From: an uncultured cyanobacterium
GTDB taxonomy: Bacteria; Cyanobacteriota; Cyanobacteriia; CAKZMO01
Assembly (NCBI GenBank): GCA_963719515.1
Contig: CAVRCJ010000011.1
Span: forward strand, 1 to 64,000
DNA length: 64,000 bases
Reading direction: 5' to 3'
Below the pieces are notes generated by a model, which worked only from the letters and a program-made list of their open reading frames with translations, had not been told where the DNA came from and searched no databases. Each line of letters starts with the position of its first letter. Position 1 is the first letter of the stretch. Positions 1 through 64,000 of this stretch are shown one piece after another. A program made the position numbers and the translations under genes.

Positions 1-148
1 TCCAGGCTTAGAGTTGTTCCGGACTAGGGAAGTATCCGGAGGTCTGTAGCAAGTTCGATCTCTTTGGTCTAGTCAACACTTACGTTGAGGGATGATTCCC
101 CTCCAGCCTCCAGCTCAGCGTTGGCGGCTGGAGGTAGTTGACAGAGCC
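1..148 (-). ncRNA. 5' part of an IscB/IsrB-associated omegaRNA (HEARO-like RNA), running off the left edge
   Basis: Minus strand reads GGCTCT-GTCAACTAC-CTCCAGCC...GGCTGGAG...GTTGAC-TAGACC...TCCGGATACTTCCCTAGTCCGGA...CTCTAAGCC. The GTCAAC/GTTGAC stem and ACTTCCCTAGT hairpin match the scaffold start I recall for cyanobacterial IscB elements. Confidence 0.7.
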
Positions 149-169
149 TGAAATGGTTTCACTATTGGA

Positions 170-322
170 TTAGAGCACCTCGTCCACAGCGCTGGTGTAG
201 CTGCAGACGTGAATTTCGGGATCACATCCCGGACTCTTTGCTAAGGCGTCTCCGGACTTGGAAACAGCTGCCTCAAGAGAGGAAACAATGAGGGTAGCAA
301 GAAGAATAAGCGAAAGCTTCAT
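170..322 (-). CDS. small putative secreted peptide (50 aa)
   Basis: ATG at 322 preceded by AAGGA; signal-peptide-like MKLSLILLATLIVSSLEAA; mature part has CDPEIHVC. Confidence 0.5.
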   Translation of the reverse strand: MKLSLILLATLIVSSLEAAVSKSGDALAKSPGCDPEIHVCSYTSAVDEVL

Positions 323-1332
323 AATTTTGTCCTTGTAGATGCAACTTGGAAAGCACGATTGAATCGTCCCTGTTGAGGCGTGGGTCATCAGCAGACTGAG
401 GACACCACTTTGGAGAAATGTGCAGAAGCAAGCAGACAACCTGAGGCTGCTTTTGCTGCTTTGCTTGTGCTGCTTTCAAAGGGGAAGATAGCGGTGTTTG
501 ATGTGCTAGAGACTATAGCCCTAGCCTGACGCTCGGCTGCTGCAGATTAGTCGTAATGTTCGAATAATCGCAGCTGACGTAGCCATATATAATTTGCTGG
601 CTTTGATCCGCATTAACCTGAATGCACCAAGGCCTCTGTAGCAGGTAATACGTGAATGATGTCGTTAGCGTCGTGGTTGCTAGAGCAATCACGGCCGGCA
701 ACACCGCCGGATGGCTAAAATTGTTTGCGGTAATTTTCTTGAAGATACACACCTGAGGTACATCAAATCCTGAATCCGTTGGCAATCAATTTATATGCCA
801 TCTGTCACTAGCGCAAGAGGGGTAAGACCGCTCAGGGCAAGGCTCTCACGCCTCCATTCTGTACGCCACCGTACAGTTTAATGTAAATTTGTAATAGGTA
901 AACTTATTGAAGCTTGGGAAGCAAAGCTTCGATTTATGTGGGCTAAATTATGGACAAAGGCTAGGCGTAAAGCGTAAAGAATACGACGCTTAGCTTGCAA
1001 AGTCTTATTATGGATTTGAACAGAATATGGGAATCAAACGAATTTGCTTAGAGAACTGATTTTACCTGTCTAAAGTGAATGGAGCCACTGCAACATCAAG
1101 CTTTAAACCGCAGGTGTATTGTTCCTACTTTTGCAATACGACGTTTGATTCTCAATCCCCTAAACTTGCAGCTACGGGTAAGATGCTTGAAGGCTTCCTT
1201 GTCTGAAAAGCCTTTGGTGCAAGATTCTTCATCTTTAGCTACACAATTAAGCAGAAAGCTTTTTACTTTTATTTATTTTTTAGAGAAGGCTTCGGCTCAG
1301 TAGGCTCACAAGAGCCGAGCTTGCATGAGGAC

Positions 1333-1870
1333 ATGATTTTAGTTATCTGCCCAGGTATCCATAGCGAAACAGCGACGGAGGAATTTCTGCATGAGCTGTC
1401 CCTGCCGCCAACAACCTACATTATATTTCCAGCTCATCGTCAACCGGTCTATTCTCCTCAACATGTCCTAGAGTGGATGAGGTCTCAACAGGTACTGCGG
1501 TCTCAGGGCTTCTGCTTTCATGGCCTTTAGCGCCGGGGTTGTGGGTGCTTTAGGGGTGGCCCGTCACCTAAGGCGCACCTGCGTTCCTGTTGGAGGGTTG
1601 ATCGCCATAGATGGCTGGGGCGTTCCTTTGACAGAACCCTTTCCGATTCATCGGCTCAGTCACGATGCGTTCACCCACGACACGTCACTCTTGCTAGGCC
1701 CTGACGGCGGAGAGCACTTCTATGCTGACCCCGACGTGGAGCATCTAGAGCTATGGCGATCGCCTCGTCAAGCGCAAGGCTGGATCGTGACGGGCCGCTC
1801 ACGCCAGCGGTCCACCGCAGCGGCATTCTTGCTCACGACGCTAGGGCACTACGGGATCTCAGTTCGGTAA
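1333..1870 (+). pseudogene. alpha/beta-hydrolase-like cyanobacterial hypothetical gene split by a +1 frameshift near 1510
   Basis: ORF 1321-1530 (MILVICPGIH...) and ORF 1520-1870 (AFSAGVVGA...IAIDGWGVPL) read as two halves of one protein and are offset by +1. Confidence 0.55.
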
Positions 1871-1877
1871 CCCGTAC
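1862..1877 (+). promoter_or_regulatory. K-box upstream of groESL
   Basis: GTTCGG-TAAC-CCGTAC fits the cyanobacterial K-box consensus GTTCGG-NNAN-CCNNAC. Confidence 0.7.
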
Positions 1878-1916
1878 AGCCTCAAATCTTGTCAGAGGGC
1901 AGGCTAGCTCGCTAAA

Positions 1917-1943
1917 TTAGCACTCGTAAGCTGAGAGTGCTAA
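1917..1943 (+). promoter_or_regulatory. CIRCE element (HrcA operator)
   Basis: perfect TTAGCACTC-N9-GAGTGCTAA upstream of groES. Confidence 0.95.
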
Positions 1944-2149
1944 ACTGAGGCTTAGCACGCCAGAGGTAGTGAGTTTAGAGTTAGGTGTCGGGTCAAGGGG
2001 GCTACAGGGTTCACCTTGATGGCCTTGTGGTGATCCTCCGTCTAGGACGTTTCTCCCCTTGGCGCAATCGCACCTGTCGATGAACAAGCTATTTGACGGC
2101 GCAATTTTTGATATTGGCAGAACTGTTACTGATTTGTTGGAGTGTTTAG

Positions 2150-2461
2150 ATGGCAGCTATATCTCTTAGCGTTTCTACCGTTAAGCCCTTAGGTGAGCGC
2201 GTTTTCGTAAAGGTTTCTCAGTCTGAAGAGAAAACCGCAGGCGGCATCTTGCTCCCTGAGACCGCAAAGGAAAAGCCTCAGATTGGCGAAATTGTTCAGG
2301 TTGGACCGGGCAAGCGAGGCGACGACGGCGCTCGTCAGGAGCTAGAGGTCAAGGTTGGCGACAAGGTGCTCTACTCCAAGTACGCTGGCACCGATATCAA
2401 GCTCGGCACCGACGAGTACGTTTTGCTGTCTGAGAAAGACATTCTGGCCATCGTCGCCTAG
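2150..2461 (+). CDS. groES: co-chaperonin GroES
   Basis: [36 protein letters not shown]. Confidence 0.98.
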
Positions 2462-2512
2462 GTTTAAAGCCAGATTTAGGCTATTCAGTTGAGACTCTCT
2501 TCAGAGAAATAA

Positions 2513-4162
<1,650 letters not shown>

Positions 4163-4368
4163 GCGTTAGGGCATGGCACCGCCATGCCTCTACAGCATTG
4201 AATTGCAGGGCGATCGCTTCTTTATTAAGGGGCGATCGTTTTTTGTGTGATTTTTGAGGGTTAATTGAGAGAAGGTTGCAAAAGCGAAGGCCAGTCAGTA
4301 CCTTAGGAATAAGGGCCGGAGGGGAGCTCAAATCTCATCAACAGCCTCTTCAGCAATGAAAATATCCT

Positions 4369-5574
4369 ATGACACCAGCCGCCAACAGGCTTTTAAAACG
4401 ACAACTGTTCTCAACCACCTCTGAGCCCGATTCCCCTATCCTGCAGGTCAACCACGTCATACGACAGTTCTCAAACGCTTCCCCAGCCGTTTGCTCGGTG
4501 TCGCTACAGCTCAATAGAGGCGAGCTTCTAGGACTGTTGGGGCCGTCAGGCTGCGGCAAAACGACGCTACTGCGACTGATTGCCGGATTTGAGCGTCCCC
4601 AGTCGGGCAGCATTTATCTTTCAGGTCAGCCCATAGCGGGGCCCCAGTGGTTAGCGCCAGAGAAACGCGGCATCGGCATGGTGTTTCAAGACTACGCCCT
4701 TTTTCCCCACCTGACGGTGGCTAAAAACGTCGCCTTTGGCCTCTCGGCGCGGCACCGCTCCCGGGAAGGCCGCCAGGCCAAACGTCGCCGGGTGGCGGAG
4801 GTGCTGGCTTTAGTCGGGCTGCAGGGTCTAGAAGATCGCCACCCCCATCAGCTGTCAGGCGGTCAACAGCAGCGAGTTTCTTTGGCCCGGGCGCTAGCCC
4901 CCCACCCTCCGATCGTGCTGCTGGATGAACCCCTGAGTAACCTAGATGCCAAGGTGCGGCTGCAGCTGCGCCAGGATTTGCGGGATATTTTCAAGGCGGC
5001 TGGAGTATCGGGCATTTTTGTCACCCACGACCAAGAGGAAGCGCTGTCGGTATGCGATCGCGTGGCGGTGATGCACGACGGGAAGCTGGTGCAGGTGGGG
5101 ATGCCCCAAGACCTCTATAACTTTCCCGCCTCGCGGTTTGTGGCTGAGTTTGTCACCCAGGCCAATTTCCTTCCGGCTCAGTATCACCCGCAGCTGGGTT
5201 GGGTGACGGAGCTAGGCTCGTTTCCATCGCCGCAAATCATCAGTAGCGCCAACCAGGAGATTTCCGGAGCGTCAAAGGTTGGGGACAGTCCGACAGACAC
5301 CGAAATTATGATTCGCCAAGACGGCATTGCCATCACGGCGGATAGTGCGTCTGATATTGTGGTGCGCGATCGCCAGTTCTTGGGCCGAGAAAACCGCTAC
5401 TGTTTGAGCTTGCCTTCTGGGCGATCGGTGGTGGCGCGGCTACCGGCGGACCGACAGTTTTTGGTAGGCGAGCGGGTGAAAGTTACCGTGGCTCAGGAGG
5501 CGACCAGCCTGTTTGCTGCACCTGCTATGGCGCTGGCTGATACGTCCACTGTCAAAGAATGTTACAGCCCGTGA
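4369..5574 (+). CDS. ABC transporter ATP-binding protein, Fe3+/polyamine (FutC/PotA-like) family
   Basis: Walker A GPSGCGKT, LSGGQQQRV, LLDEPLSNLD, TOBE-like C-terminus. Confidence 0.85.
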   Translation: MTPAANRLLKRQLFSTTSEPDSPILQVNHVIRQFSNASPAVCSVSLQLNRGELLGLLGPSGCGKTTLLRLIAGFERPQSGSIYLSGQPIAGPQWLAPEKRGIGMVFQDYALFPHLTVAKNVAFGLSARHRSREGRQAKRRRVAEVLALVGLQGLEDRHPHQLSGGQQQRVSLARALAPHPPIVLLDEPLSNLDAKVRLQLRQDLRDIFKAAGVSGIFVTHDQEEALSVCDRVAVMHDGKLVQVGMPQDLYNFPASRFVAEFVTQANFLPAQYHPQLGWVTELGSFPSPQIISSANQEISGASKVGDSPTDTEIMIRQDGIAITADSASDIVVRDRQFLGRENRYCLSLPSGRSVVARLPADRQFLVGERVKVTVAQEATSLFAAPAMALADTSTVKECYSP

Positions 5575-5653
5575 GCTGGTAACCCGCCGAGACGTTAAAT
5601 ATAGAAATACTTCCACTTGACGTTGCGATTCACCCTTCTATAGATAGCGCGCT

Positions 5654-6634
5654 ATGTTTCCCGTTCACCGCCCTCGTAGGTTACGCAACCACCCCCAGCT
5701 GCGCCGCATGGTGCAGGAGACGGTGGTCACCACCCGCGACCTCATCTATCCTCTATTCGCCGTCGATGGCAGCGGCGTAGCCCGAGAAGTATCCTCCATG
5801 CCGGGGGTTTACCAGCTCTCTGTCGACAAGCTGGTAGATGAGGCCAAAGAGGTCTACGACCTTGGCATCCCCGCCGTGATTCTGTTTGGCATTCCCGAGG
5901 ACAAAGACAACGAGGCAACCGGCGCTTGGCACGACCACGGCATTGTGCAACAGGCATCGCGCGCCATTAAGGCAGCGGTGCCCGATCTGATCGTCGTGGT
6001 GGATACCTGCCTGTGTGAATATACCTCTCACGGCCACTGCGGCTACTTGGAAACGGGCGACCTCTCGGGCCGGGTACTCAACGACCCCACCCTAGAGCTG
6101 CTGAAGAAAACCGCCGTGGCTCAGGCCAACGCCGGGGCCGACATCATCGCCCCTTCGGGCATGATGGATGGATTCGTGCAGGCCATTCGTCAGGGTCTAG
6201 ACGAGACCGGGTTCACCGACTTACCCATCTTGTCCTACGCGGCCAAGTATTCCTCTTCTTACTACGGTCCCTTCCGAGATGCCGCTGAGTCAGCGCCGCA
6301 GTTTGGCGATCGCCGCACCTACCAAATGGACCCGGCCAACTCCCGCGAGGCCATCAAGGAAATTGAGCTGGACGTGGCGGAAGGCGCGGACATGCTGATG
6401 GTGAAGCCTGCCTTAGCCTATATGGACATCATTTGGCAGGTGAAGCAGGCCAGCAATCTTCCGGTGGCGGCCTACAACGTATCGGGCGAATATTCGATGG
6501 TGAAAGCCGCTGCCCTCAACGGTTGGGTGGACGAGCGTAAGGTGGTGCTTGAAACCATGACCAGCTTCAAGCGGGCCGGAGCCGACTTGATCTTGACCTA
6601 CCACGCTAAAGACGTGGCTCGCTGGCTTGACTAG
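5654..6634 (+). CDS. hemB: porphobilinogen synthase
   Basis: [37 protein letters not shown]. Confidence 0.98.
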
Positions 6635-6750
6635 GTTAAGACACCGGCCCAGCTGCATCGCGGCCCGTCTATGTCTTGGCCTATCTGCATCTTGACCCAT
6701 CCATATCGCAACTTTAACAACTTTCAGTTTCAATCCCTGAGCTAAATCCC

Positions 6751-7332
6751 ATGGCCTATCTTTGGTTTAAGGCATTCCACGTCATTGGCGTTGTTGTTTG
6801 GTTTGCAGGTCTGTTCTACCTCGTGCGCCTGTTTGTCTACCATGTCGAAGCCGAGGAACAACCTGAGCCCGCCCGCAGCATTCTGAAAAATCAGTACGCT
6901 GTGATGGAAAAGCGCCTGCTGCGCATCATTACCACCCCCGGCATGGTTGTGACTGTGCTGATGGCGGCCGGTATTTTGTGGCAAGAGCCTGCGGTGATTC
7001 ACGACTGGTGGCTGCAGGTGAAGCTAGGGCTGGTGGCAGTGCTGTTCGGCTATCATCACTACTGCTCTCGGCTGATGAAGCAGCTGGCTAAAGGAGAATG
7101 TCGCTGGAGCAGCGGACAGCTGCGCGCCCTCAACGAGCTGCCAACCCTGCTGCTGGTGCCGATTGTGATGCTGGCAATCTTTAAGAACAGCTTTCCAACA
7201 AACGCGACCACCTATCTCATTGTGGGGTTAGTCGTGCTTATGGCAGCGTCAATTCAGTTCTACGCGCGCAAGCGACGGCTAGATCGCGAGCGGCAGGCAG
7301 AGCCTGCGGGTGCTGAGGCTCTACAGGGATAA
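6751..7332 (+). CDS. hemJ: protoporphyrinogen IX oxidase HemJ
   Basis: WFKAFHVIGVVVWFAGLFYLVRLFVYH, RALNELPT; adjacent to hemB. Confidence 0.92.
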   Translation: MAYLWFKAFHVIGVVVWFAGLFYLVRLFVYHVEAEEQPEPARSILKNQYAVMEKRLLRIITTPGMVVTVLMAAGILWQEPAVIHDWWLQVKLGLVAVLFGYHHYCSRLMKQLAKGECRWSSGQLRALNELPTLLLVPIVMLAIFKNSFPTNATTYLIVGLVVLMAASIQFYARKRRLDRERQAEPAGAEALQG

Positions 7333-7338
7333 GCTGAC

Positions 7339-7659
7339 GTGGCTGATGCAGTTCTGCCGACGGCTTCCCTCGAACGCAGCTTTCATGCGCTCTCCGATCC
7401 ACTGCGGCTGCAGGTGCTAGCGATTCTTCGCGAGCAGTCGCTTTGCGTTTGCGACTTGTGCGATCGCCTCAACGTTCGTCAGTCGAAGCTGTCGTTTCAC
7501 CTCAAGACCCTAAAGGAGGCCGACCTACTGCATTCTAAGCAGCGGGGCAAGTGGGTGTACTACAGCATTAACCCTGCCCAGCTAGAGGCGTTGGAGCAGT
7601 ATCTCTTTGGGCTTCGGCAGACCTTCGTCAGGCCGCCCCGAATTTGTGGTGATGGCTGA
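7339..7659 (+). CDS. ArsR/SmtB family transcriptional regulator
   Basis: FHALSDPLRL, LCVCDL, QSKLSFHLKTL, RGKWVYY. Confidence 0.9.
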   Translation: MADAVLPTASLERSFHALSDPLRLQVLAILREQSLCVCDLCDRLNVRQSKLSFHLKTLKEADLLHSKQRGKWVYYSINPAQLEALEQYLFGLRQTFVRPPRICGDG

Positions 7660-7703
7660 CTGACAACGCGCTTGGTACGGCCTTGCCCTACTCAACCTGT
7701 GCC

Positions 7704-8342
7704 CTACTCAACCGTGTCCTCGACGTGCGATCGCCCCCGCACGTTCTCCATGGCCGCTAGGCAGGCTCGGGAGGCCGCCAAGATGTCTTGCTCTGCGCCG
7801 CCGAGATAGAGTCGCCCAAAGCTCCCCACCGCTGAAATCCGCAAAATGTTGATCAGAGCCGCCTTTTCCGCCTCGTTAGCAGCTAGAGCTGCCCAAGCGG
7901 CAGGCTCAACCTCGAGCACATAAAGGGTTTGCCCCGCCACGATCATGTTGCCTCGCCGGGCGCGGTTAATGAGCTGAGTATGGTGGGGGTCGATGTTGCG
8001 GATGATTTGGCTCGATACGACATTGGGCTTAATGCAGTCGCTGGCCCGGGCTCCAATGGCCTCCAAAATGGCGCGGCCTGCCGCTTTGGTGTCGCTTTGC
8101 CGGGAGGAATGGACCTCTAGTAGCCCGTATAGCCGCTCAATCATCAAGATTGCCGGACGGACGGAGGCGGCTTTAAGGGCGACGTCCATGAGTCGGTTGA
8201 CTTCGATGCCGGGGGCGATCTCTACCCAAAGGGACGAGTCTCCAGGGAGCGGTAAGAACCCCTGGGCTTCGGTGCCGAGGTAGGCCGCGTGCTGGGGCTG
8301 AAGATTATCAATGTAAACGTAGCTGCGGAGATCGACGCCCAA
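7704..8342 (-). CDS. ccmP: carboxysome tandem-BMC shell protein CcmP
   Basis: [48 protein letters not shown]. Confidence 0.85.
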
Positions 8343-8560
8343 AGTGTGTCCTCTATAGTTGTGCGCACGAGATGCCCGCTGGCCGAGCCAAGATTTAGTA
8401 TACGGGGTGGGGGGATGCTGTGGCTATTGCCCGACTTCGAATCGGCGGCTGGTCAAAATCCAAGGCTGCTGGAGGTGCTCTAGCCGTAAGGCTGTTCGTT
8501 TAGGACTATCTTCATTATTATGAGTTGAGTCGTAGCCGGTCAGTCATAGAAACGCAAACC

Positions 8561-8905
8561 ATGTCAGAGTCGACGCTAGAGTATAGAGCTGAGAACGTGC
8601 AGCGAGCCGTAAACGCCATCTTGAAAGTGCTCGGCGAGCCCGTCACTCCCCTTCACGTCTCGGCCCTAGAAGCATTTCAGCAGCAGGATGAAGAGCAGAT
8701 CAAGTATCTGGCCGCAGCGCACCTCAACGATGGCTACTGTACGACATTGAGCTACTGCATTTCGGCGCTGAAGCTTAGCGCCGAAACCGCCACAATTTTG
8801 GCTGACGCTGGGCGAGCCGCCGCCGACTTTGCTAGAGACCGGGCGCTGTGGGATTTGAGCTGGGCCATCAGCGTAGCTTTAAAGCCCAGAATGGAAGAAT
8901 TCTAG
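8561..8905 (+). CDS. hypothetical protein
   Basis: open frame with ATG at 8561; no motif recognised. Confidence 0.55.
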   Translation: MSESTLEYRAENVQRAVNAILKVLGEPVTPLHVSALEAFQQQDEEQIKYLAAAHLNDGYCTTLSYCISALKLSAETATILADAGRAAADFARDRALWDLSWAISVALKPRMEEF

Positions 8906-8925
8906 AGGGGGATTGGGTCGATGGT

Positions 8926-9744
8926 CTATTGCCCGGTACGATGCTGCTGAAACCAGGGTACGGCAAAATTGACCAGCGCTTTCACCCCCATCAGCCGGGC
9001 GTCTGCCTGCCCCACGGGGCTTCGATGTACCGCCCCCTCGTTTTCGAACGCTGCCCCTAGAGCCTCAAAATCCTCAGCAACGGGGACCGGTTGCCAAAAG
9101 GTGACCCACCGCCGTACCCCACCTATGGCCACGGGGGAGCCCGTCTCACACTTAACTTGCTTTGCTCCCAACGCCCGCCGCTCCGCGAGGTGCAGCATTG
9201 TATTGTTGCAGTGCCCAACCCCCAGCAGCAGTACCCTGCCTTCTAAATCGTAGAGTTGCCTCAAGGGCGATCGCTCCCCGAAAGCATCTTCCAGGGCCTG
9301 CTCAGCGGTAATCTCTGCGGCCCGTGGCCCTAGGGCCGCAAATGAAGAGGTGGGGTGGCGGCTCCGCACTGCCCCCGGAGCCTTGCGGAACGTCTCTGGA
9401 ATTACCCCCATCTCTCTCGTCGGCGTCAGGTCAGGGTCAAAGGCAGGCATGGTGTTTCGGATACTGTCCCACCAGGCTTCGGGCACGGGCGGATGCGCCC
9501 ATAGAGAGGGGTCAGACCAATCGCCAGAGTGGGCCGGCATAACTAGAGTCCCCTCCGTGCCTAAGACGTGAAGCAGCGCTTGGATAACGGTCTGTGCGCC
9601 GCCGCAAACCCACCCCAGGGCGCTCAGGGAAGAATGCACCAGCACAATCTGCCCCTGCCTCAGACCTAGGGCCTGGAGCTCTTGCGTGAGCCTCTCTATA
9701 GTGATGGGCTCCGGCGATGTTGCAATGGTCTTTACTTCAGACAT
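8926..9744 (-). CDS. AAC(3)/YokD family N-acetyltransferase
   Basis: LVHSSLSALGWVCGG, MGVIPETFR, RSRHP, NTMLHLAE. Confidence 0.9.
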   Translation of the reverse strand: MSEVKTIATSPEPITIERLTQELQALGLRQGQIVLVHSSLSALGWVCGGAQTVIQALLHVLGTEGTLVMPAHSGDWSDPSLWAHPPVPEAWWDSIRNTMPAFDPDLTPTREMGVIPETFRKAPGAVRSRHPTSSFAALGPRAAEITAEQALEDAFGERSPLRQLYDLEGRVLLLGVGHCNNTMLHLAERRALGAKQVKCETGSPVAIGGVRRWVTFWQPVPVAEDFEALGAAFENEGAVHRSPVGQADARLMGVKALVNFAVPWFQQHRTGQ

Positions 9745-9896
9745 GAGCTTTGTCTTGGTAGATTGAGGAAAAGCTTCTCTCAAGGTAGCTTTAGCAATGC
9801 TTCAGCAGAGTACAACGGCATTGGCCCCACCGTAGGCTTGGGTCAGGCGGCATTAGCCGCCCTCAGGATTGCCCTAACCCTGGCAGCCTCCAACTG

Positions 9897-10787
9897 TCAC
9901 TGTCGCGGCTGCGCGGCTGCCACCGCGACCCCCACCAAAATTACCATCGCCCCGACTAACACTCGAATCCCTGGTATCTCTCCAAACACCGCGTACCCCA
10001 GCGCACTCGCTCCCACCGGCTCCATCAAAATCGCTAAGGTCACCAAGGTCGGCGAGAGGCGATGCACTGACCAGTTTAGGCTCGTATGCCCCAAGAGCTG
10101 CGGTACGATGGCCATCAGCACAATCCAGCCGTAGACTGACGGCGGATAGCCTCCATAGGATGCGCCCAGAGCCGTCGGCAGCGGTAGCAGAGCTAGCGCC
10201 GCCACCGTGTAGGCGATCGCCGAATGCTGACCAATCTTTAGGCCTCGCCGCTGCGCCTCACGGCCCAGCAAAAAGTAGAGGCTTACCGTCCAGGCCCCCG
10301 CTAGCGCTAATCCATTGCCCAACAGCAGGTTTGCCCCCATACTGCCCTCCCCCTGCCAGCCAATAATTCCCCCCCCGACCAGAGTGACGGCGATGCCGAC
10401 AGCCGTCCGCCACGACGGCCTTTCTCCAAACCATAGCCAAGACAGCAGCGCCACCCAAACGGGATTAGTCGTCACCAGCGCTGTTGAAGCGGCAATCGAC
10501 GTGTAGGACAGGGAGCTAGTCCAAGTGGCGAAGTGCAGCGCTAGCAGCAGCCCCGCGATTGCCGAATAGAGAACTGCCCTAGGCTGATAGCGCTCGGGCT
10601 GGAACTGTCGCCAGGTGGGCAACAAGATGACCGATGCGATCGCCAGCCGCGAGGCCGCAATCACCAGGCTGAACCCCACCCCCGATGTGGCCGCGTCGCT
10701 CAGGGCAAGCCGAATAAAAACTGCCGATGTCGACACGCAAAACACGCCAAAGAGCAAGATTGCGCCCGCCTGCCAGCGCGTTGTCAT
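9897..10787 (-). CDS. EamA/DMT family transporter
   Basis: about 10 hydrophobic segments; LALHFATW, PQLLGH, EPVGAS. Confidence 0.9.
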   Translation of the reverse strand: MTTRWQAGAILLFGVFCVSTSAVFIRLALSDAATSGVGFSLVIAASRLAIASVILLPTWRQFQPERYQPRAVLYSAIAGLLLALHFATWTSSLSYTSIAASTALVTTNPVWVALLSWLWFGERPSWRTAVGIAVTLVGGGIIGWQGEGSMGANLLLGNGLALAGAWTVSLYFLLGREAQRRGLKIGQHSAIAYTVAALALLPLPTALGASYGGYPPSVYGWIVLMAIVPQLLGHTSLNWSVHRLSPTLVTLAILMEPVGASALGYAVFGEIPGIRVLVGAMVILVGVAVAAAQPRQ

Positions 10788-10874
10788 GGGCTAACCCCTA
10801 CTATTGTGGTTGCGATCGCATCCAACATCCGCTACACTCCTACCCCGATGCATATATGAAAGAGGTAACACGGA

Positions 10875-11183
10875 ATGGTAAGCGGACGACTGGAACTCAC
10901 CATCAAAATCAATGAGCTGCCCGCCACCGAGACGGTCGAGAACGGTTGGCAGCAGTTTTCAATCGACTGTAATGGCGTCGTGTTTCAAGTAACGGTTCGG
11001 CCTAAAATTTGGCGCAGACTCGAGGAGGCGGACAAAAGCTACGACATGTGGGTTGCCGCCGTGACGGGTCAGCTCGGCGCAAAGACAGATACGGGCTACC
11101 TGCTAGACCAGCCCTCTATTCAGGCCTTTGAGCGCAAGCCCAAAGAGCCGAAGGAGGCAAAAGAAGGGGCGGCACCTGCTTAA
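10875..11183 (+). CDS. conserved hypothetical protein
   Basis: GRLELTIKINELP...WVAAVTGQLG...QAFERKPK; coherent ORF. Confidence 0.7.
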   Translation: MVSGRLELTIKINELPATETVENGWQQFSIDCNGVVFQVTVRPKIWRRLEEADKSYDMWVAAVTGQLGAKTDTGYLLDQPSIQAFERKPKEPKEAKEGAAPA

Positions 11184-11305
11184 AGCAATCGCCCTCAGGT
11201 CGTTAGCAGGCCCCTTTTTAGGGAGGGCAGACGGGGTTTTATTGCCCAGAGTTTAGGGCGGAAGCTGCGACCGTCCAAGAAAATAGACGGCGTCGCCTGC
11301 GCCGT

Positions 11306-12727
11306 CTAACGCTCTCCCTGAATTTGACTCATCGCGTCTAAATCCAGCACCGCCGCCAGCTCCTCCTTGTCCATGAGGCCCTTCTCTAGCACCAGCTGCC
11401 GCAGCGACTTCCCCGTCGCCAAAGACTCTTTGGCGATCGCCGCTGCATTCAAATAGCCGATGTGGGGGTTAAGAGCGGTTACCAGCGCCAAACTGGACTC
11501 AGCGTAATCGTGGCAGCGATCGCGGTTCACCGTGATGTCCTGGAGGCATCGCGTCGTCAGAGCCTCCAGCGTATTGCCCATAATCTCAATGCTGTGGATC
11601 AAGTTATAGGCGATCAGCGGCATCATCACGTTGAGCTCTAGCTGTCCCGCTTGGGCCGCTAGAGCAATGGCGCTGTCATATCCCATCACCTGAAAGCACA
11701 CCATGGAGGTCATCTCTGCCATTACGGGGTTATATTTACCCGGCATAATCGATGATCCGGGCTGTACCGGGGGCAGCTGAATTTCCTTGAAGCCGGTTTT
11801 AGGCCCGGAATCCATAAGCCGCAAATCATGGGAGAGCTTGGCGCAGTCTTGGGCTAGGTTGCGCAGCGCCCCGGACACGTTTACAAAAGGAGCCATACTC
11901 TGCATCGCCGCCATGGGGTGGGCTGCTGGCTCCAGCGGCTGAGCGATTAGCTCGCCCAGCTCCCTTGCCACGCGCCGCCGATAGTTGGGGTGGGTGTTGA
12001 GGCCAGTGCCTGCAGCGCTGCCGCCTAACCCCAGCTGCATGAGATCCTGCGCTGCCGTGTGGAGGCGTCGCTGATGGTCTGTCAAGATGTATTGCCAAGC
12101 GCGAAAGCCCTCCCCCAATCGCACCGGTACGGCGTCCTGCAGATGGGTACGCCCAGATTTCACCACGTCTTGAAACTCATTGCCCTTATTTTCAAGGGCT
12201 GCGATCGTCGTCGTGAGCGCGGGGTAAAGGCGACGCTCCAAGGCCAGCAGCCCTCCCACCCGAATAGCGGTGGGAATCACATCGTTGGTGGACTGACCGT
12301 AGTTAACGTGATCGTTGGGGCTGACGCGCTGGTAATTGCCTTTTTGGTCCCCTAGAATCTCTAGCGCCCGGTTAGCTAGCACCTCGTTGACGTTCATATG
12401 GTGGGAGGTGCCTGCCCCAGCTTGGTAAACATCTACCACAAACTGATCCCGCAGGTTTCCGGCCAGCACCTCATCAGCGGCCTGCACGATGGCCCGCTGC
12501 AGCTCCTCGGAGATGCAGCCTAGCTCACCATTCGCGATCGCTGCCGCTTTTTTGATCAGAACGCAGGCGTCGACGTAGGTGGAGAGGGGGCGCAGGCCGC
12601 TGATGGCGAAGTTCTCGGTAGCCCGAAGCGTCTGAATCCCGTAATAAACCGAATCGGGAAGCGATCGCTCCCCCATAGAGTCTTTCTCTGTGCGGGTCCG
12701 CGCAGTCTCAGGTTGTGTTGGCACCAT
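11306..12727 (-). CDS. aspA: aspartate ammonia-lyase / class II fumarase family
   Basis: RTEKDSMG, GSSIMPGKYNP, GQLELNVMMP. Confidence 0.85.
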   Translation of the reverse strand: MVPTQPETARTRTEKDSMGERSLPDSVYYGIQTLRATENFAISGLRPLSTYVDACVLIKKAAAIANGELGCISEELQRAIVQAADEVLAGNLRDQFVVDVYQAGAGTSHHMNVNEVLANRALEILGDQKGNYQRVSPNDHVNYGQSTNDVIPTAIRVGGLLALERRLYPALTTTIAALENKGNEFQDVVKSGRTHLQDAVPVRLGEGFRAWQYILTDHQRRLHTAAQDLMQLGLGGSAAGTGLNTHPNYRRRVARELGELIAQPLEPAAHPMAAMQSMAPFVNVSGALRNLAQDCAKLSHDLRLMDSGPKTGFKEIQLPPVQPGSSIMPGKYNPVMAEMTSMVCFQVMGYDSAIALAAQAGQLELNVMMPLIAYNLIHSIEIMGNTLEALTTRCLQDITVNRDRCHDYAESSLALVTALNPHIGYLNAAAIAKESLATGKSLRQLVLEKGLMDKEELAAVLDLDAMSQIQGER

Positions 12728-12846
12728 GGGTCAAAAAGTGAGGGTTGTCCTGTCATAGCCTTGTGGTTAAAGCGTAAGCCATTTTTGCCTAGTGCCGCTC
12801 GGCCCCGACTGACCGCTGCTAGAACAGCCTCTGCCTTGATGCACTG

Positions 12847-12923
12847 GATTCAATGCCCTGGGTTTAATGCGCTAATTCAATGCCCTGATTCAATGCGTCA
12901 AAACTCAACGCATTGAATCAGGG
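12847..12923. repeat. about four degenerate 13-14 bp ATTCAATGC(C/G)CT units ending in a 16-bp perfect hairpin
   Basis: CCCTGATTCAATGCGT (12883-12898) pairs with ACGCATTGAATCAGGG (12908-12923). Confidence 0.7.
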
Positions 12924-13301
12924 TGATTTACCCCGAGGTTCTAGAATGCTGCGCTGGTGCACTGCGCTCAACAACGGCAACAGTTAAACTGCATACTTCA
13001 CAAAACTGTAGAGATCGGATACTCTACTTAATGCTGAATTCACTTTATAGTCTGAGGTCACACAACGCCGCCAACAGCCTGTAGACCGAAGAAACTGCCT
13101 CAGAGAGAGGCTTTGACTACTCTGGCGGGTGCCCTCTCAGGAACGCTCTACCTCTTGACCTATGCCATAAAGGCTAAGGTTTTCTTCCCCTCTGCGGTTT
13201 TTGGCCTCTTAGGGTCAAGCAACTTCTCTGGGAACAATACAGCCACCGGTCAAGATTCAACAGTGATTTGAGCTAGTCCCCCTTTAGATAGAGCAGGCTA
13301 C

Positions 13302-14120
13302 ATGATGGTGTTCTCTCGACGATCAGGAGTTGTTTTGAGTCGCAGCGCACCTGCTGAGCAGCCGAATGGGTCCTGCATGAGGCCATCGTCATCCCAGCCT
13401 GGTCTCCCCACCAGCAGTCCCCAAGCGGATCTGACGCGCCAAGGGTATCGCCTTTACGAATCTCATCAGTACAAATCTGCCATTGTCTGTTTTAATCGAG
13501 CCCTGGCGCTGCGGCCCAATGAGAAGCTAGCGCTTCACGGTAGAGGACTCTCTCACGCTCAGCTGAGCTGCTATGAGACCGCTGTAGAAGATTTCGAGCG
13601 AGCGCTACAGATCTGCTGTGAGGATGCGCAGCTTTGGTACAACCACGGCATGGCTTTGACTTGCCTCAAGCAGTATCGCAGCGCTATTCGCAGCTTCGAT
13701 CGTTCAATTGAGCTGAATCCCAGCAATCACCATGCCTGGTACAACCGCTCGCGATCGCTGCAGGCCTGTCGTCACTACCGCGCGGCCCTAGAGAACTTAA
13801 ACCGAACGGTTCACCTCAAAGCAGACTGTCACTACGCCTGGAGCTATCGGGGCTTTGTCTTGGCCGCAATGAGGCGGTATCACGAGGCAATTACTAGCTT
13901 CAACAGATCTCTTCAAATTGACGAGCATCACTTGAGCGCCTGGTGCGGTAAGGCGCAGGCTGCTGTTCGAATTGATGACCTAGAGGCCGCCATATACTCT
14001 CTCCATCGAGCCTTTAGGCTTAACCCCGTTGAATATCAACACCTCGTCCGAGCGAGGCGAGAATTTGATCCCGTGCGCTCAGATCATCGGTTCATCAATC
14101 TCATCTCGAATCTGGTTTGA
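13302..14120 (+). CDS. tetratricopeptide repeat protein (start uncertain)
   Basis: repeated WYNxG / AxxxFDRAL TPR units. Confidence 0.85.
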   Translation: MMVFSRRSGVVLSRSAPAEQPNGSCMRPSSSQPGLPTSSPQADLTRQGYRLYESHQYKSAIVCFNRALALRPNEKLALHGRGLSHAQLSCYETAVEDFERALQICCEDAQLWYNHGMALTCLKQYRSAIRSFDRSIELNPSNHHAWYNRSRSLQACRHYRAALENLNRTVHLKADCHYAWSYRGFVLAAMRRYHEAITSFNRSLQIDEHHLSAWCGKAQAAVRIDDLEAAIYSLHRAFRLNPVEYQHLVRARREFDPVRSDHRFINLISNLV

Positions 14121-14305
14121 GCACAGAACATAAGACGAACCGAGACACCGCCCAGTTGTAAATTTTTGTGAATAAAATGAGCGGATCCTTGTAGTGCTCT
14201 TGCCCGGCTTAGATAATTCGAGGGTTAGCCGCTCCTCGCCTCTTGTAGATTGTCAGATGCGGTTGAGGGGAGCATTGATAGTTGGTTTAGGAGCGATCGC
14301 GCAAC

Positions 14306-14857
14306 ATGAGTTTTATAAAAAAGGTCTTTTCTGGAATTCTTGGTTTTTTACAGGGGCTGCTGACCGGCGTCACCAAAACCCTAGGCGTCGGCAAGTCTGA
14401 ATATTTTCTAGAGCTGCTGGACGACGATGCTTCAAGCAATGAGGTCGCTCCGAGCCCCTCACCAAACGGCAGCGCTTCGAGCGCAGTCGAGACGCCAGCC
14501 GCAGCTCCCACGCCGTCAGCCCCCCCAAGCGCCGCGCCGCCGCGCGCTAACTCAGGCTCGTCTTCCTCAAAAGCGCCCTCCCGCCCCTCTGCCCCCGAAC
14601 CTTCTCTAGACGTCATTACGCCAACTGCAGACCCTGCCCAGTCGATTCAGACGCCGGCTCAGCCTAGGACTACAAAGCCAGCAGACTCGACGGTGCTTGC
14701 CCCCTCCAGCAATAGCGAGAACGGCAGCGAGCCTAAAGCTGGGACCTTTGCTCCCAACTTCTTGCTCAATCGCTCTACCTTGGGGGGACGGCGGCGTCCC
14801 GGTCCCAGTCTGAACCCGTTCAAGGCTATGGCGAAAGATTTAGGTGGCGCGAGCTAA
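14306..14857 (+). CDS. Pro/Ser-rich hypothetical protein
   Basis: amphipathic N-terminus, low-complexity middle, C-terminal RRRPGPSLNPFKAMA. Confidence 0.7.
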   Translation: MSFIKKVFSGILGFLQGLLTGVTKTLGVGKSEYFLELLDDDASSNEVAPSPSPNGSASSAVETPAAAPTPSAPPSAAPPRANSGSSSSKAPSRPSAPEPSLDVITPTADPAQSIQTPAQPRTTKPADSTVLAPSSNSENGSEPKAGTFAPNFLLNRSTLGGRRRPGPSLNPFKAMAKDLGGAS

Positions 14858-14916
14858 TGCCGCTCTAGCCTAGGGTATCCGAGAGTCTCTCTAGGCTTTC
14901 CTTTTACGACCGAAAA

Positions 14917-16056
14917 TTAGGACCGAAAATCCTCAGTAGGTTGGCAAAACACCAAGCTACTGTAGATGTGAAACGCCTTATCCCAAGGCGTTTTTCGCTT
15001 TCTAAGGATCTCGATGTGGGGATCAAAGGTTGGCAGAGTTCCTACAGGATCTAGCGCAGACTCTGCAAACGGGATGAAGTCTGTCCAAACTTGGCCTTCA
15101 AAATGGTTTGAGAGGGTTTGCCGCAGCGCTTGCCACTGGCGGCGGCGCGTCATGCCGAGGTCCATTGACTGATTGGGAGCTGAGCGAGTGCTAGGAGAGA
15201 ACCGATAGGTTTGATCGCAGAGCCTTAGGATACTGCGTCGCTGGGGCAAGTGCAGGTCGAACAGATAGGCGTAGTCCTGGGTTTTCTGTTTTCGCATCAG
15301 CCGCTTGCGGGCGTCTCTGTCAACGACCTCCTCGAAAATAGGCAGTCGTCCCTCGACGCACTGAGCTACTTCTTGCCATGTGAAGGCTAAGTTCCCCAGC
15401 TGTCCGGCCTCATTCTCGCAGAGAACCGTCGGGGACTGCAGTTGCTGAAACGCTTTCACCCGAAAGACGTGAATATTCAGGATGTCCTGTAAAGGCAGCA
15501 GCTGCGCTGGGATATTGGCCTGCTGCAGCTGCTGCCAGTAGCGACCTAGGGGCTCGAGTTCCCCTACATGATGAAGCCGCCATCCCCTCACCGGCAGCTG
15601 AGTGCGCGCCGTATAGCGGTCTATGCCAGCGAGCTGGGAAAAGGCGGCGATCGCCTGCTCGCGGCTGGCCTCCGCAGTAGGCTGTAAAACTAAGAGCGCT
15701 TCGGCAGCGGTTGTCAGCTGGCTGCGGGGGGAACGGGAAGCTGGGTCAGCAGACGTACTTTTAGCAAAAGCCCCTTTGGAAGCCTCTAAGGCAGCCCTCC
15801 CCTCAGCAGAGGTCAGCGTAGAGGTCAGCCGACGCAGCCCCTGCTGAGCCTGCTGAATGACCTGTTGATTCGTCGTCTGCAATAGCCGGCGATAAATTGC
15901 CTGGGCCTGCTCTGAGCGTTTATAGGCTTCGTGAATCTGACCGGCATAGAGCTGCAGCCAAGGATTGTGGGGCTGCTCTTTGAGCAAGGGTTTGAGAAGA
16001 CGAGAGGCTTGAGAATAATCTCGCCGTTCAATTGCGGCGGCGACCTGCTTGATCAT
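14917..16056 (-). CDS. TPR-containing cyanobacterial conserved protein
   Basis: N-terminal TPR-like helices; long ORF directly downstream of rsmE. Confidence 0.75.
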   Translation of the reverse strand: MIKQVAAAIERRDYSQASRLLKPLLKEQPHNPWLQLYAGQIHEAYKRSEQAQAIYRRLLQTTNQQVIQQAQQGLRRLTSTLTSAEGRAALEASKGAFAKSTSADPASRSPRSQLTTAAEALLVLQPTAEASREQAIAAFSQLAGIDRYTARTQLPVRGWRLHHVGELEPLGRYWQQLQQANIPAQLLPLQDILNIHVFRVKAFQQLQSPTVLCENEAGQLGNLAFTWQEVAQCVEGRLPIFEEVVDRDARKRLMRKQKTQDYAYLFDLHLPQRRSILRLCDQTYRFSPSTRSAPNQSMDLGMTRRRQWQALRQTLSNHFEGQVWTDFIPFAESALDPVGTLPTFDPHIEILRKRKTPWDKAFHIYSSLVFCQPTEDFRS

Positions 16057-16114
16057 AGGGCTAGGCTGTAAGTCAGGGACTAAATTGGTAAGGGTGGCGA
16101 CGCTGACCGCCGGA

Positions 16115-16861
16115 TCATTGGGAGGGAAGAGAGGTATCAGAGGCCGCTGCGATGAGCGTCATAGCGGCAACGGGAGCCGTAACGGCCCTCAAGATGCGCT
16201 TTCCCAAGCCGACGAGCTGGTATCCTGCGGCGGTGGCGGCGTCAATCTCAGCGTCAGTCCACCCCCCTTCAGGGCCTATAGCCAGGACGAGGGCCGCAGG
16301 AAGTCGGTTTGAGGAGATGAGGTGAGTGAGCAGATGCGCTGCTGGGCGGCGGGCGGCGCAGAGGTATCGAACCGGTAATGCTGTGGCATCGGCTGAGTCG
16401 ATTGGAGAAGCTAAGGTGGCTCTAAAGGACTGTACTGCCGCCACCTTAGGCCAGTGCTGCCGCTCTGACTGTTCAGCAGCCTCCTGAGCTATCCGCTGCC
16501 AGCGCGCTAGCTTGTGGGCGCTTGGCCTGAGAATGACGCGATCGCTAACCATAGGCTGAATTAGATGGACGCCTAGCTCGGTAGTCTGCCGGATAATGTC
16601 TTCCAGGCCCGTCTTAGGCATAGCAATCTGCAGGGTTACCCGACAGCCGATCTCAGTGGCGGTGCAGTGGGGACCAATAATAGTGGCAGAAGACTCGTCT
16701 TCTAGAGTCGCTATCCAGCTCTGGTCTTGCTCGTCTAAAGCAATAAAGCGATCGCCCTTGCGCAGCCGCAAAACACGATAGAGGTAGTGGCTTTGTCCGG
16801 GATCAAGGGGGAGCCTGCTGCTCGGCTGAGAGGAAATCACGATGCGCTGTAAACCGGCCAT
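16115..16861 (-). CDS. rsmE: 16S rRNA m3U1498 methyltransferase
   Basis: HYLYRVLRL, EAAEQSER, IGPEGGW, LGKRILRAVTA. Confidence 0.95.
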   Translation of the reverse strand: MAGLQRIVISSQPSSRLPLDPGQSHYLYRVLRLRKGDRFIALDEQDQSWIATLEDESSATIIGPHCTATEIGCRVTLQIAMPKTGLEDIIRQTTELGVHLIQPMVSDRVILRPSAHKLARWQRIAQEAAEQSERQHWPKVAAVQSFRATLASPIDSADATALPVRYLCAARRPAAHLLTHLISSNRLPAALVLAIGPEGGWTDAEIDAATAAGYQLVGLGKRILRAVTAPVAAMTLIAAASDTSLPSQ

Positions 16862-17074
16862 ACCCCGCTTGCTGTTAACGACGCTAAAATCAACACGCCT
16901 CTCTTCAAGCTTGCAATTCTGGAGAGAGTCCTTTAGTGTCTAGTATGGTCTAGATGCCGCCTGTGGCGGAACGTAAATCTGCTATTTGTTCAATTCCGTC
17001 ACGTTTGACAGATTGCGAATGGCGTACTGTTGCTCTTCAATAAGTGTATTCAAACAGTCCCTAAAGGTGCGATT

Positions 17075-17632
17075 ATGGAACCCGACGTAAATCAAAATAT
17101 TCCAGGTGCAACTCCTGGCACAACAGATACCAGCGTGAGCGGCATCGGCACCGATGCTGTTGATGCTAAAGGTGTAGACACTACACCTGTATACGGTACG
17201 ACCGGCACGGCTTACGCGACCACCGATCCCGCTGACGTCAGCGCGACCGGTGACGCTGTGGAGACCAAAGAGCAGTGGCAAAAGATCGGCGAGCAAACAT
17301 CAACGTTTCTCTCCGAGCTGCCCAGCTACGTCTCTGAGTTTTTTGGGCAATACAGACGCCCTATCACCACGATTGGCCTCATCCTGGGCACCATCTTGGC
17401 GGTTAAAGTGGGTTTGGCAATTTTGGACGCCATCAACGACGTCCCCCTGATGTCTCCCATTTTCGAACTCATTGGCATCGGCTATTCTATCTGGTTCGTC
17501 TACCGCTATTTGCTCAAAGCCTCTGACCGCGCTGAGCTGTCTGAAGACTTCGCTGCGCTTAAGGCACAGGTGCTAGGCGGAACCGATCGACTCTTAGATC
17601 GGTTCTCCTCTGACGAGAAGATTGGCAGCTAA
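17075..17632 (+). CDS. curT: CAAD-domain thylakoid curvature protein (CurT-like)
   Basis: AILDAINDVPL...FELIGIGYSIWFVYRYLL...R. Confidence 0.8.
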   Translation: MEPDVNQNIPGATPGTTDTSVSGIGTDAVDAKGVDTTPVYGTTGTAYATTDPADVSATGDAVETKEQWQKIGEQTSTFLSELPSYVSEFFGQYRRPITTIGLILGTILAVKVGLAILDAINDVPLMSPIFELIGIGYSIWFVYRYLLKASDRAELSEDFAALKAQVLGGTDRLLDRFSSDEKIGS

Positions 17633-17670
17633 CTCCGCTGACAATCAACTAAACTTGACTACTCCCACGG

Positions 17671-18889
17671 CTAAAGCACGTGGGATTCCCCGGTCACCCG
17701 AGGAGGGTTCTGCTTCGTAGCACCTGCCTTCCGAGATTTGCTCTCCTCGGGTCTTACAGTCGCTCCACAGACTGACACCGCTAGACCAGCGGCCAATACG
17801 TTTACAGCGGCATTGATATCCCTGTCGTGCTTCACTTCGCACTCAGGGCACTGCCACTCTCGAATATTCAGCGGCAGCTTATCTACAACGTGACCGCAGC
17901 TGCCACAGCGTTTAGAGCTGGGGAACCATCGGTCTATTTTAACCAGCTCCCGCCCGTACCATTCGCACTTGTAGGTAAGCTGCCGCACCAACTCCCCCCA
18001 GCTCGCATCACTGATAGCGCGCGCCAAAGAGTGATTGCGGACCATGTTCCCCACTGCTAAGTCTTCGACGGCGATCGCTTGGTTTTCGCGCACCAGCCGG
18101 GTTGTCAGCTTGTGTTCGCGAAGCGTCCCGAAGGGAAGCAGGTCTTTGCGGGCATTGGCTATCTCGGCGTGGACCCTAGCCACCCTGAGCCGCGCTTTGT
18201 ATCGGTTGTTCGAGTCCTTTTGCTTGCGGCTGAGCGCCTTTTGAGCTTTTCTCAGCTTGCGGTACTTAGCCCGGAAGCCTCTTTGGGTTGGCAATCTTCT
18301 CGCCGGTGCTCAGCGTGACCAGACTGGTGATGCCCAAGTCCAGGCCAACTCTGTTAGGAGATTGTGGCAGTGGCTCAATGTCCACCTCCACCAACAGCGA
18401 CAAGAACCACCGGCCTGCAGGCGTCAGCTTGACTGTGATGGTCGATGGTGCGGCCTCTTTCGGGAGCTGACGCGACCACCTAATCGGCAATGGCCCGCAG
18501 CACTTAGCTAGGTAAACTTGACCGCCCTTAAACTTGAATGCCGCCTTGGTAAACTCTGCGCTGCCGCCGTTGTGCTTCTTTTTGAAGTTGGGATACTTAG
18601 CCCGACCGGCGAAGAAGTTAGTGAAGGCGGTCTGCAGATGCCTCAGCCCCTGCTGAAGGGGAACTGAGCTAACCTCAGTAAGAAATTCAAGGCCCTCCTC
18701 TTTTTTCCACTGCGTCAGCATCGACGAGGTTTGAGCGTAGCCGACACGTTCTTGCTTCTGGTACCAAGCCTCAGTCCTTGCCGCCAAAGCGCGGTTGTAG
18801 ACCAAGCGAGCACACCCCATCGTCCGGCGCAAGAGTTGTTCTTGCCCCACAGTAGGATAGAAGCGGTAGCGGTAAGCCTTTTGAACCAT
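17671..18889 (-). pseudogene. tnpB: TnpB RNA-guided nuclease, +1 frameshift near 18281 and a 21-nt in-frame insert
   Basis: KAYRYRFYPT, VGLDLGI (RuvC-I), IAVEDL (RuvC-II), CGSC...CPEC zinc finger, HDRDINAA (RuvC-III), split over two frames. Confidence 0.9.
18115..18135 (+). repeat. 21-nt SDR-like mini element inserted in tnpB
   Basis: TTCGCGAAGCGTCCCGAAGGG adds PFGTLRE inside the KDxLHKLTT motif. Confidence 0.65.
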
Positions 18890-19042
18890 ACTTACAGCTT
18901 AGCGCTCGCTGTGTAAAGTGTGGATATGTTCGCTAACGCTCACCGCCTTATGTCCCACCCCTAAAGCGGATGGGTTTTACGGCGACCTCTATAAACCAGT
19001 AGACAAAAGGGCGCAGATCGATGCGCCCTTTTGCTTTTCGCT

Positions 19043-19507
19043 TTAACCCCGCTGTAGCCAACGAGAGAGGCGTATTTTGTTGACGGCGTAGAGGGACGGC
19101 TGATGATGCTCTGCGACAATCCAGGCGGCCAGAAGGCCGTGGAGGACGAGCACGCTCAGTGACCAAGCTTCGGGAAACCACGCCCAGCGGCTGTCCGGCA
19201 GCGGCGGAAAAATATAGCTGGCTAAACCCACAAGCGAAAAGGGCACCAGCGCCAGGATAAGCGAAATTCCCCAGATGGCAGGGGTAGCGGCTTGCCCACC
19301 CGGGACAGCCCAGCGATCGCCCAGCCAGCGCCAGGTGATCGGTTGAGGCCCATCCAAAACCCGTGCGAGCTGTTCAGCGTAGCTCAAATCGAACAGGTGA
19401 CGGCAGAAGCTGCAGGCAAAAGCGTCCATCAGCGTCAAGCGAGAGATTTGGCCGTGGCGGCACACGGGGCAAAGGTATTGTCCGTCCGGGAGCAGGGAAT
19501 GTGACAT
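19043..19507 (-). CDS. conserved cyanobacterial membrane protein with N-terminal Cys cluster
   Basis: YLCPVCRHG...DAFACSFCRH, two TM segments. Confidence 0.8.
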   Translation of the reverse strand: MSHSLLPDGQYLCPVCRHGQISRLTLMDAFACSFCRHLFDLSYAEQLARVLDGPQPITWRWLGDRWAVPGGQAATPAIWGISLILALVPFSLVGLASYIFPPLPDSRWAWFPEAWSLSVLVLHGLLAAWIVAEHHQPSLYAVNKIRLSRWLQRG

Positions 19508-19558
19508 AGGGTACGCGGTCCGACCTCTCTAGGATAGATCAGCGACGTCGCGTGATGC

Positions 19559-19876
19559 CTATCGGCGAGCGAGGTCACAGGATTTTTGATGGATTGTATT
19601 GAGCTGATTTATCAGAGCGTCGGCCGCTGCATGAAGGTTGAGCAGCTCGAGCTGGTGCGCAGGCTGGTAGAGCAGCGCCCTGATGGGCTTGGTGGGGGTA
19701 TCTGGAGCAGCGGTATCTTCAGCAGGGTGCTCAGCGTGGTTGGGTCGGGCTTCAATGCGGTCAGGGCGACCGTCGATGCGGTCAAGACGATGGGCGCGGT
19801 CGAACGATGCTGTGGCCGATCGCTCTTTGTGGAATGCGGCAGTAGACGCACAGTCGTTCGATGATTGGCTTAGCAT
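19559..19876 (-). CDS. hypothetical protein
   Basis: ORF ending YQPAHQLELLNLHAAADALINQL. Confidence 0.5.
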   Translation of the reverse strand: MLSQSSNDCASTAAFHKERSATASFDRAHRLDRIDGRPDRIEARPNHAEHPAEDTAAPDTPTKPIRALLYQPAHQLELLNLHAAADALINQLNTIHQKSCDLARR

Positions 19877-20152
19877 GATGTTTACTCGTCTCTCGTGAAC
19901 TACCAAAGCAGCCGAATGTGGCTCTCTAGAACTGACTCCGAAGCACAGGCAGACTTCAAGCTGTGAATCCATTGAGGTCAAAATTCACAAACTCAGTCGA
20001 TATTGTACCGTAAGTCTAGTATTCGATTGTATTCAGGATGATTAGAGTGCTCTAACCTACTGTGTCGCTTTCCGGACTGGTTCGCCCCGGCTCCCGTTCA
20101 GCTAAACGCGGGGCAGGAGCAGCAGGTTGGGTAGCTTCCCAGAGGGGAATTC

Positions 20153-21703
20153 TCACGTCACAGGCGCTGAAAATAAGAGCCGCACAATAACTTGAGGTGC
20201 CGGCAGCAAAATTAATACCAATAGGCCGAGGGTCACTAGCCCAAGAAAATCGCGCCTATTGTCTAACTCACTGACGTCGTTCAGAGCCGGTTCATCGATG
20301 ATGGGCATAAAGAATAGCAAGATAGCCCAAATGAGCAGCTCATTTTGCACAAACGCCAGCGCTAGCACCAAAAAGCGCGCCACCTGTCCGATCACGACCC
20401 CTGCTCGCTGTCCAAACATGGCGTGAACAATGTGGCCTCCGTCTAGCTGCCCGACTGGAATCAGGTTCAACGCCGTGACCACCATACCCAAGCAGCCTGC
20501 GATCGCAACAGGGTGTAGTTCCAGAGCGCTAGTGGTCAAAATCTGACTGCCTAGCGCTAACCGGCTGAGCACTGCGATCAGTAGCGAGGCACTGGGGTCA
20601 AAAGAGCTGACGTTGAACAAGCCAGACTCCTCGCCCAGCTGTCCCACAGAGGAGTGGGCGAGTCCCCAGAGTAGAACGGGTATCGTGACGATGAAGCCGC
20701 CCAGCGGACCAGAAATACCCACGTCGAACAAGGCCCTGCGGTGGGGAAGGGGCGATCGCGTTTGAATAAAGGCTCCGAAGGTTCCAAAGGGAAAGATATT
20801 GGCGGGGGGCACCGGGATGAAGTAAGGCAGCGTCGCCTTGAGACCGTATCGACGGGCCGCAAAATAGTGGCTCAGCTCGTGAACCCCCAAAATTGCGAGC
20901 AAAGACAGGCTGTAGGGTAAGCCTCTTGAAAGCTGGCTGAGACTTGCCTCAAGATCATCCGGAGCTAGCCCCGTTAGCAAAACGCCTGCGAGAGTAGTGG
21001 TCAGCAGAGTGGCCGCCAGCAGGGCGAGGGCTACCCAGGGGCGAGAGCGAAACGACCTCCGCTGGGCGAGCAGCGTGTTGGGAACCAGCGTAAAAAAAGG
21101 TTTGCCGTCTAGCCCCTCCTGAAACACCAGCAAAAAGCGATCGTTGAATTGCTGCTGGATGTTTTTCCAAATGGTTTTGTAAGCGGCTTCCGGTGAGGTT
21201 CTTAAGGTGCCCTTACAGACAACGGCTTGAGGACGGTATTCGATATTTCGCAAATAGTATACTGACCAGGGAAAGCAGGTCTTGAGGGCGTCTTCTTCTT
21301 CTTTATCGATGGGACGGGGGGGCGGCTGAGAGGGCGCGGACAGCTGCGTCATACCGGCGCTGGTCTGCTCGGGAGGCCCTCCCGGCGGTGCTGGCTCAGC
21401 CCCCGTCTTGGACTGCTCAGACTGAGGCTTAGCGGGGTAGCCGGACTTGGGCCGTCCCCACTGAATGAGCAGCCAATAGACAACGGGACAGCCAATCAGG
21501 GGAACAAGAAGCCAAGCTAGGGGAATGTCGTTGCCGCCGTTGGCCATGGTCCAGGCAGTCCAAATAAACGCAGGGGTCATCATGACGGCCCACAGCAGCC
21601 AAATGGGGGTCCGAGTGATCCCAGCGACGCTCCGGCGAACAATAAAGTATGTAAATATCCCGAGCAGGATCAGCGAAAACACCATGCGCAAGGTCTCAAG
21701 CAA
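20153..21703 (-). CDS. site-2 (M50) intramembrane metalloprotease
   Basis: HELSH and NLIPVGQLDGGH motifs. Confidence 0.93.
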   Translation of the reverse strand: MLETLRMVFSLILLGIFTYFIVRRSVAGITRTPIWLLWAVMMTPAFIWTAWTMANGGNDIPLAWLLVPLIGCPVVYWLLIQWGRPKSGYPAKPQSEQSKTGAEPAPPGGPPEQTSAGMTQLSAPSQPPPRPIDKEEEDALKTCFPWSVYYLRNIEYRPQAVVCKGTLRTSPEAAYKTIWKNIQQQFNDRFLLVFQEGLDGKPFFTLVPNTLLAQRRSFRSRPWVALALLAATLLTTTLAGVLLTGLAPDDLEASLSQLSRGLPYSLSLLAILGVHELSHYFAARRYGLKATLPYFIPVPPANIFPFGTFGAFIQTRSPLPHRRALFDVGISGPLGGFIVTIPVLLWGLAHSSVGQLGEESGLFNVSSFDPSASLLIAVLSRLALGSQILTTSALELHPVAIAGCLGMVVTALNLIPVGQLDGGHIVHAMFGQRAGVVIGQVARFLVLALAFVQNELLIWAILLFFMPIIDEPALNDVSELDNRRDFLGLVTLGLLVLILLPAPQVIVRLLFSAPVT

Positions 21704-21875
21704 TATTTAACTGCCTACCGACTATCCTGTATGGATTTACAGCAAATATCACCAGCATAGACGAAGCTATGGCGATGATGTTACCGTACGGCAGCCTACT
21801 GACTACAGCATAACGTTTCACCCTACACTTCTATCTGCGCAAGATATCTTTTCTGCCGAGGCGCTTGTAAGAGAA

Positions 21876-32640: not shown

Positions 32641-33431
32641 CGAATAAAGTCTGAGCAAAAATGAAGTAAAAGACATTGGCTAAAAAGCTTGCCAGCCCGA
32701 CTAGCATAAGCGCCACCGAGAGCTTTACCACCAGCCACCGCCGCCGCGTCCCGGCCCTCGCCTCTTGCATCGTGGCCTGCGTCAGCGTCGCCCCATCCAG
32801 CCGCACCCCCCGCAAATCCGCCCCACTCAAGTCCGCCCCCGACAGATCCGCATTCCGCAAATCCATCCCCCGCAGCAATGCCCCGCTCAAATTCACACGG
32901 CGAAATTCCCGCTCGTTCTGGCGGTAGCGGCGGCGGAGTTCTTTAAGGGTGAGAGGAAGGATTGGGCATAGCGCGGGCGGCGGGCAAAAGGCTTTCGGGG
33001 CTGTTTCACGGTCGAGCTTATTATACGAGCGATCTTTCTTCCTCTTGGAGATCCCCGGGTTCTTTTTAGGAGGTTGGAGACGGCATCAAACGTGGAGCAG
33101 AACCCGGGGATCCGGAGCCGCCTACCACCCGGCGTGCCAAAAAAAATCCCAAATATTTCCCCACTACGGTTGCCACCACCGCCAATAATGCCCTATTGTC
33201 TTGAGCTAGAGCCGTGGTCCCCATGGTTCTAGTCTCCCAAAAATTCGGTCGGGCGGAGCTGCGGGTTGGTGCAAACAACCCGTAGCCCCTAATCCCACAA
33301 GACAGAGGTAGCTGTCTCGGTAGGACTGAGGTTGATCATAAGAGATACCCGTGTCATCCCGAGCAAAACACCGTTTTGGGGGGTGGCCGGTTTTTGGGGG
33401 ACTCCAACCCAACACATAAACGGAGTCCCTC

Positions 33432-33782
33432 ATGTCATCTCAATTCCATCCGCTGTCCTTGGCTCAAGAGGCGGCACAGCTCGCAGTGCGGCAGCATCTC
33501 GCAGCGCAGGCTGCCCTGCAGTCGCCTCCCCCCACGGAGGCCGCACCGCACATCCCCGCCCTCATCGAGCCAGCGCCCGCGCCGGGGTGTGAGCATCTGC
33601 GTCACATCATCATCGGCTCTCCCGAAGGCGTGCAGGAAGCGATCGCCCGTCTCCATCTGCTGCATTACATCGAGCGGCACTACTGGACGCCCCTCATCAC
33701 CATTGGGGAGCAGGGCCTCCACCTCACCCCCGCCCACGGCCAGGTGCTCAGCTATCTAGTGCAGCAGCGGCCCCTCCGCTAG
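33432..33782 (+). CDS. small cyanobacterial hypothetical protein
   Basis: EHLRHIIIGSPEGVQEAIARLHLLHY..WTPL; GGAG RBS at 33422. Confidence 0.7.
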   Translation: MSSQFHPLSLAQEAAQLAVRQHLAAQAALQSPPPTEAAPHIPALIEPAPAPGCEHLRHIIIGSPEGVQEAIARLHLLHYIERHYWTPLITIGEQGLHLTPAHGQVLSYLVQQRPLR

Positions 33783-33954
33783 CTTGCGCCTAGCGCTGCT
33801 TAACCCGCCCCTGTTGTTGCCAGTACAGTTGATGTCGGCGCAGGGGCGATAGGTGTTCTGCATTCGCTTCGCGAACGTAGTGTAGCTGCCAGCAAAAGGG
33901 CGTTTGAAAAGTGTCGAGTAAAGCCTTATGCTCTGGCTTCACCCCCCTTAGCTA

Positions 33955-34343
33955 CTAGACAGGAAGCCCCGCGCTCTACCCGCTAGGGTGAGCGTCGGGA
34001 TGAGAGTCGCGCTAGCCGAAGTGCGCCCGCAAAATGATGCACAGCGGATAGTGCGCTCAGCGCTGAGGCTAGCAGTTGGTATGATAGAGATAGCAAGGTG
34101 ATACACCCCGCAAAGAGTGTGACGGGCCCGTAGGCGAAAGCTGCAAGTCACCCGTTCCTCAGTTTGCAAATGTATCTGCGACACATAGTGCGTATCCTCC
34201 CTCGCGGAGATGAAAATTCAAAACTCTGCCGTGGGGCATCAGGCGGAGTATAAACCTATCTCAGGATATGTCTCGGCAATAGCTGGGAGTCACTGAGGAA
34301 GCCCGCGCTGTACAGCTTGCTGTCAGCGTCGGGAGGATGTCAC
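33955..34343 (+). mobile_element. ORF-less IS200/IS605-derived element 1 (left boundary approximate)
   Basis: left hairpin GAAGCCCCGCGCT...AGCGTCGGGATG; right hairpin GAAGCCCGCGCTG...CAGCGTCGGGAGGATGTCAC. Confidence 0.7.
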
Positions 34344-34356
34344 TCCCCCCAGAATT

Positions 34357-34599
34357 GATACCGCTGGCGAATTTCATGTCTTGTTACATCTCGGCTATTT
34401 CCTGCCCCGGAGAAGCCCCCTTTTCTGGTATGGCCCGAAGGGCTTTAAGCCCCCAATTGAGGGGACTTCAGAGAGGTTGGAACTCCTTAAAGTCAATAGC
34501 CGCAAATAGTATGGCCACTGCTCCGGTTCCCCCAGAATTGGGGGTTAGGGGGCCTCGAAAGCGTGCAGCTCGATTACGAAATGTTTCGCCAGCGGTATC
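34357..34599. mobile_element. inner MITE with 15-bp TIRs
   Basis: GATACCGCTGGCGAA (34357-34371) / TTCGCCAGCGGTATC (34585-34599); contains CCCCCAGAATTGGGGG palindrome. Confidence 0.7.
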
Positions 34600-34721
34600 T
34601 TGGTAAGGGGGGAAACCGCAATTCTCCCTCTTATCAAGGGGGAGATAGAAGGGGTAATGCAGAGCGTTTGCTACTTTTCAAACGCCCTCTTAACAGCGTT
34701 ATGAAACAAATCTTTAGCTAG

Positions 34722-35166
34722 TTCGTGACAGCCCCGCGCTGTATGCGCAGCATCAGCGTCGGGATGTAAGCGAGCGAGTCGAGGTGCGCCCTTGACTGGA
34801 TGCCGAAGGCGGCAATTAAGGGCAGCGCCGAGGCGAGCAAAGGGTACAATTGAACCAAGCTCAAACTATTTCATGGCGGCGGCCTGCTATCCTGACACAA
34901 ACGTACAGCCCTTGGCTGGTGAACAGTGCAAACGGTAGAAAACGTAGCTGGAAATTGAATACTCGTCACTGTCTGGGGTTGGTCATTGCCTGGACATTAA
35001 ACAAATTGCCTGTCGATGGGATCTAATCGGGGTTGCACGGCTTGCTGCGTAACTAGACAGGACCAGATGAAGCAGGAAACCTTCTTGCGCGGCATCCATT
35101 AAATTGTGGTACGTGAGCCAAGAAGCCCGCGCTCTATCTAAAAGATGAGCGTCGGGAGTATGTCAC
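34722..35166 (+). mobile_element. ORF-less IS200/IS605-derived element 2 (left boundary approximate)
   Basis: left GACAGCCCCGCGCTG...CAGCGTCGGGATG; right GAAGCCCGCGCT...AGCGTCGGGAGTATGTCAC; internal GATGAAGCAGGAA resembles tnpB 3' ends. Confidence 0.7.
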
Positions 35167-35220
35167 CGGCCATGATCTGCGATCGCCTCCTTTAACGCAC
35201 TCCTCCCTTCTGAAATCCCC

Positions 35221-35652
35221 TCAAAGCTTCAGCTTCGCCGCCATCTCATCCAAATCTTCCCGCGTGTACTCCATCCAATCCCGCTCCCGAAACGCCACCC
35301 GCCCGTCCTCCACATAGGCCAAATGCTTGTGCATAATATCCAGCGGGTCATACTGCGGCAGCACGTGCAGATGGGCATGGGGCACCCCAAACCCATGCAC
35401 CACCATCCCCACCCGCAGCGGCTCGTACACCTCTCGAACCTTGCGGCCCACCCGCTGCGCCACCACAATAATCTTCGCCGATAGCTCATCAGTCATGTCG
35501 GTGAAATGGTCAATATGCGCCCTCGGAATTACCAGGCAAGCGCCCCTGTAAACCGGCTGTAGCGGAATGATCGCCATAATCGCGTCATCCTCGTAAACCA
35601 CGCTGGCCGGAGCCTCTCCAGCCGCGATCGCACAAAACGGGCAATTTTCCAT
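35221..35652 (-). CDS. HIT family nucleotide hydrolase
   Basis: CPFCAI, VPHAHLHVLP. Confidence 0.92.
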   Translation of the reverse strand: MENCPFCAIAAGEAPASVVYEDDAIMAIIPLQPVYRGACLVIPRAHIDHFTDMTDELSAKIIVVAQRVGRKVREVYEPLRVGMVVHGFGVPHAHLHVLPQYDPLDIMHKHLAYVEDGRVAFRERDWMEYTREDLDEMAAKLKL

Positions 35653-35721
35653 AGGAGTTGCGGGGCGAAACGGTACGCCTTTATTTATAGCAACTGCCCT
35701 GACCTGTTAGGACAGTTGCGC

Positions 35722-35782
35722 GTTCAGTTGCCTACGCAACGTCGAGGCTCTAGGCAAATTGGACTGTTCTAAGCAACTGAAC
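35722..35782 (+). mobile_element. ~60-bp mini inverted-repeat element, copy A
   Basis: GTTCAGTTGCCTA...TAAGCAACTGAAC; inverted homologue at 54723-54782. Confidence 0.75.
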
Positions 35783-35962
35783 CAATGTAGTAAGCCCGGA
35801 TAAATCGGGAATGGGAACCTGTGGTCGTGAATTTATATAGGGCGATCGCTACCCGCTGTGCCGCAGTCTAGCCCCCCTATGGCTGCGGGATGCATCTGGC
35901 ATCGCCCCATGCGACTTCAAACGCCACACCAAACCACTCATCCCCCTAGGAGTAGTCATAAA

Positions 35963-37609
35963 ATGTCTTTTACAGACCATTGGCTTGGGAGTCCCAAGCC
36001 TCTCAACATCACTTCCGCGATATCAAAACTCATCAACCGGCTACGGCGGCATCCTGTAGCAGTTCGTCCCCTGCAAATGGCGCTGATCGCCCTCATCTTT
36101 GCCCTGAGCTTCACGGCCCAGGTGAATGCAGAGGAACTGCGCTACGAAGCCGTTTGGAGCTCAGGCACCGGCTCCAACATTGTCACCGAGCCGCTGACTA
36201 GAAGCGCCTTTCTTGAGCGGGGCGGGCAGCTGACCGCCGATGGCCTGCGCCTCATTGATGTCGAGACGGCGGTGCTCAACGGCGATCGCATCTACACCGG
36301 CCTCTGGGTTGGCGGTTCAGGCAGCAATTTTTTTGATGGCCCCATGTCTAGGCCGGCATTCAATCAAGTTCGACAGCAGCGACAAAGGCAGGGCCTTAGG
36401 TTAGTCGACTTTGAGGTTTTTCGCGATGGTGACGGGAACCGGCGCTTCCTCGGCGTGTGGCGCTCGGGTAGCGGCGCAGAGAGTCTGACGCTGCCCCGCA
36501 ATGAAGAAGATTTCATTGCGCTAGGCAAAGAGTTGACCTCAGAGGGTCTGAGGTTGGTCGACGTAGAAATCGAGCGCATCCAGGGCGAGCTGAGATATAA
36601 CGGGCTTTGGCGTGAGGGAACGGGCGCGAATCTGTTCACGCCCCCTCGCCGGATAGCCGCATTCCGTAACTTAAGAGACCAGATGGTGGCAGACGGCCTC
36701 GAGCTGGTCGATGTCGAGAAGGTCGGACGGGGAAGCTTGGCAGGCTATGTCGGGGTTTGGGCCTCTGGAAATGGTGAGAGCAGACTCTCTAGAGCGCGGA
36801 GCTTCAGCAGCTTTACCGACTTTGGCGAGCAGCAGACCGCCGAGGGTATGCGGACTCAGGACCTAGAAATCTTCCGCGTTGCCACCACTAGTCCGCCTCC
36901 CGGCGGCGGCAGCGGCCCCAACGGCAATGCCTCGGTGGAAGACCTGCCTGACCTACCGGCCTGGATTCAGCTCTCGGGCGATGCGAGATTGATCGTCGAC
37001 TTTGGCTCCACAATCGACGGCAACCCCCGCGTGACCCTGCCCGTCGACTTTCTACCAGACTTCTTGCCGACGAAAAATGGAGAGCAGGTGATCCCCGACA
37101 ATTTTTGCGGATTCAACGTCCGCAAAGCAGACTCTTTCTTCTGGCAAACCCAGGCCAACCAAGTGGTCACCGATTTCCCCTACAACGCGGTTGAAGAGGT
37201 GAGCGATTTAGGAAGCGACGCGTTTCTGGGCGGTCTTGAGTTCACGGGTCCTATCGGTCAATGTGCAGGGGAAAACGAACCCTGGCAGTTCTTCCAGCCG
37301 CTAACCCAAACTGGCGGAGACAGCCCTACCCCGAACCTGAAGCTGGTGGTTCAGCTGACCCAGGGATCTGAAATTGAGTTTCTCAACTTCAACATTCACG
37401 CTGGCGAGCCCCTAGACGCCCGGGAGCTGTTCAGCGACGAGGTGTTTAAGAAAATTGAGGCGATCGCTGAAGCCTTTGAGTCCCTTGGGGAAGACAACGG
37501 CTACTGCAGCATCGACAACTACGTTCAGAAGATCTGCAAAGAAGAGGAAGAAGGGGACGCGCCCGTGGGGTCTTGCCCCGTGAGTGACGACTTCTCGTCA
37601 CCGTGCTGA
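35963..37609 (+). CDS. secreted protein with five tandem repeats (BTRD1/polyglycine-hydrolase-repeat-like) and a Cys-containing C-terminal domain
   Basis: AGGAG RBS; signal-like MALIALIFALSFTAQVNA; repeats Y/F-x-G/A-V/L-W-x-x-G ... G-L-R-L-V-D-V-E. Confidence 0.75.
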   Translation: MSFTDHWLGSPKPLNITSAISKLINRLRRHPVAVRPLQMALIALIFALSFTAQVNAEELRYEAVWSSGTGSNIVTEPLTRSAFLERGGQLTADGLRLIDVETAVLNGDRIYTGLWVGGSGSNFFDGPMSRPAFNQVRQQRQRQGLRLVDFEVFRDGDGNRRFLGVWRSGSGAESLTLPRNEEDFIALGKELTSEGLRLVDVEIERIQGELRYNGLWREGTGANLFTPPRRIAAFRNLRDQMVADGLELVDVEKVGRGSLAGYVGVWASGNGESRLSRARSFSSFTDFGEQQTAEGMRTQDLEIFRVATTSPPPGGGSGPNGNASVEDLPDLPAWIQLSGDARLIVDFGSTIDGNPRVTLPVDFLPDFLPTKNGEQVIPDNFCGFNVRKADSFFWQTQANQVVTDFPYNAVEEVSDLGSDAFLGGLEFTGPIGQCAGENEPWQFFQPLTQTGGDSPTPNLKLVVQLTQGSEIEFLNFNIHAGEPLDARELFSDEVFKKIEAIAEAFESLGEDNGYCSIDNYVQKICKEEEEGDAPVGSCPVSDDFSSPC

Positions 37610-38119
37610 TGAGGCAGGCGCACCTGTTTCATCGTTTCCTGTTTCATCGTTTCCTGCTTCATCGCTCCTTGATCTAGCCCTCGGGGCTGGGGTGGCTTGA
37701 ACCTGGTCCTGCAAAAGCTGGAGCTGCCGCTGATTCGACTGGACCGACTCGGTCAGCGCCTCTAGCTCTGTGGGGATATCTTCCCGCAGGGCCTCTAGCC
37801 GCCTGTTGTGGGTTTGCAGCTGGGCTTCTATGGCCTCTAGACGCTCTTGAGCTTCTATGGCGCTGATTTCCGCCTGCTCTAGGTCGCGCTGGGCAATTTG
37901 CTCCTGCACCAGCAGGCGATAGGCCAGCCAGCCGGCCAGCCCAAACGCAATTAACACGGCAACGACCAAGCCTAGAAGCAGCGTCTGCACTAAACCGCGC
38001 GTCCGGGATAGCTTAGTCTGCAGGTGTTCGACCGTGCTCTTGAGGCTGGTGTGTCGCTCCTGCAGCGTCTCTAAAGAGAGCTGGGGGGTGCGGCTGGGAT
38101 TGGAATTAGGGGTAGCCAT
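37598..38119 (-). CDS. single-TM coiled-coil protein
   Basis: TM LLLGLVVAVLIAFGLAGWL; heptad-rich; DETGN repeats near the C-terminus. Confidence 0.75.
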   Translation of the reverse strand: MATPNSNPSRTPQLSLETLQERHTSLKSTVEHLQTKLSRTRGLVQTLLLGLVVAVLIAFGLAGWLAYRLLVQEQIAQRDLEQAEISAIEAQERLEAIEAQLQTHNRRLEALREDIPTELEALTESVQSNQRQLQLLQDQVQATPAPRARSRSDEAGNDETGNDETGAPASSAR

Positions 38120-38146
38120 GGCAGGGAAAGGTGTCTCGCGCTCAAA

Positions 38147-39253
38147 CTATAACGACATGGGCGAATCGACGTAGACCGTCGGTTCCGGGACAGCAAAGGT
38201 TAGGTTGTAGGCTCGCAGCTGCTGGGCGATCGCAGAATTCGCGAGCTCTAGCAGCCGCTTGCGCAGCTCTAAAGAGTTTTTGCTGGGGTTTGTAATAAAG
38301 AAAAAGACGCGGGTGCGGCTGCTTCCGCCTTCCGTCACATGCTGCACCCGCGTACTTGCCTTGTCAAAGCCCCAAAAGATCTGGCTTTCTCGCTCTACGA
38401 CCTGGGTCACCAAAGCCTGCTCCTCAACCTCTAACCGTCGGGTAAAGGCGAGAACCAGCATCGCCATGGTTTTCTTCCCCCGGCTAACGTTCTCGATATT
38501 TTTACTGGCCATAGTGGAGTTAGGCACAATCATCATCGTATTTTGGGCAATCAGGCGAATTTTGGTAGACCGCAGCCCCACCGCCTCCACCCGGCCGTAG
38601 ACGTCTTCCCCGTAGGGGTTAAAGTTGACGCGGATGTGCTCCCCAGAGACATAGGGGCGATCGAGGTAGAGTTCTAGGGTGCCAAACAGTCGGCTCAGGG
38701 TTTGCTGGGCCGCAAATGCCACCGCCGCCCCGCTAATGCCTAGGCCAGCCCCTAGCGCTACTAAGTTTACCCGTAGCCCGATGGCAAAAATCACAACCGC
38801 CAGAATAACAATTGCCACATAGATCAACGTCTCGAAGATCAGCACCACTTCACTCACCTCGCCAAACCAGCGGCGCACCAGAGCGATCACCGAGCGATGG
38901 ACGACCTGCCGCGCCACGCGAGAGGCCAACCAGCCCAGAGTGATGGACAGGGCCGAGTAGACGAAAAATCCCAGGAAGCTGTAGACGTCTTCGTACTTCA
39001 CCAGCAGCGTCAGGGCGATCGCCACAAACAGCAGCGCCCCGGCGACCACGATGGAGTCGCGGAAGGGACGGATAAACCGGTTATAGGTCTGGCCATCACC
39101 AATCCCCCAGCGCGCCATCAGGCTCAGCCCGTAGTGCACTAGCCTGACGAACCGCTGGCCCACAAAGGGGGAAGCCACCACCGCTACTGTAAAAATGCCG
39201 AGTCGGCTCAGCAGCTCGATGACGTATCGCCGAATTTCGGGGTCTATCTCCAC
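38147..39253 (-). CDS. MscS family mechanosensitive channel
   Basis: GRVEAVGLRSTKIR, VPNS. Confidence 0.88.
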   Translation of the reverse strand: MEIDPEIRRYVIELLSRLGIFTVAVVASPFVGQRFVRLVHYGLSLMARWGIGDGQTYNRFIRPFRDSIVVAGALLFVAIALTLLVKYEDVYSFLGFFVYSALSITLGWLASRVARQVVHRSVIALVRRWFGEVSEVVLIFETLIYVAIVILAVVIFAIGLRVNLVALGAGLGISGAAVAFAAQQTLSRLFGTLELYLDRPYVSGEHIRVNFNPYGEDVYGRVEAVGLRSTKIRLIAQNTMMIVPNSTMASKNIENVSRGKKTMAMLVLAFTRRLEVEEQALVTQVVERESQIFWGFDKASTRVQHVTEGGSSRTRVFFFITNPSKNSLELRKRLLELANSAIAQQLRAYNLTFAVPEPTVYVDSPMSL

Positions 39254-39296
39254 TCGCCGCCGCTCAAGTCACTAAAGGCACCAAATCGCTGGGTCA

Positions 39297-40316
39297 TCAG
39301 ATCGTCATGGGCTGACTGACGTCAACAACGCTTTCGCTCATGTCAAATTCGACGCCGTAGTCCCGCAGCCGTCTCACCATATTCTCACGGGCCATCTCCA
39401 GTAACCCCTGGCGCAGCTCCATTGATCTCCCGGTTGCCCCCAAAATGAAGAAGGTGACTTGAGCCTGGGTGATACCCTGACCGGCACCGTCTACCGAGTC
39501 TTGGTAGGTGACCTGGGTAAGGCGATGGTCGATGCCGGCAATGTCGCTGGTGCTGCTAAAAATAAGCTGCTCAATCAGCGCTTTCTCCTCGACGTTCATG
39601 TTGCGAAAAAAGGTCAGCGTGACGATGGAAATGACCCGCCGCGCCCCCGTCATGTTTTCGACGCTGATCTGAGCCAAGTTGCTGTTAGGAATCACCACCA
39701 GCGTATTTTTTCCCGACAGACGCACCTTGGTTGAGCGCCATCCCATAGACTCTACTCGCCCGATGGTGCGGTCGGGTAAGCGAATGTAGTCGTCAATCAC
39801 GAAGGGGCGGTCGATAAATAAAACAACGCTCCACAAAATTTGCTCAATCACCTTTTGGGAGGCGAAAGCGATCGCGAACCCGCCGATGCCGAGGCTAGCG
39901 GCTAGGCCAATGAGGTTGACGCGGTGGGCCTGGGCGAAGCAAAAGATCACCACCAAGACGGCGGCGGCTTCGGCCACAAGCTTTCCCAGGGTCAGCAGCT
40001 CGCTGTTGATTTTGCGCTCGTCTCGAATGGCAATCTCTAGCAAGTAGGTGTCGAACAGCTGCGACGACAGCTCGAAGCTAAGGGCCACAACGGCGATCGC
40101 CAGCAGAAGGCTCAGGGGCAGCTCTACTACGCTTAGCCAAGCCGCGTGAGGAACAGTGAGAATAGCGAGGTCAACTGCGATCAGGCCCGTGACCCAAGCC
40201 AAGTCTATTCGGAAGGGCTTGAGTACGTCTTGGTAAAATCTATCGGCGGCGGGAGAGCTGACCCAAGTGGCGATCGCGTCGAACAGCCTTGAATAGGTTG
40301 ACAGGGGAGAAGCCAT
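39297..40316 (-). CDS. MscS family mechanosensitive channel
   Basis: DRPFVIDDYI, GRVESMGWRSTKVR, IPNS. Confidence 0.88.
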   Translation of the reverse strand: MASPLSTYSRLFDAIATWVSSPAADRFYQDVLKPFRIDLAWVTGLIAVDLAILTVPHAAWLSVVELPLSLLLAIAVVALSFELSSQLFDTYLLEIAIRDERKINSELLTLGKLVAEAAAVLVVIFCFAQAHRVNLIGLAASLGIGGFAIAFASQKVIEQILWSVVLFIDRPFVIDDYIRLPDRTIGRVESMGWRSTKVRLSGKNTLVVIPNSNLAQISVENMTGARRVISIVTLTFFRNMNVEEKALIEQLIFSSTSDIAGIDHRLTQVTYQDSVDGAGQGITQAQVTFFILGATGRSMELRQGLLEMARENMVRRLRDYGVEFDMSESVVDVSQPMTI

Positions 40317-40442
40317 AGCGCAGGGTTAGCCAGATTGCCTTCATTCTAGGCGATCGCTTGAGACCGTATGTCTAACAGCCCGCCGCGCCTTTGGAGGAAA
40401 GACTGCTAGCTCGACGGCGCGCTAGAGGCGATGGCGGGAGGG

Positions 40443-40988
40443 CTACCCCACTCGCCGCGCCTCAGCGCCAAGGCTGCTCTCTTGCTCTAGCTCCCGCAGC
40501 AGCAGGGCGATCGCTTTCCCCGATACCGGCTCTACCCAGTCCGGCGCAATCTCCGCTAAGGGAACCAGCACAAACGCCCGCTCAGCCATTCGGGGGTGGG
40601 GCACCTGCAGCTCAGGCTGGTCAATCACCAAATGGTCATACAGCAGCAAATCGAGATCCAGGGTCCGCGGCCCCCAACGCTCGCGCCGCTGCCGCCCAAA
40701 CTGCTGCTCAGTGGTCAACATCTGCCCCAGCAGCTCAAATGCGGACAGCCTCGTCTCTAGGACCGCGCAGGCGTTGAGATAATCGGGCTGAGGCGGACCA
40801 ACGGCGGCGGTTTGGTAGGCGCTAGACCGGCAGCGTACGGCCACGTCGGGGTGCGAATTTAGCGCCTCAAGAGCACCCGTCAACGTGGCCTGCGAGTCCC
40901 CCAAATTGCTGCCCAGGGCGATCGCGGCCCGGTGAAGGGGGTGCTCAGGCGCTGGTCGCTTAGACCGCAGGGGCTCAGGGACTACCAC
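40443..40988 (-). CDS. folK: 6-hydroxymethyl-7,8-dihydropterin pyrophosphokinase
   Basis: IALGSNLGD, QPDYLNA, RWGPRTLDLDLL, PHPRM..RAFVLVPL; GTG overlapping the ferredoxin stop chosen as start. Confidence 0.92.
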   Translation of the reverse strand: MVVPEPLRSKRPAPEHPLHRAAIALGSNLGDSQATLTGALEALNSHPDVAVRCRSSAYQTAAVGPPQPDYLNACAVLETRLSAFELLGQMLTTEQQFGRQRRERWGPRTLDLDLLLYDHLVIDQPELQVPHPRMAERAFVLVPLAEIAPDWVEPVSGKAIALLLRELEQESSLGAEARRVG

Positions 40989-41221
40989 GTAGGGTCCACC
41001 GCGAGATTTACCGTCAGCTGCGATCGCCCCGCTGGCACCGCGGAAATGCAGGAGCACAGAACTGTCCCGTCCCCTAGCTCCACTTCGCAGGCGTGGCAGG
41101 AGCCCATGAGGCAACCCGTCGGAATCGAGACGCCCGCCCGCTCCGCCACCTGCAGCAGAGGCTCACCGGCTGTAGCCTCTACTGTGATGTCGTCCGGTAA
41201 AAAGTGGACGGCTACGGTCAT
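40982..41221 (-). CDS. 2Fe-2S ferredoxin-like protein
   Basis: GCLMGSCHAC...C. Confidence 0.9.
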   Translation of the reverse strand: MTVAVHFLPDDITVEATAGEPLLQVAERAGVSIPTGCLMGSCHACEVELGDGTVLCSCISAVPAGRSQLTVNLAVDPTW

Positions 41222-42735
41222 GCGGGGGACATCGCCTCTAGCTTTTCAAGGATGGGGGAGAGGTCAAGCTGCGCGTCGACGCTGTCGGCAATGCTGTCCA
41301 GCATCACCTCGCGCTGCTCCCGGTAGTTGGGAATACCGGTGGGCAAAGAACTCAGTCCCCGCTGCTTTCTCAGGCGGTTGAGCCAGGTCCGCCGCCAAGG
41401 GCCATTGTCAAAGAGCCCGTGTAGGTAGGTTCCCCAAATCGCCTGGGTTGAGTCGACAATGCCCAGATTTGCGTCGTCAAACACGGCGTTGAAGGTTGGC
41501 TCTTTTCCATCCTCACCGTCAGCCGTCTCAGTCTGCATAATTTGGCTGCGCCCGTGGCGAATTTCATACCCCGCGACAGGAAGCCCCGTTTGAGGATAGC
41601 GGGAGGTGACCAGACGCTGACGGGCAATCTTTTGCCCCGTAATCACGGTTTTTAAGGGGACCAAGTCCAGGCCCCGGTAGCGGCCCTCATGGCCCTCAAC
41701 CCCCTCAGGGTCGGCCAGCATCCGCCCCATAATTTGGAAGCCGCCGCAGAGGCCCAAGATAGTTCCTCCGGCTGCCGCATAGTCTTGAATAGCCTCGGCC
41801 ATACCGGAGCGCTGCAGGGCGATCAGGTCGGCAATTGACGTCTTCGACCCAGGGATAATCAGCGCGTCGGGGTAGCCCAGCGACTCTTTGAGGCCGATGT
41901 AGCGCACGTAGACCGACGGCTCCGCGTCTAAAGGGTCAAAATCGGTGAAGTTGGAGATCCGCGGCAGACGGATGACGCCGATCGTCAGATCTTGGCCTCG
42001 GCTTGCGGTTCTACCGTCTAGAGACAGGGAATCTTCAGCCGGAAAGGGCTGGTCTAGCCAGGGGATGACGCCGAGGACAGGAATACCGGTGCGCTTTTGC
42101 AGCCAGTCAATACCGGGCTGCAGGAGAGACTGGTCTCCGCGAAACTTGTTGATCACGATGCCGCAGATCAGAGCGCGCTCGTCCGGCTCCAGCAGCTCCA
42201 GGGTGCCGACCACATGGGCAAAGGCTCCGCCCCGGTCGATGTCGACGACTAGGATTGTAGGAGCGTTGAGATACTTGGCCACCCGCATATTGGCCAGGTC
42301 ACGGTGCTTCAGGTTAATTTCTGCAGGACTGCCTGCCCCCTCGCACACCAAAACGTCAAAATCGTCCTCTAGCCGATGAATAGACTCTTCCACCGCCTGC
42401 CATGCTGGCTCCAGGAAGCGATCGTAGTACTCGACGGCGTTGACGGTGGCGACGGGGCGACCCTTGATAATCACCTGGGAAGTTTGGTCCCCCTGGGGCT
42501 TGAGCAGCACGGGATTCATATCGATACGAGGAGTCACCCCCGCAGCCCAGGCCTGCACCGCCTGGGCGTGGCCAATCTCTCCCCCCGCGGGGGCGACATA
42601 AGCGTTGAGAGCCATGTTCTGGGCTTTGAACGGGGAGACCTTCCACCCCTTACGGTGCAGAATACGGCAAAGCGCCGTTGTCACAAATGATTTGCCTGCG
42701 TGGGAGGTCGTCCCTACAACCATGATGGCTTTCAT
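41218..42735 (-). CDS. cobQ: cobyric acid synthase
   Basis: GTTSHAGKS, PFKAQNMALN, EGAGSPAEINL, GLCGGFQ, GTYLHG. Confidence 0.97.
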   Translation of the reverse strand: MKAIMVVGTTSHAGKSFVTTALCRILHRKGWKVSPFKAQNMALNAYVAPAGGEIGHAQAVQAWAAGVTPRIDMNPVLLKPQGDQTSQVIIKGRPVATVNAVEYYDRFLEPAWQAVEESIHRLEDDFDVLVCEGAGSPAEINLKHRDLANMRVAKYLNAPTILVVDIDRGGAFAHVVGTLELLEPDERALICGIVINKFRGDQSLLQPGIDWLQKRTGIPVLGVIPWLDQPFPAEDSLSLDGRTASRGQDLTIGVIRLPRISNFTDFDPLDAEPSVYVRYIGLKESLGYPDALIIPGSKTSIADLIALQRSGMAEAIQDYAAAGGTILGLCGGFQIMGRMLADPEGVEGHEGRYRGLDLVPLKTVITGQKIARQRLVTSRYPQTGLPVAGYEIRHGRSQIMQTETADGEDGKEPTFNAVFDDANLGIVDSTQAIWGTYLHGLFDNGPWRRTWLNRLRKQRGLSSLPTGIPNYREQREVMLDSIADSVDAQLDLSPILEKLEAMSPA

Positions 42736-42779
42736 CCAAATCCTCCGGAGATATTGTGTGCAGAGTCGCCGCTACGGAA

Positions 42780-43196
42780 TCACGTCAGCCAGCCGGGTAG
42801 GCGAACCCATCGACTAATACTATTCAAGAGGTAATCCACCCAATACGGAGAATTATCAAATTTTCTCCCCTGGTCCCACCGTTCGATTAGCTTTCGGCCC
42901 AGGGGCGTGAGCCGAAAGCTATCGGTCAACCCTTGGCCGTCGACCTCGCGCCGCAGTAGCCCTGTTTGAATTAGCCACATCAGCTCATTCTCGACCGTCA
43001 GCTCGTTTAGCGATCGCTTTAGGTAGCGGTTGCGCACCCCCAGAGAACCCGCTATTGCCCCTAACGCAACGCTTTGCCACTGCATCACCTCAAACAACCG
43101 GCGGTGAAAAGGAGAGCAGCGAACGGCTCGCTCGGCCCGTCTGAGGATCCGAGGCGTATAGGAGATAGAGCGATGTCCGGAGGGAGCAGGGGTCAT
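42780..43196 (-). CDS. Npun_F0494-like conserved cyanobacterial protein
   Basis: RAERAVRCSPF, LRREVDGQGLTDSFRLTPLG. Confidence 0.8.
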   Translation of the reverse strand: MTPAPSGHRSISYTPRILRRAERAVRCSPFHRRLFEVMQWQSVALGAIAGSLGVRNRYLKRSLNELTVENELMWLIQTGLLRREVDGQGLTDSFRLTPLGRKLIERWDQGRKFDNSPYWVDYLLNSISRWVRLPGWLT

Positions 43197-43297
43197 GGGA
43201 ATTGTCGGCTGCAGGAGTTTAACCGAATGTATGCTTATTTTATGAGCATTACCCTAATCGTCACCATCAGTCTAACGAGTCAGCCTCAGCTAATGCC

Positions 43298-45127
43298 ATG
43301 AGCTACTGCTTGAACCCCGCCTGCCCTGCTCCCACGGTTCAGATTGCCGACGCCCGATTTTGCTCACACTGCGGCACGCCGCTACAGTTGGCCCAGCGCT
43401 ACCGGGCCACCGCACCCATCGGAGAAGGGCAGTTTGGTCAGACCTTCCTAGCGGTAGGTGCGGCAGCAAATACGACAATAAGGCGCTGTGTTATCCGTCA
43501 GGTGCCCATCCCGACCCTCGACGGGCCGCCGCTGCAGGCGGAACCTGTCCGCTCCCGCAGCCACGCCTTGCGGGAGCTTAGCTCGCATCCACAGCTGCCG
43601 GCGCTGTTGGCCTGGTTCACGCAGCAGCGGCACTACTACTGGGTTTTCGAGCTGGTTGAGGGGACAGCGTTAGAGGCTCTAGGCTTCGCCCTAAGCCTAG
43701 AGCAGGCGTTGCAGCTGCTGACCGCTACCCTACCCGTGCTGCAGGCTCTCCACACCGCAGGCATTCACCACGGCGACCTCAAACCAGCCAACCTAATTCT
43801 GACCGCTTCTCCCTCTGCTGCCGGGCCGCTTTCCCCACCCCGGCTAGTCGGGGTGGACTTTGGCCGGTCCTATCCGGCTCCGCAAGAGGCCTATAGGTCA
43901 GACCTGCAGAGCTTGGGGCGGCTGTGCGCCTATTTAATGACCCCGCTTCCCCGACCGGCCTGGTCTTCGTTTGAGGGGCAAGCCGCTGCACCGCAAGACC
44001 CCAAACTGCAAGACTCCAGACTGCAAGCGGTGCTAGAGCGCTTGATGGCCGCTGACGATGGCGGCTACGATAGCGCCCACACCGCTGCCGCCGCCGTTGC
44101 TGCGATCGCCCAGGGCAGGGAATATGAGTCGAGCTTCAACGAGGCCCCGACGCTGGTGCCGCAGGGGCGGGCGGCAGAGGCCCTACCGGACGAGGCCTTA
44201 TCGGACGGTCTAGAAGCCCTGACCTCCGATGGTCCCCAGTGGCTCTGCCGCCATACGCTGACAGGCCACGACACCTGGGTCCGCTCCGTGGCCGTGAGCG
44301 CCGACGGGCAGTGGATCATGAGCGGCAGCGGCGATAAAACCGTCAAGGTATGGTCTACCAAGACCGGAGCGCTGCGCCATACCCTGAAGGGCCATAGTGC
44401 CTGGGTGAGGGCGGTGGCTACTCACCCCAATCGGCCTCTGGTCGCCAGCGCTAGCAACGACAAATTGATTCATCTTTGGAATCTGGAAACCGGCCAGCAG
44501 GTTCAGACCCTCAAAGGCCACACCGACTGGATTCGCGCCCTGTGCTTCCTCCCTGGCGATCGCCTCGCCTCAGCCTCCCAAGACAAGACAATTTTGCTGT
44601 GGGATTTGGCCTCTGGAACGGTGATTCGCACCCTGCAGGGCCATCAGCACTGGGTGCTATCTCTGGCGCAGCCCGACGACAGCGTCCTGGTGAGCGGCAG
44701 CCGCGATCGCACCCTCCGCCTGTGGGATCTTGCTTCAGGGCGCTGTCTCCGGGTGCTAACGGGGCACCGAGATGAGGTCACTAGCCTCGTCTACTGCCCC
44801 CATACGGGCCATATTATCAGCGGCAGTACAGACCAGACGATTCGCTACTGGCGCGGGAATACAGGAGACTGTAGCCACACCATCAACTGTTCTGCCAGAA
44901 TCAGCAGCTTGGCCGTCTCCCCCAGCCAAAAGCTGCTCGCCGCTGGCCGCAGCGACAACAGTATTGGCCTTTGGAACGTGAGCGATCGCCGTCCTGCTGG
45001 CCAGCTCGTTGGCCACAGCAACTGGGTGTGGTCAGTCAGCTTCGCCCCTAGCCAGCCGCCCCGACTCGTGAGCGGCAGCTGGGACGGGACTGTTAAGATT
45101 TGGTGCCCGGCGGACACAGCGAGTTAG
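43298..45127 (+). CDS. Ser/Thr kinase-like domain plus WD40 repeat protein
   Basis: YCLNPAC zinc ribbon, GEGQFG, HGDLKPAN, DFG, seven GH...WD-type repeats. Confidence 0.88.
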   Translation: MSYCLNPACPAPTVQIADARFCSHCGTPLQLAQRYRATAPIGEGQFGQTFLAVGAAANTTIRRCVIRQVPIPTLDGPPLQAEPVRSRSHALRELSSHPQLPALLAWFTQQRHYYWVFELVEGTALEALGFALSLEQALQLLTATLPVLQALHTAGIHHGDLKPANLILTASPSAAGPLSPPRLVGVDFGRSYPAPQEAYRSDLQSLGRLCAYLMTPLPRPAWSSFEGQAAAPQDPKLQDSRLQAVLERLMAADDGGYDSAHTAAAAVAAIAQGREYESSFNEAPTLVPQGRAAEALPDEALSDGLEALTSDGPQWLCRHTLTGHDTWVRSVAVSADGQWIMSGSGDKTVKVWSTKTGALRHTLKGHSAWVRAVATHPNRPLVASASNDKLIHLWNLETGQQVQTLKGHTDWIRALCFLPGDRLASASQDKTILLWDLASGTVIRTLQGHQHWVLSLAQPDDSVLVSGSRDRTLRLWDLASGRCLRVLTGHRDEVTSLVYCPHTGHIISGSTDQTIRYWRGNTGDCSHTINCSARISSLAVSPSQKLLAAGRSDNSIGLWNVSDRRPAGQLVGHSNWVWSVSFAPSQPPRLVSGSWDGTVKIWCPADTAS

Positions 45128-45288
45128 CCCTTCGCGTACCTTTGTAGGAAGCGAGGCCCCGTACCTATAGGCGGAGAGCCCCAGCCACCAGCTACTTCCC
45201 ATGCATCGGAAGGGCTCCGCAGCTCCACTATGACGGCTATATATTGCGAAATTTACCCTATTTTGTAAACATATATAACGAAAATGAC

Positions 45289-45336
45289 GTCAAGACAGCA
45301 TGCCGTCTTGACAGCACCTCTGACACCCCTTATTCT
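45289..45336 (+). promoter_or_regulatory. sigma70 promoter with overlapping palindromic operator
   Basis: GTCAAGAC-N8-GTCTTGAC (45289-45312) overlaps TTGACA (45308-45313), followed by 17 nt and TATTCT (45331-45336). Confidence 0.65.
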
Positions 45337-45360
45337 GCAAACATACCCGGGTATTTGAAT

Positions 45361-45741
45361 ATGTCTAGCCAATATATGAAGGACAAAAACAAGGTTACGT
45401 TATACATTCCTCCAGAGTTACATCGCCAGCTTAAGATCCAGTCTGCTGTTGATTCTGAGCCGATGTCTGCGATCGCTGAGCGAGCGCTTGTGCTCTACCT
45501 AGAGCATTCAGAGGAATGCAGTCCTAGCCACGGCCATGCCTACCAGGTTCACAGCTGCCCCAAGTGCAGCGCTGACTTTATTCTCCAGAATGGAGAAGCG
45601 GTGGCGATCGCTGGCCGCGGCGGAGCAGACAGCTCAGTAGATATGCTCAGTTCGCAGGTCATTGACGATCTCGACAGTGCGGCGAAAGGGAAAGACTACT
45701 TGACCCAAGAGCACGATCCCGAAGAGCTAGTCCCCTGCTAG
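45361..45741 (+). CDS. ribbon-helix-helix-like protein (slr0373-like first gene of the operon)
   Basis: KVTLYIPPELHRQLKI..EPMSAIAERAL; CPKC. Confidence 0.75.
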   Translation: MSSQYMKDKNKVTLYIPPELHRQLKIQSAVDSEPMSAIAERALVLYLEHSEECSPSHGHAYQVHSCPKCSADFILQNGEAVAIAGRGGADSSVDMLSSQVIDDLDSAAKGKDYLTQEHDPEELVPC

Positions 45742-45850
45742 CCCGCCTTGCCTGACAGCGCCAACCGTTGTCTAAGCCCAATGCGATTTCATGCAGAGCT
45801 TATTGCTTGCGTCTCGTCTAGTCTCTCTGTCACAACGTATAGGTTTGATC

Positions 45851-47356
45851 ATGAAAGAAGAGCTCAATATATTAGTTCAGGCTCAATATCCTTTGATCTA
45901 CCTGGTGACTTCAGAGGAGGAGCGCGCAGTTAGCACCATTGCCCAGCTCCAGCCGGGCCGTAAGCTATTCGTCTGGACCGTAACTCGCGGCATTATTGAG
46001 CACGATGCCTCTCGTGGAACCGCTCAACCGAGCCATAACACCGTTTCGCCCGAGGCCGCGATTGAGTGGACGGTTCGTCAAAAGGAGGCTGGAATTTACG
46101 TCTTTAAGGACATCCATCCTTTTCTAGATTCCCCTGCAGTGACCCGCTGGCTCCGAGACGCTATTAGCAGCTTCAAAGGCACCCAAAAGACCATCATTCT
46201 GATGTCGCCCGTCCAGCAGGTTCCCATTGAGCTTGAAAAAGAGGTTGTCGTACTCGACTTCCCGCTGCCCACCCTGTCTGAGCTCAACCAAGTCCTCTCC
46301 AAGCAGCTCGACCAGGTCAAAACTCGGCGCATCTCTACCGAAGCTCGAGAAAAGCTTTTGAAGGCGGCTTTAGGGCTGACCCGCGATGAAGCCGAGAAGG
46401 TCTACCGAAAGGCCCAGGTCACTGCAGGGCGACTGACGGACGAAGAAGTCGACGTCGTCTTGTCTGAGAAGAAGCAGCTCATCCGGCGAAACGGCATTCT
46501 TGACTACATCGAAGAAGATGAGACCATCAACTCCGTCGGAGGCCTTGCCGAGCTAAAGCGGTGGCTCCAGCAGCGCTCTGAGGCCTTTACGGAGAGAGCC
46601 CGTGAGTACGGCTTGCCCCAGCCTAAAGGGATGCTTATTTTAGGCGTACCGGGGTGCGGAAAGTCCCTCATTGCCAAAACCACTTCCCGGCTGTGGGGGC
46701 TGCCGCTGCTGCGTCTGGACATGGGCCGAGTGTACGATGGCTCGACTGTGGGACGCTCCGAGGCAAATTTACGCAGTGCCCTCAAAACCGCTGAATCGAT
46801 TTCTCCTGTTATTCTATTCATTGATGAGATAGACAAAGCCTTTGCTGGGTCAGCAGGCTCCGCCGACTCCGACGGCGGCACCTCTAGCCGGATTTTCGGC
46901 TCGTTCCTCACCTGGATGCAGGAAAAAACGTCCCCCGTATTCGTGATGGCCACCGCCAACCGAGTGGAGCGCCTGCCGAGCGAGTTTTTACGCAAAGGAC
47001 GCTTCGACGAAATTTTCTTTGTTGATTTGCCCAACGCCGAAGAGCGAAAAGAGATTTTCAATATTCATCTCTCCAAGCGGCGTCGGGAAGTTGGTCGCTT
47101 TGATATGGACCAATTGGCCAATGTCTGCGATGGATTCTCGGGAGCAGAGATTGAGCAAGCGCTGATTGCCGCGATGTACGATGCGTTTGCCCAAGACCGA
47201 GAGTTCACTCAGCTAGACATCATTGCGGCTATCAAGTCAACATTACCCCTTTCTAGAACGATGAGCGAGCAGGTTACCGCCCTTAGAGAATGGGCCCGGC
47301 AGCGCGCGCGACCTGCTGCTGCATCAGTCGCTGAGTATCAGCGGCTGGAGTTCTAA
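45851..47356 (+). CDS. ycf46: Ycf46-like AAA+ ATPase
   Basis: GVPGCGKS, LFIDEIDK, RKGRFDEIFFVDLP. Confidence 0.85.
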   Translation: MKEELNILVQAQYPLIYLVTSEEERAVSTIAQLQPGRKLFVWTVTRGIIEHDASRGTAQPSHNTVSPEAAIEWTVRQKEAGIYVFKDIHPFLDSPAVTRWLRDAISSFKGTQKTIILMSPVQQVPIELEKEVVVLDFPLPTLSELNQVLSKQLDQVKTRRISTEAREKLLKAALGLTRDEAEKVYRKAQVTAGRLTDEEVDVVLSEKKQLIRRNGILDYIEEDETINSVGGLAELKRWLQQRSEAFTERAREYGLPQPKGMLILGVPGCGKSLIAKTTSRLWGLPLLRLDMGRVYDGSTVGRSEANLRSALKTAESISPVILFIDEIDKAFAGSAGSADSDGGTSSRIFGSFLTWMQEKTSPVFVMATANRVERLPSEFLRKGRFDEIFFVDLPNAEERKEIFNIHLSKRRREVGRFDMDQLANVCDGFSGAEIEQALIAAMYDAFAQDREFTQLDIIAAIKSTLPLSRTMSEQVTALREWARQRARPAAASVAEYQRLEF

Positions 47357-47507
47357 CAAGCTTTCCTCTATCTCCTCAGTCTGGAGTAGGGGATTGGCTA
47401 GCACCGCTAGCAGCATCAAAACCGATAGCTTGCCCCAACAGGCGCTTACGGTTTGTCCTCTGTCAAACACGTTGTTTCTCTATCTATTTCCTCAGGAGAA
47501 AATACTC

Positions 47508-47861
47508 ATGTCTCACTTTAGCACCCTACGCACCAAGATCACGGACGCCGCTATCCTCAAGTCCTCCTTGTCTGACCTAGGTATCACGGTTAAGTCCAAT
47601 GCCGACGTCCGTGGCTACAACAGCCAGCGCGTCCGGGCTGACATCGTTGCCGTCCTTGATGGTGAGTACGATCTCGGTTGGTCTCTCAACAGCGATGGAT
47701 CCTACGATCTGATTGCTGATCTCTGGGGCGTTGCCAAGAAGCACAACCAGACTGAACTCATCAACTCCATCAACCAGAAGTACGCCGTCAACAAGACGCT
47801 GGCTGACGTCAAGCGTCCTGGTCTGCAAGGCGCGAACGTCAAGCTGGTTATGCAGAAGTAA
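47508..47861 (+). CDS. ycf35: Ycf35/DUF1257 protein
   Basis: MSHFSTLRTKI, VRGYN, YDLIADLW, QKYA. Confidence 0.88.
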   Translation: MSHFSTLRTKITDAAILKSSLSDLGITVKSNADVRGYNSQRVRADIVAVLDGEYDLGWSLNSDGSYDLIADLWGVAKKHNQTELINSINQKYAVNKTLADVKRPGLQGANVKLVMQK

Positions 47862-47888
47862 AAAATCTCCTTGAGCGTTCCCAAATTT

Positions 47889-47918
47889 GGGTTGGCCGAT
47901 TGGCCAACCCTTTTTTTT
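47889..47918 (+). terminator. rho-independent terminator
   Basis: GGGTTGGCC-GATT-GGCCAACCC followed by T8. Confidence 0.9.
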
Positions 47919-48171
47919 ACGAAGGCAGCTTGACGCGCCGTGGACTAGACAGACCGTAGCCGATCACAGGCCGGAAATTTAGAGCGCATTAAAACGAAAG
48001 CCTGACGTTCGCTGCTTCCCAAAACGGCTCAGTTCCTTTACTCTATACCGTAGGACCGTCTTGAACTTACTTCAATCATTCACATTCGGTGTTGATTGCC
48101 TTCAGATTGCACCAGCCTGTGCCAGGGTGCGCTAGGGTATTCGTCGTCAACCTACAGGTCGTGTACATTTC

Positions 48172-48855
48172 ATGCAGACTGAAGCATTCAGCGAACTTTT
48201 TCCACTGTTTGGCTCTGCTAGTCCAGAAACGCTAGAGTGGCTCCTTTCGATTGCTGTTGAGCATGACTACCCCGCCGACCGGGCCGTCCTCATGGAGGAT
48301 GCTTGGGGAAACGCCGTGTACTTTATCGAAGCGGGATGGCTCAAGGTTCGTCGCCACTCTGGAGATGATGTTGCCGCACTAGCAATTCTAGGTCAGGGCG
48401 ACTTTTTTGGAGAGATGGCGATTTTGGACGAGTCTCCTCGATCAACCGACGTAATTGCCCTATCGTCAGTCAAGCTTCTCAGCGTCTCCGCCCAGCGGTT
48501 TATCCAAACGCTGTTCAAAGATTCTCAGCTTCACCACCGCCTACTGCAGCTGATGGTAAAGCGGCTTCGTCAAACCAACGCCCGCTTCCAGCTGCGTCAC
48601 CAGCCCCCGGCGATTAAGCTGGCCAATACGCTCATTCAGCTCTCGGAGCAGTACGGTTCCCCCACAGAAAACGGAACCAAGATGTTCAACGTGCCGCCAA
48701 AAGATTTAGCCGACGTCACCGATATCGGCCTAGAAGATACTCACAAGATTTTAGAAAAGCTGAGCGACAAGGGTTGGGTCCGAGTTGTTCCGGATGAGCA
48801 GGCGCTGTATATCACTAACGGTAAGCAGCTCACGCACTTGGCGGGTCAGCTTTAG
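48172..48855 (+). CDS. Crp/Fnr family transcriptional regulator
   Basis: GDFFGEMAIL..PRS cNMP-binding motif; C-terminal HTH. Confidence 0.9.
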   Translation: MQTEAFSELFPLFGSASPETLEWLLSIAVEHDYPADRAVLMEDAWGNAVYFIEAGWLKVRRHSGDDVAALAILGQGDFFGEMAILDESPRSTDVIALSSVKLLSVSAQRFIQTLFKDSQLHHRLLQLMVKRLRQTNARFQLRHQPPAIKLANTLIQLSEQYGSPTENGTKMFNVPPKDLADVTDIGLEDTHKILEKLSDKGWVRVVPDEQALYITNGKQLTHLAGQL

Positions 48856-48967
48856 CCGTAAAGAAGTATTGCTGGTTTCAAACAATATGATTAAGGCGAA
48901 CGGGGCATTGCATCGTAGCGTGGTAGCTTACAGGCACAATACCTTAACTAGATCTTAGGAGCACGGG

Positions 48968-49450
48968 ATGATTCAGCGCACTCCGCCCCCCCCTTCCATT
49001 TCGCCCCGTCAGATGAACCTGCTGCGCGTGGTGTCGTATATGGCTTGGAGTGATGGCGGCCTCGCCGAAGAAGAAGCCGATGTGATGCTCAAGCGGCTCA
49101 GCAACGTTTTTGTAAAAGATGAAACCCAAGCGGCAGACCTACAGGAAGAGCTACGCTCGTATTTGGTCCAAAAGATTCCGCTGCAGGAGCTAGTTCCTAA
49201 ACTGCAGACCCACGAAGAGCGAAAGTTTGTGCTGCGGTTGGGCTACGAAGTGATCCGGGCTAACGTGCGACTGCCCGGGGAAGATGCCGTCAACGAAGAT
49301 GAGGCCGACGCCTACGACACCCTGAAAGCGCTGCTAAGCCTTCCAGAGGGCGAAGTACAGCAGATTGAGGCGGAAGTTGAAGCTGAGGACAACGAGCCAG
49401 GGGAGATCCTGGCGACACTGACCCGAGAGCTGCGCAATTTTGCGGGCTAA
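48968..49450 (+). CDS. TerB-like protein
   Basis: MAWSDGGLAEEE, VNEDE. Confidence 0.75.
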   Translation: MIQRTPPPPSISPRQMNLLRVVSYMAWSDGGLAEEEADVMLKRLSNVFVKDETQAADLQEELRSYLVQKIPLQELVPKLQTHEERKFVLRLGYEVIRANVRLPGEDAVNEDEADAYDTLKALLSLPEGEVQQIEAEVEAEDNEPGEILATLTRELRNFAG

Positions 49451-49459
49451 CCCCGACCG

Positions 49460-50419
49460 CTAGCTCATCTCTAGCATGCGCTGAATCGGCCGATAGGCCG
49501 CCACCCGCGTCGTCTCCGGCATTGTGATTTCCGGAGACCTGTTCTTCATTGCCAGATACAGCTTCTCCAGCGTATTGAGCCGCATGTGGGGGCACTCGTT
49601 ACAGGCGCAGTTGTTTGTGGCGGGTGCAGGAATAAAGCGCTTGCCGGGGGCCTGCTTGTCCATCTGGTGGATGATGCCGGGCTCGGTAGCCACAATGAAT
49701 GTAGTAGAGGCGCTGCGCTGCACGTAGTCGAGCAGGGCCGTCGTAGAGCCAATGTAGCTGGCGTGACGGAGGACAGGGGTTTCGCATTCGGGGTGGGCGA
49801 TCACTTCGGCCTGAGGGTGCTCGACCTGGAGCTGAACAATGTGCTTTTCAGAGAAGGTTTCATGGACAATACAGCTGCCTTCCCAGAGCAGCAGATCTCG
49901 CCCGGTTTGAGCCGCCACATAGCGCCCCAGGTTGCGATCTGGGGCAAAGATGATGGGCTGATCTTCAGGAATCTGCTGAATGATTTTGACGGCGTTGGAG
50001 CTGGTGCAAATGATGTCGCTCATTGCCTTAATCTGGGCGGTACAGTTGATGTAAGACACCACGAGATGCTCAGGGTGAGCGGCTTTGAACTGGGCAAACT
50101 GCTCGGGGGGGCAGCTATCGGCCAGTGAGCACCCCGCCTCTAAATCAGGAAGCAGCACCAGCTTGTTGGGGTTGAGAATTTTGGCCGTCTCCGCCATAAA
50201 ATGAACCCCCGCAAACACAATGACCTCTGCATCTGTGGCAGCAGCTTGACGAGACAGGCCCAGCGAATCCCCAATGTAGTCGGCGACGTCCTGAATGTCG
50301 CCCTCTTGATAGTAATGGGCCAGGATGACAGCATTAAGCTCGCGCTTGAGGTCGGCGATCGCGGCAAATAAATCGAGTGGGAGCGCGGGAGTCGGCGGGG
50401 AAGGGGCGGTAGTAAACAC
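49460..50419 (-). CDS. nadA: quinolinate synthase
   Basis: [35 protein letters not shown]. Confidence 0.97.
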
Positions 50420-50463
50420 GGCGAATCTAAAACCCTTGAACGTGGAGCAATCCGTTACCTCGA

Positions 50464-50486
50464 ATTATAGTAGATTCTACTAAAAT
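50464..50486. promoter_or_regulatory. NrtR-like operator upstream of nadA
   Basis: near-perfect palindrome ATTATAGTAGA-T-TCTACTAAAAT. Confidence 0.6.
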
Positions 50487-50615
50487 TGACAGGGAGCGGC
50501 CTCGCCCTCAAGTTGAGGTGTTTCAGACTCGACAATCTGCCGAATTGTGCAGGGCTTTAGTCCCATCGCGATAGGTTTTGGCCCGGTCCGTCTACCGGGC
50601 CAAAAGCGACTATAG

Positions 50616-52088
50616 TCAGGGCGAACTGGGCACGATATCCACTGTCAAGTTATCAAACGATATGGTCTCTATACCCTGGCTGTCCTGCCCGATATAGCCC
50701 TGAGCAGCGCCAGCCTTCGTCATGGTTACCGCATATTGCACCGGGCTAGATTCAAAGCTCAGCCCTATCCCCGCCGTTGCCTGGCTCTTAAACAGGTCAA
50801 CTGCCGTGTCCGTAAATGCGCGTGGGTCGGTCCAGTCGCCCGTGTCAGGATCTTTCCAGCTAAATACATTGTCGGTGGAAGGCGTCGTTGCTTCTGTCCC
50901 AGTGAAAGCCGTCTTGTGCCTGAACCTTGCCTGCTGAGTCAATGGGTCATAGACGTCGCCTTCGGTGAGATACGTCGTGTTGACCCCAGTCACCTCCCAG
51001 GCGTCTCCGCTATCGTCAACGATCGCGTCAGATAGGTCAGAAATAAAGACGCCACCTTCGCCCAGCACCTTCATTTTGACCTCAGGGGTATCCGCATCAG
51101 TCACAATCAATGCCGTATTTTCGTCGACCCCATAGGAGCGAGGCACACCAACTTCAGAGGCAAGGCGAATAATTCGCCCTTGACGCCCCCGCTCACTAAA
51201 GTGGGTGTCGAGCAAGCCGTAGTCAAACAGCCCCAGTCCGCCTAGGGGGTTGTAGTGCAGCTCTCGTACGAAGGGCGGTGACCCAACTAGGCTGATGGGT
51301 TCTTCGCTCAGAGCTTCATAGCTTTCCCCTTCCGTAATCATCGGCGATCGCGTCTGGCTAGTCGTTCCGGCGCTGGTACCAGCGACGATCGCTCCTTGGT
51401 TAAACCTACGGCGAAAGACTTTGAAGGGACGGGTCTTGGTACGCTCGCCGGTGTCTGGGTCTTCATTGAAGAAGGCTTCCGTGATTAACGACTGATCGCC
51501 ACCGCCAAAGATGAACGCATTGCGGCTGCGAATTTGCTTGAGCAGAGCTTTGTTGTTCTGCTTTCGCTCGTAGTTGTCGATGTGGTAGGGAATCCACTCA
51601 ACATCGATTTTGGCATTGGGAAAGCGATCCTTGAGGTAGAGATCGTAGAGGTCTTCAAAATCTTGCACATAGAGCTTACCGTTTTCACGCGCGCGCTTGC
51701 CGCTGGACGACGCTGTGGTGAAAATACCAATTTTGGCATTTTTCACTCCTCCAGCCCGCTTCAAAATGTCGAGGTAGATGGAAACGCCATAGGGGTCTTC
51801 TGTTTCTGGAAACTGCCATCCCCCTCCCACCATGATCAGCGTTTTTGAGGGGAGATCATCGGCGATTGGTTGGGGCGGTGTTGGATCAGGATCAAGATCG
51901 TTAGATGTTGTGACCCCAATAGCCTCTAAACCCCTAAGAACCGCTGACTTTATAACGCTAAGGGGGCTATCGTCCGAAGCTGGTTCATCGTTAGTCAGCG
52001 TATTTGGAAAAAGACCTGACAAGGCTAATAAACCATCGTCTAATAGAGAATCAGCGAATGGCTTCAGGCTGTGGATATCGAGAGGCAT
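50616..52088 (-). CDS. cyanophycinase-like peptidase S51
   Basis: FGGGDQS, GTSAG nucleophile motif, DTHFSERGRQGR, GVDENTA. Confidence 0.85.
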   Translation of the reverse strand: MPLDIHSLKPFADSLLDDGLLALSGLFPNTLTNDEPASDDSPLSVIKSAVLRGLEAIGVTTSNDLDPDPTPPQPIADDLPSKTLIMVGGGWQFPETEDPYGVSIYLDILKRAGGVKNAKIGIFTTASSSGKRARENGKLYVQDFEDLYDLYLKDRFPNAKIDVEWIPYHIDNYERKQNNKALLKQIRSRNAFIFGGGDQSLITEAFFNEDPDTGERTKTRPFKVFRRRFNQGAIVAGTSAGTTSQTRSPMITEGESYEALSEEPISLVGSPPFVRELHYNPLGGLGLFDYGLLDTHFSERGRQGRIIRLASEVGVPRSYGVDENTALIVTDADTPEVKMKVLGEGGVFISDLSDAIVDDSGDAWEVTGVNTTYLTEGDVYDPLTQQARFRHKTAFTGTEATTPSTDNVFSWKDPDTGDWTDPRAFTDTAVDLFKSQATAGIGLSFESSPVQYAVTMTKAGAAQGYIGQDSQGIETISFDNLTVDIVPSSP

Positions 52089-52394
52089 AAGCGTGTGGCC
52101 AAAATTAAGTGTGTGCGGAGTTTGCCCATAGCACCGCCTACCTACGGCGACTGACTTAGCTATGCGATCGCCAAGCAAGTATGGTTAGTGAGTGGCAAAG
52201 GAAGCAGAACCAGCAGGCATCATAGCCTGCGTCAGAATTAGTTTAGAGTTCAGCATGAACTCTAAATCGGAATGGCCTTGGTTCTTCACTGCTGCCGCCG
52301 AGGGACCTACTAGGCGCAGCGCGATCTGCCACTATCTGTTAAAAAAGGGAGCAGCTGCTCCCCTTTCAAGTCTTGGGCTTGTGAATAAAAGACG

Positions 52395-52538
52395 CTATCC
52401 GCGAGTGCGCTGGATGTGGTCCATCACCTGGCGCTTGCGCTCCGAGCTAGAGGCGTTCGCCGATCGCTTCACAAAATCTCCGGAACTACGGGCTAGATGC
52501 TCCATAATCCGCTTCTTACGGTCGTCTGAAGTTGCCAT
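52395..52538 (-). CDS. 47-aa small protein with an internal repeat (below the ORF-track cutoff)
   Basis: MATSDDRKKRIMEHLARSSGDFVKRSANASSSERKRQVMDHIQRTRG; followed by hairpin AAGGGAGCAGCTGCTCCCCTT. Confidence 0.65.
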   Translation of the reverse strand: MATSDDRKKRIMEHLARSSGDFVKRSANASSSERKRQVMDHIQRTRG

Positions 52539-52712
52539 AAAAGTCGCTGAAAGACTGCCTTGACGTCAATTTAAAGGGCGTACACTTTGAGGAAGTATAG
52601 GCTTCCTCATCAGAGCACTGAAGTGGACCCAGTCCTTTGGACAACTTCGAGGGATCTCTAAGCTCTGAAAAGATGAGATCGCTATATCCTCTTCAAGCAT
52701 TCTAGAGAAGCT

Positions 52713-53522
52713 TCACTCTTCCCAGTAGACCTCCTCTGGAGTGAGGTAGCCTAACGCTTGATGCGGTCGCTCCCGATTGTACCAGTCAAACCATCTTGTG
52801 ACCTCCTGATTTAAGTGATGTCCATCCTCAAACGCCTTCAAGTAGATCAGCTCGTACTTGATAGAACGCCACAGCCGCTCAATGAAGATGTTGTCGTGGC
52901 AGCGACCCCGTCCATCCATGCTGATGGCAATCCCTGCTGCTGTAAGGCGCTCAGTGAATTGGTTTGAAGTAAACTGACTCCCCTGGTCCGAATTAAAGAT
53001 GTCAGGGGTAGCGTAGCGGGCAATGGCTTCCTCAAGCGCCTCTAGACAAAAGCCCACCTCAAGGGTGTTGGAGATGCGCCAGCTGAGCACTTTGCGGCTA
53101 TACCAGTCCATCACAGCGACCAGGTAGAAATGCCCCTTGAGCACCGGCAGGTAGGTGATGTCAGTGCACCAAACCTGATTTGCTTTGGCAACTTCCAGTC
53201 CCCGCAACAGGTAGGGATACACCCGGTGCTCCGGGTTCGCCCTGCTGAGTCTGGGCTTGGGGTAGATGGCCTCGATGCCTAGCTGCCGCATCAACCGCTG
53301 CACCCGCTTGCGGCCCACTGGGTAGCCCTTCTGCCGCAGCACGACCGCCATCCGCCTTGCCCCGTAGAATGGCGTCTCCATGTACTGCTTATCCAAGAGC
53401 AGCAGCAGCGTCAACTCCTCTTCTTGCGGCGCTTGTGGCTGATAGTAGTAGCTAGAGCGAGCAACCCTGAGCAGTTCGCACTGCCGGGCGATACTTAGCT
53501 GTGGGTGCTCTGCTACGACCAT
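52713..53522 (-). CDS. IS3 transposase OrfB (DDE)
   Basis: WCTDITY, NSDQGSQF, IERLWRSIKYE. Confidence 0.95.
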   Translation of the reverse strand: MVVAEHPQLSIARQCELLRVARSSYYYQPQAPQEEELTLLLLLDKQYMETPFYGARRMAVVLRQKGYPVGRKRVQRLMRQLGIEAIYPKPRLSRANPEHRVYPYLLRGLEVAKANQVWCTDITYLPVLKGHFYLVAVMDWYSRKVLSWRISNTLEVGFCLEALEEAIARYATPDIFNSDQGSQFTSNQFTERLTAAGIAISMDGRGRCHDNIFIERLWRSIKYELIYLKAFEDGHHLNQEVTRWFDWYNRERPHQALGYLTPEEVYWEE

Positions 53523-53833
53523 GGATTTTCGCTCCGCAGGCCCAGCTCTTTGGACTTGCTCGCTAAAAAATCTCGCTCTACCTTCAGCTGCCCTATCTGC
53601 CGGTACAGCTCGTCAATCTGCGCCTGGGCCGTGGCATCAGCTTTCGATGCCGCGCTGCCCTTCTCGAACAGACTGCTTGCTCCTTCCAATAGGCGTCGCT
53701 TCCAGCCGTTGATCACCGTCGGATGCAGCTGATGCTGACTCGCTAGCTCGGCGATCGTCTTCTCAGCCCGATTGGCATCGAGTGCCACTTTGGCCTTGAA
53801 CTGCGCGCTGTATTGTTTTCGTTTGTTGCCCAT
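53513..53833 (-). CDS. IS3 transposase OrfA
   Basis: RKQYSAQFKAKVAL, LYRQIGQLKVERDFL. Confidence 0.93.
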   Translation of the reverse strand: MGNKRKQYSAQFKAKVALDANRAEKTIAELASQHQLHPTVINGWKRRLLEGASSLFEKGSAASKADATAQAQIDELYRQIGQLKVERDFLASKSKELGLRSENPWS

Positions 53834-54008
53834 GAACTACTCCTATCATTTGTTGAGTGGTTCAGAGCTTAGCCCCCTGTCCAGTTTTCCGGGTCCATTA
53901 CACACATCCAATTGTAACGCTGACTTTACACAAAACGTATTCACCCCTAGAGGCAATTATGACGGGGGTCATGGCTATATCTCACCGCCATCACGCATTA
54001 TGGGCGCA

Positions 54009-54341
54009 ATGAGTGTGTACATTGATATTGATGACGCCCTGCAGCGGCTTCGACAGCAGCATATAGACATTGTGCTTCTCGACTGGAACGATGGTGGCGA
54101 TCGCAGTTTGGCATTGTGCGAGCAGATTCGGCTGGTGAGCAGCACGTATCTGACTCTGACGACTGTTATTCCAAAGCAAGAGACCAGCTATTACCGAATT
54201 AGAGCTTTGGATGCGGGGGCTGATGTTCGCTACCTGCGCCTGAAGCTTGAGGCCCACAACCCTGAGCGGCTAATCCACACCGTGCGCTATGTCGGCTATG
54301 TCTTACAGAAAGTAAACGACGGTCAATCTAGAACAGTCTAG
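54009..54341 (+). pseudogene. internally deleted OmpR-family response regulator remnant
   Basis: DIVLLDW and RALDAGAD fused directly to C-terminal RYLRLKLE..LIHTVRYVGY. Confidence 0.7.
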
Positions 54342-54583
54342 AGCCCTGTAATTTGGCGCTTAGTCCGCCGAATTGCGCCGTCTTTCTGAAGACGAAACAA
54401 AGTCCGATAAAAGGCTTCGGGACTAATATCGAGTTCCTCTGCCACAGTCTTGAGAGGTTGCTCAGACGTAATAGTCTGTTCGCTACCCGGCTGTCCAAGG
54501 CTATCTTGCCTATTGGCTTGAGATTCAGCGATTTGCTCCCGCAGATACTCTAGAACGCGCTCTCGCACAGAGCGAATAGTCAA
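54338..54583 (-). pseudogene. Crp-type HTH C-terminal fragment
   Basis: IRSVRERVLEYL...VAEELDISPEAFYRTL; cNMP domain absent. Confidence 0.65.
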
Positions 54584-54722
54584 TAGGGTACCGGTTAACG
54601 TTGCTCTAAACGAGCCTGACTGAGGTCATCTTCGGTAACCCGGTTGAGCAGAGGGTGACTGCTCCCTGAGAAACCCTTAAGAAACGAATTAGCGATCGAA
54701 GAGTTCTCTGAATATTGTATTG

Positions 54723-54782
54723 GTTCAGCTGCTTAGGGCATCAGAATTGACTGAGAGCCTGACGTTGCGTAGGCAACTGAAC
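54723..54782 (-). mobile_element. ~60-bp mini inverted-repeat element, copy B
   Basis: reverse complement begins GTTCAGTTGCCTACGCAACGTC, identical to copy A at 35722. Confidence 0.75.
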
Positions 54783-54898
54783 ACACAAACTCAGCTCAGC
54801 TGATCGAGGTCAACTGAGCTGAGCGGTGAGCGATGTTATTGGGCTGAACGCGCTGCAGGCCCCTGCCCACTATGACGTTGGCCTACAGCGCACCAAAG

Positions 54899-55732
54899 CT
54901 ATTTTGAAGACGGCTTGTCGTTGAGCAAGTTAGACACGGATACCCACAGCTCCTGCAGACGCTGCTTAATCTGCCGCTCCCGCTGGGCGGCGGCGCGGCC
55001 TGCGTCACTCATCTTTTGCTCGACGTCAGCCTGCTGCTGAGCAATGTAGTCGTTCGCCCGAATGCTATCTGCGCGCGAGGCGTGGTCAATCTCGACTTTT
55101 GTGCCCTGCTGGTAAGCCCGGTCGTACCATGCCTTGGCCTTATCCAAGTAGCGCTTGATGTTTTCATACCGCATACCCTCTTCTCCGCTCCCTTCCGCGT
55201 CTAGGTTTGCCCGCAAAATTTCTAGCTGGGCCCGCAGTTGGGCGTACCGCTTACGCAATAGGGATGCCTCTGGGCTGTTGCGCACCGCATCGACGGCCTG
55301 GGTGACGGCGCTGTTGATGTCAGAGGGGTCCTGCTGTGCCGTTTCGTGAATGTCGGCGAGGACAATATCCACATCTTCCTGCATCTGAGATTCTTCAGCA
55401 TCAATCTTTGACTGCAGCTCGTCGACCTGCCCCTCGATTTGGGCGATCGCCGCCCGCCGAGCGTCGCTTACCCCTTCCACTGCACCTTCGATAGACGCTT
55501 GAATCTCGTCCTTCGCGTCGACGCCCTGGTCCCTCACCGTCTCAACCACGGTGCCGACAGCGTCTTTGACGAGCAGCCGTAGCTCTCCGGTGCCTTCTTT
55601 CAGTTCGCCAACGGCCTGAGAGACCGCCTCGCGTAGAATATCTCGAATACGCTCTGAGCGCAGCTTGCCTTCTGTCTTAGCCTTGTCCAAATCCGCCTGA
55701 ATGCGGGCCTTCATGTCTGTGTTGTCTGCCAT
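54899..55732 (-). CDS. helical hypothetical protein
   Basis: 277-aa ORF with AGGA RBS; coiled-coil-like. Confidence 0.7.
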   Translation of the reverse strand: MADNTDMKARIQADLDKAKTEGKLRSERIRDILREAVSQAVGELKEGTGELRLLVKDAVGTVVETVRDQGVDAKDEIQASIEGAVEGVSDARRAAIAQIEGQVDELQSKIDAEESQMQEDVDIVLADIHETAQQDPSDINSAVTQAVDAVRNSPEASLLRKRYAQLRAQLEILRANLDAEGSGEEGMRYENIKRYLDKAKAWYDRAYQQGTKVEIDHASRADSIRANDYIAQQQADVEQKMSDAGRAAAQRERQIKQRLQELWVSVSNLLNDKPSSK

Positions 55733-56071
55733 GGTGGTGTTCCTAATCGCCTAATTGTTGCTGAGTATTACGGATAGTGCCGCCGCCCATAGCGCCAAAC
55801 GCGACTCGATACCGCGCGATAGCGGAGACCGACATTTGTAGCTCAAAGAATATGCTGTTTCTCCTGAGGTCGTCATGCCTCTAAAGGAGAAACTATTGCA
55901 GAGCCGTCGGGCAATTTTGTCCGGCAGGGCTACCTGTAATCGAACATAGCTAGATCGTAGATCAACCGCACAAAAATCGGGTTCAAGTCGCGTACGGTTT
56001 ACCGGCAAAGAGACTTGAACCCAAGTGATTTATTTGATGATTATGAACGGCTATTGCTAATAGGCAACAGC

Positions 56072-56260
56072 TTAAATTTTGTCAATATTGCGCTTAAGCG
56101 TATCTTTGACGTTCTCTACAGCATGCTGGCCTTCAGCCTGAGCCTGCTTGGCGCGGCCTTCAGCCTTATCTTTCGCATTGCCAGTAACTTCGCCCGCCAT
56201 TTCTTGAGCTTTACCCTCAATATTTTTGGCGGTTGCCTCAACGCGATCTTCAATACCCAT
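56072..56260 (-). CDS. csbD: CsbD family stress protein
   Basis: IEDRVEATAKNIEGKAQEMAGEVTG..KAEG. Confidence 0.85.
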   Translation of the reverse strand: MGIEDRVEATAKNIEGKAQEMAGEVTGNAKDKAEGRAKQAQAEGQHAVENVKDTLKRNIDKI

Positions 56261-56600
56261 GGGGTTTTCCTCCCAGTAATTACTCAGTGTCTGTCAGCGG
56301 CATTGGCCAGTAACTAGCCTAAGAACCATCGCCGGTACGGAGTTTTTTAACCCCGTCGATGCAGCTGAGACTCTAAATATAGCAATGGCGTTCTACCGCA
56401 TCTTACAAATAGCAAAATGACGCTGTTTTTTTCATCGTTCTAGGGATGGAGTTTTACTGAGCGCGTCCCACAAGTACGAGATAGAATCCGCGCTAAGGGC
56501 GGCAATGCCGATACACCAAGGCGTGAACACCGATCCTAAGGCGTGCCCTTTAACTCATAAAATTTGAGTAGCGACAAAAGACAAAGACGATAGAATTCAC

Positions 56601-59222
56601 ATGCAGCCGACAAATCCTAACCAGTTCACGGAAAAAGCGTGGGAAGCGATCGCTCGGGTTCCTGATATGGCGAAACAGGCCCAGCAGCAGCAGATCGAAA
56701 CAGAGCACCTGATGCGATCGCTGCTGGAACAAGAGGGATTGGCCACCAGCGTATTTAATAAAGCCGACGTGCCCGTACAGAAGCTGCGGGACTTCACCGA
56801 GCAGTTCATCGCGGGCAAGCCCAAGGTCTCCGGAGCCTCTTCATCGGTGTACCTCGGGCGATCGCTTGATCAGCTCTTGGACCAGGCGGAAACCTACCGC
56901 AAGTCCTACGACGACGACTATATTTCTATTGAGCACTTACTATTGGGCTACGCCAAAGACGACCACTTTGGCAAGGCGCTGTTCAAAGAGTTCAACCTCA
57001 GTGAGAGGAAGCTCAAGGACGTGATTGACCAAATCCGAGGGAATCAGAAGGTGACGGACCAAAACCCAGAAGGCAAGTACGAAGCGCTGACCAAATATGG
57101 TCGCGACCTCACCCAGTCGGCTCGGGAGGGCAAATTGGACCCGGTGATTGGCCGGGACGATGAGATTCGGCGCACGGTGCAGATTTTGTCTCGCCGCACG
57201 AAGAACAACCCGGTGCTGATCGGTGAGCCCGGCGTGGGTAAGACCGCGATCGCCGAGGGTTTGGCCCAGCGGATCATCAACGGCGACGTGCCGGAGTCCT
57301 TGAAGGACCGCAAGCTGATCGCCCTAGATATGGGGGCGCTGATTGCCGGGGCGAAGTATCGGGGGGAGTTTGAGGAGCGGCTGAAGGCGGTGCTTAAAGA
57401 GGTCACCGACTCCGAAGGCCACATCATTCTGTTCATCGATGAAATTCACACCGTCGTCGGCGCGGGGGCCACCCAGGGAGCCATGGACGCGGGCAACTTG
57501 CTGAAGCCCATGCTGGCGCGGGGCGAGCTACGCTGCATCGGCGCGACAACGCTGGATGAGTACCGCAAGTACATCGAAAAAGACGCCGCCCTAGAGCGCC
57601 GCTTCCAGCAGGTATACATCGACCAGCCTACCATCGAAGATACGATTTCTATTCTGCGGGGGCTGAAGGACCGCTACGAGACCCACCACAACGTGCGCAT
57701 CTCGGACAATGCCCTGATTGCCGCCGCCACGCTCTCGACGCGGTACATCAGCGATCGCTTCTTGCCCGACAAGGCCATCGACCTAGTGGACGAAGCCGCC
57801 GCTAAGCTGAAAATGGAGATCACCTCCAACCCCGAAGAGCTAGACGAGGTCAGCCGCCGCATCCTGCAGATGGAAATGGAGCTGCGATCGCTGCAGCAGG
57901 AAACCGACGCCGGCTCCCTGGAGCGGCGGGAGCGCCTAGAGCGGGATTTGGCCAACAGCAAAGAGGAGCAGGCGGGCCTCAAAGCCCAGTGGCAGGCGGA
58001 AAAAGACATTCTGCAGCACCGCAGCGACCTGAAGCAGCAAATTGACCACATCGTCAATGTGGAGATTCCCGAGGCGGAGCGCAACTACGACCTTAATAAG
58101 GCGGCAGAGCTGCGCTACGGCAAGTTGACCGACCTGCAGCGCCAGCTGGAAGAAACTGAGTCAAAGCTGATGGACGTGCAGGGCACGGGATCGACACTGC
58201 TGCGGGAAGAGGTGACCGAATCGGACATTGCCGAAATCATCTCCAAGTGGACCGGTATCCCGGTGAGCAAGCTCGTCGAATCTGAGATGCAGAAGCTGCT
58301 GCAGCTGGAAGGTGTGCTGCACGAGCGGGTGATTGGCCAGGAAGAGGCGGTGACGGCAGTATCGGACGCCATTCAGCGATCGCGTGCGGGACTCTCGGAC
58401 CCCAACCGCCCCATTGCCAGCTTCATCTTCCTTGGCCCCACGGGCGTGGGTAAAACCGAGCTGGCCAAAGCCCTGGCGAGCTACATGTTCGACACGGAAG
58501 AGGCCATGGTGCGCATCGACATGTCGGAGTACATGGAGAAGCACTCGGTGTCTCGCCTGGTGGGAGCGCCTCCGGGATACGTGGGCTACGACGAGGGCGG
58601 CCAGCTCACCGAGGCCATTCGCCGCCGTCCCTACTCCGTGGTGCTGTTCGACGAAATCGAGAAGGCCCACCCGGATGTGTTCAACATCATGCTGCAAATT
58701 TTGGATGATGGTCGGGTGACCGACTCCCAGGGCCGCACGGTGGACTTCAAGAACAGCGTCATCATCATGACCAGCAACATTGGGTCGCAGTATATTCTGG
58801 ACCTGGCTGGCGACGATGCGCAGTATGACGAGATGCGCAGCCGGGTGATGGCGTCGATGCGCGACAGCTTCCGCCCTGAGTTCTTGAACCGCATCGATGA
58901 GATCATCATCTTCCACAGCCTGAAGAAAGAGCAGCTGCGGGAAATCGTCAGGCTGCAGGTGCAACTGCTGGCGCTCCGGCTGGAGGACCGGAAGATGACT
59001 CTGAAGCTGGACGATTCGGCGCTGACGTTTTTGGCGGAGGTGGGCTACGACCCGGTGTATGGGGCGAGGCCGCTGAAGCGGGCCATTCAGCGGGAGCTGG
59101 AGACGGCGATCGCGAAGTCCATTTTGCGGGGGGATTTCCGTGAGGGGGACACCATCTTTGTGGAGGTGGAGAATGAGCGGCTGGCGTTTAAGCGATTGCC
59201 GGCTGAGGTGGCGACGGTATAG
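56601..59222 (+). CDS. clpB: ATP-dependent chaperone ClpB
   Basis: [20 protein letters not shown]-domain coiled coil, [26 protein letters not shown]. Confidence 0.98.
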
Positions 59223-59229
59223 GTAGTTT

Positions 59230-59263
59230 AGAGCCCCGGGATTTTCGAAAATCCCGGGGCTCT
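59230..59263. terminator. 34-bp perfect palindrome between clpB and the convergent Uma2 gene
   Basis: AGAGCCCCGGGATTTTC-GAAAATCCCGGGGCTCT; second copy at 60188-60221. Confidence 0.75.
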
Positions 59264-59281
59264 GGGTTTTGGGTGCGATCG

Positions 59282-59872
59282 CTATAGCGCTGCCCGAAAC
59301 TGCTTTGCCGCTTCGAGCCGAGAGGTTTCAGCGACCAAAACACATCGGGCCAGTACTGAGATGTCTAGCGTCTTCAGCTCTGAAATTTCGCTGCGGTCGA
59401 TGGTTTTGTAGCCGCTGTCCCGCAGGCGATAGAGGCTAAAGACACCGTCCTGCCAAAACCAAACCTCGGGCACACCCAAGGCTTGGTACCGCGTTAGCTT
59501 CTCTGGGCCACCGCTGGTCACAATGACTTCAATGACCAGATCGGGCGTCGGTTTTGAGGTGCCGAAGCAGTAGGATTCATCGGCTTGGACGGAGACCTCT
59601 CCTTCGCGCTCTTGGGTCATCGACCCGGTGGGCTCAAACTCGATGCCGTTCTCTAAACAAAATAGCCCAATCAAAAAGCCGATCAGGCGGCTAAGCATTT
59701 CGTGCTCCCGTCCGGGCATGAGAATTTCGATGGTGTTGTTGTGGTAAGCAAGCCGGATGCCAGGAGACTGGGTGAACCCCGAGCGGATTAGAGTGAATTG
59801 TTGCCAGGTGATGCCGGCGTAAACGATGCGCTGATCGGCGGGAGCTTGGCTAGTGGGTGGGGAGAGCGTCAT
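59282..59872 (-). CDS. Uma2 family (PD-(D/E)XK) endonuclease
   Basis: ITWQQF, HE, ADESYC, PDLVIEV, YQALGVPEVWFW. Confidence 0.9.
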   Translation of the reverse strand: MTLSPPTSQAPADQRIVYAGITWQQFTLIRSGFTQSPGIRLAYHNNTIEILMPGREHEMLSRLIGFLIGLFCLENGIEFEPTGSMTQEREGEVSVQADESYCFGTSKPTPDLVIEVIVTSGGPEKLTRYQALGVPEVWFWQDGVFSLYRLRDSGYKTIDRSEISELKTLDISVLARCVLVAETSRLEAAKQFRAAL

Positions 59873-59994
59873 GGATAGATTTGAGTAAGTTGACGCGACG
59901 GAGAATGGGCGCGGTGGCGGGTGGATCTATCTTAGCGATTCGAAAGAAGGTCTTCCTAGTAGATCTCAAACGCCGGGAAGTCTGAAATCCCTTC

Positions 59995-60221
59995 GTAGGA
60001 TACGGCCCGGTGTACGGGGTGCGGCCTTTGAAGCGGGCCATTCAGCGGGGGCTGGAGACGGCGATCGCGAAGTCCATTTTGCGAGGGGATTTCCGTGAGG
60101 GGGACACCATCTTTGTGGAGGTGGAGAATGAGCGGCTGGCGTTTAAGCGATTGCCGGCTGAGGTTGCGACGGTATAGGTGATTCTGCAGAGCCCCGGGAT
60201 TTTCAAAAATCCTGGGGCTCT
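59995..60221 (+). repeat. clpB 3'-end copy 2 (183 bp to the stop) plus palindrome copy
   Basis: colinear with 59040-59222, from the V-G-Y codons to TAG at 60175-60177. Confidence 0.95.
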
Positions 60222-60247
60222 GGCGTTTAGAGTAGTGGACGTGAAAT

Positions 60248-60640
60248 CTACAAGTTCATTCGCTGCCGCTCTGCAATCCGGTCCTTAGTGTTGAACTTCA
60301 GCAAGTGGGCTGTAGTACGTCCTTCGGGCGTTTTCCCAGTAATCTGAGATGCTTCTAGGGCGAAGTGGCTCTCCCAAGTTTGAGTTCGGGGATTGAATAG
60401 GTAGCTAAACGCTTCGGTCTTGGGATCGAACGAACCTAGATCGCTGCCTTTATGCCGGTTGCAGCGCCAGCAGGCATAGGCGAGATTTTCTAGCGTTGTC
60501 TTACCGCCGTGCTTGCGGGCAATCACATGATCAATCTCGTGAGGGTAGAAGCTGAGGCTATTGGGCAAGCGGCAGTATTCGCAGCGATGATCGGCGCGTT
60601 GTTCAATTTGCCGACGCAGCGCTTCAGAAATATAGCTCAC
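60248..60640 (-). CDS. HNH endonuclease
   Basis: RCEYC, EIDHVIARKHGG, NLAYACWRCNRHKG. Confidence 0.92.
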   Translation of the reverse strand: MSYISEALRRQIEQRADHRCEYCRLPNSLSFYPHEIDHVIARKHGGKTTLENLAYACWRCNRHKGSDLGSFDPKTEAFSYLFNPRTQTWESHFALEASQITGKTPEGRTTAHLLKFNTKDRIAERQRMNL

Positions 60641-60990
60641 GATTCGCTAGCCGCTTCAAGGTAGGGCAGATTTCCCGTTTTGAGCAGGATGATCAGGTGC
60701 TCAATTTGCTCGTATTCGTCTAGCTCTTGGGACTCTTCTGGGGTGATTGTCTCTTCGACGCTGCGAGACATGAGATAGCCAAGACGATCCTGCATCTCTG
60801 GGGTGGGGCGAAATGAGGCGATTTGCTCGGGGGTGGGCTGGCTGACTAGGAAGTCTAGAATGTAGCGATAGGCTTGAGCAGAAAGGGCTGATGGCTGTAG
60901 GCAGCGGCGCAGCAGGTCGGGGAGCTGGTTTTGGATTGGGGCGAGGCGCTCCATTAGCTCGTCTGGAATTTCGATAGTTATTGTGGCCAT
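60637..60990 (-). CDS. antitoxin-like partner translationally coupled to the HNH gene
   Basis: MATITIEIPDEL...PTPEQI...ELDEYEQIEHL; GTGA overlap with HNH start. Confidence 0.7.
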   Translation of the reverse strand: MATITIEIPDELMERLAPIQNQLPDLLRRCLQPSALSAQAYRYILDFLVSQPTPEQIASFRPTPEMQDRLGYLMSRSVEETITPEESQELDEYEQIEHLIILLKTGNLPYLEAASES

Positions 60991-61059
60991 TGTGCTTGTC
61001 TCCCTAGGGCGATCGCCAATTCTTCTCACTGATGACGCAAGTCTCGAGAAAATAGCGCA

Positions 61060-61302
61060 TCAAAATAGCTCCGATTCCTGAGGCGGGAGAAGGTCCTCCC
61101 GGTAGGTCTCAAACGCTGGGAAGTTTGAAATTCCTTTGTAGGACAAGATTATCTCTGGCCATGTGGATGCTGAATCGGAAGATGGCTGGGTTATCTGACG
61201 CAGTGCTTGGAGAATCAAAGTTTGTAGCGATGTATTGGTTTCTGCTGCTTGGCGAATTAGATTCTGTTCGAGATCTGGCGGTAGATTGATGGTGATTTGC
61301 AT
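61060..61302 (-). CDS. small antitoxin-like (RHH) protein
   Basis: MQITINLPPDLEQNL...WPEIIL...FPAFE.YR. Confidence 0.65.
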   Translation of the reverse strand: MQITINLPPDLEQNLIRQAAETNTSLQTLILQALRQITQPSSDSASTWPEIILSYKGISNFPAFETYREDLLPPQESELF

Positions 61303-61310
61303 GGCTCGAA

Positions 61311-61532
61311 TTAAACCTCAAATAATGAGCGTGGTAGCTGTGATTGTCGGATAATCGATAGCAGCGTACCTGTTTTCAACTGCTTGTGATTGGGTACAGG
61401 GACTGTGATTGTAGTTTCATCCGTGCGTCTTTGCATGATGACATGGCTACCCCGCTGTCGAACTTGCAGAAATCCGTGCTTCTCCAATAGCTTGCAGACT
61501 TCTTTACCGGAGAAGGTTCTAAGCTTACCCAA
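61311..61532 (-). CDS. hicA: HicA family toxin
   Basis: SGKEVCKLLEKHGF..RQRGSH, VPVPNH..LKTGTL.SI. Confidence 0.9.
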   Translation of the reverse strand: MGKLRTFSGKEVCKLLEKHGFLQVRQRGSHVIMQRRTDETTITVPVPNHKQLKTGTLLSIIRQSQLPRSLFEV

Positions 61533-61752
61533 CAGCGACCTCCAAGCGGGTAATGAAGACCTCAGATTTTAGGCGAGCGGCAATTTCTGAAGGATCGGCA
61601 GCTTCGAAGAAGAGTTCGATCGCTTCAATTAAATTATTTCTGGCTTCTTCTACGGTGTCGCCTTGGCTAGCGATGTCTAGTTCAGGGCAGAGCGATACAT
61701 AGCCGTCATCTTCGCGTTCGATGAGTGCGGTGAATTGCTGTGTCTGTTTCAT
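61525..61752 (-). CDS. hicB: HicB family antitoxin (short form)
   Basis: IEREDDGYVSLCPELDIASQGDTVEEARNNLIEAIEL. Confidence 0.9.
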   Translation of the reverse strand: MKQTQQFTALIEREDDGYVSLCPELDIASQGDTVEEARNNLIEAIELFFEAADPSEIAARLKSEVFITRLEVAVG

Positions 61753-61798
61753 GGCTTACCTATATCGGGTTGAGGGCTGTCTTTTCGGTCGTTGAGGG

Positions 61799-62121
61799 CT
61801 AGTTGTTACCCTGCTTTCGCCTTATCTCTATTGCTGATTCTCTAATGGCTTCGGCAATTTCGCGAAAGGCTTCGTCTTGATTGTCCCCGGTGGTGATGGG
61901 CTGGTGGTTTTTGGGTAGGATGTCGAGCTGGCTGAAGGGTTCGCCGATGTAGTCTGTGGGGCGGAGGAGGATGGGGATGGTGTGGGCTTGGCCGGTTTTG
62001 TGGCGCTGGATGGCGGGTAGGATTTCTTGCTGGTAGCAGGTTTCGTCGGCTAGGGCGTCGGGGGTGATGAGGAGCAGGATGATGTCGGCGGTGTGGATCT
62101 GCTGGTGGATGGTCTGAGTGT
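61799..62121 (-). pseudogene. C-terminal part of a TIR_2 domain, no start codon
   Basis: manual translation TQTIHQQIHTADIILLLITPDALADETCYQQEILPAIQRHKTGQAHTIPILLRPTDY..PFSQL..LP. Confidence 0.75.
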
Positions 62122-62451
62122 TTATCTAGCGCGTGTTTTGAGGATTGTGAGCTGATCTGCTTTTGCCAACAGCTCGTCTAGCTCCGATAGCTGCTCAGAG
62201 GAGAGTGAAGATTCCGCGTTTCGGGTAATCTAGCTCATTTAAATGATTTTGTTCGGCTACTGCTAGCTTGCAGCTCGCTAAGGCTGTTAGTTCATCAATA
62301 CTCAGTCCAAATAAGCGATTTTCATCTGGCTCAGATCGCTGGGTAAGTCGAGAATAGGTGCTCCAATCGAGTACGACGCCTACGCGACTATCCTCCGGAT
62401 ACACTGCGTGAACACCATCCCGGTTGGTAATGTACTGAACTTGCTCAGGTA
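62122..62451 (-). pseudogene. degenerate antitoxin-like gene (start ATA, 24-nt insert, +1 shift near 62229)
   Basis: [12 protein letters not shown][insert]RVGVVLDW...GLSIDELTALA...LDELLAKADQLTILKTRAR. Confidence 0.6.
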
Positions 62452-62522
62452 TGGTAGGCCGTACGTACGGCAGGGTATCTTGCTATCGTAGCAAGCCGGA
62501 TAGAGAAATTGTGAGTGCTCCG

Positions 62523-62704
62523 GTGAGCTACAACCCGGTGTACGGGGAGCGGCTATTAAAGCGGGCCATTCAGCGGGAGCTGGAGACGGCGATCGCCATC
62601 TCCATTTTGCGGGGGATTTTTGTGAGGGGGACACCATCTTTGTGGAGGTGGAGAATGAGCGACTAGCGTTTGAGCGGCTTCCGGCTGAGGTGGCGACGGT
62701 GTAG
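62523..62704 (+). repeat. clpB 3'-end copy 3 (more diverged, 1-bp deletion)
   Basis: GTGAGCTACAACCCGGTGTAC...GAGGTGGCGACGGTGTAG; colinear with 59040-59222. Confidence 0.93.
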
Positions 62705-62995
62705 ATAGTTAAAAACCACACAAGACCTCAGTCAACGGCAAGACTATCTGTCTTCAATTTGGGCCAGTTATGTATACCCTTGAGTTAGAATCTCAAAGGT
62801 ATTTTTGTACTGACTTCCCGGAGAAGCCGCAGTTTAGTATATGACGAGAAATAAAATCGACAACTGGGGATTCCCGAATATTGAACTTGGGAAACCTCGC
62901 CATAGAATCAATGCTCTGGCTATTTCTAATTGCTAATATTGGCTTAAATGCTTTAATAGCAATTTAAGTTAAATTAGACAGTGAGGATATAGTAA

Positions 62996-64000
62996 GTGTT
63001 TTTATCCAATCGGCATCGCCGAGTTTTAGTCGCCAAACTGAACGTCAGAAATGAGGCAAATACGCCTTCTGATATACCAGCATACGCTTTTGATGACATT
63101 ACAAATATCATTAAAAGTGAAAGAGAAAGCAAATCTACGAAATTTTTATTCCAAGGGGATTCGAAGCAGATCAGAATTAAAGACATCAAAGAATTTAAAA
63201 ACGACAAAGAAATCTATATCTGCTTACTTCTAAGTCTTAGCGATAAAGACGCACCAAATGCGGTATACGAAGAATTTGATAGTGGAGAGGTTAGAAAGTT
63301 TTCAAAAGAAGAAAATGAGGGGAGTTCCACAACATCACATGTCTTAATTGGTCATTCATTAAATGATGCGAATTTATACTATTCAATCTTGATTGAAAAA
63401 GTTCCTATACTAACTACACCTGTTATCAATCGCTATCTAAATTCGCTTCTAAAGAACTCGTCCTTTCTAAAAACGTACAACAAAGAAAATGAGCGGAAAG
63501 CGTACCGTCCAATTTTTGAAATTTTAGGCCGTCAGTCAAATACTCTACGCCGAGCTTTAGAGTTTGGAACTGTTCAAGATATTGAGCTGGTTGCTCATAA
63601 GGAAATACGTCAGGGCTTTGACGAATACCCTTTCTTAAAGGAGCAAAGGGAAGAAATTAAGCTAATTGTACAGGAAAAAGTAAATCCTAGTTTTTTTGAG
63701 GATCTTATTAGAGAATTGAGGGGTAATCAAAGCTACTCAAGCTTTGAACATATGTTCGTACGCATTAAGGATGCTGAAGGAGATATAAGACAATCCGAGA
63801 TAGATCCAGATGTTGATTTCCTGGAGCGTACATTCATTCAGACTGAAATTTTGAGAGGCTTTGATCCTCCGCTTGAGCAAGCTCATTCTAGCATTCGGGA
63901 TGATGTTTTTTGTAAAATGATAAGCCTTATAGGTACACCTCCGAGAAAGGTAGCAGCCGAAAGTGAAAAGCCTAAAAAAGATGCTGGGGAAAATAGTAGC
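62996..64000 (+). CDS. AT-rich hypothetical protein of at least 335 aa, running off the right edge (absent from the ORF track)
   Basis: GAGGA RBS then GTG; manual translation MFLSNRHRRVLVAKL...LLLSLSDKDAPN...EGSSTTSHVLI...ILIEKVP... has no stop before 64000. Confidence 0.8.
   Translation, partial: MFLSNRHRRVLVAKLNVRNEANTPSDIPAYAFDDITNIIKSERESKSTKFLFQGDSKQIRIKDIKEFKNDKEIYICLLLSLSDKDAPNAVYEEFDSGEVRKFSKEENEGSSTTSHVLIGHSLNDANLYYSILIEKVPILTTPVINRYLNSLLKNSSFLKTYNKENERKAYRPIFEILGRQSNTLRRALEFGTVQDIELVAHKEIRQGFDEYPFLKEQREEIKLIVQEKVNPSFFEDLIRELRGNQSYSSFEHMFVRIKDAEGDIRQSEIDPDVDFLERTFIQTEILRGFDPPLEQAHSSIRDDVFCKMISLIGTPPRKVAAESEKPKKDAGENSS

Follow-up and report, generated by a model that had tools for sequence, protein, structure and literature searches.

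The clpB gene of an uncultured cyanobacterium is followed by two additional copies of its own 3′ end, and on balance we consider these to be dead copies pushed downstream by integrase-free homologous recombination into the last 183 bases of the gene. The locus lies in a window of 64,000 nt, the whole stretch of DNA that was analysed, to which all coordinates below refer. It is described here in terms of units, each consisting of a clpB tail together with the cargo behind it.

The end of clpB occurs three times

The gene, its tails and the short repeats around them are arranged as follows:

56601..59222, + strand: intact clpB, 873 aa
59040..59222, + strand: live 3′ tail of clpB, the duplicated target, which begins V-G-Y-D-P
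59230..59263, no strand: perfect 34-nt hairpin (z −8.89)
59275..59282, no strand: HIP1 site where the Uma2 block starts
59995..60177, + strand: dead tail 2 (real start about 60001)
60188..60221, no strand: second copy of the hairpin, of the allele type found behind live clpB of the relative G004
62523..62704, + strand: dead tail 3, with a 1-nt deletion and no hairpin behind it

A blastn search with the last 183 nt of clpB confirmed the recurrence reported in an earlier note on this DNA (E 6e-89 and 3e-61 for the two extra copies), and found no fourth copy in the 5.28-Mb genome. Tail 2 matches the live end at 172 of 183 nt and tail 3 at 88% identity with one 1-nt deletion; a count of differences from the live gene (10 for tail 2 vs 23 for tail 3) bears out the description of the third copy as the more decayed. 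The units measure 955 nt (unit 1) and 2527 nt (unit 2). Both extra copies had also been said to begin within the same V-G-Y codons, to within about 6 nt, which holds approximately: bases 59995-60000 are the end of a 56-nt piece of a ribbon-helix-helix (RHH)-like gene and not clpB tail, so that tail 2 really begins at the Tyr codon (the equivalent of 59046), and tail 3 starts at the equivalent of 59039-59040. In this genus, tail starts fall at the equivalents of 59039, 59046, and 59049, a near-constant position with a 10-nt spread and unrelated flanks rather than an exact shared boundary. Similarly, of the two variants described as common to copies 2 and 3, TAC stands, being absent from all three live-like alleles, and CGG falls away, as it is an ordinary allele of the relatives G002 and G004 and hence no tail-specific change. 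The hairpin, likely a terminator or REP-like repeat, does recur behind tail 2 as had been noticed; none was found behind tail 3, and the palindrome is therefore not part of every unit. No Rfam family was found in 56–64 kb.

Toxin–antitoxin, nuclease, and candidate defence genes build up at the clpB site

The cargo between and beyond the tails comprises:

59282..59872, − strand: Uma2-family putative nuclease (PADLOC PDC-S17), the cargo of unit 1
59945..60000, − strand: 3′ part of an antitoxin gene (RHH-like), truncated at the tail-2 joint
60248..60640, − strand: HNH endonuclease (PF01844)
60637..61029, − strand: small partner gene upstream of the HNH gene, without a family match
61060..61302, − strand: RHH antitoxin-like gene (weak matches below cut-off)
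61311..61752, − strand: HicA toxin and HicB-like antitoxin (HicB-like match below cut-off)
61810..62116, − strand: TIR-domain fragment
62115..62496, − strand: broken homologue of a 122-aa gene in the G002 cargo
62996..64000, + strand: first gene of a two-gene block (37% G+C; PADLOC candidates PDC-M53A/B), running past the window to 64559

This set agrees with the cargo listed in the earlier note, some matches lying below cut-off; its placement of all cargo on the minus strand is right between the tails and wrong past tail 3 and in the relatives G001 and G002. The variable region extends beyond tail 3 to about 67.2 kb. Neither unit contains a transposase or integrase, and insertion sequence elements lie outside both; the Uma2 and HNH putative nucleases come with no methylase, so that the units hold no restriction-plus-modification gene set. 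Several pieces recur elsewhere: the Uma2 gene of unit 1 has an 86% homologue adjoining a tail in G002, the 56-nt RHH-like piece at the tail-2 joint is 86% identical to 61088-61143, and the TIR fragment corresponds to the end of a 1275-aa NACHT-HEAT-TIR gene in G001. Across four genomes, the cargo forms a mosaic with 19 block junctions.

Shared and front-confined damage points to exchange inside the tail

The dead tails (tail 2, tail 3, and the G002 tail) have six derived changes to the same base in common, two of which alter amino acids (A to E in GARP; E to G); among simulations that kept the 5′/3′ split, a fraction of 0.00065 reached six shared changes (p ~0.001). All amino-acid damage in tail 2 and the G002 tail lies within the first 24 codons (three changes in tail 2, none later). 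For these two tails together, amino-acid or stop changes affect 9 of 43 front codons vs 0 of 72 rear codons (p 8e-5), and over the rear 36 codons the encoded protein is identical in the live gene, tail 2, the G002 tail, and G004. The shared mutations and the confinement of damage to the front codons argue for homologous recombination with its point of exchange within the tail, and the common tail start is likely inherited by descent. Tail 3 shows no front–rear polarity (4 vs 3 amino-acid changes, with damage along its full length), and its rear carries a G002-type allele. The live alleles of G004 and of the genome studied here (G000) also differ mainly in the front part (5 vs 1), and later gene conversion could produce the same polarity.

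On the reading that we favor, a small circle, or a linear piece whose far end is joined illegitimately, would enter the clpB tail, the incoming piece being made up of the front of an older dead tail, the clpB end, the terminator, and cargo. A single crossover inside the tail, downstream of about codon 20–24, would leave live clpB whole and move the old end, now joined to the old damaged front, to the far side of the cargo; the 5′ edge would be inherited, with no site-specific enzyme defining it. Entry might occur by natural transformation (ComEC is present in the genome), and the reverse recombination would pop out unit 1 as a 955-bp circle; no circle-joint sequence appeared among the assembled metagenome contigs listed. 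One observation counts against inheritance through circles, in that DNA to the left of the edge should be passed on too, yet the three flanks are unrelated.

The founding edge would likely lie where pairing with a diverged clpB stops, and the observed tail edge is indeed the left border of the conserved GYDP-GARPLKR block. In the DNA of 201 clpB alleles, the starts at 59039-59049 coincide with the largest upward conservation step over 480 nt, identity around 59040 being 56% in the 30 nt to the left and 74% to the right. Within the genus, there is no identity drop left of the edge (28-30 of 30 in G004), so the step can account for the founding event only. We also considered the flanks as decayed clpB and rejected this: the tail-2 flank is the RHH gene piece, and G000 and G002 have flanks on the Uma2 side that show no alignment to each other.

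Relatives show an empty site and alternative cargo

Two relatives, G002 and G004, both fragmented assemblies, are informative; in G001 and G003 the assembly is interrupted at the clpB end, and protein searches of the 16 other family genomes gave tail-only matches in G002 alone. G002 has a clpB tail copy that starts at almost the same position and is accompanied by different cargo, as the earlier note had anticipated for relatives. In G004, clpB is followed directly by unit-2 cargo (96% over 1312 nt; 11 mismatches within 400 nt past the clpB stop), making it an empty site with a single target copy for unit 1; for the corresponding site of unit 2 the G004 contig ends too early. This arrangement fits both a gain in G000 and a pop-out loss in G004. 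The proposal that units were added serially, the newest next to clpB, is in keeping with the lack of unit 1 in G004 and with the closer similarity of tail 2 to the live gene. G004 and run X4 both lack HicAB here, showing that cargo shifts without any tail.

Gene-tail joints in other cyanobacteria often lie at HIP1

The same anatomy is found at other genes of this genome, for example at an ATPase-like gene, where a 232-nt repeat surrounds one Uma2 gene; for three other tail loci of G000, the relatives, which are too fragmented there or lack the genes, yielded no empty sites. Across lineages and genes, the duplicated gene portion ranges from 45 to 369 nt and is near-constant within this genus. 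In other cyanobacteria, clpB tails start at −183, −59, +68, +99, and +135 relative to the GYDP motif, two of these five positions falling within one Microseira locus. The fixed crossover supposed in the earlier note narrows to a near-constant start in this genus.

Overall, 7 of 17 gene-tail starts lie at HIP1 or its core. In related loci, and at 59275 here, natural joints coincide exactly with GCGATCGC or CGATCG; Microseira-type clpB loci have four different flanks at a single HIP1 site, one Hormoscilla tail flank lies at CGATCG, and G001 carries a different Uma2 module that begins at HIP1 in the position equivalent to 59275. On the favored reading, the illegitimate joint at such loci would often be made at HIP1. 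Neither HIP1 nor CGATCG occurs at the starts of tails 2 and 3, and at the cargo block ends here HIP1 is found at 2 of 19 junction clusters, which is not significant (null mean 1.08, p 0.29).

Among the best 150 of 421 matches in a class-wide search of 401 genomes, 42 genomes had two matches, which were full-length paralogues and not tails. No tail was present in a further 63 regions downstream of clpB, 58 of them 3 kb or longer, and three positive controls were recovered. Literature searches returned nothing relevant on clpB as a cyanobacterial insertion site or on HIP1 at natural insertion breakpoints.

Alternative explanations

The three unrelated flanks within 10 nt would also be expected if a break or nick arose at a preferred spot in clpB, donor invasion copied tail and cargo, and the other end was rejoined by microhomology, each event starting within a few bases of the break with its own flank. 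The spot would be HIP1 in many cyanobacteria, to which the Microseira-type and Hormoscilla flanks conform, and some other site here, possibly the target of a cargo nuclease, perhaps in homing. The scheme is also in line with the GTnGG microhomology seen at tail 2 and with position 59037, where the two clpB copies of G002 become identical, and double-strand breakage is proposed in PMC2853133. Nevertheless, we think it improbable: none of the 201 alleles has CGATCG within 15 nt of the boundary, no unusual hairpin is present there (z −1.0), and freshly displaced live tails should neither share damage nor bear it in the front only. Such shared derived changes are what a single old duplication of the clpB end would leave, followed by unequal crossing-over, gene conversion, and cargo reshuffling, with loss of unit 1 in G004. 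The mosaic cargo, the tail-independent coming and going of HicAB, and the fact that pop-out also yields the G004 structure agree with such a history. It would, however, need at least two deletions that each stopped at this same edge to within 10 nt; the 56-nt fragment aside, neither of units 1 and 2 is a copy of the other, and the G002-type allele at the rear of tail 3 points to import, which makes this history less probable still.

Integrative elements that target the 3′ ends of protein genes carry a replacement tail, an anatomy that this locus resembles, and the earlier note had accordingly proposed an integron-like attachment site with a fixed crossover at V-G-Y. The near-constant start of three tails and the order of units, newest next to clpB, would suit an integrase acting in trans. 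Yet this is very unlikely. As the earlier note had stated, no recombinase is linked to the locus: PF00589, PF00239, and PF07508 have no match on the 499-kb clpB contig, nor was a linked IntI found there, and genome-wide there are one weak PF00589 match on another contig (C10) and two serine-recombinase-domain matches elsewhere. The attC pattern (RYYYAAC...GTTRRRY) has 0 matches on both strands of 59223-64000, and there is no common att arm or precise crossover core, the starts lying up to 10 nt apart with unrelated flanks. Neither part of the proposal is supported: the damage polarity puts the exchange inside the tail, and boundaries vary between lineages and within one Microseira locus. A misassembled repeat might be suspected because the tail is a frequent break point in the contigs of relatives (G002:C37, G001:C710), but its probability is negligible. 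The copies differ by 6-12%, the window sits inside a 499-kb contig, and an independent metagenome contig (X2-12) spans 59838-60152 across the tail-2 joint with 9 differences in 315 nt; the tail repeats are not an assembly artefact. The tail-3 joint was bridged by none of the metagenome contigs listed, and an exact 35-nt tail pattern matched 0 metagenome contigs.

Discussion

Insertion with long target duplication was reportedly described by Nobusato et al. in 2000. Furuta et al. 2010 (PMC2853133) describe long target duplications, often over a stop codon, in competent species, including one case in Microcystis and another with HNH only (mcrA-like), under a search criterion of restriction and modification genes in the insert. 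The clpB locus is alike in its small integrase-free insert (well under 20 kb), direct repeats of more than 30 bp over the stop codon (here a target duplication of 183-230 nt), intact gene, and empty site in a relative. Unlike those single restriction-modification inserts of variable duplication length, it has at least two stacked inserts with nearly one start, and its toxin–antitoxin and nuclease genes without a methylase make it a variant rather than a strict member of the class.

Work on rhs tips (Jackson et al. 2009, PMC2935791) and on the related displacement of T6SS effectors (Kirchberger et al. 2017, PMC5361080) proposes a circle with homologous crossover or homology-facilitated illegitimate recombination. 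As there described, rhs loci likewise have a same-strand string of displaced gene-end fragments downstream, newest proximal, with no integrase; core fragments vary in length and the variable payload is the C-terminus of the gene itself, whereas at clpB the protein end is constant and only the downstream cargo changes. Serial addition at one end and a replacement tail are also reminiscent of chromosomal integrons (a comparison also drawn in PMC5361080) and 3′-end integrative elements, in contrast to which the clpB locus is without IntI or a linked recombinase, attC, or a precise crossover core. HIP1-bounded rearrangements, namely smtB excision and PCC 7002 plasmid recombination (summarized in PMC4390886 and PMC13756078), are matched by the joints in related loci and at 59275, and not by the starts of tails 2 and 3. 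The clpB array is thus a stacked variant of known insertion with long target duplication and rhs tip displacement.

It follows that a shared boundary alone is no proof of site-specific recombination, and that no mobility gene is needed for defence and toxin–antitoxin hotspots to expand downstream of an essential gene. A wider reading, tentative and rather doubtful at present, is one of integrase-free gene capture, in which a dead gene end serves as a self-propagating arm, sub-kilobase circles of tail and cargo re-enter strains, and HIP1 is the preferred founding joint. If that were true, toxin–antitoxin and defence arrays would be built by circles, and the clpB locus would offer base-exact HIP1 joints. 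These joints matter more than the clpB array itself: insertion joints exact to HIP1, which arose repeatedly and independently at a single site, are relevant to the role of HIP1, a question that has stood for 30 years.

Duplicated clpB ends and their cargo

The window opens a 499-kb contig (C11) of a 5.28-Mb genome (G000) whose clpB gene has cyanobacterial relatives. We confirmed the three clpB tails of the earlier note: the last 183 nt of the intact gene recur twice downstream, and no further copy occurs elsewhere in the genome.

56601-59222: clpB, intact
59995-60177: tail 2, repeat of the last 183 nt of clpB
62523-62704: tail 3, repeat of the last 183 nt of clpB
62996 to contig position 64559 (L033:6997-8560): two-gene block, 37% G+C, PADLOC candidates PDC-M53A/B, directly behind tail 3

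Start to start, the units measure 955 nt (unit 1) and 2527 nt (unit 2), and their cargo families (Uma2; HNH, antitoxin, HicAB and a TIR fragment) are those originally listed. The palindrome reported after the second tail also holds, the hairpin that follows the clpB stop recurring behind tail 2 and only there. Misassembly, named earlier as a possible refutation, is countered at the tail-2 joint by a contig of another sediment metagenome (163 nt on one side, 152 nt on the other); at the tail-3 joint, no bridging contig was found in four metagenome runs, all of one study. Beyond tail 3, to about 67.2 kb, lie the PDC-M53A/B pair, an ISAs1-type transposase, a DUF2281-PIN pair and an Uma2 piece. 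A two-ORF insertion sequence (52713-53833), presumably of the IS3 type by its appearance, lies 2.8 kb upstream of clpB.

Turnover of the site among relatives

Four same-genus genomes (G001-G004) were compared, G003 being uninformative. In G004, the unit-2 cargo stands directly behind clpB (96% over 1312 nt), an empty site for unit 1; HicAB is absent there, as it is in a contig of metagenome run X4. In G001, the hairpin is followed by a different Uma2 module starting at HIP1 (the palindrome GCGATCGC, core CGATCG), then by the HNH gene and a complete NACHT-HEAT-TIR gene. The contig with the intact clpB of G002 ends just past the VGYDP motif, and another contig carries a second copy of at least 1.76 kb (L031, G002:C239:44672-46426; L034), 88% identical to the intact gene, with a cluster of three stops immediately before VGY; from the 59037 equivalent onward the two copies no longer differ. 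This long copy may stand at another locus or reflect strain variation within the assembly, and behind it lie 4.2 kb of cargo, largely different but with the same Uma2 gene. The dead G002 tail starts at the 59049 equivalent, and 230 nt of downstream DNA are duplicated with it.

Because the relatives differ in cargo, with and without tails, we regard the site as a mosaic hotspot. The expected recurrence of one 5' boundary with variable cargo is borne out by the G002 tail, but not as an exact shared start, nor is cargo change always tied to a tail. As for serial addition next to clpB, gain without an integrase is likely; the proposed fixed crossover was not supported.

How the tails arose

Within the genus, tails start at the 59039, 59046 and 59049 equivalents, with unrelated DNA to their left. 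We surveyed 194 distinct clpB loci, of which 109 had 3 kb or more of downstream sequence, and then 58 further loci of that kind; tails occurred in 8/109 and 0/58 (8/167 overall). Counted from the G of GYDP, three Nostoc-type loci start at +135 with one common flank and are one inherited event; other starts fall at +99, -59 and -183, and two Microseira genomes share both a start at +68 and the flank beside it. The -59 and +68 starts occur together in one Microseira locus. Given several starts, two of them in one locus, a single attachment site is unlikely. Nor was the suggested integron-like mechanism supported: a profile search of C11 found no PF00589, PF00239 or PF07508 match (controls gave matches in 14, 12 and 2 of 14 genomes), and the array shows no attC pattern. 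Elsewhere, G000 has one weak PF00589 match (C10), two PF07508 matches (C3 and C10) and none to PF00239. At locus L050, clpB homology sets in suddenly 572 nt ahead of GYDP, and a clpB-like piece of 70% identity lies upstream; the gene may have been interrupted, or the match may be a long tail.

The dead tails carry 6, 14 and 14 changes absent from three live-like alleles, some of which may be unsampled synonymous alleles; two shared changes alter conserved residues. Six same-base pairs are common to dead tails; uniform simulations reached that number in a fraction of 0.00005, and simulations keeping the front-rear split in 0.00065. Tail 2 and the G002 tail have all their amino-acid damage in codons 1-24 (9/43 codons versus 0/72); in tail 3 it runs along the whole length. 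An integrase crossover at the 5' edge would instead be expected to leave a uniformly young old tail. We propose that an incoming molecule with an already dead tail front crossed over with the live gene, within the tail, by homologous recombination; this would yield a hybrid with a dead front and an undamaged rear and pass on the edge. Later gene conversion, likewise homologous recombination, would mimic front-only damage. The edge falls at the largest rise in DNA conservation within the last 480 nt of clpB (201 alleles), and alignments to unrelated clpB contigs begin at 59037-59043; such a rise can account for a founding event involving a diverged donor, not for events within the genus. Because in-tail crossover leaves three different flanks at one edge unexplained, we retain, as improbable, a preferred break or nick in clpB at which one end copies donor tail and cargo and the other is rejoined by microhomology, giving each tail its own flank.

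In its working, in-tail crossover resembles rhs tip displacement, which PMC2935791 describes as a circle plus homologous crossover, and insertion with long target duplication, of which we file the array as a stacked variant. The latter, in PMC2853133, occurs without other mobile elements, often spans a stop codon and is mostly from competent species, with one Microcystis case and an unproven mechanism. For T6SS arrays, PMC5361080 sets homology-facilitated illegitimate recombination, as a proposal, against integrons. We found no paper on cyanobacterial clpB tail arrays, and none reporting natural insertion joints at HIP1, in a search mostly outside subscription journals.

HIP1 at duplicated gene ends

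G000 is rich in HIP1 (1.47 GCGATCGC per kb), and other gene ends in it are duplicated: those of an ATPase-like gene, a hydrolase and an amidase, with three more less sure. The ATPase-like case equals clpB unit 1 in anatomy, with 232 nt duplicated around a single minus-strand Uma2 gene (L329:1625-2740; G000:C11:229624-230739) and both copies beginning exactly at GCGATCGC. The hydrolase end flanks a 6.3-kb insert with IS1, its joint spanning CGATCG (L330/L331; G000:C18:13791/20138); the amidase end flanks 4.7 kb with NYN and PhoX genes (L330/L331; G000:C18:33738/38427), with HIP1 immediately after the stop. Separately, a 169-nt repeat (L332; G000:C19:49978/51793) apparently duplicates the start, not the end, of a minus-strand gene; one of its joints carries CGATCG.

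Microseira-type clpB arrays (L076 at 9840, 11345 and about 14913; L065, L180, L341, L342) hold up to three tail pieces amid dense toxin-antitoxin cargo; four tails with four different flanks all start at one in-gene GCGATCGC, and the +68 start is a second, inherited one. A 369-nt Hormoscilla clpB tail (L090/L344) starts at CGATCG around a 7.6-kb block whose genes include one of 1323 aa and one resembling cytosine methylases, nearer than the G000 array to published restriction-modification cases of long target duplication. In a post hoc tally against a 7% background taken from G000, 7/17 gene-tail starts lie at CGATCG (p 9e-5), or 4/14 with the Microseira site counted once (p 0.014); in G000, 7/18 low-copy local repeats carry CGATCG at one junction or more (null 2.8, p 0.015). 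Tails 2 and 3 lack HIP1 at their starts, the 15 nt on either side of GYDP are free of CGATCG in all 201 clpB alleles, and cargo block ends at the clpB locus show no enrichment (2/19, p 0.29); the unit-1 Uma2 block does begin at HIP1 (59275).

PMC4390886, PMC13756078 and bioRxiv 10.1101/2024.09.10.611283 treat the function of HIP1 as open and tie it to excision, plasmid recombination and transformation efficiency. This lead is the main interest of the finding. In 94/201 clpB alleles, CGATCG occupies the same codon position (-58), which offers a natural place to test HIP1-linked insertion.
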